Assembly: GCA_026392035.1 (NCBI GenBank)
Contig: JAPLCX010000108.1
Span: forward strand, 4,634 to 68,633
Reading direction: 5' to 3'
Length of the DNA: 64,000 nucleotides
Source: Candidatus Auribacterota bacterium
GTDB lineage: Bacteria; Auribacterota; Tritonobacteria; UBA1439
Both the position numbers and the translations under genes were made by a program. A model generated the notes under the pieces. That model did no database searches. It had not been told where the DNA came from and saw only the letters and a list, made by a program, of their open reading frames with translations. This document shows, in pieces, positions 1 through 64,000 of the stretch (the stretch's first letter is position 1; the number at the start of each line of letters is the position of its first letter).

Positions 1-1
1 G

Positions 2-631
2 CCGCTGCGTCCCACAGAACCAGGGCCGGAACCCCCGCCTCCGCCACCGGATCTCTCAGGCTACACAAGTGTGATACCAGACCCGCTCAAAACTATCCGC
101 GAGACGCCTGTAGGCGCTCTTGGGATGAAGATTGACCGGAAGCTGTTTGAACGTTTTGAAGAAACCGTAAAGGCCGATCCGGTAGCCCGGGAGAGCTATG
201 AGCGAGGCGATATTAAAGAAGCGGAGGCCTATGTCGTAGCGAATCTGTTCGACAAACCGGAATGGTTCTTCAGCCTTGAAAAATTACGCAAATCAGTGCA
301 TCTGGATCGGCGGATTACTCTACGGGAAATTCTGGCCAAGGTATTCGGCGAGATTGACCGATTCAAAACCAAGGATGAACTCCTGGAGGAGGAACTGTCG
401 AAATTCGTTTCCATCCACAAGCCGGATGCGACACGCATGCCGGTAATACGGCAATTTTTCAAGGCATACCTGACCGATGGCGGTGTCCGGGGCATTGTGG
501 ATTCCCGCGAATTTCCCAGGCTGGCTGATAATCCCAAAGTATCGCTGGCTGACTTGCGATTCCTTGGGGAATGGCGGGATCGTATTCCTGAATATGTGAA
601 GGACTACGTATCTCTGAACCAGTTTGTGTGA
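2..631 (+). CDS. hsdR: Type I restriction enzyme R subunit (HsdR), C-terminal fragment; gene is open to the 5' edge of the window
   Basis: Reading frame is open from nt 2 (no in-frame stop before the listed M at 71). Pro-rich linker then a helical C-terminal domain typical of HsdR C-termini. Sits immediately upstream of an hsdM/hsdS gene. Assignment rests on family resemblance and context only. Confidence 0.5.
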   Translation, partial: PLRPTEPGPEPPPPPPDLSGYTSVIPDPLKTIRETPVGALGMKIDRKLFERFEETVKADPVARESYERGDIKEAEAYVVANLFDKPEWFFSLEKLRKSVHLDRRITLREILAKVFGEIDRFKTKDELLEEELSKFVSIHKPDATRMPVIRQFFKAYLTDGGVRGIVDSREFPRLADNPKVSLADLRFLGEWRDRIPEYVKDYVSLNQFV

Positions 632-743
632 TGTAAATGGATGTGCGGGAGTTTTAAAACTTGAGGTCACAGATTGTGACCTCAAGCGCAGGTCTCATGA
701 GGATGTCGCAATTTGTGATATCCTCTGACATTAGGTCATCGTT

Positions 744-1316
744 ATGAATAGCAATCGAGTGTCCATACCAGCGGAGCGAATCGAGGGATTGATTCTTCTG
801 ATACGGGGGCAGAGGGTTATGTTGGATTCCGATCTGGCAAAGTTGTATGAAGTCACGACATCAAACCTGAACAAGGCGGTCAGACGTAATCCCGAGCGTT
901 TTCCGTCCGATTTCATGTTCCAGCTTAATGCATCCGAGTACCGGTCTTTAAGATTCCAATTTGGAATCTTAAAGCGCGGCCAGCACTCAAAATACCTGCC
1001 ATTGGCCTTCACCGAGCAGGGCGTTGCGATGCTCTCCAGCGTATTGAACAGTCCTCGCGCTATACAGGTAAATGTAGCCATTATGCGCGCTTTTGTACGC
1101 TTGCGCCAATTACTTGCCACACATGCAGGCCTGGCCCGAAAGCTTGAGGAGATGGAGCGCCAGTACGACCGGCAATTTCAGGTTGTGTTTGAAGCTATCC
1201 GTGAACTAATGAAGCCTCCGGAACCAAAAAGACGGCAGATCGGGTTCCATGTCCGGGAACGGCGTGCCTCATATTCCGCTCGACGGAAAAAGGTTGTGAA
1301 ACATGCTCGACGCTGA
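744..1316 (+). CDS. ORF6N (KilA-N-like) DNA-binding domain protein
   Basis: N-terminus [42 protein letters not shown] matches the ORF6N domain signature. Basic C-terminal tail. Inserted between hsdR and hsdM. Confidence 0.75.
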
Positions 1317-1428
1317 AACCAAAGCGAGAATAGATTCCGCCCGCGACATCCTGGTGGGCGCTATATTACCCTCTCCCTCTGGAGGGAGAGGGCGGGGTGA
1401 GGGGGAATATTTTGCTCTTCGTGACTGA
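1303..1428 (+). pseudogene. Duplicated 5' fragment of hsdM ([19 protein letters not shown]...) followed by an unrelated 22-codon tail and a stop
   Basis: nt 1303-1360 are ~88% identical to the true hsdM start at 1452-1510 (MLDTDTKARIDSARDILVGK). The ORF6N stop codon lies inside this copy. Confidence 0.5.
1360..1395. other. GC-rich inverted repeat/hairpin (CCCTCTCCCTC-TGGA-GGGAGAGGG) in the spacer between the hsdM 5' duplicate and the real hsdM
   Basis: Perfect 9-11-bp arms seen directly in the sequence. No T-tract follows, so it is not a canonical terminator. Confidence 0.4.
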
Positions 1429-1451
1429 TTCTGCATGAAAGGAAGCAATGT

Positions 1452-3929
1452 ATGCTTGATACTGATACAAAAGCGAGAATAGACTCCGCCCGCGATATCC
1501 TGGTGGGCAAGGTGCCTGATCCAAAATCCCAGGTGGAGCAAATCACCATCGCCCTGATCTACAAGTTCATGGACGACATGGACCGCCAGTCGGAGGAACT
1601 GGGCGGCAAAGCGGCTTTCTTCTCCGGTGAGTTCAAGAGATACGCTTGGAATCACCTACTCGATAATCGCCACAGCGGCCATGAGCGGTTACTTCTCTAC
1701 GCCGAAGGCATAGAGAAGATGAATACCAATAAGAACATCCCGCAGCTTTTCCGCGATATCTTCAAGGGCGTCTTTCTTCCCTACCGCGATCCAGAAACGC
1801 TGAATCTTTTTCTTAAAGAGATTAATGGATTCACGTATGATCACAGCGAAAGGCTTGGGGATGCGTTTGAATATCTCCTCTCTGTTCTCGGAAGCCAGGG
1901 AGAAGCCGGACAGTTCCGAACACCGAGGCACATTATTGACTTCATTGTCTCAATCGTCAGCCCTCAGAAAAATGAAACTATCCTCGATCCCGCATGTGGC
2001 ACCGCGGGATTCCTGATCTCATCTTACAAGCATATCCTAATCCAGAACACCAAGGATCGCCCCGGAGATAAACTTACGGCCGACGAACGCGGCAGGTTAA
2101 TGACAAATTTCTGCGGCTATGACATATCGCCCGATATGGTGCGATTGTCCCGCGTAAATATGTACCTGCATAGTTTTGCAAATCCGCGCATCCACGAATA
2201 TGACACATTGACAAGTGAGGAGCGATGGGACGAGCGCTATGACGTGATCCTGGCTAATCCGCCTTTTATGTCACCCAAAGGTGGTATTCGGCCCCATAAT
2301 CGCTTCAGCATCAAAGCTACCCGAAGCGAGGTGCTGTTTGTTGACTATATCGCTGAGCATCTCAACGTCAATGGCCGCGCCGGCATCATCGTGCCGGAGG
2401 GAATTATTTTTCAGTCGCAGAATGCTTATAAGAAACTGCGGAAGATGCTCGTCGAGAATTATCTCTGGTGTGTGGTTTCGCTCCCCGGCGGTTGTTTTAA
2501 TCCTTATTCCGGAGTGAAGACGAGCATCCTCCTCCTCGACAAATCGCTGGCAAAGCGGATAGATGAAATCATGTTTGTGAAGATAGGGGATGATGGGTTT
2601 GATCTCGGCGCGCAGAGGAGGCCGATTGAGGAGAATGATTTGCCCGAGGCACTGGCGCTAATTAAGAAATGGAAGGAAGGTAACAAAGAAGTTCAAGAGG
2701 CGCAAAAGAAATTGGCTCATGCCGTCAGCTGCAAACAGCTCCTTGAATCCGGCGATTGCCACCTCTCCGGCGATCGCTACCGGGATAAGGGTATTCGAGT
2801 CAGCGGCAAGTGGCCGATGGTGCCCATTGGAAAACTGTGTGAGAACATTAAAAATGGCCTCACTCCAAAAGAACATAGAGGACGTGTTGTCTATATTGGG
2901 CTAGAAAATATTGTATCAAACTCCGGTGAGCTTGTCGGAGAATTTGAATCCGAAATTAAAGCAATAAAGAGCACAAAACTGCGTTTTCAGAAAAATAATA
3001 TCTTATATGGCAAACTGCGTCCCAATCTTAATAAGGTTTGGCTTGCGGACCGTGATGGAATTTGCTCCACCGATATAATGGTTTTGCGCTTCAATTCGAT
3101 CCTTGCAAACCCTTCTTTATTTGTACATATCCTTAGGCAAAAGATCTTCAATAACAAAGTGCTCCAGGGACTTGTTGGAGCACAATTGCCAAGAATCAAA
3201 TTCTCATACTTTGTATCTATAGATGTCCCCCTTCCCCCTCTGGAAGTACAGGAGCAGATTGTCGCGGAACTGAACGGCTATCGGAAGATCATCGAAGGCG
3301 CAAAGCAAATCATCGCCAATTACAAACCGACCATTAAGATTAATTCGGCCTGGCCGATAGGTGTTTTGAAAGAGGTGGCAGAGATTAATCGATTAACAAT
3401 TGACCCGGGTGAGAAATATGGCAGCCGAGAATTTTGCTATGTCGACATTTCCTCTGTAGAAAACGGTACCGGGAGAGTTATGTTCGGTAATCGCATAAAA
3501 GGTAGTGAAGCTCCCAGTAGGGCACGCCGTGTCGTCGCCAAAGGAGACGTTTTGCTTTCAACGGTTAGGCCAAACTTGAAAGCATTCGCCTGCCTCGATG
3601 AGGTCCCGGATGATGCTGTTGCTTCAACCGGGTTTGCTGTTTTGACACCTCGTGCAAACAGAGTATTAAGTCGGTTCCTCTGGCATCTACTTTTCGATGA
3701 TTGCGTCCTGGCGCAAATGCTAAGCAGGATGGGGCGAGGTGCATATCCGAGCATAAATCAATCAGATGTTGAATCCCTGAAAGTCCCCCTTCCGCCCCTC
3801 GACATCCAACACCAGATCGTTGACACGCTCGAATCGGAGCGGGCGATAGTAGACGCGAACCGGAAGCTGGTCGAAATGTTCGAGCAAAAGATTCAGGCCA
3901 AGCTCGCAGAAATATGGGGTGAAGAATAG
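1452..3929 (+). CDS. hsdM: Type I R-M methyltransferase-specificity fusion: N6-adenine MTase (HsdM) domain fused in frame to a two-TRD HsdS
   Basis: HsdM motifs: LDPACGTAGFLI (motif I) and LANPPFMSPKGG (NPPF, motif IV). The HsdS part begins near aa 440 (from ~nt 2770) with TRD1. The central conserved repeat is LPPLEVQEQIVAELNGYRKIIEGAKQII. TRD2 and the C-terminal conserved repeat LPPLDIQHQIVDTLESERAIVDANRKLVEMFEQKIQAKLAEIWGE follow. One uninterrupted 825-codon ORF. RBS AAGGAAG upstream. Confidence 0.85.
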   Translation: MLDTDTKARIDSARDILVGKVPDPKSQVEQITIALIYKFMDDMDRQSEELGGKAAFFSGEFKRYAWNHLLDNRHSGHERLLLYAEGIEKMNTNKNIPQLFRDIFKGVFLPYRDPETLNLFLKEINGFTYDHSERLGDAFEYLLSVLGSQGEAGQFRTPRHIIDFIVSIVSPQKNETILDPACGTAGFLISSYKHILIQNTKDRPGDKLTADERGRLMTNFCGYDISPDMVRLSRVNMYLHSFANPRIHEYDTLTSEERWDERYDVILANPPFMSPKGGIRPHNRFSIKATRSEVLFVDYIAEHLNVNGRAGIIVPEGIIFQSQNAYKKLRKMLVENYLWCVVSLPGGCFNPYSGVKTSILLLDKSLAKRIDEIMFVKIGDDGFDLGAQRRPIEENDLPEALALIKKWKEGNKEVQEAQKKLAHAVSCKQLLESGDCHLSGDRYRDKGIRVSGKWPMVPIGKLCENIKNGLTPKEHRGRVVYIGLENIVSNSGELVGEFESEIKAIKSTKLRFQKNNILYGKLRPNLNKVWLADRDGICSTDIMVLRFNSILANPSLFVHILRQKIFNNKVLQGLVGAQLPRIKFSYFVSIDVPLPPLEVQEQIVAELNGYRKIIEGAKQIIANYKPTIKINSAWPIGVLKEVAEINRLTIDPGEKYGSREFCYVDISSVENGTGRVMFGNRIKGSEAPSRARRVVAKGDVLLSTVRPNLKAFACLDEVPDDAVASTGFAVLTPRANRVLSRFLWHLLFDDCVLAQMLSRMGRGAYPSINQSDVESLKVPLPPLDIQHQIVDTLESERAIVDANRKLVEMFEQKIQAKLAEIWGEE

Positions 3930-4094
3930 CAACAGAGCCAAGAGGTGTAATCATTATTATGATGATGATCATTGGACTTAATGTGCTTCAGCCTTCTATG
4001 TGGGGTCTATGAATATAGCGGTTGCCCAGTCCTTAAACAATAGGTGTTATGAAGTTAGAGGCCCCGGCTAGGCAGGATAAAAGAGAATAAGAAT

Positions 4095-5336
4095 ATGTTT
4101 GGACAAAAGTATTTTGAACAACGTATTGGCGACATTTTCCATTTATCTCCAATCCCGTACTTGTGTGGCGATGGTGAGTTATCCAATTCACATGAATCAT
4201 GCAAAGTGCGGTGGGAACTGAATGTTCCTATCACCGGGGAACCACTTCTTGTCATTAGTACTGGCAAAGTGATCACGCCTGATAGTTGGATTACAGCAGA
4301 CCGACAGTTTGTTGAGTGGATATTGACAGGAGCCACAGATGATAAATTATTCTTGATCGCAGCGGAAGCAGTCATATTAAATAGAATGAAGCCTTCATCT
4401 GATGAGCAGCCGAATTATTATTTTAGCCAGTTTCGGCAGATGGATATTTTGCGAAGTTCATCAAAAGCAGTTACTAAATTAGAGGCAATAACGCTTAATT
4501 TTACATTTGAAGGTACAGATAAATTCCAAATAGCAGTCGCTGGAAGGCAAATCCACTTCCGACAAAGCAAGCAGTATAGCGAGTTAAGGGAGCTTATAAA
4601 GATCAAACGGATTGATCGCGCCTTAATTTCTGAGATCCATGTTCCACTACTTGAAGGAGAGACGCTAGAAATGGGGATAGAGATCCTATTCACGCTAGGA
4701 TGGTTAATTTCTTTTCTCACCTTAAACCGAGTTTCAACTCCATTGCTTCGCCTGCTAGACAATGAAACGTTGTGTGGTTGGAGAATTATGGAGCTCCGTT
4801 CTTATCCTTATCATCCTAGTGAAATCATTGATAATAAAATAATCCCAGAAGGCATCAAGAAATGCCTCGAATCAGTATATGATAATTTTGTGAGGTTTAG
4901 TAAATCGCTAGAGCTGGAACGACTCGTAGATATGATTTTGACAGCGTATCAGGAGGGGCTTGTGGAATTCAAAGTGGCTGGGCTTATTTTAGGATATGAA
5001 CTATTTTGTACGTCTTTTCTGAAATATAAAGGCAGACCGCTGACTCTAGAATCTAACATCGAGCAGAAGCTAAATGGTGTAAATAGTTATCTTCGCTTTA
5101 TACCCGCGCATTTGCTTAACGAAAGACTGCGGAAAGATATTCGCAACCCGCTTTTTCACGAAGGATTGATTATTGGGATTGATACAAGGAGTTTATTTCG
5201 ATGGTATAAAGAATATTTGGATCTATTGATAGAAATGCTTTTATTTATTTTAGGCTATAAAGGGAATTTTATTTCACGCGTAGATTATAAGCCCATTCCG
5301 GTCCCGATATCCGCAGGCAAATCCAATATCCCTTGA
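4095..5336 (+). CDS. Hypothetical protein (413 aa); first gene of the AT-rich two-gene island; no recognisable catalytic or NTP-binding motif
   Basis: Long ORF in a markedly AT-richer stretch than the flanks. Codirectional with the SIR2-like gene 70 nt downstream. No Walker A, TIR-like or HEPN-like motif seen. Confidence 0.6.
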   Translation: MFGQKYFEQRIGDIFHLSPIPYLCGDGELSNSHESCKVRWELNVPITGEPLLVISTGKVITPDSWITADRQFVEWILTGATDDKLFLIAAEAVILNRMKPSSDEQPNYYFSQFRQMDILRSSSKAVTKLEAITLNFTFEGTDKFQIAVAGRQIHFRQSKQYSELRELIKIKRIDRALISEIHVPLLEGETLEMGIEILFTLGWLISFLTLNRVSTPLLRLLDNETLCGWRIMELRSYPYHPSEIIDNKIIPEGIKKCLESVYDNFVRFSKSLELERLVDMILTAYQEGLVEFKVAGLILGYELFCTSFLKYKGRPLTLESNIEQKLNGVNSYLRFIPAHLLNERLRKDIRNPLFHEGLIIGIDTRSLFRWYKEYLDLLIEMLLFILGYKGNFISRVDYKPIPVPISAGKSNIP

Positions 5337-5405
5337 TGACAGAAGTGGAACACAGGCTATGATGAATTCATTGAGCGTATATATGTCAGGCAATAATCGC
5401 TTTGC

Positions 5406-6605
5406 ATGAATATGAAAATCATACTTTTTCTGGGATCAGGAGTATCATTTCCGACGGGATTGCCATGTGCGAAAAAGGTAACAGATTCTATTCTCAGCGA
5501 TGAATGGCATAGTTGTAGTGATGGGATATTTCGACCGGGGCCAGAACCGAATCAGTATTTTCGAGACGATAATCTCGCGCCTTGTCTTCAGCAGTTTCTA
5601 AAATTGCTTAAGGAATATGCTGACGCTTATTATTCAAATAAGCATAGGCCAGAGTCGAATTACGAAGATTTATATTACCTCGCGCAGCAGATAGAGGATG
5701 AGGAGTTGGGAGAGATATTTAATCCAGCCATACGGCCTTTTGTCGAAGAGATAAAAAACAAGACTGTAGCATTATGCAGTCGGGAACAGTTTGGTATCAA
5801 AGACTTAACTTTTAGAGAGCTAGGCTGGAAAGCTTGCATATTTATTGAATATGCTTTATGGCAACTTTTGGGTACTAACAATAATCCTGAAGGGATGAAT
5901 CTCATTAAAGAGCTTGCGCTATCGCCAGAAGTTGAAGCTTTAGATATTCTCACTTTGAATCATGACATTCTAGTAGAAAGATTCCTTAGTCGTAACGGAA
6001 TTCAATATGCTGATGGTTTTGGGCTACCTGATGGAGATGTTAGGTTTTTTAAGCCATCGACATATGATGAGGATATCAAGGTTCGCCTTTTCAAACTTCA
6101 TGGCTCAATCAACTGGTTTTGGCTTAGACGCCGTGAGGGTGATATTGCCATTGCTGAATATGGCATCCCAATAAATAATGACATTTGGCACTTTAAAGAT
6201 GCAAAAGGTGAGAACATTGATAACTTGATGGGCGGGCCCAGAATTTTGATAGGGACTTATAACAAGATACCGGATTATGGTCAGGGCATATTTTCAGGAG
6301 TACACCTCAAATTTCAGTCTATTCTCCCAGAACGTGATTTGATGGTTATGTCCGGCTATGGCTGGAATGATAGGGGGATATCTCTCCGCCTTCGAGAATG
6401 GCTTAATTCTTCAATGGATAAACGCCTTTATCTATTGCATCAAAATCCTGAATCAGAAATTCGCGATAAATCAAAAAGTGGAATGTGGCACTGGTATGAG
6501 CCATGGGTAAAAGAGGGAAGGCTTGTGCCAATTAAGCAATGGTTGTGTGATATTAAATTACCTGAACTAATCGGAATAATTAAAACCCATCGAAGTGTGC
6601 ATTAA
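5406..6605 (+). CDS. SIR2-like protein (SIR2_2 / DHS-like NAD-binding family), standalone, 399 aa
   Basis: Rossmann start ILFLGSGVSFPTGLP. Catalytic-pair region LTLNHDILVE (Asn) ... FKLHGSINWF (His), arranged as in ThsA/DSR-type SIR2 domains. Later LMVMSGYGWNDRGI motif. The whole protein is SIR2_2-like. Confidence 0.75.
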   Translation: MNMKIILFLGSGVSFPTGLPCAKKVTDSILSDEWHSCSDGIFRPGPEPNQYFRDDNLAPCLQQFLKLLKEYADAYYSNKHRPESNYEDLYYLAQQIEDEELGEIFNPAIRPFVEEIKNKTVALCSREQFGIKDLTFRELGWKACIFIEYALWQLLGTNNNPEGMNLIKELALSPEVEALDILTLNHDILVERFLSRNGIQYADGFGLPDGDVRFFKPSTYDEDIKVRLFKLHGSINWFWLRRREGDIAIAEYGIPINNDIWHFKDAKGENIDNLMGGPRILIGTYNKIPDYGQGIFSGVHLKFQSILPERDLMVMSGYGWNDRGISLRLREWLNSSMDKRLYLLHQNPESEIRDKSKSGMWHWYEPWVKEGRLVPIKQWLCDIKLPELIGIIKTHRSVH

Positions 6606-6663
6606 CTCCGTTCAACGACTATAAAGATCAAAGAGGCAGCCCCTCTTAAACAGCGTTTAGAAA

Positions 6664-6697
6664 CTTTTGGAGCGCGCAAAACCAAGAGCCTGCGGAG
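6664..6697. repeat. Repeat family R1, copy a (CTTTTGGAGCGCGCAAAACCAAGAGCCTGCGGAG)
   Basis: Near-identical copy at 7183-7217. Seen directly. Confidence 0.6.
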
Positions 6698-6821
6698 CCG
6701 AGGTCAGAGGTTTCTTTTCCTGCACCCGTGGAGCCCGTGGGGGAAATCGAAGGGGATCACTAAAAACAGCGGGAATTTTTTCTCTCATTCTAATCCCAAT
6801 TTTAGCATTGCTGCCCAACCC

Positions 6822-6875
6822 ATCCGCCTTGACTCACGCAAATGTTATTGACCTCATCCATGAACGCTCAACCCC
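6822..6875. repeat. Repeat family R2, copy a (ATCCGCCTTGACTCACGCAAATGTTATTGACCTCATCCATGAACGCTCAACCCC); contains two -35-like hexamers TTGACT/TTGACC
   Basis: Second copy 105 bp downstream (6927-6980). Partial third copy 6981-7006. Confidence 0.6.
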
Positions 6876-6926
6876 GCCGCCCTGCTGCCCATTCCCTCCC
6901 GCATCTATAATTGGAATGCTAAAAAG

Positions 6927-6980
6927 ATCCGCCTTGACTTACGCGAATGTAATTGACCTCACCCCTGAGCGCTCAACCCA
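6927..6980. repeat. Repeat family R2, copy b
   Basis: ATCCGCCTTGACTTACGCGAATGTAATTGACCTCACCCCTGAGCGCTCAACCCA, ~85% identical to copy a. Confidence 0.6.
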
Positions 6981-7182
6981 TCCTCCTTGACTCGCATGAA
7001 AGTTATCGGCATACGCATTTAAGCGTCCACGACACCTCAATAAAGCTTCCCCATCATAAGCGGAGTGGAAGCGGAGAGGGTACGGAGAGGGTGTCTCCCT
7101 GGGTGAGAAAAGAACCCCCCGCACCATCTCACGGTGATGCGGGGGCTTTCCAGAGCCACCGGGGATTATGCCTTTTAATGAG

Positions 7183-7217
7183 CTTTTAGAGCGCGCGAAA
7201 AACCTGGAGCCTGCGGA
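7183..7217. repeat. Repeat family R1, copy b
   Basis: CTTTTAGAGCGCGCGAAAAACCTGGAGCCTGCGGAG; pairs with 6664-6697. Confidence 0.6.
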
Positions 7218-7688
7218 GAGATTCCCGAGACTAAAGTCTCGGCTACGAGTCTCGGCTACCAAGCCCGGCCACGCCCCGGTCCCGGTGGGACTTCCCTTCG
7301 GCGGGGTCCCTACCGGGAGAGGAGCAAAGAAAAACAGCACAGGTCATGAGTCGGAGTCGCAAGGAGCGTGACAGCTATGCTAAGGCACCTCAACTAAGCT
7401 CGGTGACTTCGTCGCGCTCCTTGCTTCACATATGGAGCCAGCGCGGCCTGTCGAGTCGGGAGTGGTATGCTCCGAAGATCCTTCGCTGCGCTCAGGAGCT
7501 CCGCGGGGACGGGCGAGCAATCAATATGCCTTCAGGAACTTGAGATTCCGCTTCCGGGAGCGGTGGATTATGTTAGGCAAGATCACCGGGAACAAGGCCC
7601 CTCGGCTATGCTCGGACTCTCCGCTCGTTCGCAAAAGCTCACTCTCTCCGACTGGTAATGGGGCCTCGATTTGAGCCATTTTTTCATT

Positions 7689-7733
7689 TCGAACCAACTC
7701 CGACCGGGAAACTGGTCGGGGTTGGTTCGTTTT
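7689..7733 (+). terminator. Intrinsic terminator on + strand: long hairpin CGAACCAACTCCGACC-GGGAAACT-GGTCGGGGTTGGTTCG followed by TTTTG
   Basis: 15-bp interrupted stem plus T-run, read directly. Marks the 3' end of a + strand transcript from the gene-free region. Confidence 0.6.
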
Positions 7734-7863
7734 GCCTCCGGCTTCGCCTCCGGAACACACGCGCGCGTTGAAGAGATTTGAATAAATGAAAAGGGATAGG
7801 CTGCTCCCCGAATCTGATTACCACGAGCGTGTCGAAAAGATTCCTGCGGCGGAGGCAAAATAC

Positions 7864-7895
7864 AAAAGGCCCTTATAAAGGGCCCTTTGCATTTT
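7864..7895. terminator. Bidirectional intrinsic terminator (AAAAGGCCCTT-ATAA-AGGGCCCTTT flanked by T/A runs)
   Basis: Hairpin with T-runs on both strands, immediately downstream of the minus-strand lipoprotein gene ending at 7968. Confidence 0.6.
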
Positions 7896-7967
7896 AGCGC
7901 CATGACCGCCGATGTGATTTTCTCCGGCTCCAGCCGGCGGCGCGGTCACAGGAGAAAAGGCTGACGC

Positions 7968-8291
7968 TCAGATAACCGTGTCGAAAACCATCGCGATCAT
8001 CCGAAACGGCAGTGCCACGACATCCCCGATCAGGATGAAAAACCTCCCCACGATACTGTGGGATTCCTTCTCCTTTATGATCGTTGTCTCTTTGACTACC
8101 TTCCCGGGCTCTCCCGGCGTGGGCTCCGTTTTATAGACGGTTTCTTCCTTGGTGACAGACTTGGCAGATGAGCCGCACCCGGTCATGAGAAGCGACGCCA
8201 TGAAGATCACCACCACACCCAGGATTATCCCACGATGCCAGCCTGCCGTTGATCGCCATATATTCATTTCGCTCCTCTCTTTAGGCAACAA
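7968..8291 (-). CDS. Small lipoprotein (signal peptide with lipobox LLMTGC), unknown function
   Basis: Hydrophobic N-terminus ending in LMTGCGSS. Lys/Glu/Thr-rich mature part. Confidence 0.45.
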   Translation of the reverse strand: MLPKERSEMNIWRSTAGWHRGIILGVVVIFMASLLMTGCGSSAKSVTKEETVYKTEPTPGEPGKVVKETTIIKEKESHSIVGRFFILIGDVVALPFRMIAMVFDTVI

Positions 8292-8311
8292 CCCATAACG
8301 TGCAGCAATAG

Positions 8312-8728
8312 TTATTCCTCATGCCCTCCATGTTCTTCACGCTCTTCATGCCCTTTATGCTCGCCCTTGTGCCCCTTCGCGCATTTCTCGGACATCTTCT
8401 TATACATGGGGCATGCGGCCTGCATCTCCATCATCATTTTCTGCATACCTTCCATGTCCATTTTAATTTCCGCTTCCTTCTGCACATTCAGATCCTTGTC
8501 GTATTTAATGAGCTTATTGCCCGTCATCACCACGACGCCGCCGTCCGCGGTCGCGACGATCGACCGCTTCATCATCTTCTCAGCCATCTCGGCGTGCATG
8601 GGGCAGCAGTAGCCCATTCCCTCTTTCTCCATCGTGTGCAGCCATGCTTTTCCGTGACACTTCATTGGCCCGGCGCACCCCAGGCATACCATCGCCAATG
8701 CCACGCCTGCCGCGAGAACTCTTTTCAT
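8312..8728 (-). CDS. Secreted Met/His/Cys-rich protein, probable periplasmic metal (Cu/Ni/Co)-binding protein
   Basis: Start moved to internal Met (MKRVLAAGVALAMVCLGCAG signal peptide), which has a GGAGG RBS. The upstream 54 codons of the listed ORF are GC-rich read-through. Mature part has CHGK, CCPMH and a His-rich tail GHKGEHKGHEEREEHGGHEE. Confidence 0.55.
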   Translation of the reverse strand: MKRVLAAGVALAMVCLGCAGPMKCHGKAWLHTMEKEGMGYCCPMHAEMAEKMMKRSIVATADGGVVVMTGNKLIKYDKDLNVQKEAEIKMDMEGMQKMMMEMQAACPMYKKMSEKCAKGHKGEHKGHEEREEHGGHEE

Positions 8729-9023
8729 GCCTTCTTCCTCCCTCTTGACAGTTGCCTCCGCCCATCTCCTCACACACCCGGCGCCGGGCGTGTGCACCCT
8801 GCAATGATTCAAATGTTGTTGAATGTATGTGGCGCTGCGCGCGCACCTCCTTTCTCTTCTGCAGCACCTGAGCTTGAAAAGGTGTCCCAATATCTCTCGT
8901 GCTATATTTTAATACAGTTACCCCCGATTGGGGAAATCTTTTTGATGTGAATCATCGGGTGTGGTTCATGCGACGTACGCCGATAGCGCAATAATGACTC
9001 TTTCCTGCGCGAGGGGCCGTTGA

Positions 9024-10502
9024 TCACTGCACCCGCCCGAGGTAGTACTCCACCGGCGCGCGGTCGTCGGTGAGGACGGGCACGTCTGCCCCCACCTCGC
9101 TCTTCCAGAGGTGGGTCAGGTAGCGGTTCGTTTCCTCATCGGCGCTCTCCGGCGCGGGCTCGCGATTCGACTTCAGCGCCGCGAGAATGATGTTCTGTAC
9201 CTCGCGCCCGTCCTCCGGATCATCGACGGGAAAAAGCATGACGCGCGGGAAGACTTCCGCACAGGTGGCGTACTCCGCCCTGGTGAATCTCCCGTTCATT
9301 CCGTCGACGGCGCCGATGATATTCACGAGCAGCACGCCCCCCTCGGCCAGCATGCCGCTCATTCTCCGCGCTGCCTCAATTGTCGTGAGCTGATACGGCA
9401 GGCAGTTCGCGTCCCTGAACGCGTCGATAATGATCACGTCGTACCTGTTGCCGCTCCTGTTGAGGAAGGTTCTGCCGTCCTCGTGGTGGACGGTCAGGCG
9501 GGGGTTGTCCCGCAGATTGAAATATTTTCTGGAGATCTCTGTCAGCATCGGATCGATCTCCACCACGTCGATGCGCGCATCGGGATATCGCCTGAGAAAT
9601 TCTTTCGGGTAGGCGTAGGCCGCCCCGCCGATCATGAGTGTGCGTCTGAAACCGGTGGCGAAGTGCTCGGCGAGGCGGAAAAACTTCATGTAGTCGAACA
9701 CGAAATCCTCGCCGTCGAGGTACATGGCGGACTCCTGCCCGTAGGGATCCGTGGAGAGGGCGAGGATCGGCCTCCCCGTCACCTCGTCCGTGTCCCTATA
9801 TATCCAGACCCGGTTATAGGGAGTATCAATGTCGAGCATCACATCCCTCAGCCCTCCACCCAGCATGGAACCGCCGGCCGCCAGGAAGAGAAACAGTATG
9901 CCGGCCCTCGCCTTCCCGAGCCGGCCGCTGAACACCGCGAGGGAAAGAAGCCCAAGGACCGCCGAAGTCAGCAGGAGCAGACGCACGTTGCCAAGTAAGG
10001 GTATCAGGACAAATCCCGCGAGGAAGGTGCCGGTGATGCTTCCGATGGCGGAGAGGGCGTACAGCCTCCCGATGGCCGACCCCGAACTGGCGACATACCG
10101 TATTTTAAGTCTGGCCGCGTACGGGGAGACCATCCCCAGAAACACATTCGCCGGCGCAAAGAGCAGGAGGGCGCCGCACAGGGAGAGGGTTCCGTTGCCG
10201 CTGACCAAGGCATTCAGCGAGGAGAGGAGTTTATCTTTTAGGAGCGCAGTCAGCCCGACGCAGGAGGCCGCCAAGAATACCAGCAGAGAGAGGAGCCGCG
10301 CATCTGGCCGCCTGTCGGCGATTCTTCCACCCCACCAGTAGCCGATGCTCAGGCTCGCCAGGATCACGCCGACCAGATTAGTCCACACGTACAGCGACGT
10401 CCCCGCGTAGGGGGCGAGCACCCTGGAGCCCGTGAGCTCGAAGACCATGACCGCGGCACCGCAGACGAAAACCGCCAGTTCGCACGCCCACCTTCTCATC
10501 AT
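9024..10502 (-). CDS. Fused polytopic membrane domain / spermidine-synthase-like (PABS-type methyltransferase fold) protein
   Basis: ~7 predicted TM helices at the N-terminus, then TLMIGGAAYAYPKEF ... RIDVVEIDPMLTEISRKYF ... YDVIIIDAF, resembling the spermidine synthase core. Confidence 0.7.
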   Translation of the reverse strand: MMRRWACELAVFVCGAAVMVFELTGSRVLAPYAGTSLYVWTNLVGVILASLSIGYWWGGRIADRRPDARLLSLLVFLAASCVGLTALLKDKLLSSLNALVSGNGTLSLCGALLLFAPANVFLGMVSPYAARLKIRYVASSGSAIGRLYALSAIGSITGTFLAGFVLIPLLGNVRLLLLTSAVLGLLSLAVFSGRLGKARAGILFLFLAAGGSMLGGGLRDVMLDIDTPYNRVWIYRDTDEVTGRPILALSTDPYGQESAMYLDGEDFVFDYMKFFRLAEHFATGFRRTLMIGGAAYAYPKEFLRRYPDARIDVVEIDPMLTEISRKYFNLRDNPRLTVHHEDGRTFLNRSGNRYDVIIIDAFRDANCLPYQLTTIEAARRMSGMLAEGGVLLVNIIGAVDGMNGRFTRAEYATCAEVFPRVMLFPVDDPEDGREVQNIILAALKSNREPAPESADEETNRYLTHLWKSEVGADVPVLTDDRAPVEYYLGRVQ

Positions 10503-10703
10503 CTATCCCCGTAGACGTTTTTCATAACACTTTTGTCAGGAGTAAGATACAACCTAAATATTTCTGGCGCGCAGAAGGGATATTTAGTTTGCATCGATCT
10601 CTCCTGCAGCGAGATGCGTACAACGTCTACATAACCGTCCGGCAGCTCCTGAACATAGCGGCATCTTCGATTATGCCCAGGACTCGTGCTGCGTTAGCAA
10701 GGA

Positions 10704-11945
10704 TTATTGACTGATAGAACAGGTCCCCCCTCCTGTTTTTGTTGTATATGCTTTCTTGTTGTAGGGAAGCCTCATCAATAGCATGCCCATAAGGCAGTTG
10801 TTCGTTATGCCCGCGAAAATGAGCCCGCATGAGATCAGGATTGAAATCCAGATGAACGCGCCATGTACAAACCTCGCCAGTACTATGCCAAGCAATACCA
10901 CACTTCCTGCAATAATTCTGACCTGCCGCTCCAGCGATATGGCAGGCTCGCCTTTGATCACAGGCAGTTTCTCCTTTTGCCAACGCGCAATGCCTCCGTC
11001 CATTACCTTTACAGAATGAATGCCGGATTGCAGCAGCATATCGGCTGCCATGGGAGAGCGATTCCCGCTATGGCAGAAGACCACGTAGGTGTGCCCCGCC
11101 CGGCTCAGGTCTTCTACTTTTGAGGCAAGCGTATCGATGGGGATATTGAGCGAATGATCAATGTGGACCTCATTAAATTCCAGCGGAGAGCGAACATCCA
11201 GTAAGATAACCCGAGGGTCTCTGGATGCCAGCGCTCGCGCATCTTCAGGTGAAACCATTTCCAGAAGTGAGGCTTCACCCCTTTGGTTCACACGTATAAT
11301 GTTGTCGATGTTGAACGGTTTGGGGAGCTGTTTTGAACGGGCATTTTTAACAAATGATTCCTTGCTCGTTTCCTTGAGGAAGGGGTTGCTTTTCTTTTCC
11401 CTGGCGATAGTTGAAGATCTATTCCCGTGGTAATCGTGCGCGGGGAACAGCATGGTTTCATCGGGTAATGCTTTCAGCCTCTGCAGCGTATCAAACATAG
11501 CTTCAGGAGAGCCGTTCTGGAAATCCGTGCGCCCCACGCTGCCGATTAAAAGCACATCTCCGGTAAATAATCTGCCTTCTCCATAGATGCTCATGGCATC
11601 ATCGGTATGACCGGGCGTATATATCACCTTGCAGCGGCATGAACCGAAGGCTATTTCCTCATTGTCCTTCAGTCTCCTGTCCGCCACACTGGATATGGCC
11701 TTTTCATGCATTAAAACCGGGGCCCTGTACCTCTTCTTCAGCACCGCGGCCAGAGAGAAGTGGTCCGCGTGCGTGTGCGTATCCATTATATATTTGAGAC
11801 CCAGCCGCTTCTTTGTCAGATATCCGGCATATTCCTCCAGCAGACTTATGTGCGGATCAATGATGACCGCCTCGTTCCGGGAACTTAAGATATACGAGTA
11901 GCAGCTGCCGGCGCTGAATTGCTTTGACGCAAAATCCTTGCTCAT
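10704..11945 (-). CDS. MBL-fold metallo-hydrolase (persulfide dioxygenase-like) fused to a rhodanese domain and a C-terminal small membrane domain
   Basis: HTHADH zinc motif, downstream His/Asp ligands, rhodanese active-site loop CHSGNRS, and a terminal hydrophobic DUF2892-like segment. Confidence 0.8.
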   Translation of the reverse strand: MSKDFASKQFSAGSCYSYILSSRNEAVIIDPHISLLEEYAGYLTKKRLGLKYIMDTHTHADHFSLAAVLKKRYRAPVLMHEKAISSVADRRLKDNEEIAFGSCRCKVIYTPGHTDDAMSIYGEGRLFTGDVLLIGSVGRTDFQNGSPEAMFDTLQRLKALPDETMLFPAHDYHGNRSSTIAREKKSNPFLKETSKESFVKNARSKQLPKPFNIDNIIRVNQRGEASLLEMVSPEDARALASRDPRVILLDVRSPLEFNEVHIDHSLNIPIDTLASKVEDLSRAGHTYVVFCHSGNRSPMAADMLLQSGIHSVKVMDGGIARWQKEKLPVIKGEPAISLERQVRIIAGSVVLLGIVLARFVHGAFIWISILISCGLIFAGITNNCLMGMLLMRLPYNKKAYTTKTGGGTCSISQ

Positions 11946-12052
11946 ACGTCATCCTCCTTTCCGCAGTTGATTGTATCAAGATACGCGTGGCGGATGAATT
12001 GAGTAAGTATATTACAATTGCCGTCGTGATTTTATCGGATTATCATTGCATC

Positions 12053-12310
12053 ATGGCGGTAAGAAGATGGCACGTTTACATCATCAGATGCCGGGATGGG
12101 ACGCTCTACACGGGTGTCACCAACGACCTGGAGCGGCGCATCAACGATCACAATCGAGGCACGGGCTGCCGCTACACGAGAGGCAGGGGGCCGGTGAAAT
12201 TGCTCTACCGTGAATCATTCCGCAGCAGATCCTCGGCCCTGAGGCGCGAAGCCCGCATCAAGGCTTTGGGCAGGGAGGAAAAACTGATGTTGATCGGCAA
12301 AGCACTGTAG
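12053..12310 (+). CDS. GIY-YIG nuclease family protein (UPF0213/YhbQ-like), 85 aa from internal Met
   Basis: WHVYIIRCRDGTLYTGVTNDLERRINDHN matches GIY-YIG motifs. The upstream 43 codons of the listed ORF overlap the convergent gene and were trimmed. Confidence 0.65.
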   Translation: MAVRRWHVYIIRCRDGTLYTGVTNDLERRINDHNRGTGCRYTRGRGPVKLLYRESFRSRSSALRREARIKALGREEKLMLIGKAL

Positions 12311-12462
12311 TAAAATCAACCTGCGGGCAGGATACCGGTCTTCCTGAGATTGCGTGTCCTGGGGCGTGGGAAGTGGGATCGTGACAGAATGATGGAGAGG
12401 AAAAGCGCGAAAGTGGACAAGTCGATAATCAGGGACCCGAAGGAGGCAGATTCCAGGAATAT

Positions 12463-12690
12463 CCCCAGGGGCAAGCCGGGGATGACACCGGACGAGTGGA
12501 GCGATCTTCTGTACTCGGAGGTGACCCACAAGGAAATTGCAAAAATGGGAGAGGAGTATCAAAAGAGCCTGAATGACGAGAGGCAAAGGCAAGAGAAGAT
12601 ACGCGTGGCACCCCGAAGAGCATCGAAAGGCACGGATTCGGCCAAGAAATTGGGCGGTGAGGGGAGAATACCGGCCTCCCTGAGAACTCG
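12463..12690. repeat. ~225-bp dispersed repeat, copy 1; contains a conserved Lys/Glu-rich small ORF (MTPDEWSDLLYSEVTHKEIAKMGEEYQKSL...)
   Basis: ~90% identical to 14529-14752. The same small ORF and the same antisense ORF start (MWVTSEYRRSLHSSGVIPGLP) are present in both copies. Confidence 0.7.
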
Positions 12691-12819
12691 CGTTATAGGG
12701 GAAATGGCGAGGCCGGTTTTTGAGCGGGCCAGCTAGTCCTGACGGAAGGGGAAGACCTGAATGACGCCTTGTGGGATGTCATGAAAGAAGGAAGATAGTT
12801 GGAAGCAGGGAGATAAAAA

Positions 12820-13023
12820 ATGGCTACTGGAAACCTGAAGGTGTCATGTAGGCGCTGTAATGCTTGCGGAAAAGTGACCAAGTGTGAAAGGAATGGCATG
12901 ATCTGGGGGTGCGGTGATCTGATCATGGTCTTTATGACAGTGGGCCTCTGGTGCATCGCTCGTTTTATCGTTAATGAAGTAATAAATCCCTGGCGCTGTT
13001 CTGAATGCGGGAAGCGAGTCTGA
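12820..13023 (+). CDS. Small zinc-ribbon membrane protein (CxxC ... TM helix ... CxxC), 67 aa
   Basis: CRRCNACGK ... hydrophobic LIMVFMTVGLWCIARFIV ... CSECGK. AGGGAG RBS 6-8 nt upstream of the ATG. Sits directly upstream of the Sel1 gene. Confidence 0.4.
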   Translation: MATGNLKVSCRRCNACGKVTKCERNGMIWGCGDLIMVFMTVGLWCIARFIVNEVINPWRCSECGKRV

Positions 13024-13037
13024 AACATAGGCGATAT

Positions 13038-14345
13038 ATGACCCGAAAAAATATATCCATCTTTTGCGCCGTTTTTATTTTTGCGATATTCATGCTGCAC
13101 TTTTTACCATTCTCCAAAGATAAATCCTTGAATAATGCCGGACAAAAGATTGTCTCCACCACTAGAAGTCTTTTAGATTCAAATGAAATGCAGGTTGGTA
13201 AAGCTGCTTATGACCGCAAAGATTACGTAGCAGCCTTCCAAAACTTCTCCAAGGCCGCAAAAAAAGGTGATGCAGAAGCACAATATAAACTCGGGTTGAT
13301 GTATGACGAAGGCCACGGTGTGCCGAAAAATTATGTCGAGGGCGCCAAATGGTACCGCAAAGCCGCAGAACAGGGCTTTGCACCGGCGCAGTCTAATCTC
13401 GGGTTTATGTATGTCAACGGCCAAGGCGTGTCGCAGGATTATAGTGCAACGTATGTCCATGGCCAAAGCGTGTCTCCAGATTATGTTGAAGCAGTCAAAT
13501 GGTACCGCAAAGCCGCAGAACAGGGCTTTGCAGAGGCGCAAAATAATCTCGGGGCAATGTATTACAAAGGCCAAGGCGTGCCGCAGGATTACACAGTGGC
13601 CGCCGACTGGTACCGCGCAGCCGCAGAGCAGGGCAATGCAATTGCACAGTTGAATCTAGGGTCAATGTATTACCACCACTTGGGTGTGCCAAAAGATTAC
13701 ACAGAGGCATTCAAATGGTACCACAAAGCCGCGGAACAGGGTGTTGCACAGGCGAAGGCTATGCTCGGGTCAATGTATTACACAGGCCAAGGCGTGCCGC
13801 AGGATTACACAGAGGCCGCCAAATGGTACCACAAAGCCGCAGAACAGGGTGTTGCACAGGCGAAGGCTATGCTCGGGGCAATGTATTACACAGGCCAAGG
13901 CGTGCCGCAGGATTACACAGAGGCCGCCAAATGGTACCGCAAGGCAGCGGAACAGGGCGTTGCAGAGGCACAGGCTTGGGCCAGACGTAGAAAATGGACG
14001 ACAAATGATCTAGCAATTTTATGTGTGGGAAAAACGAAACAAGAAATTCGTGGAGCATTTGGAGAACCGGATAATACCCGATGGGCAACCATGCGGCGGC
14101 TGGATTTATCAAAATATGATCCTGAGTATCATGATCAAAGTAAAATGGCATTCAGATGGATTTATAAAAATATGGATATCAACAATCTGGATCTCGGGAC
14201 AAAAGAAAGTGTTCTCTGTATCTGGTTTTTCTATAGAGAGGGATACATTGCTACCAGTATAAAGACTATGAATTCATCAACGTATAGGGATTTGCTGCAT
14301 GTAGAATTTGAAAATGGTTATGGTTCCGGTCCCAGCATCTTCTGA
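13038..14345 (+). CDS. Sel1-repeat (TPR-like) protein with N-terminal signal/anchor
   Basis: At least eight tandem Sel1 units of the form [35 protein letters not shown]. Start placed at the internal Met before the hydrophobic segment. Confidence 0.8.
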
Positions 14346-14374
14346 CTATTGATTTCCGTAAGGACGATGACTTC

Positions 14375-14525
14375 ATGATCCTGGCCTTGATCAACAACAA
14401 GGGGGGGACGGGGAAGACCACGTCCGCCGTTTCGCTGGCCGCCGCGCTGGCCATGAAGGGAAACAAGGCGCTGCTGGTCGATCTGGACAGTTAGGCAAGC
14501 GCCAGCCTGTCCATGGGGATCGAGC
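14375..14525 (+). pseudogene. parA/soj-like ATPase gene remnant ([39 protein letters not shown]-stop-ASASLSMGIE), truncated by repeat copy 2
   Basis: Deviant Walker A KGGTGKTT and DLD(P)Q motif. In-frame TAG after codon 39. Homology ends where the 225-bp repeat begins. Confidence 0.55.
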
Positions 14526-14528
14526 GGG

Positions 14529-14752
14529 CGCGGGGGCAAGCCGGGGATGACACCGGACGAGTGGAGCGATCTTCTGTATTCGGAGGTGACCCACAAGGAA
14601 CTTGCGAAAATGGGAGAGGAGTATCAAAAGAGCCTGAAGGACGAGAAGCAAAAGCAAGGGAAGAGACGTGCGGCACCCCCAAGAGCACCGAAAGGCACGG
14701 ATTCGGCCAAGAAATTGGGCGGTGAGGGGAGGATACCGACCTCCAAGAGATC
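14529..14752. repeat. ~225-bp dispersed repeat, copy 2
   Basis: See copy 1. This copy interrupts the parA-like reading frame. Confidence 0.7.
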
Positions 14753-14826
14753 GCGCCCTAGAGTTTAGGGGTGGCTTATTGACGAGGGAGGGGAAGCAAT
14801 CTCACCTCGCATTAGCTGCGGAGCTA

Positions 14827-15474
14827 ATGAAAAGGGAGGGAACTAAATTGGATGCGCTGCAGAAACATTTTCATGATGAGGCTGCATCATTTAAAAAGGC
14901 GGGCTTCGCTTCAATTCAATGGTTGGCCTGTGGCGATGAGCGCACGTGTTCTACATGTAAGGCGATGGATAAAAAGGTATTACCGATAGAAGATATGCGC
15001 CTTGTTATTCAAAAACATCACTGCGAAAACAAAGAAGATGGATGCCGTTGCACGTTTGTACTCCCAGATGAAGAATCCAGCCCAATAGATAATGCACAAT
15101 CTAAAGGTGATAAATCTGTTCCCGACTTAAACAAAGCCCCCGTGATGGATTTTATGTCTGCCATCGAAGAGGCGAAGAAAAAAGTGGCCGATCCAAAATG
15201 GTGGAGAGAACAAGGCTGTAAATGGGGCGATCATGCAATGGAAAGCTTCGGGAAGCTAATGGATCCAAAATATTCTTTATCGAATGAGGAAGCAAAGAGG
15301 ATCATCATTGAATTCCCCGCTTTCCATTCCATAATAATGGAATCCAATATCGAAATTAACGATGAGACAGTGCCTAAGGTTATCCAATTGATAAGGGAAC
15401 AGCTTGACCCGCAGAAATGGGCAAATCACGCTCCGGGGAGTCTCCGGGACGCTGGGCAAGAGGGTAAAACATGA
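14827..15474 (+). CDS. Phage Mu F / SPP1 gp7-like head-morphogenesis domain protein (standalone)
   Basis: [31 protein letters not shown] matches the MuF-domain hallmark (D-E-R-T-C-x-x-C-x-x-x-D-G-K-V). Start set at the first Met after the repeat. The longer listed ORF begins inside repeat copy 2. Confidence 0.55.
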
Positions 15475-16517
15475 CTTATACGCCGAAGTACACTATAACA
15501 GACGCCACGGCGGTAGCATTGACCGCTATCGAGCGGGCGAGGGGCTTCCTGGAGGCCGCGAAGCTCTCCGAAGACTGGGTAGCCGGGATGCAGCGGCGGG
15601 CGCTTGTCCTGGAGGCCCATCATACTACCCATATAGAAGGGACGCACCTCACCCTGGAGCAGTCGGAGCGGATACTCGCCGGTAAATCCGTCCCGGAGGC
15701 AAACCCCGATGATGCCCGCGAGCTTCTGAACTATCGGGATGCCTTCGAGCTCGTGGCGGAATACCTCGGGAGTGGGGAGCCCGTCACCGAGGCGCTCATC
15801 CGGCAGGTACACAAGCGCCTTGTGATCGGCGTGCGCGGCGACTCGGGAGCTCCAGGGGAGTACCGGAGGGTGCAGAACTACGTCGTGAACAGCCGCACCA
15901 AAGAGGTTGTGTACACTCCTCCACCTCCCCAGGATGTGCCGCCCATGATGAAAGAGCTTATCGCGTGGCTCGGGGAGGCCAAGCAGATGAATCCCGTCCT
16001 TGAGGCCGGTGCCGCTCAGTTTCAGCTCGTCCATATCCACCCATTTGTGGACGGGAACGGCAGGAGTGCCCGGCTCCTCTCGACGCTCTGCCTTTACCGG
16101 AAAGGGTACGACTTCAAGCGCCTCTTTACCATCAGCGAATACTATGACCGGGACCGGGCGGCCTACTACCGGGCAATCCAGAGCGTCCGGGCCAGCGGCA
16201 TGGACCTCACCAAGTGGCTGGAGTATTTCGCGGAGGGACTCGCCGTGCAGATGCGGGAGGTACAGGAGAAGGGGGAGCGCGTCATTCGGGCGGACGTGCT
16301 TGCCCGAAAGCACCGCCTCTCCGACCGGCAACGGGCCGCCCTCGGGCACGCCCTGGAGCACGGCTTACTTGCCTTACAAGACTACGCCGCACTATGCCCG
16401 AAGGCTAACCGCAGGACACTACAGAGAGACCTCAAGGCTATGGTGGACAAAGGCCTTCTCATTCAGGAGGGCTCAGGCCCGGCAGCGCATTACCGCATGG
16501 GGAAGGTTAAGAAGTGA
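15471..16517 (+). CDS. Fic-family protein (AMPylase-type), class II with N-terminal inhibitory motif
   Basis: Active site [16 protein letters not shown] (HxFx[D/E]GNGRxxR). N-terminal TTHIEG fits the (S/T)xxxE(G/N) auto-inhibition helix. Start overlaps the upstream stop (ATGA). Confidence 0.85.
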
Positions 16518-16562
16518 AATCACGACATAATCACGACACGAATCACGACAGGATCGCGACAT
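16518..16562. repeat. Four tandem ~11-bp repeats (AATCACGACAN) immediately after the fic stop codon
   Basis: aatcacgacat aatcacgacac gaatcacgacag gatcgcgacatgg, read directly. Confidence 0.6.
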
Positions 16563-16805
16563 GGAAGATCACAGGCAATTAGCCGCGTACCGCCCTTGTG
16601 TTGAGCGGATCAATTCAAACTGGGCCGCTTTCTCTGGCAAGAGGAAGGAACGGCTGCAGCAGCACGCTCTGATCGGCCCTGTCACGGAGAAGGCGACCGA
16701 GAACCTGAGCAGCTCGGCAGAACGGGGGAGGTGATAGGAACCGAAGGAATATAAGAATATCGTAGATTGGAATTAACACGCCATGAACACATCAGGGAGG
16801 AATGC

Positions 16806-17168
16806 ATGACACTCACCGTATCAACGAGCGAAAAAGAGACCGGCATCGTGACGATATCCCCGGTCGGCGTCATTGACGCGAGCACGTACGCCGTTCTCGA
16901 GACGCAGGTGGATTCGGTGCTCCGCACGCCGCCGAGGGCCCTCATATTCGACATGGCGGGCGTCACCTACATCAGCAGCGCCGGTGTGCGCGTAGTCCTC
17001 AAAGCCAAGAAATACCTCGCGCGGGACAAGGGGAAGGTGATGATGGTGAACCTTCAGCCGAGAGTAAAAAGAGTGTTCGATATCATCAATGCGCTCCCTC
17101 CCCAGCAGCTATTCGCGAGCATCGAAGAGCTGGATGCCTACCTTGACCGGATGCAGAAAGGCATCTAG
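16806..17168 (+). CDS. STAS-domain anti-sigma-factor antagonist (SpoIIAA/RsbV-like)
   Basis: Length, conserved region YISSAGVRVVLKA and the phosphorylatable Ser context fit. GGGAGG RBS before the internal ATG. Precedes a PP2C/HATPase gene. Confidence 0.7.
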   Translation: MTLTVSTSEKETGIVTISPVGVIDASTYAVLETQVDSVLRTPPRALIFDMAGVTYISSAGVRVVLKAKKYLARDKGKVMMVNLQPRVKRVFDIINALPPQQLFASIEELDAYLDRMQKGI

Positions 17169-17201
17169 GGGGGAGGAGGGCTCCCGCTCCGTTCCAACTA
17201 T

Positions 17202-19562
17202 GTGATCCCCATGCTACGTAATAGAGGCATCGCATTCAAACTCAGCCTGTTCATCCTTGCCAGCTGTACGATTATTTTTGCCATTATCTTCAGCTACAAC
17301 TATCTACTCTCTCGCCGGATCATACAAAGGAAAATCGAAGAGAACGCAGGGAATCTCACCCTCCGCACCGTGAACAAAATTGAGTCGGTGCTCAACGCGG
17401 TGGAGAAGGTCCCGGAAAACGTCGCCTATGCGCTCGAGGAGTCGTCCTATACCAAAGAAGGGATACTGAACCTGCTTCGCACGGTGGTGGAGAACAACCC
17501 CGAGATCTATGGCTCGACGATATCGTATGAACCATATCTCTTCGATAAGAACGTGCGCCTCTTCGGTCCGTACTACTACAAACCCGGGGGGAAGCTGAGC
17601 TTCACCTACCTGCATGAGGGATACAACTATGTCGTCTGGGACTGGTATACGGTTCCCAAAAAGCTCGGCCGACCGGTGTGGACCGAGCCCTACTTCGACA
17701 AGGGCGGCGGTAATATCATCATGTCCACGTACAGCGTCCCCTTTTACCGGAACATCGGCGGCGCGAGGACATTCGCCGGCGTGGTGACCGCCGATGTCTA
17801 CCTCTCCCGGCTCCAGGACATCGTCTCCTCGGTGAAGATAGGGCAGACCGGCTACGCCTTCCTGATATCCAAGGGCGGGACGATCGTGACCCATCCCCGG
17901 AGAGAGCTGATCATGAAGGCGAAGCTGTCCCACCTCGCCGAGTCCCGGCACGACCCGCAGTTGAGCCGGCTCGCCGCCGAGATGGCCCAGGGGAAGAGCG
18001 GGTTTGAACCGTCAACCAGCATCATCACGGGAAAAAAATGCTGGATACGGTACGAGCCGATACCGTCCACGGGATGGTCGCTGGGGGTGGTCTTCCCCCA
18101 GGATGAGCTGATGGCCGACGTCACCAATCTGAGCAGGACAGTATTCATTCTCGGTCTGGCGGGGATCGCGGTGCTACTGGCGGTCATCGTCGCCATCTCG
18201 GGCTCCATCACCCGTCCTCTGAGAGCGCTGGCGGGCGCGACGAAGGATATCGCGCGGGGCACGCTGGATTTCACGCTTCCCTCCATGCCCTCCGGGGATG
18301 AGGTGGGGAGGCTCGCCGCGTCATTCATCTACATGAGGGATTCGCTGAAGAGGTACATACGCGAATTGACGGAGGCGACCGCCGCGAGGGAGCGGATGGA
18401 GAGCGAACTCAAGATCGCCCGCGATATCCAGATGGGGATGGTGCCCAAGGAGATCCCGCCGTTCCCGGGGAGGAACGAGCTGGACATCCGCGCCGTGCTG
18501 GAGCCGGCGCGCGAGGTGGGGGGAGATCTGTATGATTTCTTCTTTATCGATGCCGATCACCTCTGCTTCGTCATCGGGGACGTGTCGGGCAAGGGAGTCC
18601 CGGCGGCGCTGTTCATGGCGAGAACCATCACGCTGATCAAGGCCACGGCACGGGAGGTGATGAGCCCGGAAGAGATTTTGAGCAGGGTGAACAAAGAACT
18701 CGCGCACAACAATGATTCCTGCATGTTTGTCACGGTGTTCTGCGGCATCCTGAACGTCACGAACGGCGAACTCCGCTATGTCAACGCCGGCCACAACCCT
18801 CCGCTCATCGTGCGCGCGGGAGAGGGGGCTGAGTTTCTGAAGGGGGGGGAGAGCACCGTGCTGGGAGTCGAGGAGGATACGGAGTATGCAAAGGAGACGA
18901 TCTTCCTGCGCCCCGGCGACACGCTCTACCTCTATACCGATGGCGTCACGGAGGCATTTGATGGCACGGGGCAGATGTTTTCCGAAGAGCGGCTGCACGA
19001 CGAGGTGTCAGCCCACAGGAAGGAGTCAGTTGCCGAGCTGGCGGGGAACACGATGCGCATGGTCAAAGCTCATGCCAGAGGAGTACCCCAATCGGATGAT
19101 ATCACCATTGTGGTCCTCAGATACCTGGACGCCGTGGTGGTGGCGGCGAGTGGAGAGAATAAAACCATTGTCGTCAAAAATCGACTCGACGACATCCTGA
19201 CGCTCGCGCGGGAGATTGCCGCATTCGGCGAGAGGCACCGCCTGTCCGATGATGTGCTCCACGATGTGCGCCTCGCGCTGGAGGAGGTCGTGGTGAATAT
19301 CATCCACTATGCCTACGAGGATGCGCGCGAGCACGAGATCACCGTCCGCATGCTCATGGAAGAGGGAAATCTCGTTCTGGAGGTCAGGGACGACGGGAGA
19401 CCGTTTAATCCCCTGGACGTCCCGCCCCCCAATCTCGATGAGACGGCTGAAGAACGGCAGGTGGGAGGCCTGGGCATTTTTCTCTCGCGCAGGCTGATGG
19501 ACTCTGTGCAGTACAGGAGGGAAGGGGCGGAGAATATCCTGACCATGAGAAAGAAGCTGTAG
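17202..19562 (+). CDS. Sensor-HAMP-PP2C (SpoIIE/RsbU-type) phosphatase fused to a C-terminal HATPase_c (RsbW-like anti-sigma/serine kinase) domain
   Basis: N-terminal TM plus extracytoplasmic Cache-like region, second TM, and a HAMP-like segment. PP2C motifs GGDLYDFF ... FVIGDVSGKG ... YTDGVTEAFDG. C-terminal EEVVVNIIHYAY ... LEVRDDGRPFNP is a GHKL ATPase. Confidence 0.8.
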   Translation: MIPMLRNRGIAFKLSLFILASCTIIFAIIFSYNYLLSRRIIQRKIEENAGNLTLRTVNKIESVLNAVEKVPENVAYALEESSYTKEGILNLLRTVVENNPEIYGSTISYEPYLFDKNVRLFGPYYYKPGGKLSFTYLHEGYNYVVWDWYTVPKKLGRPVWTEPYFDKGGGNIIMSTYSVPFYRNIGGARTFAGVVTADVYLSRLQDIVSSVKIGQTGYAFLISKGGTIVTHPRRELIMKAKLSHLAESRHDPQLSRLAAEMAQGKSGFEPSTSIITGKKCWIRYEPIPSTGWSLGVVFPQDELMADVTNLSRTVFILGLAGIAVLLAVIVAISGSITRPLRALAGATKDIARGTLDFTLPSMPSGDEVGRLAASFIYMRDSLKRYIRELTEATAARERMESELKIARDIQMGMVPKEIPPFPGRNELDIRAVLEPAREVGGDLYDFFFIDADHLCFVIGDVSGKGVPAALFMARTITLIKATAREVMSPEEILSRVNKELAHNNDSCMFVTVFCGILNVTNGELRYVNAGHNPPLIVRAGEGAEFLKGGESTVLGVEEDTEYAKETIFLRPGDTLYLYTDGVTEAFDGTGQMFSEERLHDEVSAHRKESVAELAGNTMRMVKAHARGVPQSDDITIVVLRYLDAVVVAASGENKTIVVKNRLDDILTLAREIAAFGERHRLSDDVLHDVRLALEEVVVNIIHYAYEDAREHEITVRMLMEEGNLVLEVRDDGRPFNPLDVPPPNLDETAEERQVGGLGIFLSRRLMDSVQYRREGAENILTMRKKL

Positions 19563-19679
19563 ACCCTGTTCCCAACCTGCGTGCATCTCACCACCCCGGT
19601 CATCAACTCAGGGACCTGTGAGGCCCCGGCATGGAGTCGCCGGCGGGTAGCGTTCTCGGCCATGGCACGTCCACGGGAA

Positions 19680-22600
19680 TTATTCCCTTCCAGAGAACCT
19701 GCCGAAGCGGAGCGCGAGCGTGGGCATGACGAGGAGGTTGAGGGCTGTGGAGGTTATGAGACCTCCCAGAATCACGATCGCCATGGGCCCCTCGATCTCG
19801 TGCCCCGGCGCCCCGCTGTTGAGTGCGATAGGCAATATACCCATACCGGTAACCAATGCGGTCATGAGAATGGGGGTGAGCCGCTCAGAGGCGCCGCGGA
19901 GGGCCGCTTCCAGTCCCCAGTTCATCCCTTCGATAGAGACCAGGTGCTCGTAGTGCGAGATCATCATGATCGAGTTGCGCAGGGTGATTCCGAAGAGGCT
20001 CACAAAACCGACCAGCGAACCGATTGACAGGCCGTTTCCGGACAGCAGAAGCGCACACACTCCTCCCACTAACGAAAAGGGCAGATTCGCGAGGATGAGG
20101 GCGAGGTTGCGGTAGTTGGCGAACATGATGGAGAGCAGCAGGATAATCCCAAGGCCCACCAGCAGCGAATGCATTATCAGGTCGCGCCTCGAAGCCGCCT
20201 CCGCCTCCGCCGTACCCGTGAATTCGAGGTAAGTCCCTGCGGGCATGTGAACGGTTGCGGCGATCTTCTGTTTCGCCTCATCAACGAAGGAATGGACATC
20301 TCTCCCGGAGACGTTGCAGGTCACGGCCTGCACGCGCCGGGCGGCATCATGCTGGATCGCATAGCGCCCGGACGTCTCCCGGATGTCGGCAAGCCGGCTC
20401 AGGCGGACAAAGCTGCCGGTCGGGCTGTGGAGAGGCAGGTTACCCACCTCGGCGATGTTGTTCCTATCACGAGGGTCAAGGATTACCGTGACGTCGAATA
20501 CCCGGTTCCCGGCGTATACCTGGCCGACGGTCGCCCCCTGGTAAGCGGTCTGGATGACGTCCAGGACCTCAACGGGGTCGAACCCCCATTGTGCGAGGTC
20601 CTCGGATCGGAGCCGGATGAAGAGCTGCGGAGTTCCGGGCGGCGACTGCGCCTGGACATCCTCAGCCCCCCGGATGGCGCCCAATTCTTTCACCACTTCC
20701 TTTGCCTTCACGTCCAGCACCGAAAAATCATCCCCGAAGATATTGACCACCACCGCTGCCGTATATCCCGAAAGGGTCTCCTCAATGCGCTCGGTGAGGA
20801 ACGTGTTCACCACGAAGTTCACCCCGACAAATTCCGAGAGCGCCTTTCGTATTTCGTCCTGGGCGGATTCTGCCTGTTCACCGCTGAGCGGTTTCATGTC
20901 CACCTCGAGCTCGCTCGAGTGCGTCCCGAAAATATCGTCCGCCTCCGCTCTTCCCACGCGCTGGGCAACCGTCGCCACATAAGGGGTTTTCAAGAGAGCG
21001 AGGGTCGCCTGCCGGCCTATGTGAAGCGACTGTTCGATCGAAGTTCCCGGGGCGGCAGTCATGTGGACCAGGAAATGTCCCTCGCGGAGCTCGGGCAGGA
21101 ATTCCCCCCCGAGCAAAAACAGCCCCGCGGCGCCTATGATCGAACCGATCCCCACCGCGCCGATGACCGCACGGGGCGAGCGCTCGACCCGGAGAAGCAG
21201 TGCGCGGTACCTCTGCTTCGACCAGCGCACCATCAAAGGCTCTTTTTTCTCCAGCTCGTGGCTTCCCAGCAACAGGAAACACATGACAGGGGTTACGGTG
21301 AGGGCGACGATCAGGGAGGAGAGTATGGCGAAGATATATGCGATACCGAGCGGGGAAAACAGCCGTCCCGCCAGGCCGGACATGGTGAGCACGGGGACGA
21401 ATACCAGCGCCACCGCGAATGTCGCGTACACGACCGCCCCTTGCATCTCAAGGGACGCGTCATATATCACCTGAAAGACAGGCCGCGGGGTGGCCAGATA
21501 ACGGTTCTCCCGGAGCCTCCTCAACGTGTTCTCCAGGTTGATGACGGCATCGTCCACCACCACGCCGATGGAGATTGCCAGCCCTCCCAGCGTCATGATA
21601 TTGAGGCTGAAGCCGAAGTATTCAAGCACCGTCACCGCGGTCAAGAGCGACAAGGGGATGGCGACGACGGAGATAGATGCGGTGCGAAAGTTGGCCAGGA
21701 AGAGAAACAGTATCGCAATAACGAGGGCCGCGCCGATGAGGATCGAGATCTTCAACCGGTGCATCGCCGTCTCGATGAAATTCGCGGCGCGGAAGAGCTT
21801 CGGATAAATGGCGACGTCTTGCGCGCGGAGCATTGGGAGGAGCTCTTCCAACGAACGCTCAACCCCTTTTGTGACGTCGAGGGTGTTTGCGCCGTACTGT
21901 ACCCACAGATTGAGGATCACCCCTTCCTTCCCCATAATGGAAGCCGCGCTGATGGGCGGGGCCGGGGCTTCTGTGACGCGGGCGACATCCCCTACGGTGA
22001 GGTTCATCACCGTTCCGGAATCTCTCCCTGCCACCAGGGCGCTCCTGGCGAGCTGTTCGGCGTTGAGCGACTGCCCCTCGGTTTGAATGATGATATGCTG
22101 GTTCGGGGTATCGATGAAACCAGCCCCCCTGACGCCTGTGGCTTTGCGTGCCGCCGACAGCAGGTCGTCCATACCCAGGTTGTACAGCTTCAGTCGGTCG
22201 ATGCGCGGCTGGATCTGGAACTCTTTTATATCGCCGCCGAACACCGCGACCTTGGCAACGCCGGAGACTGCCAGGAGGCGTTGTTTGACCGTCCAGTCGG
22301 CCAGCGTCCTGAGATCCATCAGCGAGCGCGTATTCGAGGTCAACCCGATCGTGAGCAAATCTCCCGTGGACGAAGTGAGGGGAACCATTGCCGGGGCAGG
22401 GAACCCCTCGGGCAATTTTCCCACCAGGGTCGTCAAACGCTCGGCGATCACCTGTCGGTTCAGGTAAATGTTACTGCGAGGGGAAAAGTACATCGTGATC
22501 ACCGAGAGCCCCTGAATCGAGTCCGATCTGAGTGACTCGAGCCCCGGCACGCCGTTGAGGGCGTTTTCAATCGGCTGGGTCACCAGGGCCTCCACCTGTT

Positions 22601-22796
22601 CGGGGGCGAGTCCCGGGGCCATCGTCTGGACGGAGATCTGCGGCGTCGCGAATTCCGGGAAGACGTCGTACTTTGCTGTCGACAAAATATAGGCGCAATA
22701 ACCGAGCCAGGCGCATGCCAGCGCGATGATCACTCCCCGGAAACGGAGTGAAAATCGGACAACAGCGCCTAAAATCCCGCCCTGTGTGGCATTCAT
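19680..22796 (-). CDS. Heavy-metal efflux RND permease (CzcA/CusA family)
   Basis: 1038 aa with 12-TM RND architecture and large periplasmic loops. HME-type motifs in TM4 (AIPLSLL...GFSLNIMTLGGLAISIGVVVDDAVI). Co-operonic with MFP and OMF genes. Confidence 0.9.
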   Translation of the reverse strand: MNATQGGILGAVVRFSLRFRGVIIALACAWLGYCAYILSTAKYDVFPEFATPQISVQTMAPGLAPEQVEALVTQPIENALNGVPGLESLRSDSIQGLSVITMYFSPRSNIYLNRQVIAERLTTLVGKLPEGFPAPAMVPLTSSTGDLLTIGLTSNTRSLMDLRTLADWTVKQRLLAVSGVAKVAVFGGDIKEFQIQPRIDRLKLYNLGMDDLLSAARKATGVRGAGFIDTPNQHIIIQTEGQSLNAEQLARSALVAGRDSGTVMNLTVGDVARVTEAPAPPISAASIMGKEGVILNLWVQYGANTLDVTKGVERSLEELLPMLRAQDVAIYPKLFRAANFIETAMHRLKISILIGAALVIAILFLFLANFRTASISVVAIPLSLLTAVTVLEYFGFSLNIMTLGGLAISIGVVVDDAVINLENTLRRLRENRYLATPRPVFQVIYDASLEMQGAVVYATFAVALVFVPVLTMSGLAGRLFSPLGIAYIFAILSSLIVALTVTPVMCFLLLGSHELEKKEPLMVRWSKQRYRALLLRVERSPRAVIGAVGIGSIIGAAGLFLLGGEFLPELREGHFLVHMTAAPGTSIEQSLHIGRQATLALLKTPYVATVAQRVGRAEADDIFGTHSSELEVDMKPLSGEQAESAQDEIRKALSEFVGVNFVVNTFLTERIEETLSGYTAAVVVNIFGDDFSVLDVKAKEVVKELGAIRGAEDVQAQSPPGTPQLFIRLRSEDLAQWGFDPVEVLDVIQTAYQGATVGQVYAGNRVFDVTVILDPRDRNNIAEVGNLPLHSPTGSFVRLSRLADIRETSGRYAIQHDAARRVQAVTCNVSGRDVHSFVDEAKQKIAATVHMPAGTYLEFTGTAEAEAASRRDLIMHSLLVGLGIILLLSIMFANYRNLALILANLPFSLVGGVCALLLSGNGLSIGSLVGFVSLFGITLRNSIMMISHYEHLVSIEGMNWGLEAALRGASERLTPILMTALVTGMGILPIALNSGAPGHEIEGPMAIVILGGLITSTALNLLVMPTLALRFGRFSGRE

Positions 22797-23897
22797 CTAT
22801 TCGGCGACCTCGATAATTGTGTACTGGGAGAGGAACTCTTCCGATAAAAGCAATTGTGCGCCCTGCACCACGATGGAATCACCCGGCGCGGATTCGCCCG
22901 CGAGAAACCATCCGCCCGGCGAGGGCATTCCCGTGGAAATCTCACGGCGGATAAAATGAGTCTGATCTTTTTGGACGTATATCCATGCCTTCCCCTCCCA
23001 CCAGACAACTGCCGATTCGGGGATCAGCGCACCCTGATTTTCCGGGCCGGCCGGGAGATGCACGGTTATTGTCATGCCGGGGATGAGGCAACCGGGCGCC
23101 GCCGGGGAGAAATAAAAGAAATTCCTCGTGCCGGAAATGGGGTCAATGAGCGGGACGGAGGAGATAAGCTCTATCGGTACCGATATATCGCTCGCTGCGT
23201 TAACCCGGGCTGGCGTGAGCGGCGCTGACGAACGCTGGTCGGCAGGCGCTGCAATCTCGATGATCAAATCCTTTCCTTCGGCAACCCGGTCAAGTTCTTC
23301 ATGGTGATCACGTATCCAGCTCACCACGCCATTGCCCCACTGCGTACGGGCCTCAAGATCGAGGGCCTGGAGACGCGCCCTGGCGGCGCGCAGATTCTCC
23401 TCCTCCCCGCTCACTGTATTTTCTGCTCTGCGAAGATCTTTTCGAGCGGCGCCCTCTTCCCCCTGGTGCGGGCTTTTCATTCGTTCTAAGGTTTGTCGCG
23501 AAGAGGCAAGGGACAGGCGGGCCTTTTCCAACACGAGTGAGGACTTTGCATAGCGGTCCCGTAACTCGCGCAGCGGCTGGGGGTCCCTGACAATCCCATA
23601 GAGACTGCGGTCATTCCGGTACGCGGTAGGAGCTGGTGTTCCCGCGATGATCCCGCTGTTAGTTCTCGCATCTGTATCAATGGTGATGAGAGCGGCGCCA
23701 TTTTTAACTGATACCCTTTTGGCTCTTTTCTCGCCCTCATCAGATGCTTCTTCGGATGCGTGTCCCGGCTTGTGGCCGGCCCTGCTCCACATCAGAAGCG
23801 CGACGATGCATGCCGCTGCGGCATATGATGCAATTTTTTTCCGGCGCTTCGAGAGTTCCATAACCCGCCTTCTTTTCCTCCTGATCGCGCTGTTCAT
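22797..23897 (-). CDS. Efflux RND periplasmic adaptor (membrane fusion protein, CzcB/CusB-like)
   Basis: N-terminal anchor, coiled-coil hairpin region (LEKARLSLASSRQTLERM...LRAARARLQALDLEA), beta-barrel C-terminal part. Stop abuts the RND start. Confidence 0.8.
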   Translation of the reverse strand: MNSAIRRKRRRVMELSKRRKKIASYAAAACIVALLMWSRAGHKPGHASEEASDEGEKRAKRVSVKNGAALITIDTDARTNSGIIAGTPAPTAYRNDRSLYGIVRDPQPLRELRDRYAKSSLVLEKARLSLASSRQTLERMKSPHQGEEGAARKDLRRAENTVSGEEENLRAARARLQALDLEARTQWGNGVVSWIRDHHEELDRVAEGKDLIIEIAAPADQRSSAPLTPARVNAASDISVPIELISSVPLIDPISGTRNFFYFSPAAPGCLIPGMTITVHLPAGPENQGALIPESAVVWWEGKAWIYVQKDQTHFIRREISTGMPSPGGWFLAGESAPGDSIVVQGAQLLLSEEFLSQYTIIEVAE

Positions 23898-23979
23898 CGT
23901 GGAACAAGATAGACACCGAGTTGCGAGAAACGAGAAACTAGAAACGCGTGATTGTTTTCACGTCTGCGTTCATCCTGTT

Positions 23980-25389
23980 TCATTTTTTACTGAACTGTAT
24001 CTTTCGTGGATTTAACTCTGGCACAGGCGGAGGTGGGCCCGGCGTGCAAAATGACAGGCCGGTTGCCGCCTCAAGCTGCGCAACCGAACGCGGGAGCTTG
24101 CAGAAGGCGGCGATCCTCGAGAGCCTGGCCGAGTGTACCTGCTGGTGCGCAACAAAAATGGCAACACGTTGCACCTCTCCCGGTCGGGTCATCGCACAGA
24201 TGAAGTTATATTGCTGCTCCTGCTGGCGCAGGATTCCACCAGCGATCTCCAGCTCCCGTCGTGCGTTCTCATATCCCGTACAGGCCTGTTCGATCTCCCC
24301 AATCGCCTGAGACTGCAGGGAGGTGAATCGTGCCGAGGCCTCTTCGAGCCTGGCACGGGCTTCGGAAACCGGGCCCTGGTTGCGGTCGAAGACGGGCAGC
24401 GGCACGGAGGCTGAAATACCCCATTTATCCAGACCCTGGTCCCATTCAAAACCGGGCCCGAGCTGGATATCCGGATATCTGGCGGCCAGTTCCGCTTTGA
24501 GCGCTGATTGGCTCGCGCTGTATTCCGCGAGTGACGCCAGGACATCCGGCCGGCTGCGGAGGGACTGGTATTGAAGAGTGCGGCGATTCAGGTGGAGCTC
24601 GATATCTTCCGGAAGATCGAAAGAGATGGTGATGCCTTCGAGCGCGGTGTGGGATACACCGACAGCGTTCGCGAGTTGGACACGGGCATCGGCCCGTTGC
24701 TTTTGCCCCTGCGCGAGCGCGAGACGTGCTTCGCTGAGTAAGAGGCGCGCCCTTGTCACCTCGAGGGGAGAGAGCTCTCCCTCGCGAAGCCGTTGTTGGA
24801 GAAGCCTGTCGTTCTCTTCATAAAATGCGACATTCTGTTTCAGCAGCGCTTCTGTGTGCATTGCCTCATAGAGATTGATCATATTCACGCAGACGCGCGT
24901 CTGCACATCACTCGCGGTGTGCCGGATGTTCAGGCGCGCGGCTTCGGAGAGGCACTCGGCTTGCGCGATACGGTTGCGGCGCTTGCCGATGGCCTCAATG
25001 GGGAAAAACAAGGTAGATTCCGAGACCGAAACAGGTGTATCAGGTTCCGGGTTCGAGACATACTGATAGCGGGTATCCGCGGTGGGGTTCGGTCGTCTGG
25101 ATGCCGTCGTCACTCCCCCCTTGGCTTGAGCCCATCGGGCGCGTGCGATATCGAGATCGGGATGGTAATAATACGCGACCAGGGTGAGGGTTGTCAGATC
25201 CCAACTCTCCGGGGGCCATGGGGAGATTTGACGGTGCAGGCTCGCCTCGATGAATTCTCCGAGACGGGGATTATCCAGCGTGCGGGTTTCAAAGTCCGCA
25301 TACATCAAAGAGGAGGGAGTGGGACCTTGCTCGATCATTGAGCAGCCGGTGACCAGTGTAAGGACAAATAAAAGCAAAATCTTTCTCAT
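23980..25389 (-). CDS. Outer-membrane efflux protein (TolC/CzcC family), lipoprotein signal LVTGCSM
   Basis: Two-repeat TolC-like helical/beta architecture. Lipobox present. First gene of the czcCBA-like operon. Confidence 0.8.
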   Translation of the reverse strand: MRKILLLFVLTLVTGCSMIEQGPTPSSLMYADFETRTLDNPRLGEFIEASLHRQISPWPPESWDLTTLTLVAYYYHPDLDIARARWAQAKGGVTTASRRPNPTADTRYQYVSNPEPDTPVSVSESTLFFPIEAIGKRRNRIAQAECLSEAARLNIRHTASDVQTRVCVNMINLYEAMHTEALLKQNVAFYEENDRLLQQRLREGELSPLEVTRARLLLSEARLALAQGQKQRADARVQLANAVGVSHTALEGITISFDLPEDIELHLNRRTLQYQSLRSRPDVLASLAEYSASQSALKAELAARYPDIQLGPGFEWDQGLDKWGISASVPLPVFDRNQGPVSEARARLEEASARFTSLQSQAIGEIEQACTGYENARRELEIAGGILRQQEQQYNFICAMTRPGEVQRVAIFVAHQQVHSARLSRIAAFCKLPRSVAQLEAATGLSFCTPGPPPPVPELNPRKIQFSKK

Positions 25390-25420
25390 AGAGCGGAGTA
25401 TCCGGGATGCCTGAATGACA

Positions 25421-27115
25421 TTATCGGTTGAATATGAGCAACCTGTCCCCTTCTTGGCCCAGGAATCTTATGGGCGTTCTGACCTTTTCCCTGACTCCTT
25501 CGATATCATCCTCGTCAATTAATGTGAAGAGGCGGCCCTCTGAATCCCAGAGCCTGTAAAAGTCTGAATAGCCGAGGAACCACGAGGATTGATCACCCTG
25601 CATGCTCCCAAACTCAAGGTCACCCCCCACATCAACGCAGATAACCCGTCTCTCCGTATAAAAAGGCAAATCCTGCGCATAGAAGCCGTAGGTGCATACC
25701 TTGTCCTCCGGCCGCGCTCTTTCCTTCACGATCAGCGCGAGCTCTTTAACGGATCTTTCGCGGATCATTGCATGGAGGATATGGTTCGGGCCGACCACTC
25801 CCTCCATGTGCGTCATCAGGCACAGGCCGAGCAAAAGGCACACCATACTAGAATTTCTAATAGAGGAAGTTACAAATAAGGCCTCCACGAGGAGCAGGAG
25901 CGCGTATACCGCGCCGCCGACAGCGCTGAGGTACCGCGTATGCCCGAGGAGGGGATACGAGAAGACCGCGGCGGCGCCGCTCAGGAGAATAACTTGAAGA
26001 AAGCGCGCTTCCTTCTTGAATGATCGACAGCCCTCATCCATGAGGGCGGACAGGGTTTTCCCCGTGAGGATCGCCATCGCCGGGAAGGCGGGGAGGATAT
26101 AGGTGACCAGCTTTGAGGCTGAGAGTGAATAAAATAGAATGATGGCGCCGGCCCACACCGCGAGGAACAGATCGGAGTCATGCTCCGTATTTTGAGTTTT
26201 ACGGATTACCCTGGAGGCGGCTGCGGGGAAGAAACACGACCATGGGAACATGCAACCGAACAGGACAGGGATAAAAAACCAGAAAGGTTCGTAACGATTG
26301 TGGGAGGTGGTGAGGAAACGCACCAGATGCTCTCGAACAAAGAAGAACCGCACAAACTCTGGATTCCTGACGGAGACCAGGATAAACCAGGGTGCGCATA
26401 TCAATAAGAAGAGCGCCGTGCCGGTGGCGAGCCGCAGCTCCTTTAACAGTTTCCACCGCCGTGAGAAGAATAGATAAATAATAAATATACCGGCGGGCAG
26501 CACGACCCCGATGGGCCCTTTCGCCAATACCGCGAGAGCCATGCATGCGTAGGAGAGGTGGTAGTAAAAAATTGCGCGCGGCTCGCCCTCGCGCGACGCC
26601 AGGAGCAAGAAGCCGAGGCCCGAGGTCATGAGGCAGGTGAGGGTCATATCAATAATATTGAGTCTCCCCTGGACGAGATAACCAACGGAGGTTCCCAGGA
26701 TCAGTGCGCTCAGCAGCCCGGCCCTCCGGCCGTAGAGCTTCCGCGCTATGAACCAGGTGAGAAGAATTCCCGCAAGGCCGGCGAGCGAGCTGAAAAAACG
26801 AACCGCGAATTCGGTGTGTCCGAACACATGCAACGACAGAACGTTCAGCCAGTAGTACAGGGGGGGTTTGTCAAAATATTTTACATAGTTAAGGTGGGGA
26901 GTGACAAAATCACTGAGCTCGATCATTTCCCTTGGGATCTCGGCGTATCTGGCCTCATCGGGCTCTACGAGCGGATTTTGCCCAAGGCCGTAAAAAAAGG
27001 AAAATCCGAATAACAGCAGGAGGATCAGGATATCCACACTGCGCGGCATCTCCCTCGCGCGAAGGAAGGAATAAGCGATATTCAGGGGAGTTCTGATCAC
27101 ATTCGCTATCGACAT
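25421..27115 (-). CDS. GT39/GT83-family membrane glycosyltransferase (ArnT/PMT-like, undecaprenyl-phosphate-sugar dependent)
   Basis: N-terminal loop motif EPDEARYAEIPREM...KPPLYYWL is typical of ArnT/PMT family GT-C enzymes. Has ~12 TM helices and a C-terminal periplasmic domain. Confidence 0.75.
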   Translation of the reverse strand: MSIANVIRTPLNIAYSFLRAREMPRSVDILILLLLFGFSFFYGLGQNPLVEPDEARYAEIPREMIELSDFVTPHLNYVKYFDKPPLYYWLNVLSLHVFGHTEFAVRFFSSLAGLAGILLTWFIARKLYGRRAGLLSALILGTSVGYLVQGRLNIIDMTLTCLMTSGLGFLLLASREGEPRAIFYYHLSYACMALAVLAKGPIGVVLPAGIFIIYLFFSRRWKLLKELRLATGTALFLLICAPWFILVSVRNPEFVRFFFVREHLVRFLTTSHNRYEPFWFFIPVLFGCMFPWSCFFPAAASRVIRKTQNTEHDSDLFLAVWAGAIILFYSLSASKLVTYILPAFPAMAILTGKTLSALMDEGCRSFKKEARFLQVILLSGAAAVFSYPLLGHTRYLSAVGGAVYALLLLVEALFVTSSIRNSSMVCLLLGLCLMTHMEGVVGPNHILHAMIRERSVKELALIVKERARPEDKVCTYGFYAQDLPFYTERRVICVDVGGDLEFGSMQGDQSSWFLGYSDFYRLWDSEGRLFTLIDEDDIEGVREKVRTPIRFLGQEGDRLLIFNR

Positions 27116-27222
27116 ACCCTTGCCTCATGATCTGGCGGATGCTTCGACGATGGGGATGATACTACACAAACATTACCACGAAATGACGGGAAAATTATCT
27201 TTTGGTAATGTGCGAACAACGA

Positions 27223-28614
27223 TCAGCTTACTGGGGATACACGCGCGATGGTTATGGTGAAAGAACTCCCGGTGCCGTGGCTGCTCGTTGCGGTGATTTC
27301 TCCGCCATGTGCCCGTACGATCGCCTGGGCGAGGCTGAGCCCAAGCCCATTCCCCGGCGTGGAGCGGCTTTTGTCTCCACGGTAGAAGCGCTCGAAGACA
27401 TGGGGCAGGTCCCGTTGATTTATTCCGATGCCCGAGTCGGCGACAGAGATGTGCACATTCGTGCGATTAGCTTTGGCGGAAATTGCCAATCGCCCCCCCT
27501 CGGGGGTATATTTTATGGCATTGTCTACCAGGTGTGCTAATGCCCGTTGGAGACGTGATAAATCACCCAGGGTGAAAAGCGTTTCCGGTGGGACATCAAT
27601 GTCAAAAAGGATACCCTTATCTTCCGCAAGGGGGCGGAATAATTCATGAGCGGTCTTGACAAGGGTGGTCAAATCGACGAGGGTTTTCGGTAATGTGGCA
27701 GATCCCGATTCAGTTTCTGCAATTTCCAGTGTGGTATTGATCATTCCCATGAGACGGTCGCATTCTTCAATAATTATTCCCGTCATTTCCTGATATGCAT
27801 CAATGTGCGGTGGGGCGGTCAATGTCGTCTCAGCGATGCCGCGAATCCGCGTGAGCGGGCTGCGGATATCGTGCGCGATGCCGTTGGTCACTTCTTGTAG
27901 CTCTGTGACAAGCGACTGAATCCGCTCCAACATGTTGTTAAACGCCGTGGCAAGATCGGCAATCTCCCTGCCTTCGTCGCCGAGTGCGACGCGCAGGGCA
28001 AAATCCCCTTTCCCAATGCGCGTCGCGAACCGTGTAACGCGTTCAACGCCGCGCATGGCCTTCTTGGCCATATACAATCCCACGACGCCACCGAGGAGCA
28101 GCATCGCGGAGATGCCGGTCTCGAAGATTATTCGATAATGCGCAATCAGTTCATCATCGTCCTTGCGCGTATAACCAATTTGGATGACGGTGCCGCGAGC
28201 CGCTTTCTTGTATATGACTCTGGTGTCGTGAGGGTGGCCGGGCAGAGAGATGGTTTTGAACAGCGCGGTATCCGAACGCAGGTTCGCCCATTCGGGGGGC
28301 ATGGGATCGAGCCCCGTCCATCCGCTCAGATCAGAGGAAATGCATTCCGCGGACCGGGGGGAGAGAAGCCTGAAGAACACCCTCTTCGTGCCCTCCGACT
28401 CCGCTTCCCTGCGGAATTCATCCCCCAATGCCGCAGCCCCTTGGGTCTGATAGATGATTTCGAATTCTCTTGCTTCATTGAGGAGGGACTCATCCATCCG
28501 CTGGCTGAGATTTGTTTTCAGCATGGCATAAATGATGGTGAAGGCGGTGAGTGATAATACGGCGAAGAGAGCCGTATACCATAGCGTGAGACGAGAGGAA
28601 ACACTAGAGAGCAT
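27223..28614 (-). CDS. Two-component sensor histidine kinase (HAMP-HisKA-HATPase)
   Basis: H-box HDIRSPLTRIRG, N/G1/G2 boxes (LVDNAIKYT, DSGIGI, GNGLGLSLA), two TM helices flanking a periplasmic domain. Confidence 0.85.
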   Translation of the reverse strand: MLSSVSSRLTLWYTALFAVLSLTAFTIIYAMLKTNLSQRMDESLLNEAREFEIIYQTQGAAALGDEFRREAESEGTKRVFFRLLSPRSAECISSDLSGWTGLDPMPPEWANLRSDTALFKTISLPGHPHDTRVIYKKAARGTVIQIGYTRKDDDELIAHYRIIFETGISAMLLLGGVVGLYMAKKAMRGVERVTRFATRIGKGDFALRVALGDEGREIADLATAFNNMLERIQSLVTELQEVTNGIAHDIRSPLTRIRGIAETTLTAPPHIDAYQEMTGIIIEECDRLMGMINTTLEIAETESGSATLPKTLVDLTTLVKTAHELFRPLAEDKGILFDIDVPPETLFTLGDLSRLQRALAHLVDNAIKYTPEGGRLAISAKANRTNVHISVADSGIGINQRDLPHVFERFYRGDKSRSTPGNGLGLSLAQAIVRAHGGEITATSSHGTGSSFTITIARVSPVS

Positions 28615-29293
28615 GATGCGCTTTCTCCTCGATCACATAACCGACACCGCGAATGGTATGGATGAGCGTGGGCTCGAACGATCGGTCGATCTTATCTCGG
28701 AGGCGGCAGATTCGCGCCTCAATGATGTTCGTGTGGGGGTCGAACTGATAATCCCACACGTGCTCCATGATCATTGTTTTTGAAACGACCCGTCCTGTAT
28801 TGCGCATGAGATACTCAAGCAGCGCGAATTCCCGTGGCTGAAGCTCGATTTCTTTCTCCGAGCGGAAGACTTTCCGCTTGAGGAGATCGATCGTCAGGTT
28901 GCCCACCGTGAGGCTCGTTGGTTCGGCGACGGACGTGGCCCTGCGAATGAGGGATTGAATACGCGCCAGCAACTCGGAGAATGCAAAAGGCTTGACGAGA
29001 TAGTCATCCCCTCCGGCGTGGAGGCCTGTGATACGATCATCGACAGAACTTTTTGCACTGAGGACGATGACGGGAGTCTTGTTCTTTCTTTTTCGCAGTT
29101 CATTCACCAATGCCAGCCCGTCCATTTTGGGGAGCATGATATCGACCACGGCGGCATCATAGGATTGTGTGAGCGCCTGATGCAGGCCCGATTCGCCATC
29201 AGTGGCGTGATTCACAATAAAGCAGGCCTGTTTCAGACCCTTGATTATGAAAGATGCCGTCCGCGTATCATCCTCAACGAGGAGAATTCTCAT
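28604..29293 (-). CDS. OmpR-family response regulator
   Basis: Receiver motifs (LLVEDD ... D ... K) and C-terminal winged-helix (trans_reg_C). Start set at MRILLVEDD. Overlaps the kinase start. Confidence 0.85.
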   Translation of the reverse strand: MRILLVEDDTRTASFIIKGLKQACFIVNHATDGESGLHQALTQSYDAAVVDIMLPKMDGLALVNELRKRKNKTPVIVLSAKSSVDDRITGLHAGGDDYLVKPFAFSELLARIQSLIRRATSVAEPTSLTVGNLTIDLLKRKVFRSEKEIELQPREFALLEYLMRNTGRVVSKTMIMEHVWDYQFDPHTNIIEARICRLRDKIDRSFEPTLIHTIRGVGYVIEEKAHHAL

Positions 29294-29592
29294 GCGCATC
29301 CTCAACTGTGTGGCTATACGTTGGCAGGTTTTGTTCTAGGATAGCACAATGCGGCACGCCTGTCGATTTATCGCATGCCCGGGAGTGCGGAGGAATGGAG
29401 CAGATCGTTATGAGCGACAGAAATGGTTCCATGTTGACTCCGACCTTCAATTTTCGTTCCTGCTTTTGATAGAATGTCGGTAATTTACAAGACGCGAACC
29501 CTGAAACATGTTCGGCGAGCAATGAGAGTTGGCCGCGGGAACAACGGTACGATAGGCGGTTATAGATAGTGGATCGGCACGGAGGAACGCAA

Positions 29593-31779
29593 ATGCGCAA
29601 GACGGTGCAAATTCTCGCGGGGCTCGCCGCTGGCGTCCTCTGCGGGCTGTTTTTTGGAGACATGTGCCGGGTCCTCGAGCCCGTCGGGACCGCCTTTATC
29701 AAGCTCATGCAGATGGCGGTGATCCCCTACGTGGTGGTGTCGCTGATCGGCAGCATCGGCGATCTGAACAAGTCGGAAGCCAAAAAGGTCGCGCGGAAGG
29801 GCGGGTTGCTCCTGGTATCCCTCTGGATTCTGGGAATCGTCATTTTCTTTTCCATGCAGTTCGCCTTCCCGCCGCGGATGAGCGCCTCATTCTACAGCGC
29901 AGGCGAGGTCACCCGTCCGGAGCCGGTCAACCTGGTTGACACCTTCATCCCCGCCAACCCGTTCAGGGCCCTCGCCGACGGGATACTGCCGGCGATCGTC
30001 CTCTTTTCAGTCTTCCTCGGCGTCGCGCTCATCGGGGCGAAAGAAAAAAAACCGCTCCTCGATATACTTGGCATCCTTACGGCGTCCCTGTCCCGCATCA
30101 TGGGATTCATCATGGCGATCGTGCCGTACGGCGTCTTCGCCGTCACCGCCCACGCCGTGGGTACGCTCTCGTTTGAGACGCTCTACCTGCTCCAATTTTT
30201 CTGCGAGTCCTACCTCGTGCTCAATCTGGTTTTGATATTTGCCGTTCTCCCCCTGTTCCTCTCCCTCTTCACGGGCTTCCGCTACAGGGATATTATCTAC
30301 GCATGCGGCGGCGCGCTGGTCCTCTCGTTCTCGGCGCAGAAGACGTTTATCGCCCTCCCCCTGATCGAACGGGGCGTGCGGGAGCTCTTTGCGAAAGATC
30401 AGGCCGGGGAGGCGAAGGCGGGCACCTATGCCGAGGTGCTGCTCCCCATCGCCTACAACTTCCCCACCTATGGCGACTTCGCGCCATTCCTGTTTGTCAT
30501 TTTCGTGGGCTGGCTCTATGATGCACCGCTGAGCATCGCCCGACAGCTCCACTGCGCCCTCGCCGGCGTTTTCAGTTTCTTCGGGTCCTCAAAAGCGGCC
30601 GTCCCTTTCTTGCTGACGCTCGCGCGCCTGCCGGAGGACGCGTATGAGCTGTACATCAGTTCCTCCGCGCTCAACAGCCATTTCGGCGCCGCGCTTTCGT
30701 GCATGTTCCTCTTCTCATTCACCGCAGCCTGCGTCGCCCTTCTTTCGGGCGCCTTCAGGGTGCGGCTGCGGAGGGTTGTATCCACCGCCGCTGTCCTCAT
30801 CGTCGTGCTCGCAACAGCCATCGCGGGCCTTCGACTCGGCTTCTCGCACCTGTTGAGGGGCGCCTACCGCGGCGATGAGGCCGTGGCGGGGAAGGAAATG
30901 CCCACGCTGGCAGACGGTACGAGGATCTCCGATACGGTATCAGCGAAGGTGTATCGCACCATCGAGGAGTTCAGATCGCAGCATCCGCATGGGGATGATG
31001 ACTCTCATGACGTCCTCGAACGCATCAAGGATCGCGGCGCGCTGCGCGTCGGCTACAACGAGGACGCCCTCCCCTTTGCCTTCTTCAACAAGAAGAGGGA
31101 GCTCGTCGGCTACGACGCGCAGATGGCATATGAGCTGGCATCTTTCATGGGCGTCCAGCGGGTGGAGTTCATCCCCATCATCTATGGGGAACTTGACGAA
31201 GCCCTCAACAGCGGACGATGCGATATCATCATGGCCGGTGCCGTCATCACTCCGGAGCGGCTCAAGAAGATGAAATTTTCTTCGTCCCACATGACGTCGC
31301 ACCTCGCATTTGTGGTTCCTGATTATCGGAAGGATGAATTTTCTTCGCTGGAAGATGTCCGCGAGAGGAATGATGTGACAATTGCGGTGATGAAGGGGAC
31401 AGCCAGCGAGGAGATTCTGCCTCACCTGTTCCCGCGGGCGCGCGTCGTCCGGCTTGATGCCGACAGGGATTTTTTCTCAGGCAAGAAAGGGGACGCGCTC
31501 CTCACGACAGAGGAGGAGGGAGCGCCCTGGACACTCCTGTACCCGTTCTATCGCGTCGCCGCGTTCGGACCGCACGAGGGCGCAAAGTATCTGCACGCAT
31601 ACCCGGTCGCGATGGATAGCGATGAATCATTCCTGCGCTTCGTGAACGCCTTCCTTGACATGCAGCGGGCGCACGGAGCGCTCCAGCAGAAGTACGAATA
31701 CTGGGTCCTGGGGAAGAACCCGTACAGGAAGCGCCAGCGCTGGTCGGTGATAAGGGATGTGCTGCACTGGGTGAAGTAG
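29593..31779 (+). CDS. Fusion of a DAACS-like (dicarboxylate/amino-acid:cation symporter family) membrane domain with a C-terminal family-3 periplasmic solute-binding domain
   Basis: Membrane half resembles GltP-type symporters. C-terminal half ALRVGYNEDALPFAFFNKKRELVGYDAQMAYELASFMG is an SBP_bac_3 fold. GGAGG RBS before the internal ATG. Confidence 0.7.
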   Translation: MRKTVQILAGLAAGVLCGLFFGDMCRVLEPVGTAFIKLMQMAVIPYVVVSLIGSIGDLNKSEAKKVARKGGLLLVSLWILGIVIFFSMQFAFPPRMSASFYSAGEVTRPEPVNLVDTFIPANPFRALADGILPAIVLFSVFLGVALIGAKEKKPLLDILGILTASLSRIMGFIMAIVPYGVFAVTAHAVGTLSFETLYLLQFFCESYLVLNLVLIFAVLPLFLSLFTGFRYRDIIYACGGALVLSFSAQKTFIALPLIERGVRELFAKDQAGEAKAGTYAEVLLPIAYNFPTYGDFAPFLFVIFVGWLYDAPLSIARQLHCALAGVFSFFGSSKAAVPFLLTLARLPEDAYELYISSSALNSHFGAALSCMFLFSFTAACVALLSGAFRVRLRRVVSTAAVLIVVLATAIAGLRLGFSHLLRGAYRGDEAVAGKEMPTLADGTRISDTVSAKVYRTIEEFRSQHPHGDDDSHDVLERIKDRGALRVGYNEDALPFAFFNKKRELVGYDAQMAYELASFMGVQRVEFIPIIYGELDEALNSGRCDIIMAGAVITPERLKKMKFSSSHMTSHLAFVVPDYRKDEFSSLEDVRERNDVTIAVMKGTASEEILPHLFPRARVVRLDADRDFFSGKKGDALLTTEEEGAPWTLLYPFYRVAAFGPHEGAKYLHAYPVAMDSDESFLRFVNAFLDMQRAHGALQQKYEYWVLGKNPYRKRQRWSVIRDVLHWVK

Positions 31780-31883
31780 GTGATGAGCGGCAAAAAGGGA
31801 GATGTGCCCCCATCATCTGCATGGGAAGAGTTCCCAGAGACGTATGTAGCAAGATATTCTGTGACGCCCCTGTACGAGGCTAA

Positions 31884-32129
31884 TTACTTTGCGGTAGCTT
31901 CTGTTCTCAGCGGTACCACTTCTCCATTTATGACAAAGTTCTCCCCCGTAAGTCTGCTTACGACATAAACAAGATCTTTGACGGCCATGTCCCCCATGTT
32001 AAGCGAAGCCATCAATTGTCTCTGATCAGTGTCGTAAAAAACCACAGCCTTCTCTTCACCGCGGACCGGCTGAATAGAGCACATTGTGGTGATTGTTATT
32101 GCGGCAGCGATGAGCACGGTGCTTTTCAT
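31884..32129 (-). CDS. Small secreted protein with STN-like (secretin/TonB N-terminal) motif
   Basis: Signal peptide MKSTVLIAAAITITTMCS. AVKDLVYVVSRLTGENFVI resembles the STN motif. The upstream 83 codons of the listed ORF are trimmed. Confidence 0.35.
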   Translation of the reverse strand: MKSTVLIAAAITITTMCSIQPVRGEEKAVVFYDTDQRQLMASLNMGDMAVKDLVYVVSRLTGENFVINGEVVPLRTEATAK

Positions 32130-32269
32130 GAGACAACCTCTTTTCGCAACTTCCGCAATATTGCCCGCCATGTTGTCTAAGCGGGGGGCATGTTGTATTT
32201 CCCATAGCAGATATACGCGGCAAAAATCTTTTTGTTTGCTGAAAACTGCAATAAAAGCTGTTCTGGCAT

Positions 32270-33290
32270 CGTGGTCTCTAGACGCTTTATGTAATATACA
32301 GCCGATCAACTGGTTATGATGCAAATTTGCACCTTGCAAGATATACGCCATAACTCTTTCTTTTGAAGCTGGTTGCATAAAGCGTCTACAATATCTATAG
32401 ACGTTTTACGTAACTGCCTGCTGGTGAACGAATTGCAGTGCAAATCGATCACACCGTAAAAATGCAGGAATAAATTTCTCCTCTGCTTCGTCTAATGATA
32501 TGGAGAGTGTAAAATGCCCTCATATGCCAGGAGATATCAATTGGAGAGGTCGCTGATTTACCACGCGTTCAACAGGAGCAATATGCGCGTTCCCATTTTC
32601 CACACGGATGATGATTACCTCCATTTTATGAAGCTATTGAAAAAATATAGCGAGAGGTTCTTTTTAAAAATATACCACTGGGTAATTCTCTCAAACCATT
32701 TTCACATTTTATTTCAACTTAAGGATGCGCTGATGGTTCCAAAAGTTATGGCGGGGCTGGATCGCTCGTACACGCACTATCACCACAGAAATTATGGAAG
32801 CTCCGGCTTCCTCTGGCAGGGCAGGTTCAAACTTCAGGCGGTGCAGAAAGAACGTTACTTGATTGCATGTGGCAGGTACATCGAGAGGAATCCGGTGCGC
32901 GCGGGATGCGTTCAAAATGCGTGGGAATATCCATACAGCAGCGCGCGCTTTTACTGCATGGGGCTATCGGACAACATCACAAGCGAGGATCCCGCATATG
33001 AGGGATCCGGACTCGACCGTGCTCAGAGATCGCAGGGTTATCGCAATTTTCTGCAAGACGATGATGCAGCTGAGGAATCGCTGTTTCGCAATAATGAAGC
33101 ACCTCTGGGTGATGAATGGTTTGTGGCACGCTTGCAGAAAATAGCCGGCCGCTATTATCCTCAGCGAAAAGGAAGATTGCGGAGGGAAGATTGTCGCATG
33201 GCGAGATGATCGCATGGTGATACAGTTGAAGAGCGTTATGGAATGAGAGGTGATACCATGACACTGCAACTGGTTTTGCAATATGTCTAG
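32270..33290 (+). mobile_element. IS200/IS605-family-like single-ORF element: hairpin-rich left end, HUH Y1 transposase, hairpin-containing right end
   Basis: Perfect 14-bp inverted repeat CTAGACGCTTTATG / CATAAAGCGTCTAC (32279-32292 / 32376-32389). Further palindromes at 32321-32332, 32385-32403 and 32432-32442. A hairpin at 33264-33280 follows the gene. Confidence 0.55.
32514..33209 (+). CDS. HUH-superfamily Y1 tyrosine transposase (IS200-like / REP-associated RAYT-like), 231 aa
   Basis: HUH motif NHFHILFQL. Catalytic-Tyr region YTHYHHRNYGSSGFLWQGRFKLQAVQ. Conserved ERNPVRAG and WEYPYSS segments are typical of this family. Confidence 0.65.
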   Translation: MPSYARRYQLERSLIYHAFNRSNMRVPIFHTDDDYLHFMKLLKKYSERFFLKIYHWVILSNHFHILFQLKDALMVPKVMAGLDRSYTHYHHRNYGSSGFLWQGRFKLQAVQKERYLIACGRYIERNPVRAGCVQNAWEYPYSSARFYCMGLSDNITSEDPAYEGSGLDRAQRSQGYRNFLQDDDAAEESLFRNNEAPLGDEWFVARLQKIAGRYYPQRKGRLRREDCRMAR

Positions 33291-33784
33291 TCTGCTTCAA
33301 CCCTGGTGGCGGTGAGCTCGCGTGGGCCTGTCCATGTCCCCTCGCAATCTATGCGAGATCCGGGCGTCAGCCCTTCGAGCGTGATCGGCCTGTCGTGCGT
33401 ATCTTCAACAAGCGCAGTTGCGGGAACCTTGACCGTGACGCCGCTGACCGTCAGCGTCCGCGCGGCGTTGTCGCGAGATGCCAGCCGTCCTTCGATCTGA
33501 TCGACGACGGCGTGTTCCTGGTCGATCTCCCTCGCGGTCATTTCTCCGGCGCCGGTGAGGGTGCCGTCGACATCCACGCTGTCTCCCACCTTGAGGTCCG
33601 CGAGCGTGCATTTCATGTCGGCCAGGTTTTCGATCACCGCTCTTTTCGCGATGACCTTCACTCCGGAGACTTCAATCGTGCCGCCCGTGGCATCGATCGC
33701 GGTTATCTTCCCCTGGATACCGTCGTCCGCGTATGCCAGTGAAATCAACACCAGCACGAGGACGCAACACGCACATCCTTTCAT
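33287..33784 (-). CDS. Secreted protein with tandem DUF5666-like beta domains
   Basis: Signal peptide MKGCACCVLVLVLISLAYA after a GGAGG RBS. Repeated GxITAIDATGGTIEVSGVKV / GRLASRDNAARTLTVSGVTV units. Confidence 0.5.
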   Translation of the reverse strand: MKGCACCVLVLVLISLAYADDGIQGKITAIDATGGTIEVSGVKVIAKRAVIENLADMKCTLADLKVGDSVDVDGTLTGAGEMTAREIDQEHAVVDQIEGRLASRDNAARTLTVSGVTVKVPATALVEDTHDRPITLEGLTPGSRIDCEGTWTGPRELTATRVEAD

Positions 33785-33968
33785 GGTGCCCCTCCTTTTG
33801 TTGTTGTAAATTCGCTTATGATTATAGCACGCCCATCGCTGCGTCGATGGAATCTTTTTAGATGTGGCGCACTCTCCGCTCGGCAGAGGACGGGATTGAT
33901 AGCGACATGATAGAATAACGGGCGCCGGGATGGTTATTTGAATAGCAGCTAGACGGGATCCAGGAGAA

Positions 33969-35531
33969 GTGCACGTGACGCACCGGTTGCCGGCTGTTGA
34001 TATCGCAGTGTTGACCATCTACATGGTGGGCGTGGTCGCCTACGGCTGCTACTTTGTGCGGCGGAGCCGCGCCACGGACGCGTTCATGAGGGCGGGAGGA
34101 ACGCTCCCCGGCTGGATCGTCGGCCTCTCCATCTTCGGCACCTATGTCAGCAGCATCAGTTTTTTGGCGCTGCCCGGAAAAGCGTTCTCCGGCAACTGGA
34201 ACGCGTTCGCATTCAGCCTGGCCCTTCCGCTCGCGGCATGGGTCAGCGCCCGCTATTTCGTCCCGTTCTATCGAAACCGCGGCCACATCTCCGCGTACTA
34301 CCACCTCGAAAACAGGTTCGGCCTCTGGGCCCGCAGCTACGCCGTGTTCTGTTACCTGCTGACACAGATGGCGCGGGTGGGATCGATCATGTACCTGCTC
34401 GCGCTTCCCCTGAACGTGCTGCTCGGCTGGGAGATGCGGCTGATCATCCTTCTGACGGGAGGGCTCGTCACGCTCTACACGCTGCTGGGCGGCATCGAGG
34501 GGGTGATCTACACGGACGCGGTGCAGAGCATCGTGCTGATCGCGGGGGCGCTGGCGTGCGTGGTGCTGATCCCGCTCACCATGCCGGAGGGACCGTCACA
34601 GCTATTTCGCATCGCGATCCAGCATTACAAGTTCAGTCTCGGCAGCTTCGGGCCGAGCCTTGTCGAGTCCACCTTCTGGGTCGTGCTGCTCTACGGCATC
34701 TTCATGAACCTCCAGAATTTTGCGATCGACCAGAGCTACGTCCAGCGCTATCTGACGGCGAAATCAGAGCGCGAGGCGAAGAAGTCGGTCTGGCTCAGCG
34801 CGCTGCTCTATATTCCTGTGTCCGCATTCTTCTTTTTCATCGGCACGGCGCTCTTCGCCTACTACACCGCGCAGCCGGCGTTACTACCGGCGGCAATCCA
34901 GGCTGAGGCAGCCTCGGGCAAGGGGGACACGGTGTTCCCCTTTTTCATGGTGCACGCGCTGCCGCCCGGGATGGCGGGTCTCCTCATCGCCGCGGTCTTC
35001 GCAGCGGCGATGAGCACCATCAGCAGCAGCCTCAACTGCTCGGCCACGCTGACGCTCTGCGATGTGTACAGGCGCTTTATCAGGCCCGAGGCCGGGGAGC
35101 GGGAGTCGATGGGGGTCTTGTACGCGAGCACCTTCCTCTGGGGGCTCGTCGGGACGGGCGTCGCCCTCGCGATGATCCATATCAGGAGCGCCCTCGATAC
35201 GTGGTGGACGCTCTCGGGCATCTTCGGGGGGGGCATACTGGGGCTGTTTCTCCTCGGCTATATCGGACGCGGGGTGAAGGGCGCCGCGGCGATGGCGGCG
35301 GTGGCCGTCGGCGTCCTCGCCATCACCTGGATGACGCTCTCTCCCCATGCCGCGCGCCTGCCGGGATCATTGCGCAATCCGCTGAACCAGTTTATGATCC
35401 CGGTAGTGGGGACCGTGACCATCATGTTGGTCGGGTTTCTGCTCACGGCAATACTGAGCCGCAGACGCGGAACACAAATTACTCCCTCCGGGACTCCTCC
35501 CCTCAACAAAGGTTCCCGGTCCGACTCCTGA
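33969..35531 (+). CDS. Sodium:solute symporter (SSS family) transporter
   Basis: 13-TM SSF architecture with conserved GG..LPGWIVGLSIFGTYVSS and downstream motifs. Confidence 0.85.
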   Translation: MHVTHRLPAVDIAVLTIYMVGVVAYGCYFVRRSRATDAFMRAGGTLPGWIVGLSIFGTYVSSISFLALPGKAFSGNWNAFAFSLALPLAAWVSARYFVPFYRNRGHISAYYHLENRFGLWARSYAVFCYLLTQMARVGSIMYLLALPLNVLLGWEMRLIILLTGGLVTLYTLLGGIEGVIYTDAVQSIVLIAGALACVVLIPLTMPEGPSQLFRIAIQHYKFSLGSFGPSLVESTFWVVLLYGIFMNLQNFAIDQSYVQRYLTAKSEREAKKSVWLSALLYIPVSAFFFFIGTALFAYYTAQPALLPAAIQAEAASGKGDTVFPFFMVHALPPGMAGLLIAAVFAAAMSTISSSLNCSATLTLCDVYRRFIRPEAGERESMGVLYASTFLWGLVGTGVALAMIHIRSALDTWWTLSGIFGGGILGLFLLGYIGRGVKGAAAMAAVAVGVLAITWMTLSPHAARLPGSLRNPLNQFMIPVVGTVTIMLVGFLLTAILSRRRGTQITPSGTPPLNKGSRSDS

Positions 35532-35559
35532 GGCGGAATCGGGCGTCACGGCATGCATC

Positions 35560-35768
35560 AGCCTGAGGTCGCTTTTCACCGATACGACTCGCACCGGGGA
35601 CCTCGGCACGCCGAGGCCGATCCCCATTTCAGCGCAGACGGGCGTGAACTCAGCGAACGGTTTGAGCAGCTTCACCACGTCGCTCGATATCATCAGCCCG
35701 TTCCAGCGGCAGCTTTCAAACTCGATACATTTGCTGATGACCAGCTTCGGCTTTGCAAATGCTCCCAT
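35560..35768 (-). pseudogene. DUF523-family gene fragment (N-terminal ~70 aa only)
   Basis: MGAFAKPKLVISKCIEFESCRWNG...LLKPFAEFTPVCAEMGIGLGVPRSP matches the DUF523 N-terminus (K.K..VSACLLG..CRYDG...PVCPE..GGLP.PR). Similarity is lost where the ORF runs into the convergent SSS gene. Confidence 0.4.
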
Positions 35769-35872
35769 GGATACCCCCCGGTCTGACTTTCCCCCCGCCG
35801 ATTATGATTATACCATGCTCCCTGCCGGACTCTGGAGGGGTGACGGGGGATGAGACGGCGGCCCGCTCCTTT

Positions 35873-36733
35873 TCACTCAGGCTCGAGCCAGGCATCATCC
35901 TCTGAGGAGGAGGGCGCGTCCTCCTCGTCTGGCTCCTCCGCCTGCCTAGACATGCCGGGAGCCCGATTGGGAGTCGACGTCGGGGTCCGAAAGGGGAAGG
36001 TCTTGACCAACTCGTATTCCCGGGGCATCACGTTCTGATCGGAGCGGAGGAGCAGGACGTCATGGACGATGAACTCGGTGCTCTTCGGCGGACTGACGGG
36101 TGAGCTGAACACCCCCCGCAGCTTCTTCGGGTCGACTCGCGTGGTGTCCCAGGTGCCGACGCTCATGTGCCCTTTCCAGTCGTCGCCATAGTCGTAACGA
36201 TCGGAGTCGTACGCCACACCCTCGGCGTCGAGCGTATCGCGTACGAAGTCGGCCAGCGCCGTCAGCTTCGTCGCCGCATCCTCCTTGAGGCGGTAGACGA
36301 AGTAGCCGTTGTGCCACACCTCGAACTTCGACTGCCGCACGCTGTCAGCCAGGTTGAACGGCGTTACCTTCTTGTTGCCCACCACCTTCCACATTGATCC
36401 GATGACGGCGTCCACGGTCGCCTTGTCCCTCTTGCCGATCTGCTGGAGGGTAATGTGGAGCTTCTCCGGGGGCTGGGGTGTGATGGAATGGAGGGCAGCC
36501 GTATACTTCTTTTTGATCTGTTCCCCGATGTACTCCTGACGGTGCGTGACGCTTTCGACGATCGCCGTGTTGTCCACCCTGATGGCGAGGAAGTAGAGGT
36601 AGTCAGGCGCCTGCGTGAGCTTTGGCGACAACCGTTCACCGCGCACGATGTTTCCCGCGCTGAATGAGAAGCATGCAAGGATGGCTGCGGCGAGGACGAT
36701 GCAATATCTACCTGCACCCATAGAAGTTCTCAT
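35873..36733 (-). CDS. Secreted 2H-phosphoesterase-superfamily (LigT/CPDase-like) protein with acidic C-terminal tail
   Basis: Signal peptide. Two H-x-T/S-x motifs (LHITLQ and GHMSVGT) with the spacing expected for the 2H fold. Confidence 0.5.
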   Translation of the reverse strand: MRTSMGAGRYCIVLAAAILACFSFSAGNIVRGERLSPKLTQAPDYLYFLAIRVDNTAIVESVTHRQEYIGEQIKKKYTAALHSITPQPPEKLHITLQQIGKRDKATVDAVIGSMWKVVGNKKVTPFNLADSVRQSKFEVWHNGYFVYRLKEDAATKLTALADFVRDTLDAEGVAYDSDRYDYGDDWKGHMSVGTWDTTRVDPKKLRGVFSSPVSPPKSTEFIVHDVLLLRSDQNVMPREYELVKTFPFRTPTSTPNRAPGMSRQAEEPDEEDAPSSSEDDAWLEPE

Positions 36734-36810
36734 GACTATATCCTCCCCGGTGTGAGCTCACCGGTTTCTCGTCACAAGCAGATCTGCGCCTCTGGCGCGC
36801 CGCCAGTCCG

Positions 36811-37968
36811 CTACTCTATCATCACGGTCGCTCTGTCCTGCGTCCGTACGTGGGCCGGGATGGGAGGAGCATCGGCGGGGAGCACCGCGACCGTCGCCGC
36901 CCAGACACCCGTGGGGAGATTCTCGCTCACGGTGTAATCGAGGAGGGTCTGGCAGACGCGTTCTCCCGAATTCTTGATGCCGCGCACGTAGGGATGGATG
37001 CCGCGCACGATGGCGCCGTTTCTCAGCAGGCTCATCTGCTTTCCCCATGGCGCGGTCAACATAACGTAGACGTCGTATCGGGATTCGCCCGGAGGAACCG
37101 GATGCGCCGCTCCGTCGGCCTGGGAGGGCTGAGGGATGGTCACGCAGGCGGAGATGACGATGTGGTCTCCCGCCGAGGCGCCATCAGTCCCGAGATCAAT
37201 CACGGTTGGTGAAATGGTGACGTAGTTCGCGGTCTCGGTGACCGCGTTGATCTCCACCTGCGCCCCATCCCAGATTGTGAATTCGCTGATGCCGACGTGA
37301 TCGTACTCGTTCCCCCAGTCATAGGTGTAGCCGAGCCTCGTCCAGGGATGAGCGGTGTCGGACGTATAAGAGATGCTTATCAGGTTATTGAACCAGTTCT
37401 TGTAGATATCGCTGATGACGATAACGGGCGAGACCGGAAAATCGAGCGACGCTTCATGGTCATTGATCTCGGGATCGGGGCTCGGGCGGACCAGGTCGGC
37501 CGGCTTCACCCAGAAGTCGACGAATTGCGTCTTGTCCGCGTCGGGGGGCATGCCGAGCATCTGTTTGAGCCGGAGGGTCAGGTCGGCCTCTGCGAAGGCG
37601 CGCGCGGCGACCCACTGCTTCAGTTCGGGCGGCGATGAAACCCAGATCAGATGTGCCATGCTCACGGTGACGGTGTCCCCCGGTTTTTTGACGGGGCCGT
37701 AGTATTTGTTATCCGCCCATGTCTCCATGAGCACACGGGTATTGTCCGCATTCCATGTCAGGTTTGGCTCTCCGGGAAGAACGGCGATGAGATTCTTGGA
37801 GATCTGTGCCTGGGTCGTATCCTTGGACGTCGCCGCGAGCGAGTCCAGATACTCCTGCGGCCAGCTCGCCGGGAATGCGGCGAGGAGAGTGGCGCCGCTC
37901 GTGAGGACGATGCCTGAGAAGAGGAGAGTGAGAAGCGGTAACGAATATTGTGGAAGCCGACGTTTCAT
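36811..37968 (-). CDS. Secreted hypothetical protein (385 aa)
   Basis: Clear signal peptide. No recognisable motifs. Confidence 0.5.
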   Translation of the reverse strand: MKRRLPQYSLPLLTLLFSGIVLTSGATLLAAFPASWPQEYLDSLAATSKDTTQAQISKNLIAVLPGEPNLTWNADNTRVLMETWADNKYYGPVKKPGDTVTVSMAHLIWVSSPPELKQWVAARAFAEADLTLRLKQMLGMPPDADKTQFVDFWVKPADLVRPSPDPEINDHEASLDFPVSPVIVISDIYKNWFNNLISISYTSDTAHPWTRLGYTYDWGNEYDHVGISEFTIWDGAQVEINAVTETANYVTISPTVIDLGTDGASAGDHIVISACVTIPQPSQADGAAHPVPPGESRYDVYVMLTAPWGKQMSLLRNGAIVRGIHPYVRGIKNSGERVCQTLLDYTVSENLPTGVWAATVAVLPADAPPIPAHVRTQDRATVMIE

Positions 37969-38263
37969 AACTTCCCTCCCTGTGCGGGTTAAGGTAATGT
38001 CAAAAGATATTGTAAAGCAACCACAGATTTCTCTGATTATTTATGCCTTTTCTGAGTAAATCAGTGGTGATTCATCTGTGGTAACATCCGTATAATTAAG
38101 CCGCTGTATAGAAATTCTTTCCTTTCTCCATTTACTACGTATAATTTACACTATTGCATATCGAAAGGCAAGGGTTGGGGGATTAATACTGACAGGCTTT
38201 GGTGAAGACCACCCCTCATGCCATGGGCATGCGTCCCGCTGTGGTGACGTACTCCGCCCCTCT

Positions 38264-40597
38264 TCAGTCCGCCCCGCGCGCCAGTGAGCCGCACGTGAGA
38301 AGCGCGATCCCATAGGCCCCCGCGGCCAGGAGATAGACCGCGCTGAATCCGTAAAACATGGCGAGCACCACGCTGAGCACGCTCCCCACCACGGTGGCGT
38401 AGGCATTCATAGCCCACCCCCAGGGGATGATCTGCTGAAGATTGCGCGCCATGAGCCTTACCGCGAGGGGAAACGGCATCCCCATGATGAAGCCATGGAC
38501 TCCGGTTATGGCAATGGCGAGAGAAATCCTGCCTGCGGTCGTCAGAGTCAAACCGCGATTCACCAGCCACGGCAGGCAGAGCGCCGCAGTGAGGATAAGG
38601 CAGATGTTCACTCCCAGCATTGCCTTGAGCGGGCCGGGCGTGGAAACGCCCATTCTCCCGCTGCACAGCGATCCGAGGCCCGCGAAGATGAGGAGCGAGC
38701 AGAGGACGACGGCAAGCGAGAGCGAGGGGTGGCCGAGCAGGAGCGTCAGTCGCTGCATGAGGCAGATCTCCACAAAGATGAACCCCATGCCGAGGCACGC
38801 AAAGTAGGTAATGGGGAGGAGGGCCGCGCGCGACAGCTCCTGCCTCCGCGATCTCCAGAGTGGCAGGAACAGAAAGACGAAGCTGAGCACCGCCGCCTCG
38901 GCGAGTATGCTCAGCATTACGAAATCGCCGTGGGGAATCCTTTTAAAAAATTTATATCTGTTATACCAGGCAAGGGTCTTCGGGAGAGTGGGATCCTTTG
39001 AGCGCCCCCACTGCACATAGTGATTGAAGAACGGCCAGTCGTCCGTTGAAGGGGCGAGGTTGGCCACATCGCGGTAGTACCATTCCCGCGGGTTGGCCGA
39101 CCGGAGAAATCCGTCGTACCACGAATCTCTGTCCGAGAGCCGATCGGGGATAAATCGTATTTCCCGTTTGAGTTTCTCCGCGAGTTCGCGTATGCGGTCA
39201 AGCTCCGGCGTGCTCCAGGGCGATTTTTTTATGAGCGTCTCATCGTCGAGAATGACGATATGTTTCCACGGCTCGCGCACTCCCTGCCTGCGGAAGGCTT
39301 CCATCGCGACGGACGCGAGCCGGATGTCGCCGTGGCGCCTTATGTCGATGATCCCCTCCGGTGAGAGGCGGTTCAGATAGAGCTGGAACGCCTCAACGGT
39401 GACCAGGTAGGTTTCTGATACATTCAACGCGCCGGACGCGAGCGCCACCGGCGTGAAGTTGTTCACCTGCTGGATGATGTCAAAGGTGCGCGGGGTCTGT
39501 TCGAGGTAGCTCCGCCCCTCGGCGCCGACCATCCGGACATTCGGCAGGTCATACGGCCGCCCGATGAAATCGGCGTATGCCTTTGTCGCCACCTGCACGA
39601 CGAGGGGATCCATTTCAATGCCGGTCACCTCGGGAGCGCCGAAGCCCACCGCGGCGATAACCTCGTGGCTGCCCGCCGGGCCGATGATGGCGACGGGGCC
39701 TGGTTTCCTGATCTGGTACACGAACGACGAGCGCCTCTTCCCCCACGCTTCCCTGTCAAAGTCGCGGGCATAGTCTCCCGAGAAGCGGATGAGGGGTGAT
39801 TCGTTCGTGCCGCCATCGATCCAGAGGACGGCGAGTTTGGGGGAGTAGAGTGCGACATCCACGCGCGAGAGGACGCCCCATCGCGTCCACCGAATCCGAC
39901 CTCGCGTGTAATCTGTTTTGAAGGCGCGTTTGTGGTCCCTCGGGATAAGGGGCACCACGGCCCCCGCGTACCAGGAGCCGAGGATGCTGAGCAGCAGCGC
40001 TGCGGCGAGCGCGGCGCGCCTGCCCCTGGCGGATCCCTCGCACAGCACGAGCGCCGCGAGGAATCCCATCGCGGCCACCGCGAACGATGTGCCCATCGGC
40101 CTGAGGAGGGGGAGCGCGAGAAAGAGCGCGAGGCACCCGATGCCGGCGCCGAGCAGGTCGCCGAAGTAGAGTTTATCGGCTTCATCGCTCCACACCGACA
40201 TGCCGATGCTCACCACCACGCCTACGAAATAAAACGGCGCGCCGAGAATTATGTAAAAAACAATAAGATAGATGAGCTGCGTGATCTGGCCGCTCAGCGC
40301 CGCAGAAACTTTTAAGGGAAAGATGTGGGCAACAAGCGTCGCGAGAATCGCGGTGCAGGAAAAGAGCACCGCCGCTTTTCGCATGGCCGGTCTCGCCTCG
40401 CTGGGGAGGGGTATCCCGCGAAGCTGCAGCACCACGCCCGCCAGGCCGAGCCCGAAGAGGGCGGTGCTGATGATGAGGAACGCGTAGTGGGAGAAGAAGA
40501 GCACGGAGAATATTCGCACAAAGGTCAGCTCCAGGAGGAGTGACCCTCCCGAGACGAGGCCTATCGCCATGACGACGCCGGGGGTGGAGCGCTTCAT
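38264..40597 (-). CDS. Fused polytopic membrane / spermidine-synthase-like protein (paralogue of the 9024-10502 gene), 777 aa
   Basis: N-terminal multi-TM domain, central PABS-like core (VAIIGPAGSHEVIAAVGFGAPEVTGIEMDPLVV), and additional C-terminal TM helices. Confidence 0.7.
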   Translation of the reverse strand: MKRSTPGVVMAIGLVSGGSLLLELTFVRIFSVLFFSHYAFLIISTALFGLGLAGVVLQLRGIPLPSEARPAMRKAAVLFSCTAILATLVAHIFPLKVSAALSGQITQLIYLIVFYIILGAPFYFVGVVVSIGMSVWSDEADKLYFGDLLGAGIGCLALFLALPLLRPMGTSFAVAAMGFLAALVLCEGSARGRRAALAAALLLSILGSWYAGAVVPLIPRDHKRAFKTDYTRGRIRWTRWGVLSRVDVALYSPKLAVLWIDGGTNESPLIRFSGDYARDFDREAWGKRRSSFVYQIRKPGPVAIIGPAGSHEVIAAVGFGAPEVTGIEMDPLVVQVATKAYADFIGRPYDLPNVRMVGAEGRSYLEQTPRTFDIIQQVNNFTPVALASGALNVSETYLVTVEAFQLYLNRLSPEGIIDIRRHGDIRLASVAMEAFRRQGVREPWKHIVILDDETLIKKSPWSTPELDRIRELAEKLKREIRFIPDRLSDRDSWYDGFLRSANPREWYYRDVANLAPSTDDWPFFNHYVQWGRSKDPTLPKTLAWYNRYKFFKRIPHGDFVMLSILAEAAVLSFVFLFLPLWRSRRQELSRAALLPITYFACLGMGFIFVEICLMQRLTLLLGHPSLSLAVVLCSLLIFAGLGSLCSGRMGVSTPGPLKAMLGVNICLILTAALCLPWLVNRGLTLTTAGRISLAIAITGVHGFIMGMPFPLAVRLMARNLQQIIPWGWAMNAYATVVGSVLSVVLAMFYGFSAVYLLAAGAYGIALLTCGSLARGAD

Positions 40598-40736
40598 TAT
40601 CTCATGCGCCTCAATGTTGGCCGCAAGGATAGTACGGGTGTCGGCACGGTGTCAACGGAAAAGCCCGGCGCCTTGTAATGCCTCAGAAGGTGTGAAATAA
40701 TTGGAAATCACCGCCTGAATATGAATGAGAAAGAAA

Positions 40737-40850
40737 ATGTCATTGCGATCCCGCAAAGCGGGAGAAGCAATCTCATGTTCTGCAATGAGTTGGGATTGCC
40801 GCGTCCGCCTCGTCCCGCTTAGCGGGACTCGGCGTCCTCGCAATGACAAC
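40737..40850. repeat. MITE-like ~114-bp palindromic element with terminal inverted repeats TGTCATTGCGA / TCGCAATGACA and internal GC hairpins; copy 1
   Basis: Second copy at 62108-62216 with the same termini (TGTCATTGCGAG/CTCGCAATGACA) and the same internal GCAATC...GATTGC palindrome. Confidence 0.6.
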
Positions 40851-41146
40851 CATACTGCCGATTTTTTCACACCTTCTGAGGGATTACGGCGCCTTTCCCA
40901 ATTTTGCCAAAACATCTTCACTGTTTCACCACGGAGCCTGCCTGGCGGCGGGCAGGGACACGGAGACACAACAGCCCAAGGTTGAAAGTGTGAGGTTTAA
41001 AGAACGGAACCGGATAATCCGCCATTCTTGGAACCTTATGCCTTACACTTTGAACTGCAGTTACTCTCCGTAGTGAAGACATTATTGCCGCGCTCTGACT
41101 ATTCTCGTCTTGTCAGGGGAGCATCTATTGTCTATCATGAGGCTCG

Positions 41147-43237
41147 ATGAAAATTGCCGGCAACAGATGGCTCACTGTCGCGCTGGATCTCCTCATTGCG
41201 CTCACCGCCGGCATCATCCTCTATGTGTTCCTGGTGGGTGGCATCACGATTCAGGTCGGCGGGGCGGTCCCCGGGCTCGGAAGGGCGAAACTCACCTGCA
41301 ATAAGCTCGTCAATCCGTCCCTCTTCTTGCTCTTCCTGCTCCTCCTCAGAGCGATTACATCCAGGCCCGCGCCGATCTCGCGCCTCAGGCGCTGGTGCAC
41401 GACCAACACGCGCACGATCCTTCTCACTCTCCTCGTCGCGCTCACCGCCTCGATCCCACGTCTCTGGAACCTCAATGGTCACAGCCTCGCGCCAGACGAG
41501 CTTGAGTGGAGAGACGGCGGTACGCGGCTGATTACCGGGCTGCGCGCGCGTGAGTTTAAGATGGCAACCGAGCACCTGTATTATCCAGGGGTCATACCGT
41601 CGGCGCTCATCGGCGCGTCGTATGTCTATTTGGGGAAGGAGACCTCGCCGCTCTCAGCCGATCTCATCCACCCGATTGTCGCGTTGCGGCTCCCTATTGC
41701 CCTCCTCGGCATCGCGACCTGTATCGCCGTCTACCTGATCGGGCGAATTGCCTTCGGGGGAGCGGTATCGTTCTGGGCCGCCGTTTTTCTCGCGCTTCTC
41801 CCGGAGCACATTGCCATTTCCCGCATTGCGCACGTTGACTGCGCCCTCACGCTCTTCTTCACGCTCGCCGTGCTGTGTTACCTGGTCTACGCTCATTCCC
41901 TGCGCCTCAAATGGAAGGTTGCGTCAGCGGTCTTTTTCGGGTGCGCCCTGCTCACCAAAAGCACTGCCATGCTGATCCCATTAATCTTGCTTGCGTGGAA
42001 GACATGCGTCTGCGTCTATGATCGGCGGGGGAGGCTGCGTTTCTGGGAGGCGAGCGATCTCGGCTGGCTCGGCGTCGGACTGGTGATCTATTTCTCGCTC
42101 TACACGAGGCTGTGGCATGAGCCGCACGAGCTCATATGGATCAAGTTTGTGCGCCGTCTCCCGCCGGCGGGGGTTCTGATCGCAGTGGTCAACTGGGTTT
42201 CCCGTTTCCCCTGGGCGCAGGGAGGGGGCGCGCTCCTGTGCGTGTACATACTTATCACCGCCGCCGGGAGGGCGATGCGCGGCGGGCCACCATCGCCCCG
42301 GAAGGCGGCCCATCCCGTGTGCGTGGGCATACTCCTGACCATCGTCTGTCTGGGATTCGTTCAGGTATTCCGGAAACCCATGGTGAATGCCCTCCTGTTC
42401 ATCTCCACCACGTATCACTTCGGGGATGCGGGACATCTGAAATACTGGATGGGCAACGTGGTGCTCAGTCCTCCCCGCTGGTTCTACCTCTTCATGCTCC
42501 TCATCTGCACGCCGCCGCTCGTGCTCGTCCTTCTGATCTGCGGGATTGTCAGGGGATGCGCCGTGCTGTGGAAAAGGGGAGACGGCTGGAGCGCCCACCT
42601 CCTGAGCCTCCTGGTGTCTCTCCTTTTCATTGCGGCGATGAGCTCGAGCCACAAGATGGCGATCCGGTATAGCGCCCCGACGTACCCGTTCATCTGCCTG
42701 CTCTCGGCGCTCGGGCTCACCGGGATAATCAATGCAATCGCGGGCAGCCGTCGCGCGTGGCGTCCGACGCTGCACGCGCTCGCGGGGGTCATCATTGTCA
42801 CTTCCTGCGGGATACCCCTTGCCAGAGTTGCGCCGTACTATGACATATACTGCAACATTTGCATCGGCGGGCTGGCGGGTGCCTCCCGTTGCATCTCAAT
42901 CGGGCACGGTCTGGGAACGAGAGAAGCGGTCGAGTACCTTAAATCCCGTGTGAAGAGCGGGGATTCTATCTATGTCGTCGGGCTTCATGGAGAGTTCCGC
43001 TACTACTGGGATCATGAGGGTCCGGGGCCGGCGTGCGGGGTCCGCATCAACCAGACGAGTCCTCCCCATGTCGATTGGCTGGTCATTCCCCTCGGGCACA
43101 GGATGAGAGGCCTGGCGGATGAAGAGCTCCGTCTCACGCCTCGTCGAACAAAGGTTCATGCAGTGACGAAGTGCGGCATCGATTTTCTTGACATTTATCG
43201 TGTGGAGGGCATGCCCGCGGGGGAATCAAATCTGTGA
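41147..43237 (+). CDS. GT39/GT83-family membrane glycosyltransferase (ArnT/PMT-like), 696 aa
   Basis: ArnT/PMT-like first-loop and TM pattern (DELEWRDGG ... YPPGVIPSALIGASYVYLG ... LPEHIAISRIAHVDCALTLFFTLAV). Confidence 0.7.
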   Translation: MKIAGNRWLTVALDLLIALTAGIILYVFLVGGITIQVGGAVPGLGRAKLTCNKLVNPSLFLLFLLLLRAITSRPAPISRLRRWCTTNTRTILLTLLVALTASIPRLWNLNGHSLAPDELEWRDGGTRLITGLRAREFKMATEHLYYPGVIPSALIGASYVYLGKETSPLSADLIHPIVALRLPIALLGIATCIAVYLIGRIAFGGAVSFWAAVFLALLPEHIAISRIAHVDCALTLFFTLAVLCYLVYAHSLRLKWKVASAVFFGCALLTKSTAMLIPLILLAWKTCVCVYDRRGRLRFWEASDLGWLGVGLVIYFSLYTRLWHEPHELIWIKFVRRLPPAGVLIAVVNWVSRFPWAQGGGALLCVYILITAAGRAMRGGPPSPRKAAHPVCVGILLTIVCLGFVQVFRKPMVNALLFISTTYHFGDAGHLKYWMGNVVLSPPRWFYLFMLLICTPPLVLVLLICGIVRGCAVLWKRGDGWSAHLLSLLVSLLFIAAMSSSHKMAIRYSAPTYPFICLLSALGLTGIINAIAGSRRAWRPTLHALAGVIIVTSCGIPLARVAPYYDIYCNICIGGLAGASRCISIGHGLGTREAVEYLKSRVKSGDSIYVVGLHGEFRYYWDHEGPGPACGVRINQTSPPHVDWLVIPLGHRMRGLADEELRLTPRRTKVHAVTKCGIDFLDIYRVEGMPAGESNL

Positions 43238-44913
43238 TCAGCGGTGGGACACTCTTCCCGCCGCAGGTATGATCCGCGCTGCGCCACATCCGCGGGCAGG
43301 AGGGATGAGAACGACTTGAGGTTTTCTCGCAGGGGCCCCTCGGCAGACGGCTGCACCGCGTAGAATGAGACGGCATCGTTGCCGCACACCACGTTGTGCG
43401 CGATCTTCCATTGCCCGACCTCCATCCATTCCGGTGGTATCAGGCTGTTTCCCCGCTGCGCAGCCCGGAGGTCATAGAGCGCCGCGATCATGACCCCCTC
43501 TGAGCGCGCCAGGTCCCGCACCCGAGCGCTGGTGTAGCTCCCCCCACGCATTTCCCTCGCGACGGTCATGTTGCCAAGCCCGGCCATGTCAATGCAGCGG
43601 ATGTCGGCCAGGTAATTGATCGCCCCCACGTCGTTTGCGGCGACGGTCGCCCCCTGATAGAAGCGTTGCAGGAACAACCCCATCTGGTACTGCTGCTCAT
43701 AGATATTTGTGGTGGCACGCGGGATTTTCTTCACGGCCTGTGCGCCCCGAGTGCCGAGAGAGAGAGCCGATAAGAGGATGAGAATGGACAGTGCGGTGCG
43801 TGCGGGCGTTGAGAGCTCAGGCGCGACGGGTATCCTCCGCGGGAAGTACTCTGAGAGCGCCCAGGTGATCGCACAGGTGCCGAGAGCAACGAGGTATGCC
43901 TCATACCGGTAGAACCAGCCGGTCCTCGCGAATTGCATATGGAGAAGGGTGGTGCCGATGAAGATGAGGAGCATGATCTGAGACCGTTCCCATATCCCCT
44001 TGTGTGTCCGGATGAGGTATGCCGCCAGCGCCGTTGCGGTCAGGATCAACATGTGGGGCGCCTGGATAAATTGCATCGCGGCTGAGTAGCCGAGAAAATT
44101 GATAACGCCCCGCGCGGAGGCGAGGTGGGGTGATTTCCCTTTTATGAGCGCCGAGTTGGGCAGGAAGAACCAGCCATGATTGATCGATATAATCCCGTAG
44201 ATCGTGACGGGGACGAGCGCTGCCACCCCCATTGCAAGTGCGAGGAGATACCGTCTTCGCAGGATAAAGAGGATGCACACGACGAGCACCAGAAAGAGGC
44301 CCTCGTACCGGATAAGGGGCAGGAACGCGGCTGAGAGAATCAGGTAAAAAACCGAGGGCGAACAGCGGGCATGATCGCTGGAGAGGACCTGTGCCGCAAT
44401 GAATACGAAGATAATGGTGACGAGGATGTGGAGGACATGTTCCTGGCCGCTGAATACCAGCGGAGGAAGCGGCGTCAGAAAAATGATCGCGATCAGGACC
44501 ATGAGTGTGTATGCCGGATGGGGGGACGGCCGCCGCGCGCGCGTGAGCCCGTACACCGCGAGCACCAGAACGGTTGCGGACAGGATATTCAAAATAAAAG
44601 GAATGGCTTCATTGACCCCGGCTATCAGGTAGAGGAACGACAGGATGAGCGTCCAGAACAGCGAAGAAGATGATGAGGTGAATCCATATCTGGTGATCCC
44701 CCAGATCCCGTACCGGGCGAAGTTCTTTGCCATCGCCATGTGGATGTAGGGATCGTCGAGGGCATACACGAGATGCCCCTGGTTCTGCCTGAGGGATAAG
44801 AATGCGAGCACCCCTATGGCGAGCCATAGGATGAGGAGTGCGATGCCCGGCAGCCAGTGTGCGCGCAGAGAAAATCTCATAGGATTCAACCCGTCACTCG
44901 ACCTCAAGCGCAC
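43195..44913 (-). CDS. Polytopic membrane protein, GT-C-like (putative glycosyltransferase), 572 aa
   Basis: ~12 TM helices with an early LDDPYIHMAMAKNF loop, then a C-terminal soluble domain. The last 43 nt overlap the convergent GT39 gene. Confidence 0.45.
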   Translation of the reverse strand: MRLRSSDGLNPMRFSLRAHWLPGIALLILWLAIGVLAFLSLRQNQGHLVYALDDPYIHMAMAKNFARYGIWGITRYGFTSSSSSLFWTLILSFLYLIAGVNEAIPFILNILSATVLVLAVYGLTRARRPSPHPAYTLMVLIAIIFLTPLPPLVFSGQEHVLHILVTIIFVFIAAQVLSSDHARCSPSVFYLILSAAFLPLIRYEGLFLVLVVCILFILRRRYLLALAMGVAALVPVTIYGIISINHGWFFLPNSALIKGKSPHLASARGVINFLGYSAAMQFIQAPHMLILTATALAAYLIRTHKGIWERSQIMLLIFIGTTLLHMQFARTGWFYRYEAYLVALGTCAITWALSEYFPRRIPVAPELSTPARTALSILILLSALSLGTRGAQAVKKIPRATTNIYEQQYQMGLFLQRFYQGATVAANDVGAINYLADIRCIDMAGLGNMTVAREMRGGSYTSARVRDLARSEGVMIAALYDLRAAQRGNSLIPPEWMEVGQWKIAHNVVCGNDAVSFYAVQPSAEGPLRENLKSFSSLLPADVAQRGSYLRREECPTADHRFDSPAGMPSTR

Positions 44914-45238
44914 GGATGTAGATCGCCTGATCGATCGCGCTCACTGCGTCGGCCGAGTTGCACGAGGAGCACCTCAGATCCTCCTCGTGCTCGCTTTCGA
45001 ACTCGGTGCCGCAGTCCGCGCATCGGTAGCGGGCGGGCGATCGGATGAGTTTCAGTTTCGCGCCCTCCATGCAGGACGATTTCGCGGCGATGTCAAAGCA
45101 GGACTGGATGTGATCTTCCGTGAGGCAGCTGTACCTCCCGCACACGACCTCGATCGCCTTCACCTTTGAGAAATGATCTCTCGCGCGCTGGAGGTCTATT
45201 CGCCGGATAATTTCTTGGACGATCGACAGCTCGTGCAT
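44894..45238 (-). CDS. hypA: Hydrogenase nickel-incorporation protein HypA
   Basis: MHELSIVQEII N-terminus. Zinc site CADCG...CSSC. Confidence 0.85.
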   Translation of the reverse strand: MHELSIVQEIIRRIDLQRARDHFSKVKAIEVVCGRYSCLTEDHIQSCFDIAAKSSCMEGAKLKLIRSPARYRCADCGTEFESEHEEDLRCSSCNSADAVSAIDQAIYIRALEVE

Positions 45239-45277
45239 GTGTGACGTGACCCTCCCACGCGATGGTTCGCCGCGACG

Positions 45278-46294
45278 TCAGCAAATCCTCGGGAGCAGCT
45301 CTCCCTCGAGGAGCGGGACAAACCGTTTTGTGCCGATGTTCGTCCGGAGGCTGACGGGGGGGATCTGATCGGCATAGGGCGTCGCATCCACCCTTCCGAT
45401 CACCGCCGCGTCCCTGCCGAGAGGCATCGTTCTCATGGCCTTGAGAATATCGGCGGTTGCGCCCGGGTCGGCGACAATGACCAGTTTCCCCTCACTCGCG
45501 ATATACAGCGGATCCATCCCCAGGAGATCGCAGCAGCTGCGGACCTCCCGTCGTATGGGGAGCTTGTCTTCAAACAGTGTCGCGGTGACCCGCGAAGCCC
45601 GCGCGATCTCGTTGAGCGCGCTGGCGACGCCGCCTCTCGTCGGATCCCTCATCACGTGGAGAAAACCGCTCCAGGCGGATATGCCCTCCACGATCTCACA
45701 GAGGGGAGCGACGTCACTCCGTATCTCCGGCGTGAACCCCAGCCCTTCCCGCGCGTTCAGTATCGCCATGCCATGATCGGCGATCGTACCCGAGATGAGG
45801 ATGTCGTCGCCCGGCCGCGCCCGCGATGAGGAGATGTCCATCCCCTCCATGATCGCCCCGATCCCCGAGGTCGTGATGAAAATGCCATCCGCGTCACCCC
45901 GGCGCACGACCTTGGTATCGCCGGTGACCAGGTTGATGCCGAGGGCGCCAGTCGCCTTCCGCATGGAGCGGGCGATCTTTTTGAGATCCTCTATCAGGAA
46001 TCCCTCTTCAATGATAAATGCCGCGGCAATGGCCAGCGGCCGCGCGCCCTTGGCGGCGAGATCGTTGACGGTCCCGCATATGGACAGTGTGCCGATATCT
46101 CCACCCGGGAAGAAAATCGGTTGTATCGTGTACGAGTCGGTGGTGAATGCGAGGTGCGCGGTGTCAACGGTGAGCGCGGCGGAATCATCGAGGGTGTTCA
46201 GTATCTCATTCCCGTATATCGGGAGGAACACCTCCGACAGCAGTTGTGACGAGTGTGCACCGCCGCCGCCCATGGAGAGTGTGACGGTATCCAT
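45278..46294 (-). CDS. hypE: Hydrogenase maturation carbamoyl dehydratase HypE
   Basis: AIR-synthase-like fold motifs (GGGAHSSQLL, DDSAAL, TTDSY) and C-terminal PRIC with terminal Cys. The ATG lies 1 nt after the hypD TGA, with GGAGG upstream. Confidence 0.85.
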   Translation of the reverse strand: MDTVTLSMGGGGAHSSQLLSEVFLPIYGNEILNTLDDSAALTVDTAHLAFTTDSYTIQPIFFPGGDIGTLSICGTVNDLAAKGARPLAIAAAFIIEEGFLIEDLKKIARSMRKATGALGINLVTGDTKVVRRGDADGIFITTSGIGAIMEGMDISSSRARPGDDILISGTIADHGMAILNAREGLGFTPEIRSDVAPLCEIVEGISAWSGFLHVMRDPTRGGVASALNEIARASRVTATLFEDKLPIRREVRSCCDLLGMDPLYIASEGKLVIVADPGATADILKAMRTMPLGRDAAVIGRVDATPYADQIPPVSLRTNIGTKRFVPLLEGELLPRIC

Positions 46295-46295
46295 C

Positions 46296-47411
46296 TCACC
46301 GCCCTCCATAATAATAGTGCGCAGCGCAGGCGCCCTCGCGTGACACCATGCACGGTCCGACCGGATGCGCGGGCGTGCACGCCGATCTAAAGAGCGCGCA
46401 CTCGGTCGGTGTGCGCTTCCCTGCGAGGACCTCGCCGCAGCTGCAGCCCGCCGGTTCGGATACGGCACCGATCTCGAAATCAATCAGCGCGTCTGCGTCG
46501 AAACGGCTAAATTCGCCCGTGAGCCTTACCCCGCTGTTTCTGATCTCCCCCAGACCCCTCCATGTCGAGTCGCATTCGGTGAATACCGAAGCGATGAGAT
46601 CCTGTGCCCGCTGATTGCCGCGGGGTGATACAAACCGCGCGTACTGGTTTTTAATCGCCGGTTCCCGCCGGCTGATCATGTCCAGCAGGAGCAGGATCCC
46701 CTCCAGCAGGTCAACTGCCTCAAAGCCGGCGATCACGCCGGGGACATGATACCGCTCCGCTATGAAACTGTACGCGCCCTCTCCTATGATGGAGCTCACA
46801 TGGCCGGGCAGAATAAAGCCATCTATGCGGATATCGCCAGAAGACAACAGGGCGTCAACGGCGGGGGGAATCAACTTGAACGCCGTGAGGAGATAGAGGT
46901 TTGTTATCCGGTGTGCCGCGGCCCGTTGCACGACGGAGGCGAACAAGGGGATCGTCGTCTCAAAACCAACCCCAAAGAGGACCACATCCGTGCGTGGCTC
47001 ATTTCTGGCGAACTCCAGGGCATCAAGGGGGCTGTACATGATCCTCACGCGCGCCCCCCGATTCGCTCGCGCCGACTCCAGGGTGTCAGATACCCCGGGA
47101 ACTTTGAGCATATCGCCAAAACAGAATAGGACGGTGTCCTTCCTGCAGGCTAGTCCGATGGCGCTCTCCATCGATTTCAGAGGGGTGACGCACACGGGGC
47201 AGCCCGGCCCCGACGCGAGATGAATGTGCTCCGGCAGCCCCTGCCGTACGCCGGTGGCGAAGAGTGCCATCGTGTGGGTTCCGCAGACTTCCATGAGGGT
47301 CGCTTGGGTTTCGCGGGAGCGGATTTCCCCCAGGAGCCTGCGCGCGATCTCAGGATTTCTAAAATTGTCCAGGAGGCTCGCTGAGCTGTTTGAAATACTC
47401 GATGGTTTCAA
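46296..47411 (-). CDS. hypD: Hydrogenase maturation factor HypD
   Basis: MEVCGTHTMA (CGxH) and GPGCPVC motifs. FeS-cluster Cys motifs near the C-terminus. Confidence 0.85.
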   Translation of the reverse strand: MKPSSISNSSASLLDNFRNPEIARRLLGEIRSRETQATLMEVCGTHTMALFATGVRQGLPEHIHLASGPGCPVCVTPLKSMESAIGLACRKDTVLFCFGDMLKVPGVSDTLESARANRGARVRIMYSPLDALEFARNEPRTDVVLFGVGFETTIPLFASVVQRAAAHRITNLYLLTAFKLIPPAVDALLSSGDIRIDGFILPGHVSSIIGEGAYSFIAERYHVPGVIAGFEAVDLLEGILLLLDMISRREPAIKNQYARFVSPRGNQRAQDLIASVFTECDSTWRGLGEIRNSGVRLTGEFSRFDADALIDFEIGAVSEPAGCSCGEVLAGKRTPTECALFRSACTPAHPVGPCMVSREGACAAHYYYGGR

Positions 47412-47589
47412 GGGCTTCTTCCCTGTTGAGCGTGTTAATCGCGAACCCCGCGTGCACGATCACAAAATCCCCGACCATGGCGTGTTCGATCAGGTCAAGG
47501 GCCACTCGTTTTCTAACCCCACCGAAGTCAACGAGCGCGTGTCCGTCAGCAATCAGTTCTATGATCTCACCGGGGACCGCCACGCACAT
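47359..47589 (-). CDS. hypC: Hydrogenase maturation factor HypC
   Basis: Starts MCVAVPGEI (conserved Cys2). The C-terminal overlap with hypD (~50 nt) suggests hypD may start at a later codon. Confidence 0.8.
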   Translation of the reverse strand: MCVAVPGEIIELIADGHALVDFGGVRKRVALDLIEHAMVGDFVIVHAGFAINTLNREEALETIEYFKQLSEPPGQF

Positions 47590-48243
47590 TTCCATCTCCC
47601 GCTGTAAAAGAAGTACTCTCAACTTCACCATATCACACTCGGGTTTGGCAAGAGAATTGTTGAGGAGGGATCAACAGGATCATGCAGCAGGACGCGCGGG
47701 CGTTGTGGTGTCATTGCGATTCCGGCTCAGCGGGACGAAGCAGTCCGACACCGAGGGCGTCACCCCAAACAGGGTGAGGGATCGCACATAGGTCGCCACT
47801 GCTGCCTGCGGCAGCCTCGCGACGCTTCGCGGGTCGCCTTCGGCCCGCCACACACAGCCGCTGCCGCTTCGGGGGAGGAAGCTCGTTCCACTCCATCGCA
47901 GCTACTGTGTCTTTGGAAACACCACTGCTGTATGCATCACTTCACTCACTACGCAGGTAATGTAGAGGCAATACTTGACATTCTATGAGAATAGGAATTG
48001 CCAATAAACCTTTTTTAATTAGATATGTCAATATTCTTATTTCAGTAGATATATCCTTTCTCATATATAACCACTTAATAGCTATATCTTACTCCTAAAG
48101 AACAAGTAGCGTAATACATCTACCTGTTCCCATCCATGCGCCTTTGCCCGGAGCCTTGACAACTGCCCAAAATTAAGCTAAAATTCGAGTGAGCGAGAGG
48201 GCAGGGATGGAAGGAAGCTCGCTCTCAAAGGAGCGGCAGGACG

Positions 48244-50769
48244 GTGAAGGCGCACAGGTGGTTCCTCCTGATTCATGCGATGAGCGCGGCGGCGCTCTCG
48301 TCGTTCCTTTTTATCTCACCTCTGTCTGCCGCGCCGGACGCTCCTTACGTCGAGGGTGAGATTCTCGTCAAATACAAAAGCTCGACTTCCCATTTGCGCA
48401 TGAGCAGCATCGAGAAGACGGCCGGCCTGGTTACAAAAGAAGAAATCCCCGCGCTGCGCATCAAGCGGGTAAAAATTGAGTCCGGGATGTCCGTCGAGGA
48501 GTGCATTGAAGAATACCACAGGCTCGCCGGCGGCTCGATAGAGTACGCTGAACCCAACTATATCCTGAACGCTGATCTTCTCCCCAACGACCCTGACTTC
48601 AATCAATTGTACGGTTTGCGCAATACCGGACAGAACGGCGGTGTGCAGGGGGCCGATGTTGCCGCCGCCGAAGCGTGGGATACCGCCACGGGCGGCCCCA
48701 TTGTGGTCGCGGTCATCGACACGGGAGTTGACTACACGCATCCAGACCTCGCGGCCAATATGTGGAAAAATGAGGGCGAGATACCGGATAACGGCATTGA
48801 CGACGACGGGAACGGCTATGTTGATGATTACCGCGGCTGGGACTTCTGCAACCATGACAATGACCCCTACGATGATCACTCGCACGGCACGCACTGCGCG
48901 GGCATCATCGCGGCCGTGGGCGACAACGGCATCGGGGGCGTCGGCGTGTGCTGGAAGGCGAAGATCATGCCGTTGAAGTTTATGGGGGCGGGGGGCTCGG
49001 GATCGACGGCCGAAGCCGTGAATGCGATCCTCTACGCGACCAAGATGGGCGCGCGGGTAATGAGCAACTCGTGGGGCGGCGGCGGTTGCTCTCAGGCGCT
49101 CAGGGACGCCATCCAGGTTGCCAACGATGCGGGGGTGATATTCGTGGCGGCGGCGGGAAACTCCGCGAGCGACAACGATCTCACCGCGCACTACCCCTCG
49201 AGCTACGATTGCAAAAATGTCATCGCCGTGGCGGCCACTGATAATTATGATCTCCTCGCGTCATTCTCATGCTACGGGCTCACATCGGTGGACATCGCGG
49301 CGCCGGGGGTCGCGATCCTGAGCACCACCCCCGGCGGGGGCTACGCGTCATACAGCGGGACATCGATGGCCGCTCCTCATGTCGCAGGCGCCGCCGCGCT
49401 CGAGTGGTCGCACACGCCCGCAAAAAGTCACACCCAGATTATTTCAGATATTCTCAGTGGGGCGACGCCACTCTCGGCGCTGGATGGCAAGGTGGTCACC
49501 GGAGGCCGTCTCAATCTTCAGCAGATGCTCAACCCCGAGAACGACACGGTGGCGCCGGCCCCGGTCACAGACCTGAGCGCGGTGGGGACGAGGATGGCGC
49601 GGGTGACACTGAGCTGGACGGCGACCGGAGATGACGGCAACACGGGGAAGGCCAGCGCTTATGACCTGCGTTACTCCCTCGATACGATCACGGACGCGCG
49701 CTGGGACGCGGCCCGCCGCGCCTCCATTGCGGTCAATCCACAGAGCGCGGGTTGCACGGAAGAGGCAACGGTGACCGGACTATCGCCGGGCACCTGTTAC
49801 TATTTTGCCCTCAAGGTGAAGGACAACCGCAGGAACAGCTCGGCCATTTCAAATGTGGCGGCGGCGACAACCTCCTCAGGAACGGTGGTCCTCGATGACA
49901 GCGTCGAGGGCGGCGACAACGGCTGGTCGCCGACGGGCCTCTGGCACCGTACCACGCATAGCGCGTCCAGCGCTGTCAGCTCCTGGTACTATGGGCAGGA
50001 GGGGCTCTGGAGCTATGACACGGGGGTCGCAAACAGTGGCACGCTCACGTCGCGGAAGATAGATCTGAGCGCCTATAACGACGCCCTCCTCACCTTTAAT
50101 CATTTCAGAACTGTGGAGGCGTACCAGGGTTCGTACGATATCTGTGCGGTAGAGGCATCGCGTGACGGAGGGGCCAACTGGGAGCGGCTGATGGAGCGTA
50201 ATTCATCGAGCCCGGCGGTGTCCGGGTGGACGAGCTCCGGCGCGGTGATGCTCACGGGCTATGCCGGAGGGAGCGTGCTCCTCCGTTTCTCGTTTGACAC
50301 GGTGGACGCCACCTCGAACGGTTATGAGGGTTGGTATGTTGACGACATCCGCATCATGGCGGAGGATTACAAAGTAGAGCAACCGGATCTGTACAATCAC
50401 CACGTGGAGCTCACTCTGAACGGAGAGAGCTTCCGGTGCGGCGACAAGCTCTATCTCTCCGCAGTCGTGAAGCGCGGCTGGCTCTCTCCCCATACCGTGT
50501 GCGATGCATACCTCGCCGTATCGCTGCCGAACGGACGCGAGCTCTTCCTCACGCGCACTCACGCGCTGTCCGGAAAAGCGCTCCCCCTTATGAGCAACTT
50601 CGAGGTGAGGGACATGAGGGTTACCATGGGCCCCTTCGTCATCGCCTCCGGTCTCGCGAGCGGCAGCTACTCCGTGCGCGGCGTGCTCACCCCTTCCCAG
50701 AAGCGGGCGGTAAAGGGGACGAGCCTGATGAGCAACCTCTCCCAGGTGAGCTTTACGATCACTCCGTGA
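48244..50769 (+). CDS. Secreted S8-family (subtilisin-like) serine peptidase with I9 propeptide and C-terminal beta-sandwich/FN3-like domains
   Basis: Catalytic triad motifs VAVIDTGVD, HGTHCAGIIAA and GTSMAAPHVAGAAAL. Signal peptide. GTG start preceded by an AAGGAG RBS. Confidence 0.9.
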   Translation: MKAHRWFLLIHAMSAAALSSFLFISPLSAAPDAPYVEGEILVKYKSSTSHLRMSSIEKTAGLVTKEEIPALRIKRVKIESGMSVEECIEEYHRLAGGSIEYAEPNYILNADLLPNDPDFNQLYGLRNTGQNGGVQGADVAAAEAWDTATGGPIVVAVIDTGVDYTHPDLAANMWKNEGEIPDNGIDDDGNGYVDDYRGWDFCNHDNDPYDDHSHGTHCAGIIAAVGDNGIGGVGVCWKAKIMPLKFMGAGGSGSTAEAVNAILYATKMGARVMSNSWGGGGCSQALRDAIQVANDAGVIFVAAAGNSASDNDLTAHYPSSYDCKNVIAVAATDNYDLLASFSCYGLTSVDIAAPGVAILSTTPGGGYASYSGTSMAAPHVAGAAALEWSHTPAKSHTQIISDILSGATPLSALDGKVVTGGRLNLQQMLNPENDTVAPAPVTDLSAVGTRMARVTLSWTATGDDGNTGKASAYDLRYSLDTITDARWDAARRASIAVNPQSAGCTEEATVTGLSPGTCYYFALKVKDNRRNSSAISNVAAATTSSGTVVLDDSVEGGDNGWSPTGLWHRTTHSASSAVSSWYYGQEGLWSYDTGVANSGTLTSRKIDLSAYNDALLTFNHFRTVEAYQGSYDICAVEASRDGGANWERLMERNSSSPAVSGWTSSGAVMLTGYAGGSVLLRFSFDTVDATSNGYEGWYVDDIRIMAEDYKVEQPDLYNHHVELTLNGESFRCGDKLYLSAVVKRGWLSPHTVCDAYLAVSLPNGRELFLTRTHALSGKALPLMSNFEVRDMRVTMGPFVIASGLASGSYSVRGVLTPSQKRAVKGTSLMSNLSQVSFTITP

Positions 50770-50889
50770 CGTGTTCGATCAGGTCAATGGCCGCTCGTTT
50801 TTTAACCCCCTCGAAATCAACGATCGCGTGCGCGTCAGCCGGCAGTTCTATTATCTCACCGGGGATCGCCACGCACATTTCCCTCTCCC
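50770..50889 (-). pseudogene. hypC-like 5' remnant (MCVAIPGEIIELPADAHAIVDFEGVKKRAAIDLIEHVT...) with its upstream leader
   Basis: 50770-50945 is ~85% identical to 47472-47650, which is the hypC start plus leader. The frame runs straight into the antisense of the S8 gene. Confidence 0.6.
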
Positions 50890-51670
50890 GCTGTAAAAAT
50901 ATTTCTCTCAACTTCACCATATCACGCGCAAGTTTTGCAAGAGAATTGTTGACTGTACCGTCCCCGTTTTTGTGAAAGGGACTATTGCTTCATCTCCCAA
51001 TTCAGAAACAGGTCATTCCCGCGGAAGCCTGCCTATGCCGGAGCGGCTTCGCGCAGGCAGGCGGGAATCCAGTCCTGTACAGTAAATTGTGTATTTCAAC
51101 GCTGGATGCCTGCTGGAGTTTACCCCTGCGAGAGCAGGGGCAGACATGACACGATCACGTCTCTGGAACAAAAAGTATATATTCAGTTGACGATATCAGT
51201 ATCGTACTTGATGCCAGCACATTGGGTATTTCAAGCCTGAAATTTCGGGGAAAGTCCTGGGATGGGTTTAGCTTACGGCGTGGAAGGATCAGATTTGCTG
51301 ACGAAGCAGCTTCACACGAAGATCGGAGTGGATGAGAGGCTGACAGGTCGACCGGAGTTGATCAGTCGGAGCGAACGAGCGTTAGCGAGTGAGCGGAGAT
51401 CCCGAGTGGAGCGAGAGATCATTCCCAGATTAACAGAGCGTAGCGTACGACTTATTGTCTGGGGGGTGACCCTGATTATTTCAGAGACTGATGGGAAAAG
51501 GCATCACCGCCGTATCAACTGTCAAGGATAAAGACTTGACCCCAAATGTCTCACGCTCTACTCGATGGTGAGGAAGGTTTCTGCGATCGGCCCGAGCGGA
51601 GCGACCCGCCGCGGAAGTCAAGCAGGCTCGTGTACCCGGAGGCTCCCGCCGTGCTCCTCTCGGGAATCCC

Positions 51671-54600
51671 TCACACCGGCTCCGCGTGCGCCTTTTCCCG
51701 GCGGCCGGAGAGACGGGCCGTGAGCGAGCCGAGCCACCATTCCAGGCGCACCAGGTACCAGAAGACGACCGGCACGAGGATAAACGTGAACACGATCGAC
51801 GCCAGCATCCCCCCGATCATCACCGCGCCCATGGACTTTTTCGCATCCATCACCGAGCCGAGCTGGGGCGCGACGCCGAGGATGATTGCGATCGACGTCA
51901 TGAGGATCGCCCTGAACTTGTCCGAGGCCCCGAGCCAGAGCGCCTCCTTCACCGGCACGCCCTCCCGCATCTTGATGAGCGTGTGGTCCAGGAGGAGGAT
52001 CGCATTGTTCACGACCATGCCGACGAGCATAACGCCGCCCATCAGCGACGCGACGTTGATGGACTGCCCGAAAAAGAACAGGCCCAGGAGCATCCCGGTG
52101 ATCGAGGTGACCACCGTGGTCATGACGGCCAGGGGATACGCAACGAGCGAGTTCATGAGGGCGCAGAGCAGCATGAAGGTCAGGATCACCGCGAGCAGGA
52201 ACGCCTTGCCGAGCTCCTGGTAGGACTCACCCATGTTCTCCGCGTTCCCGACGTACCGGTAGCCGTACCCCTCGGGGAACTGCATCGCCTTGAATCCCCT
52301 GTCCAGGACCCCCCTGACATACCCGAACGCGCTCTTGCCCAGGTATCCGTCGAGGTGGATCACCCGCTTCCTGTCCCTGTGCCAGATGGTCGGGACCGCC
52401 TTGTCGATCTTCAGCGCGCCGAGCTCGTCGATGGGGATGAGTCCCTTCTTCGAAAGGACCGACATGACTTTTATGTCGTCGAAGTCCCGGGCGTATGTGT
52501 CGTTCAGCTCTATGTTGACCTTGTATTCCTCGCCCTTCTCCTTGTACACGTTCGAATCCTCACCGTAGATGGACGCGCGGAGCATGGAACCCGCGTACGC
52601 CGCGGTCACCCCGTATTCGACGAGCTTCTCCTGCCGGGGCTTGAACTGTATCTCGTCCGGGGGCGTCTTGTACGAAAGGAGCACGCTCCTGAAGTACCCG
52701 CTTTCTTCCATGATCTCCCTCATCCTGCCCGAGAGGCGGATCATGGTGTCGTAGTCGGTGCCATACAAATCGATGGCGACATCCCCTATCCCCGCCTCGA
52801 GGCTTACCCCGCGTTCGAAACTGGCCTCCACGTCGGGGATCCGCGCCATGAACCCGGTGAGGTCGCTCATGATGTCGACGTCTTTCCTCCTGCGCTCCTT
52901 CAGGGGCACCAGGTCCAGCGTGATCTGCACGTTCTCGACGCCGTTGGCGCCTATGGTGCTCAAGTACGATTTCTTCTCGGGCAGCGTCTCGAGATGTCCC
53001 TCCACCAACTTTGCGGCTTCCGTGGTCCGCTCGATGGTCGACCCCTGCGGGAGGGACATGCTGATCCTGATCTGGTTCTCATCCCCCTTCGGGACGAAAT
53101 CGCTCTCGAGGTAGGGGACGAGCAGCAGCGAGGCGAAGAAGAGCGCCGTGATCGCGGCAACGGCGGACTTGGGATAGCGGAACGTGATGTCGAACAGATA
53201 CTTGCACTCCCGCTTCAGGAGTTCCATGCCGTCGTCGATCCGCTCCCTGAGCCAGTGCAGCGGGGCGACGATCCGGTGGACGATACCGGCGCCGGCGCCC
53301 GCGCGGCGGCCCGCCCCCGGCCTGAGTATCGCGGCGCACATCATGGGCGTCAGGGCGAATGAGGCGAGCACCGAGAACAAGGTGGCGTAGACCACGGTCA
53401 GGCCGAACGACTTCATGAACAGGCCGACGATCCCGCCCATCATGGCGATCGGCAGGAAGACCACCAGGTTGGTCCCGGTGGCCGCGATGATGGGGACGAC
53501 CACCTCCTTCGTCCCGTCGATCGCCGCCCGGACGGGGTCGCGCGTCCGCTCCAGATGGACCAGCACGTTCTCGATGATGACGATGGCGTTGGAGATCAGG
53601 GTCCCCAGCACGGACGCGATTGCGAGCAGCGTCATGGTGTTGATCGAGAATCCCGAGGCCCACATGGGGAAGACCGTGGAGACGATCGAGGTCGGGATGA
53701 TGACGCAGGCGATGAAGGCGATGTCCCACCTCCCCATGAAGAAAAAGAGGATCGCGGCGGTAAGGATGAGGCCCAGGATGATGCTCGACTGCGCGTCGGT
53801 GGCCTCGTTGATGATGAACGAGGTAGTGTCCGTCGCGATGTCGAGCGTCATCCCGCGGGGCAGCGCCGCCCTGAATTCGCCCATGCGCCGCCTCATCTCA
53901 GTGGCGATCGACACGGCGTTTCCGTCGGACGCCTTGTTGAGGGAGAGCCCCACCACCTCCTTTCCGTTGTACCGCGCCATCGTCTCGATCTTCTTGTAGC
54001 CGTCCTCTATAACCGCGATGTCCTTCAGGCGGAAGCTCGATCCGTCCGAGGAGACGACCTTCATCTCCGCAATTTCGTCCACACTACCGAACTCCCCCGT
54101 GAACCGGACCCCCAGGGAGGTAAAGCCCTTCTCGAGGGCGCCGGCGGGTACGTTCCTGTTCTTCGCCATCATCGCGCTGATCACCTCGCCGATGCTGATG
54201 TAGCGCCGCTTCATCAGCATCGGGTCGAGCCACACGTTGATCTGCCGCTTCCTGCCGCCGTAGACGTCGACCTTCGCGACCCCGGCGATGGAGGAGAACC
54301 TTGTTTTCAGGGTCTTGTCGGCATACTCGTAAAGGGCGCGCACGTCAATCGTGGGGCTCGAGAGCACCAGGTCCATCACCGGCACGACCATCGGGTCGAA
54401 TTTCTCGATCACGGGCTTGTCGACGGCGTCGGGCAGGTCGTTGAGGATCGCGTCGACCTTGTCCTTCACCTCGATGGACTTCACGTTGACGTCCGCCGAC
54501 AGCAGGAACTCGACGGAGACGAACCCGAGGCTCTCGTACGACTTGCTCTTGATCTTCTTGATCTCGGATATCTCGGAGACCGCGTCCTCGATCTTCTTGA

Positions 54601-54784
54601 CGACGAGTGTCTCCACCTCCAGCGGCGTGGCGCCGGGATAGGTCACCGAGACCGTGACGATCGGGTAGTCAACCTTGGGGAACTTCTCCACGAGCATGTT
54701 CGAGTAGCTGTAGACCCCCAGCACGACGAACACCAGCACGAACATCACCGTGGTCACGCGGTGCGTGACGAAGAACTCTATCAT
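51671..54784 (-). CDS. Multidrug-type RND efflux permease (HAE1/AcrB family)
   Basis: Start set at the internal ATG (MIEFFVTHRV) that overlaps the upstream MFP stop as ATGA. 12-TM AcrB-like architecture. Confidence 0.9.
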   Translation of the reverse strand: MIEFFVTHRVTTVMFVLVFVVLGVYSYSNMLVEKFPKVDYPIVTVSVTYPGATPLEVETLVVKKIEDAVSEISEIKKIKSKSYESLGFVSVEFLLSADVNVKSIEVKDKVDAILNDLPDAVDKPVIEKFDPMVVPVMDLVLSSPTIDVRALYEYADKTLKTRFSSIAGVAKVDVYGGRKRQINVWLDPMLMKRRYISIGEVISAMMAKNRNVPAGALEKGFTSLGVRFTGEFGSVDEIAEMKVVSSDGSSFRLKDIAVIEDGYKKIETMARYNGKEVVGLSLNKASDGNAVSIATEMRRRMGEFRAALPRGMTLDIATDTTSFIINEATDAQSSIILGLILTAAILFFFMGRWDIAFIACVIIPTSIVSTVFPMWASGFSINTMTLLAIASVLGTLISNAIVIIENVLVHLERTRDPVRAAIDGTKEVVVPIIAATGTNLVVFLPIAMMGGIVGLFMKSFGLTVVYATLFSVLASFALTPMMCAAILRPGAGRRAGAGAGIVHRIVAPLHWLRERIDDGMELLKRECKYLFDITFRYPKSAVAAITALFFASLLLVPYLESDFVPKGDENQIRISMSLPQGSTIERTTEAAKLVEGHLETLPEKKSYLSTIGANGVENVQITLDLVPLKERRRKDVDIMSDLTGFMARIPDVEASFERGVSLEAGIGDVAIDLYGTDYDTMIRLSGRMREIMEESGYFRSVLLSYKTPPDEIQFKPRQEKLVEYGVTAAYAGSMLRASIYGEDSNVYKEKGEEYKVNIELNDTYARDFDDIKVMSVLSKKGLIPIDELGALKIDKAVPTIWHRDRKRVIHLDGYLGKSAFGYVRGVLDRGFKAMQFPEGYGYRYVGNAENMGESYQELGKAFLLAVILTFMLLCALMNSLVAYPLAVMTTVVTSITGMLLGLFFFGQSINVASLMGGVMLVGMVVNNAILLLDHTLIKMREGVPVKEALWLGASDKFRAILMTSIAIILGVAPQLGSVMDAKKSMGAVMIGGMLASIVFTFILVPVVFWYLVRLEWWLGSLTARLSGRREKAHAEPV

Positions 54785-55500
54785 TGCGCCCCCGCCCCGC
54801 GGTCCGCCTGCGGCGTGGCCGACGTCCCCGTGCGGTTCACCGTATCTCTCTCTTCCAGCACACTCCGGCCCGTGAGCACCAGCGAATCCCCGGACCGCAT
54901 GCCGCCGGAAAGGACCGCACCGTATCCGTTGCGCGACTCGAGCCTGACGCCGGCCTTCATTGCCCTTCCGTCGCATATCTTCCAGACGCTGTACCCGCCG
55001 CCTGAAACATCGAGCACTTCGTTCGGCACCACCAGCGCGCCGGGGAGCGTCCGGGTGCGCGCGTAGACCACGAGCGGCGATTCCGCCGAGGCGGGCGGGT
55101 CGTTGAATTCCACCCCCACCGGGAACATCCCCGTGATGACGTCCAATTCCCGGCCGACCGATACGACCCTCCCGCAGGGGGTTCCGCCGTCCGCGAAGCG
55201 GATCTCCTGCCCCTCCGCGAGTTTTTCCTTGATATCCGCGGTGACGAAACCGTCCGCCGCCCTGCCCGATGCGCAGGTCACCGTGAACTTCGTGTACACC
55301 GGAATATCCTTCGCCCTGACCTCCTCGACCGTCACCGGCTTGCCGCGCCTGTCCCACTCGGAATGGAAACTGACGATCGGGCGGCCGCGGCTGGTGTTCA
55401 CTGCGCCAATCTTCATGCACACGGCGATGATGCCGACGGTGATCATTGCCGCGTAGAATCGCGCCTTACGACTAATTCTTCGTGCCGTTTTTCTTTTCAT
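54781..55500 (-). CDS. Short efflux RND periplasmic adaptor (MFP)
   Basis: Basic N-terminus plus TM anchor (KARFYAAMITVGIIAV). Beta-barrel/lipoyl-like regions. Lies between the OMF and RND genes. Confidence 0.65.
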   Translation of the reverse strand: MKRKTARRISRKARFYAAMITVGIIAVCMKIGAVNTSRGRPIVSFHSEWDRRGKPVTVEEVRAKDIPVYTKFTVTCASGRAADGFVTADIKEKLAEGQEIRFADGGTPCGRVVSVGRELDVITGMFPVGVEFNDPPASAESPLVVYARTRTLPGALVVPNEVLDVSGGGYSVWKICDGRAMKAGVRLESRNGYGAVLSGGMRSGDSLVLTGRSVLEERDTVNRTGTSATPQADRGAGAQ

Positions 55501-56815
55501 CGTAGTGCCCCGCAATCAGCTTCTCCATCCTCGCCAAAGTGGTATTGATGCTGAACAGCGTCATCTCCTTGTTGATCCTCTGGTTCGTGAGGAGGAGTTC
55601 CGCGTCGTTCAGATCGGTCAGCGACGCCTGGCCCGACGCGAACATATCCTGGGTCTGCCTGAACGACTCCTCGGCAAGACCAACCGCCTTGACGTTCGCG
55701 CCGAGGTTCTCGTTGTACTGTCGGTACTCCAAAGAGGCCTTCTTGAGCTCCAACAGGAACTTCTTCTCGAACTGCTTTGTCCTGAGACCCGCGATCTCCC
55801 TGTCGGCGCGCGCCTGCCTGAGTTGCGCTTCCTTCTTGCCCCCCTCCCAGATCGGCACGTCGATCTTGAACCCCGCGAAGGCGTACCGGTCCAGGCCATG
55901 GCCGATCCCGAAGGCGTGGTCGTCCCGGCCGCCGAAATAATCCAAGGTGGTAAAGGCGGATATGGTGGGTAGGAAGGCCGCGTATTTGCTTCTGACCTTC
56001 GCGTCGGCCGCCTCCGCGGTCTTGGCTAAGCCCTTCAAAAACGGCTCGTATTTGTGCATCGCGTCGACAAGCGTGTCGTAGTCATACGCGTCGTACTTCT
56101 CACTGAAATTCTCGACAATCTCTATCGTGCAGGAATAGTCCACGTCGATGAGCTTCTTCAACGTCTCCAGGGCCGCGTCGTACTGGGTCCGCGCCGCGTT
56201 GACCGTGGGCACGCGCACGGCGACCTCCGTGTCCATCTTGAGTATCTCGTAGGTGGAGCTGCGGCCGCCGAACGAGCGCCGATCGAGTAGTTTCTTATTC
56301 TGGATGGCGTTTGCGTACGACTCCTCGGTGATATACAGGGTTTTCCTGGCGAGCAGCCCGCCATAATACGCAAGCTTGGCCGCATAGATGATCTCCTGCC
56401 TGCCCGCCTCGCGGTTGTAGCTGCTGGCCTCGACCGCCTTCCTCGCCGCCTCGACCGCGTACATGACCCTGCCGAACGACCAGATGAGCTGGGAGGCGGT
56501 TACCCCGTACAGGTCGTAGTAGTCGTTCAAGCCCGTCGCGCTCGGGGAGTCGATGGTATAAGCCCAGCCGGTCTGCCCGCTCAAATTGGGAAGCAGGCCT
56601 GCGCGCTCTTCCCTGGAAAAGCCTTTCGCCTTGGCGACTTCGCTGTCTCTGATCTTCAGCTCCTCGCTGGTCTCCACGGCGCGCGCGATGGTCTCGGCGA
56701 GGCCCAGGCGCAGCACGGCGTGCTCCTCCGCGGAGACCGGGGTCACACCGTGAATGGCGTATGCGAGCGCGCCGGCCAGGATCGCGGCGGGGAGCAGCGG
56801 CCCTTTCATTTTCAT
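55472..56815 (-). CDS. TolC-family outer-membrane efflux protein
   Basis: Signal peptide. Duplicated TolC repeat architecture. Confidence 0.8.
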   Translation of the reverse strand: MKMKGPLLPAAILAGALAYAIHGVTPVSAEEHAVLRLGLAETIARAVETSEELKIRDSEVAKAKGFSREERAGLLPNLSGQTGWAYTIDSPSATGLNDYYDLYGVTASQLIWSFGRVMYAVEAARKAVEASSYNREAGRQEIIYAAKLAYYGGLLARKTLYITEESYANAIQNKKLLDRRSFGGRSSTYEILKMDTEVAVRVPTVNAARTQYDAALETLKKLIDVDYSCTIEIVENFSEKYDAYDYDTLVDAMHKYEPFLKGLAKTAEAADAKVRSKYAAFLPTISAFTTLDYFGGRDDHAFGIGHGLDRYAFAGFKIDVPIWEGGKKEAQLRQARADREIAGLRTKQFEKKFLLELKKASLEYRQYNENLGANVKAVGLAEESFRQTQDMFASGQASLTDLNDAELLLTNQRINKEMTLFSINTTLARMEKLIAGHYDEKKNGTKN

Positions 56816-57477
56816 CTCCTCCGGCTCCTCACTCCCAGCCCTTTCCAGAGGAGGCGCAGCTGACGCGTGTAGTGGTAGGCCTTGTCCCGGATATTCTCGA
56901 GCTTGGCCGCCAGGAGGGTCCCCCCCATTATCGCGAGCAGCGATATCACTATGTCGTCGATAGCGACATCCGCGGGGAGTTCGCCATGCGCGCGCGCGTC
57001 CTTCAGGCAGCCCTTGAAGAACACCCCGATAGGCATTGTGGGGATCTCCTCGATGCCTGCGCAGCGTGGGAAGGCGAGCTGCTTTTCAATGGGGGTGATA
57101 TCGACTGGTTTCGGCCTCTCCTGCTGGTTGACCATGATGGAGATCAGCTGGTAGCCGAGGTTGGCGCTGTGCAGATCCCCGGCCAGCGTTACGAACACCT
57201 CGTCGATCAAGGCGAGGGATCTTCCCGGGGGGGCCTCCCGCCGCGCCTTCCAGATGATCTTCAGCAGGAGGAGAGTTATGTAGTAGTTGATGATGTCGAT
57301 CTTTTCGGGGAAGTAGTTGAAGAACGTCCCCTCGGAGATTTCGACACTCCTGCACAGTTCCCGGATGGAGATGCCGTCATACCGGCTGGCGCGCAATCGC
57401 TGCACGAAGGCGTTGACGATGGCGAGCTTTGTGCGCGCGTGCTTCTTTTCGCGCAGCGAGTATTCTTTCCCTGGCAT
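56812..57477 (-). CDS. TetR/AcrR-family transcriptional regulator
   Basis: N-terminal HTH (GISIRELCRSVEISEGTFFNYF). First gene of the efflux operon. Confidence 0.8.
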   Translation of the reverse strand: MPGKEYSLREKKHARTKLAIVNAFVQRLRASRYDGISIRELCRSVEISEGTFFNYFPEKIDIINYYITLLLLKIIWKARREAPPGRSLALIDEVFVTLAGDLHSANLGYQLISIMVNQQERPKPVDITPIEKQLAFPRCAGIEEIPTMPIGVFFKGCLKDARAHGELPADVAIDDIVISLLAIMGGTLLAAKLENIRDKAYHYTRQLRLLWKGLGVRSRRR

Positions 57478-57620
57478 GGCATGTATCCTTATTTAGTGTT
57501 TGCTACATAAATATAGCATACTATAAATTATCGTCAAGCGCTATTTTTTCGCCGCACCGGAAAAATCAGGGTCAAACCTTTACTATACACTAAGAGGAGC
57601 ATAGTTGATCTAGTGCGAGC

Positions 57621-57740
57621 ATGGCAAGACCACTGAGGATTGAATATCCGAGGCATGGCACCATGTCACAAGCCGCGGGAACGAGCGGTGGGAGATATCC
57701 CGGGACGACAAGGACAGGAAGCGGAGCCGCGGTGACGAAT
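57621..57740 (+). pseudogene. Decayed N-terminal fragment of a RAYT/IS200-like HUH transposase gene (MARPLRIEYP, then frameshift, then GAWHHVTSRGNER)
   Basis: MARPLRIEYPGAxYHVTSRGNER is the characteristic N-terminus of this transposase family. Here a 1-nt frameshift and a stop follow after ~38 codons. Preceded by AAAAATCAGGGTCAAACCT at 57561-57580. Confidence 0.5.
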
Positions 57741-57834
57741 AATCACATGCGTCTTCAGAAGCAGATGTTAAAAGACCGAAGATTGGCGAAACGGGTGAAA
57801 CAGATTCACGACAAACTTGTCAGTGTACAGTAGA
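57723..57834. repeat. ~110-bp repeat, left copy; inverted partner at 61797-61908
   Basis: GGAGCCGCGGTGACGAATAATCACATGCGTCTTCAGAAGCAGATGTTAAAAGACCGAAGATTGGCGAAACGGGTGAAACAGATT... is ~90% identical to the reverse complement of 61797-61908. Confidence 0.7.
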
Positions 57835-57974
57835 GGTCTAACCCTAATGCTGCACTTCGCACACTTCCTCGCTCCTGCTCCGCCCTAGGTTCAGGGACGA
57901 CTCTTTCAATTAATTACGCTTCGTGGGAAGCTTAAAGAATGGTATGATTCAACTCACGAGAACAGATCAACACT

Positions 57975-58721
57975 TTGACTTTGATAGACGTTATGGATAA
58001 TGTACTTGCTAATCTGAACAGAAAGATTGGAGAAGCGATTAGAACCTATTGGCTCACGCGGGAGGGCCAGACTAAAAGGCAGAAAGAAGCAGGACGAGTG
58101 GATCAGGGGGCTCGAAGCGCCGTAACGGACGGCGCCCAAATGGATGGTTTTATCTCCCTGATTACTGAAATACTTTGCAACGCTGGAATTGATTCTCGGC
58201 ACATATTCAGGAAAACATGCATAGAATTACCCGGCTTTTTCAGGCCCACAAAGGAGTGGGATCTCCTTGTAGTAAGGGATGGGCAATTGATATTGGCTCT
58301 CGAAGCGAAATCTCAAGTAGTCCCCTCGTTTGGGAATAACTTCAACAATCGAACCGAGAAAGCTATGGGGAGCGCTCTGGACTTGTGGACTGCCTTTAGA
58401 GAAGGCGCCTTCAATAAAACGGTTAAGCCATGGTTAGGGTATCTTTTTCTCCTAGAGGATTGTCCTCAATCTAGGCATGCCGTAAAAGTGCGCGAACCAC
58501 ATTTTGAAGTATTCCCCGAATTCAAAAATGCCTCTTATGGCAAGAGATATGAGCTATTCTGCCGCAAGCTGGTACGAGAAAGGCATTATTCTGCTACTGC
58601 CTTCTTAATGGCATCAAGAGCTGGTGGACTCAAAGGAAACTACGAAGAACCGTCAAAAGATTTAACCTTTGAGCTATTTGCCCGTTCGCTGATCGGCCAA
58701 GTAACTGCTTTTGGGAAATAG
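57975..58721 (+). CDS. Putative type II restriction endonuclease (PD-(D/E)xK fold), 248 aa
   Basis: Candidate catalytic core ...EWDLLVV...LILALEAKSQVV (D ... E-A-K, EcoRI-like spacing). Gene sits 8 nt upstream of a DNA MTase in a low-GC island. No family-level match could be made by eye. Confidence 0.45.
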   Translation: MTLIDVMDNVLANLNRKIGEAIRTYWLTREGQTKRQKEAGRVDQGARSAVTDGAQMDGFISLITEILCNAGIDSRHIFRKTCIELPGFFRPTKEWDLLVVRDGQLILALEAKSQVVPSFGNNFNNRTEKAMGSALDLWTAFREGAFNKTVKPWLGYLFLLEDCPQSRHAVKVREPHFEVFPEFKNASYGKRYELFCRKLVRERHYSATAFLMASRAGGLKGNYEEPSKDLTFELFARSLIGQVTAFGK

Positions 58722-58729
58722 GCTTAATC

Positions 58730-59677
58730 ATGATACAAGCCACAAGTCTAGAGAATATAGTTACAACACATCGCCTTATCCAAGGTGATGCCAGAGAAAT
58801 GTCATATATCCCGAACGAATCAATCCATCTTGTGATTACATCACCACCTTACTGGACATTAAAGAGATACAATGAAAATCCAAGACAGTTAGGGCATGTT
58901 TCCGGATACGAACAATTTCTTAATGAGCTACAAAAGGTATGGACCGAGGTTTATAGAGTGCTTGTTCCCGGAAGCAGGCTAGTTTGCGTGATCGGGGACG
59001 TATGCCTTTCCAGAAAGAAGTTTGGGAGGCATGTAGTTGTTCCTCTGCATGCTGATGTTTGCGTGATGTGCAGGAAGATTGGCTTTGACAATCTTAATCC
59101 TATCATCTGGCATAAAATTTCGAACGCTGCTTTTGAAGCGAACGACGGATCAAAATTTTTAGGCAAACCATATGAGCCTAATGCGATTATTAAAAACGAT
59201 ATCGAGTTTATTCTGATGCAAAGGAAGCCGGGGGGCTATAGGAAGCCCACGGAAGAGCAACGCCGGCTAAGCAAAATAGGCAAGAACGAATTCAACGAAT
59301 GGTTCCGTCAGTTCTGCACCTTAACGGGAGCTTCTACAAAAAATCATCCAGCACCTTTCCCTTTAGAGTTAGCTAATCGTTTGGTGCGGATGTTTTCATT
59401 TTGGGGGGATACGGTCCTAGATCCTTTCTGTGGGAGCGGTACTACAATGCTGGCTGCCATGAGGTGTCACCGCAATAGCATAGGGGTTGAAATAGATAGA
59501 GAGTATTGCCGTATGGCCGCGCAGCGATTGATTAAGGAAAATCAGGATTTTTTCTCTAAAACCCGTTTGGAGTTCAAAAAGCAGATTAATAGTAAAGACC
59601 AGGGCTTGATTCTCCATGAGGATAAAGCTTTATATGTGGCGCACAAGAAAAAACAAAAAATGAAAGCCGCATCATAA
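58730..59677 (+). CDS. Beta-class amino-DNA methyltransferase (motif IV SPPY before motif I DPFCGSGTT); likely N4-cytosine (or N6-adenine)
   Basis: VITSPPYW (motif IV) at aa ~38 and VLDPFCGSGTT (motif I) at aa ~263. This is the ParB/beta-group order typical of type II N4C/N6A MTases. Confidence 0.85.
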   Translation: MIQATSLENIVTTHRLIQGDAREMSYIPNESIHLVITSPPYWTLKRYNENPRQLGHVSGYEQFLNELQKVWTEVYRVLVPGSRLVCVIGDVCLSRKKFGRHVVVPLHADVCVMCRKIGFDNLNPIIWHKISNAAFEANDGSKFLGKPYEPNAIIKNDIEFILMQRKPGGYRKPTEEQRRLSKIGKNEFNEWFRQFCTLTGASTKNHPAPFPLELANRLVRMFSFWGDTVLDPFCGSGTTMLAAMRCHRNSIGVEIDREYCRMAAQRLIKENQDFFSKTRLEFKKQINSKDQGLILHEDKALYVAHKKKQKMKAAS

Positions 59678-59777
59678 TTACTCGCATGAGCCCCACACAG
59701 GATAGGAAATGTAGTGGGGTTCTATTGCCTCTACCGCCATCGCTGCTACCCAGTTATCTTCCAGCTTGTTGCCTACA

Positions 59778-60066
59778 GCAAAAATCAGGGTCAAACCTCG
59801 TCTATTGACTGCGAGACAACCGGATGATCGGTGACAATGGCGCGAGGCCCGGCAGGTGGTACTCGAGTTGATCTGCCGGGTGGAATGGTGAGGCGAGGTT
59901 ACTGCATTTCCTCGGAGCGGAGCTGGGTGAGGTAGGAGGGATGCCGTGGAAGATGATCGCGAGCGGTTCCGGGAGAATATCCAGACGGATAAACAGTTGT
60001 TCAAACGTCGATAGGATGTATCGAACTTTTCTTAGTCAATAAACGAGGTTTGACCCTGATTTTTTT
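59778..60066. repeat. ~290-bp MITE-like insertion bounded by a perfect ~24-bp terminal inverted repeat (AAAAATCAGGGTCAAACCTCGT)
   Basis: Left arm 59778-59801, right arm 60041-60066 (reverse complement). Interior is GC-richer than the flanking R-M genes. The same 19-mer occurs at 57561-57580. Confidence 0.6.
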
Positions 60067-60186
60067 CTGGGAATTAATCTTCGGGAGCTCGTGTTAAATG
60101 ATAAAATATGAGTTGCGGCAGGGATCAGCATATTGTATTATTTAGTACAAATACTTGTACAATAACGTACAAATACTTGTACTCCT

Positions 60187-60789
60187 ATGGAATACAAAAT
60201 AAATAGAGACGGGCTTTTAACGGAGATGGGGATCTGGAACGGGTTTCTTGGCCGTTCGGTGAGATTGATTGCCTGCGGCGGCACAGGGCTTACTCTTCTG
60301 GGAGTGAAAGATTCAACAAAAGACATAGATTTGATGGTGCCAGACGAATGGGAGCATAGTTATCTCCTGAGCATTTTGAAGCAGTTCGGTTACAAGCAGG
60401 TAACCGGTTATGGATGGGCTAGAGGCGGGGGATTCGTGTTCGATCTCTTCCGTGGAAACAGAATACACACCACGGAATTGCTGGAATCCCCTCTGGAAAA
60501 GGGCAATCATCTCATGTTCAAGGAATACAGCCGGATCTATCTTGGAATTCTCAATTACTATGACCTGATTATAAGCAAACTGTTCCGTGGCACATCCGTT
60601 GACTTTGATGACTGCGTGGCCTTAGTGCGTGTCAAACATCGCGAGGTTGATTTTGGCAGGCTATGTAATCGCTATCGAGATACTGCCGCATATGATGTGT
60701 CCGAGATAAATGTGTTGAAGAACTTGGACACTTTCATTCACCTGATTAGAAAAGAGGGGCTCTACAATGACAACACGCTCACTTCGTGA
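60187..60789 (+). CDS. Nucleotidyltransferase-fold protein (Pol-beta superfamily minimal NTase), 200 aa
   Basis: IACGGTGLTLLGVKDSTKDIDLMV fits the hG[GS]x9-13[DE]hDL NTase signature. Confidence 0.55.
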   Translation: MEYKINRDGLLTEMGIWNGFLGRSVRLIACGGTGLTLLGVKDSTKDIDLMVPDEWEHSYLLSILKQFGYKQVTGYGWARGGGFVFDLFRGNRIHTTELLESPLEKGNHLMFKEYSRIYLGILNYYDLIISKLFRGTSVDFDDCVALVRVKHREVDFGRLCNRYRDTAAYDVSEINVLKNLDTFIHLIRKEGLYNDNTLTS

Positions 60790-61423
60790 AAGGGTTGCAC
60801 AAATGGGGTTCCCTCTTCTTGGGGTTGAAGAGGACTTGAACGTCAACGAGACGCTGGCCGAGGTCGTCAAAAGCAAGGAACTCAGATTGTGGGAGGCATT
60901 CCCTGTTTTGCTTGCGCGAAGCGTTGAGAAAGGGCTTTTCGATTATTCCGAGGTCAGTTCCGGTTTGACCACTACGGAGAGGGATGATCTGGATTCCCTT
61001 GTCCGTGTATCATGTGCACTCTATCGTGCCCTTGGTCTCAAGTTTGATTGGTGCCGGCGGCTGGAATCTCTTCCTCCCCTTCAGGAATGGCAAGGCCGGA
61101 CTGAGTTAAAGAGCTTCAAGGCCAGGAAAGATGTAAAGGCGGGATCCCTGGTGCTCTCAACCGACAGAATGATGGCTCATTTTCAGAGCTACTTTAATGC
61201 GGAAGAGCGCAATCTTAGAGATCTCCTTGCCCACAAGGAAGAGTATTCTCTTGAGGTCGCATTGTCGCAGATCTTCTCGCCGAAACAAAAAGAGCTTTTC
61301 CTTAAGAAACTGAAGGGCGATAAATTGTCAAAGACAGAGATGGAGTATTATTCGCGCCGGGTGAAGAAGAAGGCCCTTGCCCTTGCAAACGAAGAGTTGC
61401 ATAAATTGGCCAGAAGCTTGTAA
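60767..61423 (+). CDS. Hypothetical protein (218 aa), possibly HEPN-like partner of the NTase
   Basis: Start overlaps the NTase gene by 23 nt. An R-x4-H motif (RDLLAH) in a helical region is the only hint. Weak. Confidence 0.4.
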   Translation: MTTRSLRERVAQMGFPLLGVEEDLNVNETLAEVVKSKELRLWEAFPVLLARSVEKGLFDYSEVSSGLTTTERDDLDSLVRVSCALYRALGLKFDWCRRLESLPPLQEWQGRTELKSFKARKDVKAGSLVLSTDRMMAHFQSYFNAEERNLRDLLAHKEEYSLEVALSQIFSPKQKELFLKKLKGDKLSKTEMEYYSRRVKKKALALANEELHKLARSL

Positions 61424-61432
61424 ATCCTGAGT

Positions 61433-61747
61433 TTGATCATGGATACAGATTATCTGACAGAGATGGCCTATAACTGCATTCGCCTGGCAAATGAAGCCTC
61501 CGATGTATTGAAATCGGAACTCGGCGCCATGTGCAGCAGGTTTAAGACTGAAGATGCGTATCTGAAAGGGATTCTGAGATATGTGAAGGAGATCGAAAGA
61601 GATCCGGAGGACTATCTGGACTGTTGGAATCTACTGGACGATATCGACCTCGGGATTTTCGCGCAGAGAGTAAAGATACTGCGAGAATATATTGATACTA
61701 CCATAGCCACGCCAATCAAGGATCGCGGGAAACCGGCGTTCCCTTGA
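61433..61747 (+). CDS. Hypothetical small protein (104 aa)
   Basis: ORF in the same low-GC block, codirectional, 10-nt spacing. No motifs. Confidence 0.35.
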   Translation: MIMDTDYLTEMAYNCIRLANEASDVLKSELGAMCSRFKTEDAYLKGILRYVKEIERDPEDYLDCWNLLDDIDLGIFAQRVKILREYIDTTIATPIKDRGKPAFP

Positions 61748-61796
61748 GATCATGTGTCGGGACGCGAGAGGATACTCAAAACATCAGGGTCATCTC

Positions 61797-61908
61797 TACA
61801 CTAACAAGTTAGTTGTAAATCTGTTTCACCCGTTTCGCCAATTTTCGGTCTTTCAACATCTGCTTCTGAAGACGCATATGATTATTCGTCACCGGAGCTC
61901 CGCCAATC
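61797..61908. repeat. ~110-bp repeat, right copy (inverted relative to 57723-57834); itself flanked by a 14-bp inverted repeat ACATCAGGGTCATC / GATGACCCTGATGT (61781-61794 / 61970-61983)
   Basis: Read directly on both strands. Confidence 0.7.
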
Positions 61909-62107
61909 CCACTCAATTCAGCTCCCAATTTCTCGAGAGGCCTATAGCTCATAGGCCATGCCCTGAATTGATGACCCTGATGTGACTTCCATAAACCCAT
62001 TTCCGATGAGCAGATGTAAAAGCTTCAGGGCCAGACCATGATTATTGACTAAGTACACCTTGTCATAAATACGGTTACGCGATGCAACCCGTGCGCAACA
62101 CGTTGCA

Positions 62108-62216
62108 CCATGTCATTGCGAGGAGTCCCGCTTGGGGGGACGATGAAGCAATCCGCTCCAAAGGTTTATAGAGATGAGATTGCCGCGCCCCACTTCGTGG
62201 GGCTCGCAATGACATG
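62108..62216. repeat. MITE-like palindromic element, copy 2 (termini TGTCATTGCGAG / CTCGCAATGACA)
   Basis: Same termini and internal palindromes as 40737-40850. Confidence 0.6.
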
Positions 62217-62300
62217 ATAGGGCTGATAGCGATTGTTGTCGCACAGTTGAAATACGTCACCTAACTTTATGACCCCGAGCACTAAGGGTCCTATTGCCAC

Positions 62301-62675
62301 ATGGCAAGATCGCCGAGGATTGAATATCCGGCACGGTATCCTGGCCCGAGTCGCGGGAGAGAGCGTGATGAGATATCCAGATACGGCAAGGGCAGGCAGC
62401 GGTTTCTCGAGGAAGAATTATCAGAGCGCAAACATAAAATGGAAACCCGAGGAATCCTGTTGGCCTTGCCTGCGCCTGGTACTATAATTGATCCAAGAGA
62501 ACCGAGGGGACATGTGAGGGCAGGCGGGATAGGCAAGGATAAGCCGCACTCTTACGTAATGGGACAGTTATGGGGTGGGAGATACACCCTCAGCCCTGCC
62601 CTTCCTTCGGCAGGCTCAGGACAGGCTCCCCTTTGGAGGGGGAGGGGATATGATCCTAGACCCCGCCGAAACTGA
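62301..62675 (+). pseudogene. Second decayed copy of the RAYT/IS200-like transposase 5' region (MARSPRIEYPARYPGPSRGRERDEISRYGKGRQRFLEEEL...)
   Basis: The first ~45 codons track the transposase N-terminus consensus (EYPGAxYHVxSRGNERxDIFRDxxDRxRFLEEL) with many substitutions, then diverge. ~80% nt identity to 57621-57700. Confidence 0.45.
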
Positions 62676-62760
62676 TCCATCGCACTCTTGCGCGCATTTG
62701 GCAAAGACAGAGGGCACATGGAAGAGTTTCCCCGCAGAGATCGGGGGATTGTAAAGGGAG

Positions 62761-64000
62761 GCTGATTCTCATGGAAAACAGGGAGATTGCCGATATCTTC
62801 GAGGAGATTGCGGATATCCTCGATATCCGGGGTGAGAACCCGTTCCGGATACGGTCGTACAGGAACGCCGCGCGTGCGATCGGGGATATGTCCGAGAGCG
62901 TTGCCGCGATGGTGCGTGAGGGGAAAGATATCGAGACTATCCCCGGGATCGGGAAATCCATCGATGAGAAGATAAGGGAGATTGTCACTACAGGAAAGCT
63001 CAAATTCCTCAACGAGTTGCGCGCGAGCCTTCCGAAGGGGCTCACGGAGCTTCTCCGGATCGAGGGGCTCGGTCCCAAAAAGGTGAAACTGTTCTATGAA
63101 AAAATGAAGATTGATTCCGTCGACAAGCTCGAGGCGGCCGCGAAGGGAGGCACGCTGCGCGAGCTTGAGGGGATGGGGGACAAGAGCGAAGAAAATCTAT
63201 TGAAGGCGATTGCGCGCTACCGGGCGGGGCAGGGGCGGTTCAAACTCTCCGTAGGTCTGGAGTACGCGGAGTCTATCGCCCGCTACCTCAAGAAGTCCAA
63301 GGGTGTGAAGGCGATCGAAGCGGCGGGAAGCGTCAGGCGGAGGAGGGAGACAGTGGGGGATCTGGATATCCTGGCGATCTGCGCCCCCGGCTCGGATATT
63401 ATGGATCGATTCATCAAATATGACGGCATCGAGCAGGTCACTGCGAAGGGGACGACGAAGTCGAGCGCCCGCCTCTCCTGCGGCCTCCAGGTGGATGTGC
63501 GGATGCTCCCCGTGGAGAGTTTCGGGGCTGCACTCCTGTACTTTACCGGTTCAAAAGAGCACAACATCGCGATCCGGACACGCGCAGTGGAGCGGAAATT
63601 GAAGGTGAGCGAGTACGGCGTGTTCCGGGGAGAGAAGCGCATCGCCGGCAAATCGGAAGAAGATGCGTACAAGGCATTGGGGCTACCGTTTATTCCCCCT
63701 GAGATCCGTGAAAACCACGGTGAGATCGAGGCGGCGGAGAAGGGGATGCTCCCCAGTCTCATTGAGCTCAGAGACATACGGGGTGATCTTCAGATGCACA
63801 CCACCGCAACGGACGGCAAGGCGTCGATCCTCGACATGGCACAGAAGGCAAAGGATCTCGGTTATGAGTATATCGCCATTACAGATCATTCGAAGGCGGT
63901 GAAGGTTGCGGGGGGACTCGACGAGAAAGAACTCGCCCGGCATCTGAAAGCTATCGAGAAGGCGCAGGATCAGATCAAGGGACTGCGCATCCTCAAGGGG
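62761..64000 (+). CDS. polX: DNA polymerase/3'-5' exonuclease PolX (Pol-beta-like domain + PHP domain), 5' part; runs off the 3' end of the window
   Basis: Open frame from the ATG at 62761 to the window end. HhH/8-kDa and fingers motifs (GIGKSIDEKIRE, GLGPKKV), NTase core GSVRRRRETVGDLDIL, then PHP-domain start GDLQMHTTATDG...ITDHS. Confidence 0.85.

Follow-up and report, generated by a model that had tools for sequence, protein, structure and literature searches.

Small genes unrelated to restriction-modification (R-M) are found inside some type I R-M operons, such as prrC in the prr locus of E. coli and the rlo genes in the hsd loci of Campylobacter jejuni. In type II R-M systems such as PvuII and Esp1396I, small controller (C) proteins regulate the operon. 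Two kinds of exchange are also relevant to what follows: homology-facilitated illegitimate recombination, and the exchange of alleles within families of type I R-M systems.

The locus described here is a type I R-M operon with the gene order hsdR, ORF6N, hsdMS, the M and S genes being fused (Table 1). It lies at the left end of the stretch of DNA analysed, 64 kb in length, which we call the window. A preliminary description had named the gene downstream of ORF6N hsdM; the methylase is there, but as an HsdM-HsdS fusion and not as HsdM alone. In Pfam the 825-aa protein matches N6_Mtase (E 1e-49), two stretches of Methylase_S and, weakly, HsdM_N, and in PADLOC it matches MTase_I and Specificity_I. 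The N6-adenine methyltransferase of HsdM and the two target-recognition domains of HsdS are thus carried by a single polypeptide, intact with every domain present, and full-length homologues in related loci have 795-872 aa. The window cuts hsdR. Logan contigs, which equal the window wherever they overlap it (from position 1 on, the hsdR 3' end included), contain an 840-aa gene ending at the hsdR stop, with matches to the helicase/translocase domains of HsdR (DEAD, ResIII and SWI2_SNF2) and a faint one to HSDR_N. It has the C-terminal motif KDYV.LN.F in common with the hsdR genes of the family. The reading frames are intact. Rfam has zero matches at gathering thresholds over the whole window, and the sub-threshold matches in 600-1600 were taken as chance; a search for tRNA or tmRNA found none.

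Table 1. Features of the hsdR-ORF6N-hsdMS locus, in window coordinates
Feature	Position	Strand	Sequence	Remarks
hsdR 3' end	2-631	+		Runs off left window edge; based on Logan contigs and C-terminal motif
Palindrome P1	660-686	+	CTTGAGGTCACA GAT TGTGACCTCAAG	57 nt upstream of ORF6N start; perfect 12-nt arms
Degenerate palindrome P2	699-725	+	GAGGATGTCGCAA T TTGTGATATCCTC	11 of 13 pairs Watson-Crick, two G-T; read from sequence
ORF6N gene, 190 aa	744-1316	+		ORF6N domain at residues 17-100; helical C-terminal half; basic tail
Intragenic palindrome	946-974		CTTTAAGATTCCAA T TTGGAATCTTAAAG	Perfect 14-nt arms; encodes LRFQFGILK
Copy A, relic hsdMS start, 19 codons	1303-1360	+		Shares 14 nt with ORF6N end
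Relic ORF, 41 codons	1303-1428	+		Copy A plus 22 spacer codons; TGA at 1426-1428
Spacer, 91 nt	1361-1451	+		Foreign origin; without local similarity
GC-rich motif, 35 nt	1369-1403	+	CCCTCTCCCTC/GAGGGAGAGGG plus CGGGGTGAGGG	Hairpin with G-rich tail
Shine-Dalgarno-like site	1437-1445	+	GAAAGGAAG	6 nt 5' of hsdMS ATG; read from sequence
Copy B, functional hsdMS 5' end	1452-1509	+		From repeat search
Fused hsdM-hsdS, 825 aa	1452-3929	+		Pfam N6_Mtase and two Methylase_S stretches

The product of the ORF6N gene matches Pfam PF10543 (E 1.1e-33; 115.8 bits against a cut-off of 27.8), three PADLOC models of the candidate defence gene PDC-S05 (E 1.4e-55 for the best, then 1e-54 and 7e-41) and PHROG families annotated 'anti-repressor'; it has 8000 homologues. 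Such genes had been said to recur in R-M and other defence loci. The PDC-S05 match agrees with this, as does the presence of an ORF6N gene in about 20 of 65 related hsdR-hsdM loci. Elsewhere in the same family the hsdR/hsdM junction is occupied by ORF6N, KilA-N, PDDEXK_3 or 23S_rRNA_IVP-type genes, and on a Treponema plasmid the order is hsdM-wHTH-ORF6N-hsdS-Fic. The structure model of the protein was poor (pLDDT 62) and Foldseek returned nothing below E = 1 from the PDB, where a sequence search also found nothing meaningful.

The locus resembles those of prrC and the rlo genes in having a small gene unrelated to R-M between the hsd genes of a type I operon. It differs from them in that the gene encodes a predicted DNA-binding protein, not an anticodon nuclease, and in the relic start and foreign leader, which are lineage-specific. 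The likeness to C-protein systems lies in a small, putatively DNA-binding gene within an R-M operon, ancestrally overlapping the next gene and preceded by palindromes (P1 and P2, both conserved at several loci). However, the ORF6N protein lacks an Xre-type HTH domain (Pfam finds only ORF6N), the operon is type I and not type II, the gene precedes a methylase-specificity gene and not a nuclease gene, and the palindromes are members of a family that accompanies ORF6N genes in general, outside R-M loci as well. A representative of PDC-S05 is reported to have lowered the plating of T7 and T5 about 1000-fold and that of T4 about 10-fold in E. coli B (preprint 10.1101/2024.09.26.614923). That representative is described with a Virulence_RhuM domain, whereas the window protein matches only ORF6N in Pfam.

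The start of hsdMS is present in two copies. The preliminary description had noticed a diverged second copy of the hsdM start, with the ORF6N stop inside it. Alignment bears out both points: 1303-1359 and 1452-1508 agree at 50 of 57 nt (7 mismatches), the 58th base differs (G/A), and the ORF6N TGA falls at 1314-1316, within copy A. A degenerate 39-nt pattern of the repeat core picks out just these two copies in the whole 64-kb window, where shuffles give an expectation of 0. The homology opens exactly at the ATG. The ribosome-binding region had been thought to be part of the duplication, which does not hold, as no significant similarity links the sequences that precede the two ATGs (over 25-91 nt they do not outscore shuffles). 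Nor is this a plain tandem duplicate. Only 57-58 nt are repeated, and a comparison of the spacer with hsdM nt 59-149 does not rise above shuffles, which excludes a tandem duplication of 149 nt.

The differences between the copies are informative. Six of the seven mismatches are at codon position 3 (binomial estimate, p about 0.007) and five fall within nt 6-18; this pattern fits two coding alleles that evolved apart, or selection acting on copy B, and does not fit neutral decay of a copy. States that are variant in either copy also occur among other family members. The first 20 nt of copy A are those of the single-copy hsdMS start of the related locus L010, and nt 1-17 are those of L056. The N-terminus encoded by copy B, MLDTDTKARIDSARDILVG, is that of the closest HsdM relatives P0121, P0122 and P0129; the MLDTDT N-terminus is also the commonest in the wider family. 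The 41-codon relic ORF that opens at copy A is called as a gene in Logan contigs and is confined to identical copies of the window lineage; a search for a family match found none.

Comparison with relatives gives the direction of the change. It had been proposed that ORF6N ancestrally overlapped the methylase gene by ATGCTCGACGCTGA, and the single-copy loci L010, L056 and a 37.9-kb contig have just this arrangement, with the same 14-nt overlap between ORF6N and the hsdM-hsdS fusion. The ORF6N protein of L010 is 93% identical to that of the window, and the 37.9-kb contig has the same ORF6N protein. A diverged second hsdM start was found upstream of hsdM in 0 of 65 related loci, and the spacer likewise in 0 of 65. 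The duplication is therefore derived and specific to one lineage. As the window, L010 and L056 are roughly equidistant, giving no clean outgroup among them, its polarity rests on parsimony across the family at large. The gene begins 10 nt after hsdR in the closest HsdM relatives. Across loci the hsdM 5' end is strongly conserved at the nucleotide level, with differences almost only at third codon positions, which makes it a natural anchor for homologous recombination.

The spacer, put at 95 bp in the preliminary description, has 91 nt and is joined to ATGCTTGATACTGATACA. Neither hsdM nt 59-149 nor the ORF6N 3' end nor the hsdR-ORF6N intergenic region resembles it significantly, and no source for it was found in the 64-kb window, 65 related metagenome loci, viral contigs or the closest HsdM relatives. 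A genome scan recovered only its 35-nt motif, with unrelated flanks. The GC hairpin within this motif is perfect, as had been stated (arms 1369-1379 and 1382-1392; 11 nt, 100% complementary), and four G-runs at 1384-1405 also fit the pattern of a putative G-quadruplex. Single-copy in the window, the motif occurs at 11 loci in unrelated phyla, three of them in one metagenome-assembled genome (MAG CAYJUC01) and the others as single matches in 8 further genomes; the motif alone is shared, not the flanks. A complementary partner hairpin often accompanies it, and several of the copies are situated between long ORFs. The spacer hairpin is thus not locus-specific but a member of a short GC-rich motif from unrelated phyla. 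This 35-nt hairpin with its G-rich tail recalls REP/BIME-like extragenic palindromes in its recurrence in unrelated genomes and threefold in one MAG. It departs from them in being single-copy in the window, within an operon, between a relic and a live start, with no associated transposase seen. One related locus, L086, has both ORF6N and the GC hairpin, 2.5 kb apart, which was taken as coincidence.

How the two starts arose is best explained, in our view, by a recombination that imported a divergent hsdM 5' end together with a foreign leader, and so gave hsdMS a Shine-Dalgarno sequence of its own; we hold this to be probable, by a modest degree. In the ancestor the last 14 nt of ORF6N lay over the hsdMS start, an arrangement of translational coupling. 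One rearrangement in the window's lineage would then have inserted 149 bp, most likely by recombination with a divergent hsdM allele bearing a different 5' leader. One crossover would have been homologous, within the strongly conserved first ~60-160 nt of hsdM; the other join, which falls at nt 58 of the resident gene, would have been illegitimate. The resident start would thereby have become a dead stub of 19 codons (copy A) that, extended by 22 spacer codons, forms the relic ORF of 41 codons coupled to the ORF6N stop. After it comes the foreign 91-nt leader, with the widespread 35-nt GC palindromic motif and a good Shine-Dalgarno sequence, and last the intact hsdMS from copy B onward. The gene may now initiate at its own ribosome-binding site, and its translation may still be helped by ribosomes that terminate on the relic ORF, 23 nt upstream.

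A repeat that opens at the ATG, with unrelated regions upstream, is what is expected where two alleles share coding sequence only. One end of the segment in conserved homologous sequence and the other abruptly joined to unrelated DNA is also the mark of homology-facilitated illegitimate recombination. A donor, with the spacer directly upstream of hsdM, was found neither in JGI metagenomes nor in the genome scan, viral contigs or the closest HsdM relatives; the assignment to this process is therefore by resemblance, and we infer the mechanism from the scar itself. Beyond nt 18, copy B is as near to L010 as is the remaining gene, so that the imported patch could be only ~110 nt. The five clustered changes in nt 6-18 could alternatively have arisen in place under selection.

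The last possibility forms part of a second explanation, unlikely though deserving of weight, in which the event was local. The 5' end of hsdMS would have suffered a break or a slip in replication, and the repair would have duplicated 58 nt and captured a short piece of filler with a REP-like GC palindrome; copy B would then have changed at five sites in nt 6-18 by selection (for example, once freed from the overlap), while copy A drifted. The closeness of copy B to L010 past nt 18 and the missing donor suit such an event. Codons 4-5 are variable positions of the family N-terminus, which makes the cluster of changes less surprising, and the presence of the hairpin motif in many unrelated genomes, with three copies in one of them, is compatible with a small mobile or repeated element. 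However, a random duplication does not predict a left edge exactly at the ATG. The motif, moreover, is present once in the window and covers only 35 of the 91 spacer bases, and the differences between copy A and L010 or copy B at nt 33 and 45 are third-position states of other alleles.

The structure might instead have been selected as a regulatory leader, with the 41-codon ORF as leader peptide or coupling relay and the hairpin or G-quadruplex, together with a Shine-Dalgarno stem, tuning hsdMS translation relative to ORF6N and hsdR. We consider this improbable. The relic ORF does still overlap ORF6N as ATG...TGA, and its stop lies 23 nt short of the hsdMS ATG; the Shine-Dalgarno sequence pairs, in the local fold, with GCUCUUC (1413-1419), inside the relic ORF, and 1290-1480 as a whole folds somewhat better than shuffles (z -2.5). 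The hairpin region (z -1.5) and the Shine-Dalgarno stem (z -1.2), however, fold no better than shuffles, relatives function without the structure and lack the 41-aa ORF, unlike what is expected of a conserved leader peptide, and a single lineage with zero sequence variation offers no evidence of constraint. The preliminary description had raised the possibility of an attenuator or a promoter for hsdM in the spacer. In an attenuator a GC stem is followed at once by a T-run, whereas here the first T-rich run lies 16 nt past the stem, and the hairpin is thus not terminator-like. Terminator-like sites were found on neither strand of 550-1700 and promoter-like sites were not found in the spacer, which, with no Rfam family matching, leaves the idea without computational support. 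In our view the structure has been tolerated as a scar and did not evolve as a regulator.

More doubtful still is the reverse order of events, in which the duplicated state is the older and gave rise, through homologous deletion between its copies A and B, to single-copy loci such as L010. An inter-repeat crossover predicts exactly the mosaic start of L010, with copy-A states in nt 1-18 and copy-B states at nt 33 and 45, and the near-equal distances among the window, L010 and L056 also count in favour of this order. Yet L056 and the 37.9-kb contig also have the single-copy 14-nt overlap, in about 20 more distant loci ORF6N and hsdM abut or overlap and no relic is present, and a second copy occurs in 0 of 65; several independent deletions would be required in place of one insertion.

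That the repeat is an assembly artefact, built from collapsed or chimeric reads of two hsdM-family genes, is hardly credible: different organisms do have very similar hsdM 5' ends, several JGI family contigs look chimeric just past this segment and many Logan contigs end at 1565 or 1516, within the conserved stretch, but seven independent Logan contigs from different runs (several ERR153022xx, SRR20698651) span hsdR, ORF6N, copy A, spacer and copy B, to 1559-1565, with zero differences from the window, and the longest exact stretch common to the copies is 14 nt, from which a k-mer graph cannot build the path from A through the spacer to B. Identity in at least seven independent assemblies establishes the repeat structure as genuine, and two further Logan contigs are exact up to 1516. 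L003 has six third-position differences beyond 1516. These differences and the Logan ends at 1565 could be read as strain polymorphism of the hsdM body, which we rejected as firm evidence because a 5' end common to many organisms can cause branches or false joins in a k-mer graph; on the same ground we set aside the truncated hsdM stubs of several JGI contigs.

The ORF6N gene itself carries a second and more general feature. A palindrome lies within it (fold z-score -7.4); 71 of 76 distinct ORF6N genes have one at that codon position, with strongly covarying arms, and 6 plasmid genes from cultured bacteria of 5 phyla have it too. Across genes it measures 25-31 nt, keeps a fixed codon position, is read in two different reading frames and often has a related palindrome upstream. 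ORF6N genes of at least six phyla have a conserved palindrome in their coding sequence, an element that has apparently not been described so far. Of the upstream palindromes of the window, P1 (RNA fold z-score -6.5) is conserved upstream of ORF6N in L010, L018, L029, L068 and L034, being changed on both arms in the last, and the same 21-mer is present in 8 viral contigs. P2 (z-score -5.6) resembles the intragenic palindrome of ORF6N genes of the L035/L018 type.

Among arm mismatches, G-U pairs are no commoner than expected, so that a constraint at the DNA level (Watson-Crick) fits better than RNA structure. Within a locus the upstream and intragenic palindromes are generally not identical, with Butyrivibrio as the only exception, and P1 does not covary with the intragenic palindrome. 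A simple model of two identical operators is unsupported, since the two generally differ. The palindrome could serve an ORF6N dimer as a pair of operators, or else act in regulation or recombination as a hairpin or cruciform. Either role would explain the precise landing of ORF6N genes at operon junctions such as that of hsdR and hsdM. It is possible, and we suggest it tentatively, that each ORF6N gene is a self-contained module, defined at the DNA level by a palindrome of 25-31 bp at a fixed coding position, with arms that covary through Watson-Crick changes and often with a related copy upstream. The relic hsdM start would then be a side effect of exchange around the module.

The duplication shows cleanly how, in nature, two closely coupled genes of a defence operon can be separated and yet continue to work, with the conserved hsdM 5' end as the seam for exchange. 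The scar itself is ordinary, useful as context and unsurprising, and the intragenic palindrome matters more. Among the unexplained genes of defence islands and mobile elements, ORF6N genes (PADLOC PDC-S05) are some of the commonest. The conserved nucleic-acid element that they contain provides a testable handle on what the protein recognizes or how the gene is controlled.

The DNA between ORF6N and the gene that follows it contains a diverged direct repeat, whose two copies (A and B) are listed with their surroundings in the table. The repeat begins exactly at the ATG of each copy and extends to nt 57/58, and its conserved 39-nt core occurs at two sites only in the 64-kb window, where shuffles expect none. 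Aligned with each other the copies differ at seven positions, and the ORF6N stop codon does lie inside the first, as previously described. The spacer measures 91 nt, not 95 nt, and the downstream gene, formerly taken for hsdM, is an hsdM-hsdS fusion (hsdMS). Throughout the family hsdMS is fused as one polypeptide of ~800-870 aa (full-length homologues in loci L014-L075) and hsdR is separate.

Features of the hsdR-ORF6N-hsdMS region in window coordinates
Feature	Position	Description	Found by
hsdR 3' end	stop at 631	window starts within gene	
Palindrome P1	660-686	57 nt upstream of ORF6N	
Palindrome P2	699-725	degenerate palindrome copy	
ORF6N gene	744-1316	stop codon 1314-1316, inside copy A	
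Intragenic palindrome	946-974	perfect core, CTTTAAGATTCCAA-T-TTGGAATCTTAAAG; wider imperfect inverted repeat 941-979	repeat search
Direct repeat (copies A and B)	1303-1359 and 1452-1508	57 nt, 50/57 identical	repeat search
Spacer hairpin	1369-1379 and 1382-1392	perfect inverted repeat	repeat search
Shine-Dalgarno	1437-1445	GAAAGGAAG, 6 nt before hsdMS ATG	
Fused hsdM-hsdS gene	1452-3929		

The closest ORF6N relative (P0001, 93% identical) is carried on a 37.9-kb contig and on the related locus L010. On the contig, hsdR (840 aa) is followed by ORF6N (8001-8573) and hsdMS (8560-11055, 831 aa), the latter two overlapping by 14 nt. In alignment, L010 is collinear with the window from hsdR into hsdMS, with a single 149-nt gap in L010, and locus L056 has the same junction (gttgtgaaacATGCTCGACGCTGAAAC). 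The unduplicated state is thus present in homologous loci, which supports the earlier proposal of an ancestral ORF6N-hsdM overlap. A degenerate pattern for KARIDSARDILVG, run against JGI metagenomes, gave 65 loci, with one match per locus; neither a diverged second copy upstream of the hsdM start nor the 91-nt spacer was found in any of the 65. ORF6N stands immediately 5' of hsdMS in about 20 of these loci, abutting it or overlapping it by 8 nt, and more than 20 others have ~5-10 nt between the hsdR end and the ATG of hsdMS. As the window, L010 and L056 lie at roughly equal distances from each other, polarity rests on family-wide parsimony (one insertion versus several deletions), by which the single-copy junction is best read as the older state.

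Six of the seven differences between the copies are at third codon positions (p ~0.007 for at least six of seven at one codon position, by our binomial estimate), and five are synonymous. Five are clustered in nt 6-18, where copy B is the odd one when compared with L010, L056 and several other alleles; at the remaining two sites, nt 33 and 45, L010 agrees with copy B and not with copy A, whose states both recur in other alleles. The N-terminus encoded by copy B, MLDTDT, is that of the closest HsdM relatives (P0121, P0122 and P0129, 90-91% identical) and also the commonest in the wider HsdM family. This pattern would be expected from the joining of two alleles that had diverged as coding sequence. 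Such a joining would combine a crossover between homologous sequences at the conserved 5' end of hsdM with an illegitimate join at nt 58. No donor locus for the proposed recombination was found: the readable relatives of MLDTDTKA type lie 10 nt behind hsdR and are only ~80% identical in DNA, and no leader elsewhere in the hsdM family is like the spacer. A serious rival to the joining of alleles is an origin in place, through duplication and captured filler DNA and then change in copy B. A 149-nt tandem duplication is excluded, because the spacer has no similarity to hsdM nt 59-149, the ORF6N 3' end or the hsdR-ORF6N intergenic region. Upstream of the two ATGs (25, 40, 60 or 91 nt) the best local alignment is likewise no better than in shuffles. 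The ribosome-binding region thus falls outside the repeat, and the earlier label of a duplicated hsdM 5' end with its ribosome-binding region needs to be replaced.

An assembly artefact, raised in the preliminary description, is ruled out. Logan contigs assembled from many sequencing runs encode an ORF6N protein identical to that of the window; seven of these contigs match the window base for base across copy A, spacer and copy B to 1559-1565, and two more match up to 1516. The longest exact run common to the copies is no more than 14 nt, too short for a k-mer assembler to have invented the path from copy A through the spacer to copy B. The contigs end within the hsdM 5' region, which is nearly identical in many unrelated loci; these ends and the variant L003 may thus represent graph branching, not strain polymorphism, and no weight is placed on them.

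Over its first ~55 residues hsdMS hardly varies between loci, in protein or in DNA, although the rest of the sequence is only 50-85% identical. Metagenome contigs L029, L035, L040, L050, L011, L016, L054 and L063 carry no more of hsdM than a 5' stub of 36-260 codons, after which the sequence is unrelated; the stubs of L029 and L040 break at the same point, after DRQSEELGG. They could be real truncations or chimeric assemblies formed through the conserved 5' end.

The spacer hairpin and the downstream CGGGGTGAGGG constitute a 35-nt motif (1369-1403), which is single-copy within the 64-kb window. A scan for the exact pattern, CCCTCTCCCT-N4-AGGGAGAGGG-N-GGGGTGAGGG, with one genome per species gave 11 loci (L076-L086) from very different phyla: single matches in Rhizobium, Phytobacter, Thermomicrobiales, Armatimonadetes, Endomicrobia, WOR-3 and two other alphaproteobacterial MAGs, and three in one uncultured MAG. 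Sharing among them is limited to the motif, with differing flanks, and a partner hairpin complementary to it (CCCTCACCC...CCCTCTCCC) is often present a few tens of bases upstream. The motif has no Rfam match, and as RNA the hairpin region folds no better than composition-matched shuffles (z -1.5). Its four G-runs are also compatible with a G-quadruplex, a possible competitor of the hairpin. There is no T-run behind the stem, which does not resemble a terminator.

Copy A opens a relic ORF of 41 codons that retains the ATG...TGA overlap with ORF6N and ends at 1428. In the local fold, the Shine-Dalgarno sequence pairs with GCUCUUC inside this ORF (z -1.2, not significant), so that ribosomes translating the relic might still make the hsdMS start accessible. 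Relic ORF and spacer are confined to one lineage, in identical copies. Given this and the insignificant fold, the structure is treated as a tolerated scar, by which hsdMS would have gained an independent ribosome-binding site. It is not treated as an evolved attenuator, and no regulatory role is proven for it.

The gap of a few bases that separates hsdR from fused hsdMS is a hot spot for insertions in this type I family. The cargo varies by locus (L011-L075) and includes ORF6N, KilA-N (~310 aa), PDDEXK_3 of GxxExxY type (~125 aa) and 23S_rRNA_IVP-type four-helix-bundle proteins, without (~140 aa) or with (~255 aa) a Top1-type zinc ribbon. The described recurrence of ORF6N in R-M loci is borne out by these metagenome loci and by a Treponema plasmid, where it lies between hsdM and hsdS. 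The window ORF6N protein matches the PADLOC candidate PDC-S05 (E 1e-55) and also PHROG anti-repressor families. Phage resistance is described for one PDC-S05 representative (preprint, 10.1101/2024.09.26.614923); apart from this preprint, the searchable literature has very little on ORF6N.

The R-M operon is immediately followed by genes for a 413-aa protein without family match (4095-5336) and a 399-aa SIR2_2-domain protein (5406-6605; PADLOC SIR2 and Aga_SIR2 models), which may form a two-gene defence module. A stretch of ~1.3 kb (6650-7960) has short ORFs only (up to 133 aa), together with several short hairpins and a 63-nt direct repeat (6822-6884 and 6927-6989, 84% identical); it matches neither Rfam families nor tRNAs. 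Inside the ORF 13005-14345, 108-nt units in tandem (13496-13976; 4.5 copies, 79% matches) encode Sel1/TPR-like protein repeats, judging from NCBIfam matches.

The ORF6N genes compared first all contain a palindrome of 25-29 nt at the same codon position with differing arms, and across the ORF6N genes of L010-L181 its length is 25-31 nt and its symmetry near-perfect. Of 76 distinct genes taken from metagenome and viral loci, 71 have their best inverted repeat centred on query residues 66-84; its score is at least 9 in 52 of them, and synonymous-codon shuffles average 5.7. Plasmids of cultured bacteria from five phyla supply six further ORF6N genes (Legionella, two; Sulfuricurvum; Butyrivibrio; Treponema; Haliovirga), all of which have it at codon ~53-70. 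Among 41 distinct 37-nt segments, chosen because their best repeat falls at this site, 89% of cells pair (28-47% with the partner column slid), both sides have changed in 10 of 13 pairs, and double-change cells number 140 versus 53 +/- 7 in shuffles. The core GGTCACAA-W-TTGTGACC translates as RSQIVT in some genes and, one frame apart, as VVTNCD in others; amino-acid changes track base pairing (in Treponema, Q to K is matched by V to S), and the protein, well conserved elsewhere, varies most over this stretch. For these reasons the constraint looks to be on DNA rather than on protein, and the rarity of G-U pairs likewise points to the DNA level. In the ORF6N gene of L060 the encoded motif occurs twice (RSQFVTSS ... 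RSQFVTGS), ~20 codons apart, which suggests that the palindromic unit can duplicate within a gene.

Many ORF6N genes are preceded, at a distance of 20-90 nt, by palindromes of the same family as the intragenic one (core TCACA-N-TGTGA), among them P1 and P2 in the window (others in L018, L029, L034, L068, L098, L099, L127-type loci and L179). P1 is conserved in L010, L018, L029, L068 and L034, in the last with one change affecting both arms, and the orientation of its central GAT is kept in five loci. Upstream copies similar to P2 are common in viral and Bacteroides-type loci, and in Butyrivibrio the upstream and intragenic palindromes are almost identical. Viral contigs L087, L088, L091 and L093 have the P1 21-mer by itself, in some cases ahead of T-runs, and L089 has it as a tandem array.

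The intragenic palindrome, of which we found no description in the literature, may serve as operators for an ORF6N dimer, as a hairpin or cruciform site, or may be a quasi-palindrome kept symmetrical by template-switch mutation; the ORF6N structure model is too poor to separate these three readings. The split of ORF6N from hsdMS is ordinary as a finding; it is the ORF6N palindrome that deserves follow-up.

Follow-up and report, generated by a model that had tools for sequence, protein, structure and literature searches.

A natural, mosaic methyltransferase-specificity fusion with an exchanged TRD1 in a putative two-gene Type I-like restriction-modification system

[quoted passage not shown] We asked whether this fused gene, which we will call M~S, is real, what kind of system it belongs to, whether its first TRD was acquired by recombination, and how the protein might assemble. 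Our reading of positions 2-3929 of the window is that two genes here form a Type I-like restriction-modification system, that a passenger gene lies between them, and that the M~S allele is a mosaic with an exchanged TRD1; we put the probability of this whole reading at roughly 85%.

The M~S gene lies at 1452-3929 on the forward strand. It starts with ATG and runs for 825 codons plus a stop without interruption, and the 825-residue product is 100% identical to the NCBI protein MCX6340513.1. Amino acids 1-400 (1452-2651) comprise an HsdM-like N-terminal helical domain and a gamma-class N6-adenine methyltransferase core, with motif I (LDPACGTAGF) from residue 178 (nt 1983-2012) and motif IV (NPPF) from residue 269 (nt 2256-2267). 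Pfam's N6_Mtase matches residues 133-443 (E = 1e-49) and HsdM_N matches residues 7-104 weakly. The M part also matches PADLOC's MTase_I model (PDLC03021, 309 bits) and the HsdM chains in PDB, with E values from 3e-40 to 1e-13; these include 5YBB_A (E = 3e-40) and 3UFB (E = 4e-30). In an alignment of 68 family members, most of the invariant columns are within the M part. The earlier note on this DNA had described an uninterrupted 825-codon frame with a gamma-class core, and the frame, the motifs, and the N6_Mtase match all agree with it.

The M part is followed by a linker (residues 401-455; 2652-2816) that is variable across the family and ends in a conserved SGDRYR...KWP, which is the left boundary of the TRD1 cassette. 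TRD1 itself, an AT-rich exchangeable cassette, spans residues 456-593 (2817-3230), close to the limits of about 2870-3240 that were noted at first. The central conserved region, CR1 (residues 594-631; 3231-3344), is a coiled-coil helix that begins with LPPLEVQEQ at residue 594 (nt 3231); its conserved sequence, LPPLEVQE..IVAEL.GY.KII, forms the right boundary of the cassette. TRD2 spans residues 632-779 (3345-3788). The distal conserved region, CR2 (residues 780-825; 3789-3926), is another coiled-coil helix; it begins with LPPLDIQHQ at residue 780 (nt 3789), and its consensus is LPPL..Q..IV...E.E..LV.ANRKLIE.FE.KIQ.KLAE.WGE. Pfam's Methylase_S matches M~S in two stretches (E = 2e-25), full-length PADLOC Specificity_I models align to the S half (such as PDLC03100 over residues 453-819), and the HsdS chains 5YBB_D and 3OKG match it at E = 1e-32. 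The C-terminal half is HsdS-like, as was claimed, and it has two TRDs with conserved coiled-coil regions between and after them. In other words, a canonical specificity half (TRD1-CR1-TRD2-CR2), with both repeats, is covalently joined to M.

Such fusions are widespread. We found at least 120 full-length fused homologs, and the best 120 are almost all about 800-870 amino acids long, with both Pfam domains. At least 576 matches in species-representative genomes were confirmed with tblastn, and these are from many bacterial phyla as well as from archaea. Among the best 150 cluster representatives of the M part (clustered at 50% identity), 81 have 720-899 amino acids, 39 have 560-719, 16 have 900 or more, and 14 are shorter and fragment-like. 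The NCBI record of one homolog calls it "restriction endonuclease subunit M/S". On two complete RefSeq plasmids, M~S is annotated as one gene: pPZ02 of Paracoccus zhejiangensis encodes two TRDs, while an Escherichia coli IncF plasmid encodes a relative from within the same clade with one TRD (677 amino acids). The M-S fusion had been called unusual; this holds in comparison to the textbook three-gene system only, as the fusion defines a large conserved clade.

The two TRDs of the window's M~S have different close relatives. TRD1 is 90% identical to L004 (P0003) at the amino acid level and 92% identical at the nucleotide level, versus 24% amino acid identity to L006 (P0002). TRD2 shows the opposite pattern: it is 84% identical to L006 at both levels and 20% identical to L004 at the amino acid level. 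Along the gene, the sequence switches from L006-like to L004-like at about 2770-2830, in the linker, and the right-hand switch is at about 3250-3310, in CR1. The fraction of synonymous differences from L004 drops from 0.38 in the M part to 0.13 in TRD1 (p = 6e-8), so synonymous divergence is three times lower in TRD1. Compared to L006, the fraction is 0.27 in TRD2 and 0.27 in the M part. The window's allele is a mosaic, with a framework and TRD2 akin to P0002/L006 and a TRD1 akin to P0003/L004. The mosaic identity and the synonymous divergence show that TRD1 was exchanged by recombination, as the earlier note had proposed, and they do so independently of base composition.

Similar exchanges have occurred across the family. 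The 136 TRDs from family members form 44 clusters, and 10 of the 23 clusters with multiple members occupy both positions. For instance, the type of TRD that is found at position 2 in the window occurs 28 times at position 2 and 13 times at position 1, with P0006 among the position-1 cases. This distribution indicates that the family diversifies its specificity as whole TRD cassettes are exchanged by homologous recombination in the conserved flanking SGDRYR..KWP, CR1, and CR2 sequences. The mosaic structure of the window's gene corresponds to textbook Type I specificity shuffling.

Base composition is a poorer guide. TRD1 had been described as AT-richer than both TRD2 and the M part, and this is correct for overall GC content: 0.39 in TRD1 (2817-3230), 0.49 in TRD2 (3345-3788), and about 0.50 in the M part (TRD1 vs. 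TRD2 at all positions, p = 0.003, Fisher's exact test). But for GC3, which is 0.60 in the M part, 0.38 in TRD1, and 0.45 in TRD2, the difference between the TRDs is not significant (p = 0.28), while both differ from the M part (p = 6e-6 for TRD1 and p = 1e-3 for TRD2). At synonymous sites, both TRDs, rather than TRD1 alone, depart from the framework. This is also the rule across the family, whose TRDs have GC3 about 0.2 lower than their frameworks: GC3 is lower in TRD1 than in M in 75 of 75 genes, and lower in TRD2 than in M in 69 of 73. The dip in the window's TRD1 is about the median (0.47 of the family genes have a deeper one), and the dip in its TRD2 is shallower than most (0.71 are deeper). 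Because low GC3 in TRDs is family-wide, composition alone is not diagnostic of a swap, and the idea that the AT-rich dip is a specific footprint of the TRD1 exchange has to be abandoned. More generally, a dip in composition is no proof of a recent swap in any one gene.

The conserved partner of M~S is a restriction and motor (R) protein. In all 67 loci with at least 2.6 kb of upstream DNA, an R gene lies 5' of M~S on the same strand. We found no second (free) M gene within about 6 kb in any locus (67/67 loci with enough upstream DNA). The R proteins of the family contain HSDR_N (a weak match), ResIII, DEAD, and SWI2_SNF2 domains, along with the invariant nuclease motif VLEAK.E and the helicase motifs EMATGTGKT, ISDEAHRS, GLTATP, and QIKGRGTR. 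Among curated families, they come closest to the EcoAI/FtnUII type IB R subunit, and among solved structures, to HsdR from Vibrio vulnificus (3H1T). Both subunits score below the curated cut-offs: the M part scores 63.5 bits against the hsdM model TIGR00497 (cut-off 242.75), and the family's R scores 226 bits against the EcoAI-type model NF046051 (cut-off 550). We therefore consider the family to be a relative of the characterized Type I families and not a member of them.

The window contains the 3' end of the R gene (2-631, forward strand). This runs past the left edge of the window, with no in-frame stop from base 2, and encodes the last 209 residues, which are 49% identical to the C-terminus (residues 647-843) of the 844-residue R protein of locus L002. 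The separate R subunit is seen in full in the relatives, and our description of its anatomy is taken from these proteins, of about 843 residues.

Between R and M~S, the loci commonly carry unrelated passenger genes, which encode ORF6N, KilA-N-like, or Fic proteins, four-helix-bundle proteins, a group II intron reverse transcriptase, and others. In the window, the passenger is an ORF6N-domain gene at 744-1316 on the forward strand (Pfam ORF6N, E = 1e-33; PADLOC candidate family PDC-S05, E = 1e-55). The order R, ORF6N, M~S recurs in the P0004 contig. In L018 and L020, ORF6N-like sequences also separate R from M~S, and on two short contigs (L022 and L043) they lie immediately 5' of M~S. We also considered a conserved third gene downstream of M~S, but the cargo there is variable, and the largest cluster is present in just 11 of 86 loci.

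The 5' region of M~S has been rearranged as well. Positions 1303-1359 (forward strand) are 88% identical to 1452-1508; this 57-nt direct repeat, D2, encodes the 19 residues of the family consensus. It is what is left of the first 19 codons of an older M~S allele, at the place where the gene originally began, and it overlaps the stop of the ORF6N gene. The 13 nucleotides 5' of the remnant's start (1303) are identical to L006. The remnant marks another rearrangement, besides the TRD1 swap. It is followed by a 92-nt leader (1360-1451, forward strand), which is homologous to the leader 5' of M~S in L004 and L005 and includes a hairpin (1369-1391) and, ahead of the true start codon, a Shine-Dalgarno-like AAAGGAAG. 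The hairpin occurs just once in the window, and none of the other loci contains it in identical form; in the alignment to L004 and L005, common blocks flank it on both sides. We rejected the idea that it is a repeat element, as it is single-copy and homology to the L004/L005 leader is a better explanation. The rearranged region from 1303 to 1451 lies between M~S and the upstream genes and could affect expression. Scans for promoters and terminators gave signals near the expectation from shuffled sequences, and we found no tRNA (1-12000) or Rfam family (1-9000) to mark the boundary of an island.

Could these observations be explained without a working, two-gene, Type I-like system? The window is from a metagenome-assembled genome, which is the sole reason to suspect that an assembly or sequencing error removed a stop or a frameshift between separate hsdM and hsdS genes. 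However, the 120 or more fused homologs are independent and come from different samples and assemblers; 80 loci from different species have the same uninterrupted architecture; the junction motif SGDRYR..KWP is kept in frame across the family; nearly all of the best 150 cluster representatives for the M part are fusions; and the two complete plasmids also have a single gene. For practical purposes, an artefact is refuted. It is also improbable, if less drastically so, that M~S is now a solitary methyltransferase whose restriction partner or operon is damaged. The remnant start, the inserted leader, and the ORF6N passenger might be taken as signs of such damage, and the last 209 codons are all that can be seen of R. 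But those codons form an open frame without a stop that, by eye, is close to residues 627-840 of the R protein of L004, intact relatives often have passenger genes at the same place, and M~S retains all of its catalytic and CR motifs, its own ATG, and a purine-rich stretch that resembles a ribosome-binding site. Another thought is that M~S is not a relative of Type I systems, but rather a Type IIB/IIG-like enzyme of the AloI, CjeI, or BcgI kind. TstI and PpiI are further single-chain enzymes of the AloI/CjeI kind. The S half does match the C-terminal part of PADLOC's Type IIG R-M-S model PDLC03624 (E = 1.5e-34), Pfam finds weak matches to Eco57I and MmeI_Mtase in M~S, and AloI and CjeI share its ratio of one catalytic unit to two TRDs (PMC3874165). 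Yet the polypeptide has no nuclease domain, its N-terminus is HsdM_N-like, its best matches in PADLOC, PDB, and Foldseek are Type I M and S subunits, and its conserved partner is an HsdR-like ATP-dependent nuclease-helicase, which Type IIB/IIG systems lack. We consider the Type IIB/IIG reading to be very unlikely.

We return, then, to a Type I-like system of M~S and R. All of its modules are known from canonical Type I systems, and especially from type IB (EcoAI/FtnUII), which have the same three modules in the same order (R, then M, then S), the same TRD-CR-TRD-CR layout of S, and the same exchange of TRDs to give new specificities. Unlike those systems, M and S are one polypeptide here, and M and R are well below the curated cut-offs. 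The closest description is "Type IMS" (Roberts et al. 2012, PMC3510504), a name proposed for systems in which M is fused to an S with one or two TRDs while HsdR remains a separate protein. The window's system fits this at the level of genes: M and S are in one chain, the 3' end of R is at 2-631, and the synteny holds in 67 of 67 loci. M~S is a normal member of its large family and the natural equivalent of the engineered fusion. That fusion, EcoKI MSFusion, also joins HsdM in frame to a two-TRD HsdS with HsdR separate, but it is artificial and has the full C-terminal tail of HsdM, while in the natural M~S, the tail helix seems to be absent. The two are only distantly related (2Y7C_B, E = 4.5e-27 over the core).

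The tail matters because, in the canonical M2S1 complex, M and S are separate polypeptides, and the C-terminal tail helices of HsdM form a four-helix bundle with the coiled coil of HsdS (PMC9159934). In an AF2 model of M~S (mean pLDDT of 82.7), there are long helices in CR1 (residues 597-623) and CR2 (residues 783-821). The linker has short helices only (none longer than 12 residues between 397 and 455) and pLDDT below 50 at residues 445-451. Also, the phmmer alignment of M~S to 5YBB_A ends at residue 422 of 507 of that chain. So, the modeled protein appears to lack the long helix at the end of M by which canonical HsdM docks on HsdS. If so, then M2S1 cannot form in the canonical way, and a second M seems to have lost its usual docking site on the coiled coil of S. 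The model's pTM of 0.49 is too low to place the M domain over TRD1 or TRD2. A conserved internal start or slippery site is an unlikely source of free M, as the candidate methionine (residue 456, in KWPM) is isoleucine in P0006 and no other part of the protein varies as much as the linker.

Each polypeptide has one M domain for two TRDs. The earlier note's "1:1 M:S in cis" is accurate for the polypeptide, but it does not describe the working complex. The engineered EcoKI fusion restricts and modifies DNA in vivo with only hsdR added, but in vitro, free HsdM had to be added for cleavage (PMC3510504). The loci of the M~S family have no free M gene, so a two-chain model for M~S is conjectural. We nonetheless think that two M~S chains most likely assemble at each site, one of them with its S moiety unused; an arrangement of this kind was proposed for the engineered EcoKI fusion and is implied for AloI and CjeI.

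Another view of the stoichiometry and mechanism, which leaves the identity of the system unchanged, is that M~S works as half of a Type I complex, or R1(M~S)1. M would then methylate only the half-site that is read by the adjacent TRD1, and TRD2 would provide only specificity and orientation. The single R would translocate in one direction, and cleavage would require two convergent sites, as in Type ISP and Type III systems. This would fit with the one M and two TRDs of the polypeptide, with the 67 loci, none of which showed a second M gene, and with the lack of a predicted long M-tail helix between the core and TRD1 (and the early end of the alignment to 5YBB_A). Also, the logic of one-strand protection calls for an oriented site, and a pair of unlike TRDs provides one. 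On the other hand, TRD families that occupy both positions (10 of 23 multi-member clusters) suggest that either position does an equal job beside the M domain, the clade includes the single-TRD relatives from E. coli IncF plasmids, and the M-S1/2 protein of V. vulnificus is reported, in a secondary citation, to dimerize into an M2S1-like assembly. We therefore think that R1(M~S)1 is unlikely, though far from negligible.

Under the two-gene Type I-like reading, TRD1 and TRD2 would be kept apart by the coiled coil of CR1 and CR2, and each would read half of a bipartite asymmetric target. Methylation of adenine by the M domain would mark self DNA. At an unmethylated target, R, with its predicted PD-(D/E)xK nuclease and SF2 ATPase motor, would dock, translocate the DNA at the expense of ATP, and cut it.

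A natural fusion with a solved structure is M-S1/2 from V. vulnificus YJ016 (7EEW), which heads the Foldseek matches of M~S; the top matches are Type I M and S chains only. Like M~S, this natural protein joins a Type I M covalently to S-type recognition elements, but it has one TRD and one CR (an M:TRD ratio of 1:1), while M~S has two of each (1:2). It is reported to work as a dimer, which restores an M2S1 arrangement (Seo et al. 2022, as cited in PMC12429846). Its similarity to M~S is low (E = 1e-21 over residues 112-369; 16% identity in the Foldseek alignment). The HsdR fragment 3H1T is from the same strain, YJ016.

Two other groups share part of this design. AloI and CjeI, like M~S, have one methyltransferase unit followed, in the same chain, by two swappable TRDs. 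But they have an N-terminal PD-ExK nuclease in the chain and no ATPase partner, and they cut at fixed distances; in the window's system, the nuclease is on the separate helicase-type R, and we found none in the M~S chain. A review called the ratio of one catalytic unit to two TRDs in AloI and CjeI "a mystery" (PMC3874165), and one methylase for two recognition domains in M~S is the same puzzle. Type ISP enzymes (LlaGI and LlaBIII) also have a gamma-class methyltransferase fused directly to a recognition module, as well as a helicase-type motor and a nuclease. However, these are all in one chain of about 1,600 amino acids, with a single TRD and a continuous asymmetric site, whereas the window's system has a separate R and two TRDs. 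If the window's complex is R1M1, then Type ISP could be a mechanistic analogue.

It is possible, but we suggest it only tentatively, that the natural two-TRD fusions, which occur in hundreds of species, form a class of their own in mechanism, intermediate between Type I and Type ISP. If so, they would use either R1(M~S)1, methylating one strand of a bipartite site with a defined orientation and translocating in one direction, or an assembly of two chains with spare TRDs. Either complex would depart from the R2M2S1 paradigm. In our incomplete coverage of the literature, we found no report of the activity, target, or methylation pattern of two-TRD members of the clade, and a search for natural two-TRD M-S fusions turned up only engineered fusions, M-S1/2 of V. 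vulnificus, and R-M-S (Type IIG) fusions. The combination of a fused M~S with R, which was constructed artificially and put forward as a new type in 2012, already exists in nature, in many bacterial phyla and in archaea, and on plasmids from E. coli and Paracoccus. In the papers that we found, the term "HsdMS" mostly refers to a pair of genes, hsdM and hsdS.

The HsdM-like and HsdS-like parts of M~S form a single unbroken open reading frame (1452..3929, forward strand), which begins with ATG and encodes 825 amino acids. The methyltransferase motifs LDPACGTAGF (residue 178; nt 1983) and NPPF (residue 269; nt 2256) are present, as are both repeats of the specificity half, LPPLEVQEQ (residue 594; nt 3231) and LPPLDIQHQ (residue 780; nt 3789). 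In Pfam, residues 133-443 match N6_Mtase (E = 1e-49), two stretches match Methylase_S (E = 2e-25), and residues 7-104 match HsdM_N weakly. When we searched the sequences of PDB, the top matches were exclusively Type I chains: the HsdM 5YBB_A matches residues 77-412 (E = 3e-40) and the HsdS proteins 5YBB_D and 3OKG match the C-terminal half (E = 1e-32). In the AlphaFold2 model (mean pLDDT 82.7), the helices of the conserved coiled-coil regions, CR1 and CR2, span residues 597-623 and 783-821. The ORF listing, the motifs, and the Pfam and PDB matches thus bear out the uninterrupted M-S fusion that was described in the earlier note.

An identical 825-residue protein is already in NCBI (MCX6340513.1, "N-6 DNA methylase"), from a 72.7 kb contig of a Candidatus Aureabacteria (Auribacterota) metagenome-assembled genome. 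Of this contig, 8.7 kb lie beyond the window. The best 120 homologs are 51-78% identical with 100% coverage of the query, contain both Pfam domains, and are nearly all 800-870 amino acids long; one of these bears the name "restriction endonuclease subunit M/S" in NCBI. When one genome per species was scanned, at least 576 M~S stretches were confirmed, from which 80 loci were retained. These span Planctomycetota, Chloroflexota, Verrucomicrobiota, Bacteroidota, Nitrospirota, Pseudomonadota, and Spirochaetota, among others, and also include CPR bacteria, several archaea, and the cultured Thiobacillus denitrificans RG (locus L063; contig NZ_LDUG01000036.1). The same architecture is annotated as a single gene (WP_101754820.1) on a complete RefSeq plasmid, pPZ02 of Paracoccus zhejiangensis J6. 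Given the identical NCBI protein, the fused homologs, and the single gene on pPZ02, an assembly artifact is excluded for practical purposes.

The earlier note had called the fusion unusual, which is not so within its clade. Using only the M part (residues 1-450) as the query against 1.84 billion cluster representatives, we found 963 matches with E ≤ 1e-30. Among the best 150 of these 963, 81 are 720-899 amino acids long, 39 are 560-719, 16 are at least 900, and 14 are under 560 and resemble fragments. These lengths, which are mostly those of fusions, imply that the fusion is the normal state of the clade.

In every related locus that we examined, a nuclease-helicase partner of ~840 amino acids (R) is encoded directly upstream of M~S. 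R is upstream and on the same strand in 67/67 loci that have at least 2.6 kb of upstream sequence (of the 80 genome loci), and none of the 67 has a second copy of M in its flanks. R contains the domains HSDR_N (weak), ResIII, DEAD, and SWI2_SNF2. When 63 full-length R proteins (median length 843 amino acids) are aligned, the nuclease motif ..D..LL....VLEAK.E is invariant, and the superfamily 2 motifs EMATGTGKT, ISDEAHRS, GLTATP, and QIKGRGTR are found. In R from locus L004, the nuclease residues are D61, E75, and K77, and GKT is the Walker A motif. Among curated families, R is closest to the EcoAI/FtnUII family of type IB R proteins (226 bits, below the cut-off of 550 bits); among solved structures, it best matches the HsdR fragment 3H1T from Vibrio vulnificus. 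The window opens inside R: bases 2-631 are an open frame of 209 residues that is 49% identical to the C-terminus of R from locus L002. Judged by eye, this fragment is close to residues 627-840 of R from locus L004.

Between R and M~S, the window has an ORF6N-domain gene (744-1316; Pfam E = 1e-33; PADLOC PDC-S05), and the contig with the related allele P0004 has the same gene order, R-ORF6N-MS. About a third of the related loci have a passenger gene in this gap. The passengers are mutually unrelated (ORF6N, KilA-N-like, Fic, and four-helix-bundle proteins, a group II intron reverse transcriptase, and a transposase), and none of those in the related loci is a methylase. The gene downstream of M~S also varies among loci. 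Because R is constant while the gap passengers and the downstream gene vary, the unit consists of two genes, R and M~S. The gaps themselves (744-1316 in the window, and those of loci L009-L087) are a hotspot where small passenger genes of unrelated kinds occur; others seen there are Fic/DOC, 23S rRNA IVS-type four-helix-bundle, GxxExxY-type, DUF3800-like, and Y1 transposase-like genes.

Comparison with two related loci shows that the window gene is a mosaic. Relative to L004 (allele P0003), the first target-recognition domain, TRD1, is 90% identical in protein and 92% in nucleotide sequence, while TRD2 is unrelated (20% amino acid identity). Relative to L006 (allele P0002), it is TRD2 that is similar (84% in both protein and nucleotide sequence) and TRD1 that is unrelated (24%). 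We also counted synonymous differences, using the codons whose encoded residue is shared. In the comparison with L004, the M part and TRD1 have synonymous-difference fractions of 0.38 and 0.13, respectively (p = 6e-8). In the comparison with L006, M and TRD2 have the same fraction, 0.27. In a sliding comparison, a tract at ~2770-3310 is L004-like, with L006-like sequence on both sides (~1800-2770 and ~3310-3850). These limits place the breakpoints in the conserved linker motif SGDRYR..KWP and in CR1. P0002 and P0004 share the closer framework and the other type of TRD1; in the simplest reading, TRD1 of the window lineage came from an L004-like donor. That TRD1 was recombined in, as the earlier note proposed, is therefore demonstrable from the mosaic identities and the synonymous divergence.

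The evidence that the earlier note had cited for a swap, the base composition of TRD1, has a more general explanation. With domain limits set from conserved motifs, TRD1 (residues 456-593; nt 2817-3230) is AT-rich, as claimed, with a GC content of 0.39 and a third-position GC content (GC3) of 0.38. The corresponding values are about 0.50 and 0.60 for M (residues 1-455; nt 1452-2816), 0.47 and 0.61 for CR1 (residues 594-631; nt 3231-3344), 0.49 and 0.45 for TRD2 (residues 632-779; nt 3345-3788), and 0.54 and 0.67 for CR2 (residues 780-825; nt 3789-3926). Within the window gene, third-position GC differs from M in both TRD1 (p = 6e-6) and TRD2 (p = 1e-3), and does not differ between the two TRDs (p = 0.28). 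Across family genes from different species, GC3 is lower in TRD1 than in M in 75/75 (mean -0.22) and lower in TRD2 than in M in 69/73 (mean -0.21), while the CRs equal M. In the window gene, the TRD1 offset of -0.22 is about the median (a fraction of 0.47 of family genes have a deeper dip), and the TRD2 offset of -0.15 is shallower than most (0.71 have a deeper dip). The mean deficit of 0.21-0.22, measured within each gene relative to M and the CRs, is independent of host GC (75 genes, from loci L008-L087 and the window). The dip is therefore a general property of TRD cassettes and not a footprint of the swap in this gene. It fits a shared horizontal pool of TRD cassettes that do not take on the composition of their hosts. 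Taken as a whole, the observation in the earlier note stands, and its interpretation stands in part.

The 5' end of M~S is also rearranged. A copy of its initial 57 nt (1452-1508), with 88% identity, lies at 1303-1359. This repeat encodes the family-consensus N-terminus, lies at the exact position where M~S starts in relatives, and overlaps the stop of the ORF6N gene; it is the remnant of an earlier start of M~S. The 13 nt upstream of the remnant are identical to L006. From the remnant to the real start there are 92 nt (1360-1451), which include a hairpin at 1369-1391 and are homologous to the M~S leader in L004 and L005. As we reconstruct this history, 1303-1451 is probably a scar of allele replacement with an illegitimate left junction.

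The identity and anatomy of R and M~S support, by homology, a Type I-like mechanism. A bipartite target would be read by TRD1 and TRD2, which the coiled coil of CR1 and CR2 spaces apart. Adenine methylation would be the task of the M domain, and DNA translocation and cleavage that of R. In canonical Type I enzymes, one HsdS is bound by two HsdM. M~S has one M per two TRDs. Its model has no helix of over 12 residues between the methyltransferase core and TRD1, and the alignment to 5YBB_A stops 85 residues short of that chain's C-terminus.

An engineered fusion of EcoKI restricted in vivo without hsdM, but in vitro it required the addition of HsdM. The possibilities that its authors considered were traces of free M and a pair of fusion chains in which one S is displaced (PMC3510504). 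The 1:2 puzzle is shared by AloI and CjeI (PMC3874165). The top Foldseek match for the model of M~S is 7EEW, a natural M-S1/2 fusion from V. vulnificus, which is reported to dimerize into an M2S1-like particle (Seo et al. 2022, as cited in PMC12429846). We grouped 136 TRDs from the family into 44 clusters. This sample favors the TRD types of the query itself; in it, 10 of the 23 multi-member clusters occupy both positions, and the type of the window's TRD2 was found 13 times at position 1. Because TRD types exchange freely between positions 1 and 2, we favor models with two chains per site, in which both TRDs adjoin an M domain. A half-enzyme of composition R1M1 seems unlikely to us.

The window system agrees with Type IMS as defined in the literature. 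It departs from canonical Type I systems in two defining features: these have M and S as separate subunits of an M2S1 assembly, and they belong to curated families whose cut-offs the window system does not reach. It is clearly not Type IIB/IIG, nor Type ISP. A literature search found no experimental work on a natural system of R and a two-TRD M~S. The protein is already in NCBI under a generic name, the architecture is known from database names and PADLOC models, and TRD shuffling is classical. The finding is thus a sound, ordinary annotation. The view across the family, the swap demonstrated for the TRD1 cassette, and the puzzle of stoichiometry give it some added value.

Single-TRD relatives are found on IncF plasmids of Escherichia coli; these have 677 amino acids and an M part that is 56% identical to the window protein. 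In the single record that we inspected, the conjugative IncFIA plasmid NZ_AP022031.1 (L088), 3406-10954 encodes an 849-residue R-like helicase, the 677-residue M~S1/2, and, immediately downstream, a 951-residue TrlF/Ppl-type ATPase. Dozens of the 64 Escherichia records matched, and the carrier plasmids are ~67-174 kb. In two other loci (L033 and L042), an extra partial S-like ORF, with the end of a TRD and a CR2-like helix, lies just downstream of M~S. Such an ORF might act as a silent cassette in the switching of specificity.

Directly downstream of the window's restriction-modification system is an AT-rich two-gene cassette (4095-6605; GC ~0.39, versus ~0.58 for the genome background). Its first protein (413 amino acids) has no match in Pfam, NCBIfam, or PADLOC, and its second (399 amino acids) is SIR2_2-like (Pfam E = 1e-6; PADLOC Aga_SIR2 E = 5e-16). 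The cassette may be a SIR2-based defense pair within the same island. The region that follows (6606-7960) appears to be non-coding, with no tRNA or Rfam match. Two repeats lie in it, a direct one of 63 nt (6822-6884 and 6927-6989; 84% identical) and another of 26 nt (6672-6697 and 7193-7218). The region might be the edge of a low-GC island that extends from 1 to ~6600.

Follow-up and report, generated by a model that had tools for sequence, protein, structure and literature searches.

The AT-rich 2.7 kb in the analysed stretch of 64 kb (the window) probably consists of two independent single-gene modules of the abortive-infection type, stacked 3' of a Type I-like restriction-modification (R-M) operon in a defence island. 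[quoted passage not shown] The original prediction had read the pair as one system, in which a sensor without recognisable signature (gene 1) would license NAD+ depletion by the SIR2 protein. The island itself, with its two codirectional ORFs, was recovered exactly as described; the sensor-effector pairing was not supported.

The lowest-GC 2.5 kb of the whole window coincided with the two genes (z ~ -3), with GC contents of 0.395 (gene 1) and 0.399 (gene 2) versus 0.557 for the window, which supports horizontal acquisition as the probable origin of the stretch. No tRNA, tmRNA or Rfam element that could mark an integration site was found between positions 1 and 14000. There was also no sign of the island being a prophage, as scans of viral contigs gave no relatives of gene 1 and only distant, partial SIR2 matches. 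The two ORFs, both on the + strand, are separated by a spacer of 69 nt in which the terminator scan detected no terminator-like site, and promoter and terminator scans, which performed no better than on shuffled sequences, were given no weight as evidence. Because of the equally low GC, the same strand, the short gap and the lack of a terminator-like site between them, the two genes may be co-transcribed in this genome and may have been acquired together.

The defence-island setting beside a Type I-like R-M locus was borne out by the genes upstream, all on the + strand. A helicase-type R subunit was indeed present, as the proposed hsdR, with only its C-terminal fragment inside the window (2-631; the ORF is cut by the window start). 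This fragment, which had no Pfam match, aligned in tblastn over 90% of its length, at 45% identity, with the C-terminal end of a DEAD/DEAH helicase family protein of 849 aa, which on E. coli IncF plasmids is encoded ahead of an N-6 DNA methylase. It is followed by an ORF6N-domain gene (744-1316; Pfam ORF6N, 1.1e-33) and by a fused, Type I-like hsdM-hsdS gene of 825 aa (1452-3929) with one N6_Mtase (1.1e-49) and two Methylase_S domains (1.7e-25) in Pfam, and matches to MTase_I (1.9e-92) and Specificity_I (1.4e-49) in PADLOC; both had been predicted correctly. The ORF6N gene also corresponds to the PADLOC candidate PDC-S05 (1.4e-55).

Gene 2 exceeded the cut-off of the Pfam SIR2_2 family (PF13289; 29.0 bits for a cut-off of 24.5, E = 1.3e-6), and a precomputed match to the same family was present in most of its homologues. 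In PADLOC, its best match was Aga_SIR2 (4.9e-16), followed by SIR2 (2.8e-12). The motifs named in the original prediction were found at codons 5433-5465 (GSGVSFPTGLP), 5952-5966 (TLNHD) and 6093-6107 (KLHGS), and the Rossmann glycines G10 and G12, the N185-H186-D187 triplet and the K230-L-H232-G-S234 stretch were invariant over an alignment of 22 sequences, in agreement with a SIR2_2 protein of the NADase type with a conserved Asn/His pair. N185 (5958-5960) and H232 (6099-6101) are, from established knowledge of SIR2 enzymes, taken here to be the catalytic residues. The best profile match in the PDB was the SIR2 subunit of SIR2-HerA (8w9l, 5.5e-19). The AlphaFold2 model (pLDDT 90.5) gave the same system as the best Foldseek match (8sub_B, E = 2.6e-13) over approximately 400 residues, i.e. 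the full length, so that all 399 residues are accounted for by the SIR2 fold. The closest structural relatives were the defence NADases SIR2-HerA, DSR2, ThsA and KomC, with identities to solved SIR2 proteins of about 15-17%. From sequence and model, gene 2 is thus predicted to hydrolyse NAD+. A tblastn search of plasmids with gene 2 returned nothing down to the threshold of E = 1e-10.

Gene 1 itself had no match in Pfam, PADLOC, NCBIfam or PHROGs scans, nor in a PDB sequence-profile search. The fold predicted from its sequence was neither Ago nor HerA; the fold search identified a Hcp/tail-tube-like beta-barrel (residues ~1-232) and an all-alpha, up-down helical bundle matching solved HEPN domains (residues ~250-385). 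The gene was not devoid of signatures either, since it possessed a HEPN Rx4H motif, R350-N-P-L-F-H355 (RNPLFH, codons 5142-5159, + strand), which was invariant across 18 homologues and retained in a Clostridium plasmid relative of 28% identity. Over 88 family members, with identities down to ~17%, R350, N351 and H355 were at least 90% conserved. The Rx4H loop was the lone low-confidence stretch of the model (pLDDT < 50 at residues 350-358). Among the 88 relatives, recurrent Pfam matches were weak or sub-threshold and concerned HEPN_RiboL-PSP (6/88, best 1.3e-4) and HEPN_Apea (3/88, 9.7e-4), together with weak matches, lacking in the window protein, to ApeA_NTD1 (2/88, 7.8e-5), DUF3644 (1/88) and HEPN_MAE_28990 (1/88); beyond HEPN types, ApeA_NTD1 and DUF3644, no other family recurred. 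Sequence conservation and structure prediction together indicate that gene 1 most likely has a remote ApeA-like architecture with a predicted HEPN effector, rather than being a pure sensor. Its family is uncharacterised and comprises ~300 clusters of beta-barrel + HEPN proteins that escape the present models of Pfam, NCBIfam, PHROGs and PADLOC.

Members of both families recurred beside or within operons of modification-based defence (Type I R-M, BREX, Hma). SIR2 relatives of at least 52% identity followed hsdR (loci L012 and L013) or hsdM (L014, L015 and an ENA contig), or lay between pglX and pglZ with stop and start codons that overlap or adjoin (L016 and L120; 4-nt overlap with pglX and 3-nt gap to pglZ). 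A more distant relative (L063) was separated from hsdR by 1 nt, and Type I genes were found near the SIR2 gene in L023, L063, L075, L084, L085, L088, L093 and L095. In the wider SIR2 family, R-M genes were nearby in only ~10% of 80 genome loci, and integrases and transposases occurred among the neighbours. Relatives of gene 1 followed an SNF2-PglZ-BrxA fusion-p122 set (L004, L007-L010, L098, L100, L101) or BrxL (L002, L003, L099), and one adjoined an HmaC-like/DUF1156 methyltransferase/helicase set (L001). As the BREX-linked relatives form a single clade (72-92% identity), the association of gene 1 with BREX reflects few independent events. Several further lineages had no recognisable R-M or BREX genes close by (L005, L011, L097, L102, L123).

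These contexts raise the possibility of a closer coupling, in which the SIR2 protein, the HEPN protein or both would be kept latent by the intact R-M or BREX complex and would fire once a phage anti-restriction protein disables that complex, like PrrC with EcoprrI. All five known contexts of the SIR2 relatives of at least 52% identity were Type I R-M or BREX operons, and the in-operon placement between pglX and pglZ, the 1-nt gap to hsdR in L063 and the position of gene 1 relatives at the 3' end of BREX-type operons are consistent with it. PrrC and PARIS provide precedents (10.1101/2024.01.29.577857; PMC12839542). Defences are enriched among the genes that reside within BREX, DISARM and Type I R-M loci, PrrC being the model case (10.1101/2024.01.29.577857), and HEPN and Schlafen RNases adjoining BREX are described as its backup effectors (PMC12839542, section 35). 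However, ~90% of the 80 genome SIR2 loci and several gene 1 lineages were without recognisable R-M or BREX neighbours, so that both proteins are presumably able to work alone, and genes often share a defence island without being functionally coupled. That the SIR2 protein, and perhaps the HEPN protein too, would be a dedicated guard, expressed together with the proteins of a Type I R-M or BREX system and set free to degrade NAD+ (or RNA), is a tentative and rather unlikely proposal. To our knowledge, and in the literature searched, an NADase effector working by the logic of PrrC has not been described.

The original reading of the two genes as one abortive-infection system, with gene 1 sensing infection and licensing NAD+ depletion, fared worse when their distribution was examined. 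No gene 1 HMM match was found within 8 kb on either side of the SIR2 gene in any of the 80 genome loci, none of the five metagenome loci with a SIR2 gene of at least 52% identity (L012-L016) had a gene 1 relative within 8 kb, and no gene 1-like gene was present in L120. Conversely, none of the 17 gene 1 loci (L001-L011, L097-L102) had a match to the SIR2 HMM, and the conserved linkage of gene 1 to this SIR2 that a joint system would imply was thus not observed. The SIR2 family also had no conserved partner, either by clustering of the three neighbouring genes on each side or in a Pfam/PADLOC census of its 114 nearest neighbours. At the DNA level, the SIR2 gene belongs to a self-contained cassette (5362-6697, + strand) composed of a 44-nt leader, the ORF and ~92 nt of 3' flank, which was 90% identical over 1338 nt to L012:7959-9294 and to L013 (blastn). 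In both of these loci the cassette lies directly after hsdR and gene 1 is absent; its homology starts 26 nt past the stop of gene 1 (5336), which places a DNA boundary between the two genes. Given the lack of co-occurrence, this boundary and the partnerless SIR2 family, the two genes are read as independent.

What speaks for a joint system is the local arrangement (same orientation, 69-nt gap, common GC of 0.40, no intervening terminator-like site) and, for a modular version in which gene 1 would be combined with a swappable downstream effector, the genes found 3' of two gene 1 relatives, a TIR gene in L004 and a caspase gene in L102, whose common 245-aa C-terminal domain hints at effector swapping. 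Against this, the shared domain was unlike the SIR2 family (hhalign probability 0.2%) and the arrangement was limited to these two loci, and the TIR and caspase proteins were consequently rejected as analogues of the window SIR2. On the 3' side, the other gene 1 relatives had defence genes of unrelated kinds (GmrSD, Abi_alpha, a PLD-like gene) or none. Moreover, with its HEPN domain, gene 1 already carries a predicted effector of its own. A two-gene system, modular or not, is accordingly very unlikely. A role outside defence, with gene 2 as a regulatory deacylase or ADP-ribosyltransferase and gene 1 as the toxin in a toxin-antitoxin or addiction module, both being passive cargo of mobile DNA, could be suggested by the integrases and transposases near SIR2 genes, but is very unlikely given that the matching Pfam family is SIR2_2 and not canonical Sir2, that the nearest structural matches are NADases of defence systems, that gene 1 has no conserved antitoxin-like partner in the window, and that both families occur among bona fide defence genes.

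Considered as two separate modules, the genes resemble known systems in different respects. Like gene 1, ApeA is a single polypeptide resident in defence islands, with non-catalytic N-terminal domain(s) and a C-terminal HEPN domain bearing an R..H motif; it cleaves tRNA anticodon loops upon ligand triggering, through HEPN dimers in large oligomers (10.64898/2026.01.26.701840). It differs in size (residue numbers past 550 are cited for Ec2ApeA, against 413 residues in gene 1) and in its N-terminal part, for which a catenin-like N-terminal and a PafA-like Mid domain are reported in Ec2ApeA in place of a Hcp/tail-tube-like beta-barrel. Neither of the ApeA models (ApeA_NTD1, HEPN_Apea) matched the window protein. 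PrrC and RloC are likewise RNase-type suicide effectors within or next to Type I R-M operons, an arrangement that serves as the model for a backup firing once restriction is neutralised (10.1101/2024.01.29.577857); gene 1, however, lacks an ABC-ATPase or P-loop N-domain (it has the beta-barrel, and no ATPase Pfam match), and no homology with either was detected. In following PglZ-BrxA-type genes or BrxL, gene 1 relatives also recall the auxiliary effectors of BREX and BREX-related systems, for which a recurrent presence of stand-alone HEPN proteins and other suicide effectors directly adjoining or within BREX/BR loci is described (PMC12839542, section 35), although the host system in the window is Type I-like R-M and not BREX. 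The survey of BREX effectors names only nucleases, with no occurrence of SIR2 (PMC12839542), and the SIR2 genes embedded between pglX and pglZ in L016 and L120 are absent from it.

For gene 2, the SIR2 subunit of SIR2-HerA (Nezha / GAO_19) was the best match by both profile and fold, and is of the same size and the same NADase-type SIR2_2 family. In S. thermophilus, SIR2-HerA has been seen inserted in or beside R/M loci (PMC11514479). The window SIR2, in contrast, has no HerA: it is flanked by gene 1, which gave no HerA-type fold match, and by non-coding DNA. HerA was also lacking among the recurrent neighbours in 61 loci of the family and among the families occurring at least twice in the 114 neighbours. 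SPARSA, Thoeris ThsA and DSR1/DSR2 share with gene 2 the SIR2_2 NADase module with its Asn/His pair, ThsA (E = 2e-5) and DSR2 being lower-ranked Foldseek matches. Gene 2 nevertheless differs from the short pAgo SIR2-APAZ system (SPARSA) in lacking APAZ and a pAgo neighbour, since the fold of gene 1 is Hcp-like + HEPN and not MID/PIWI; from Thoeris, as no ThsB is present and neither window protein had a SLOG or TIR Pfam match; and from DSR1/2, as its 399 residues leave out the large C-terminal sensor.

As two independent modules, the genes would act as accessory or 'backup' abortive-infection effectors of modification-based defence loci, neither depending on the other. The beta-barrel of gene 1 would be the sensing or regulatory part, and its HEPN domain would, once triggered, dimerise and cut RNA, probably tRNA or mRNA, by means of R350 and H355. 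Gene 2 would hydrolyse NAD+ through N185 and H232 when triggered. The RNase and NADase activities, the triggers and an anti-phage phenotype of both genes are what we infer from these domains, motifs and contexts.

The architecture that had been proposed as a new SIR2 system hence splits into two separable modules, and the two-gene system is therefore not to be carried forward. The beta-barrel + HEPN family is now testable as a single-gene defence, with R350 and H355 as the obvious residues to mutate, and gene 2 belongs to a HerA-less SIR2 clade that is repeatedly built into operons of Type I R-M and BREX. If either gene were functionally coupled to the modification system, the 'backup effector' principle of PrrC would extend to NAD+ depletion, and such a coupling would help account for the immunity that BREX and R-M loci retain when anti-restriction factors attack them.

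At the right edge of the island, comparison with the flank of the cassette in L012 (blastn, repeat finder) showed ~520 bp more in the window, in the form of an extra segment at 6698-7180 (no strand assigned). This segment, without tRNA or Rfam match, is flanked by a direct repeat (6660-6697 and 7181-7218) and contains two 63-nt repeats.

The two codirectional forward-strand genes of the island, gene 1 (4095-5336; 413 aa) and gene 2 (5406-6605; 399 aa), lay exactly at the coordinates of the original prediction, separated by a 69-nt spacer. Their GC contents were 0.395 and 0.399, respectively, for a window value of 0.557, and the AT-richness previously noted by eye was confirmed, a 2.5-kb segment from near 4100 having the lowest GC in the 64 kb (z about -3). 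Upstream of gene 1 were a fused N6-methylase and double-TRD specificity gene (1452-3929), an ORF6N gene (744-1316), and an ORF running off the window start (2-631) with a C-terminus-like match to DEAD/DEAH helicase proteins. The label hsdR given earlier to this last ORF is reasonable but only partly verified: the ORF had no Pfam match and was 45% identical to the C-terminus of plasmid-borne DEAD/DEAH helicase proteins encoded ahead of N-6 methylases. The ORF6N gene, which separates the R subunit gene from hsdM-S, matched the PADLOC defence candidate PDC-S05 (1.4e-55) and is a third accessory gene of this R-M locus. Past gene 2, a stretch of about 1.3 kb lacking any convincing gene preceded housekeeping-type genes (encoding a spermidine-synthase-like membrane protein, an MBL-rhodanese protein and a GIY-YIG protein), placing the right end of the island near 6.7-7.2 kb. 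A segment of about 520 bp (6698-7180) was extra relative to the 90%-identical flank in the metagenome locus L012. A direct repeat flanked it (6660-6697 and 7181-7218), and inside it a pair of 63-nt repeats sharing 84% identity (6822-6884, 6927-6989) each carried a TTGAC-type box; no tRNA, Rfam match or convincing ORF was found in 6660-7218, and the segment could be a small insertion or duplication.

Gene 2 encodes a defence-type SIR2, as originally called, given its Pfam and PADLOC matches, conserved motifs and SIR2-HerA-like fold. It matched Pfam SIR2_2 (29 bits; threshold 24.5) and the PADLOC models Aga_SIR2 (4.9e-16) and SIR2 (2.8e-12), and the expected motifs translated as claimed (GSGVSFPTGLP, 5433-5465; TLNHD, 5952-5966; KLHGS, 6093-6107). 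Its homologues, about 390-400 aa long, numbered over 320 across many phyla; G10, G12, N185-H-D, K-L-H232-G-S and an SGYGWxD motif were invariant in a 22-sequence alignment. Profile searches of the PDB returned only SIR2 subunits of SIR2-HerA systems (8w9l, 5.5e-19, then 8yhx and 8j4u), 8w9l being identified as such in PMC11472057, and over its full length the confident AF2 model (pLDDT 90.5) best matched the SIR2-HerA SIR2 of E. coli (E 2.6e-13), with DSR2, ThsA and KomC ranking next. Despite this closeness to SIR2-HerA by profile and fold, no HerA gene adjoined gene 2, no pAgo/APAZ or Thoeris-type SLOG domain or TIR protein accompanied it, and it lacked the long sensor domain of the DSR proteins.

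Gene 1 had been described as fitting no family, and its protein indeed matched no Pfam, PADLOC, NCBIfam or PHROGs model, and 5.8 billion clusters yielded only 18 close homologues; an invariant HEPN-type motif, R350-N-P-L-F-H355 (codons 5142-5159), had nevertheless been overlooked in it. The catalytic signature of HEPN RNases is R-x4-H, typically R-N-x3-H (see also 10.64898/2026.02.22.705581). An exhaustive profile search widened the family to 297 representatives, and R350, N351 and H355 each kept a conservation of at least 90% across 88 members, the most distant of them about 17% identical. The AF2 model (pLDDT 88.4, pTM 0.87; below 50 in the motif loop at 350-358) comprised a beta-rich domain (about 1-232) and a C-terminal helical bundle (about 250-385). 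Among the 88 members, the Pfam families matched more than once were HEPN_RiboL-PSP (6), HEPN_Apea (3) and ApeA_NTD1 (2), with single matches to DUF3644 and HEPN_MAE_28990; the HEPN matches were sub-threshold and confined to relatives of the window protein. The motif, the two-domain model and these matches together make gene 1 a probable remote protein of the ApeA-like kind, in which a HEPN domain at the C-terminus follows non-catalytic N-terminal domain(s), and hence a predicted effector in its own right. The ApeA models gave no match in the window protein and sub-threshold ones in relatives, and the PrrC ATPase domain was lacking. An 11-residue loop present in all close homologues was missing from the window protein at residues about 145-146 (alignment A1, columns 152-162); the protein is probably functional, judging from its sequence, because every invariant residue is kept.

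The best-supported reading is of a defence island where a Type I-like R-M system has probably gained, behind it, two single-gene effectors of the abortive-infection type. Gene 1 would dimerise via its HEPN domain, so creating a composite R350/H355 site, and would cut RNA once its N-terminal domain or the interdomain pocket is triggered; the analogy is with ApeA and DARNA, both of which cut tRNA anticodon loops (10.64898/2026.01.26.701840; 10.64898/2026.02.22.705581). Gene 2 would hydrolyse NAD+ via N185/H232 and may do so in oligomeric form, as in SIR2-HerA, whose SIR2 is a dodecamer (PMC11472057).

For SIR2 relatives sharing 52% or more identity with gene 2, all known contexts were modification-based defence loci. 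The gene followed hsdM-S and gene 1 in the window, hsdR (itself preceded by a Schlafen/AlbA_2-type gene) in L012/L013 and hsdM in L014/L015 and an ENA contig, and lay within a BREX operon between pglX and pglZ in L016 and L120 (4-nt overlap, 3-nt gap). A 48%-identical relative (L121/L122) adjoined a transposase and a 165-aa gene of no assigned kind. In the wider family, Type I genes occurred within 8 kb in L023, L063, L075, L084, L085, L088, L093 and L095, with SIR2 1 nt past hsdR in L063. Since Type I genes were near only about 10% of wider-family loci, the link is strong within the clade of gene 2 but sporadic beyond it. The order Schlafen/AlbA_2-like gene, hsdR, SIR2 recurred in L012 (2925-9200) and L063 (1898-9200; an hsdM-like gene also upstream), whose SIR2 proteins, 86% and 26% identical to the window's, are related only distantly, which suggests a recurrent multi-effector Type I R-M arrangement. 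Functional coupling in this clade, with SIR2 guarding the R-M or BREX complex, is plausible but of low probability. Among genes lying inside BREX, DISARM and Type I R-M loci, defences are enriched, and PrrC is almost confined to Type I R-M (10.1101/2024.01.29.577857); stand-alone RNases of the HEPN and Schlafen types have been described as backup suicidal effectors beside BREX and related systems (PMC12839542, section 35), and SIR2-HerA has been found inserted in R/M loci (PMC11514479).

Gene 1 relatives fell into about seven lineages. Members of a 72-92%-identical clade followed SNF2-PglZ-BrxA fusion-p122 blocks (L004, L007-L010, L098, L100, L101; BrxA by PADLOC, 5.3e-71) or BrxL (L002, L003, L099). 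Elsewhere, relatives lay beside an HmaC-like gene, a DUF1156 methylase and a helicase (L001), after Type I-like R-M (the window), or among HNH, Abi_alpha, MNT, caspase or phage-plasmid genes (L005, L011, L097, L102, L123). The last is on a 203-kb Clostridium botulinum plasmid (p1, NZ_CP063966), where a 28%-identical relative (55136-56395) with intact RNPLFH sat amid many small hypothetical genes, in the vicinity of genes for a HicB antitoxin and an RNA 2'-phosphotransferase. The gene directly 3' varied (111-aa ORF, TIR fusion, caspase fusion, GmrSD, Abi_alpha, PLD-like); all were defence-flavoured and none conserved. The TIR and caspase proteins (L004:6134-7342 and L102:1202-2728) look like effector swapping on a common module. 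The 111-aa ORF, 3 nt past gene 1 relatives of one 72-92%-identical clade (L002:3749-4084, L004:5789-6124, L009:4765-5100, L097:3271-3515, L098:2368-2703), had no Pfam or PADLOC match and was not present in the window; it may encode a small partner or regulator.

Neighbourhood conservation, the check proposed with the original prediction, did not uphold the pairing of gene 1 with SIR2. None of the 17 gene 1 loci outside the window (L001-L011, L097-L102) held a SIR2 family member. Conversely, SIR2 relatives were collected from 80 genome loci and the metagenome loci L012-L016 and L120-L122; the gene 1 HMM found nothing within 8 kb either side of SIR2 in the genome loci and L012-L016, and L120-L122 had no gene 1-like gene. 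Nor did the SIR2 family show any conserved partner: clustering of three genes on either side of SIR2 gave no family in more than 3 of 61 loci, and a Pfam/PADLOC census of the 114 nearest neighbours was headed by DEAD helicases (4), integrases (3), transposases (3), reverse transcriptases and Fic. The SIR2 cassette (5362-6697: a 44-nt leader, the ORF and about 92 nt of 3' flank) was 90% identical in DNA to L012/L013, where it lies 55 nt past an unrelated hsdR without gene 1, the homology beginning 26 nt past the gene 1 stop codon. Genes 1 and 2 are separable modules. That they form one sensor-effector pair is very improbable: they have the same strand and GC and a short gap without a terminator-like site, but they co-occur in none of the other loci covered, and the boundary of the independently found cassette falls between them.

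Neither gene fits any defined system. Their kinds are known, as HEPN single-protein defence and SIR2 NADase effector, of which both are predicted variants, and so is the setting, as accessory genes of modification systems. SIR2-in-BREX and SIR2-after-hsd arrangements were not found in the literature searched, the BREX survey (PMC12839542) containing 0 occurrences of SIR2. Overall interest is moderate, because embedded candidates of this sort number hundreds.

Elsewhere in the window, a second AT-rich patch (57975-59677; GC about 0.436) was a complete Type II R-M system, consisting of an XhoI-family endonuclease (PF04555, 7.5e-90) and then an N6_N4 methyltransferase (3.1e-42), and was followed by a DUF6036 nucleotidyltransferase-like gene (60187-60789). 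An IS200-like Y1 (HUH) transposase or REP-associated-type gene (32514-33209; PF01797, 2e-12) adjoined a local GC dip at about 31.7 kb.
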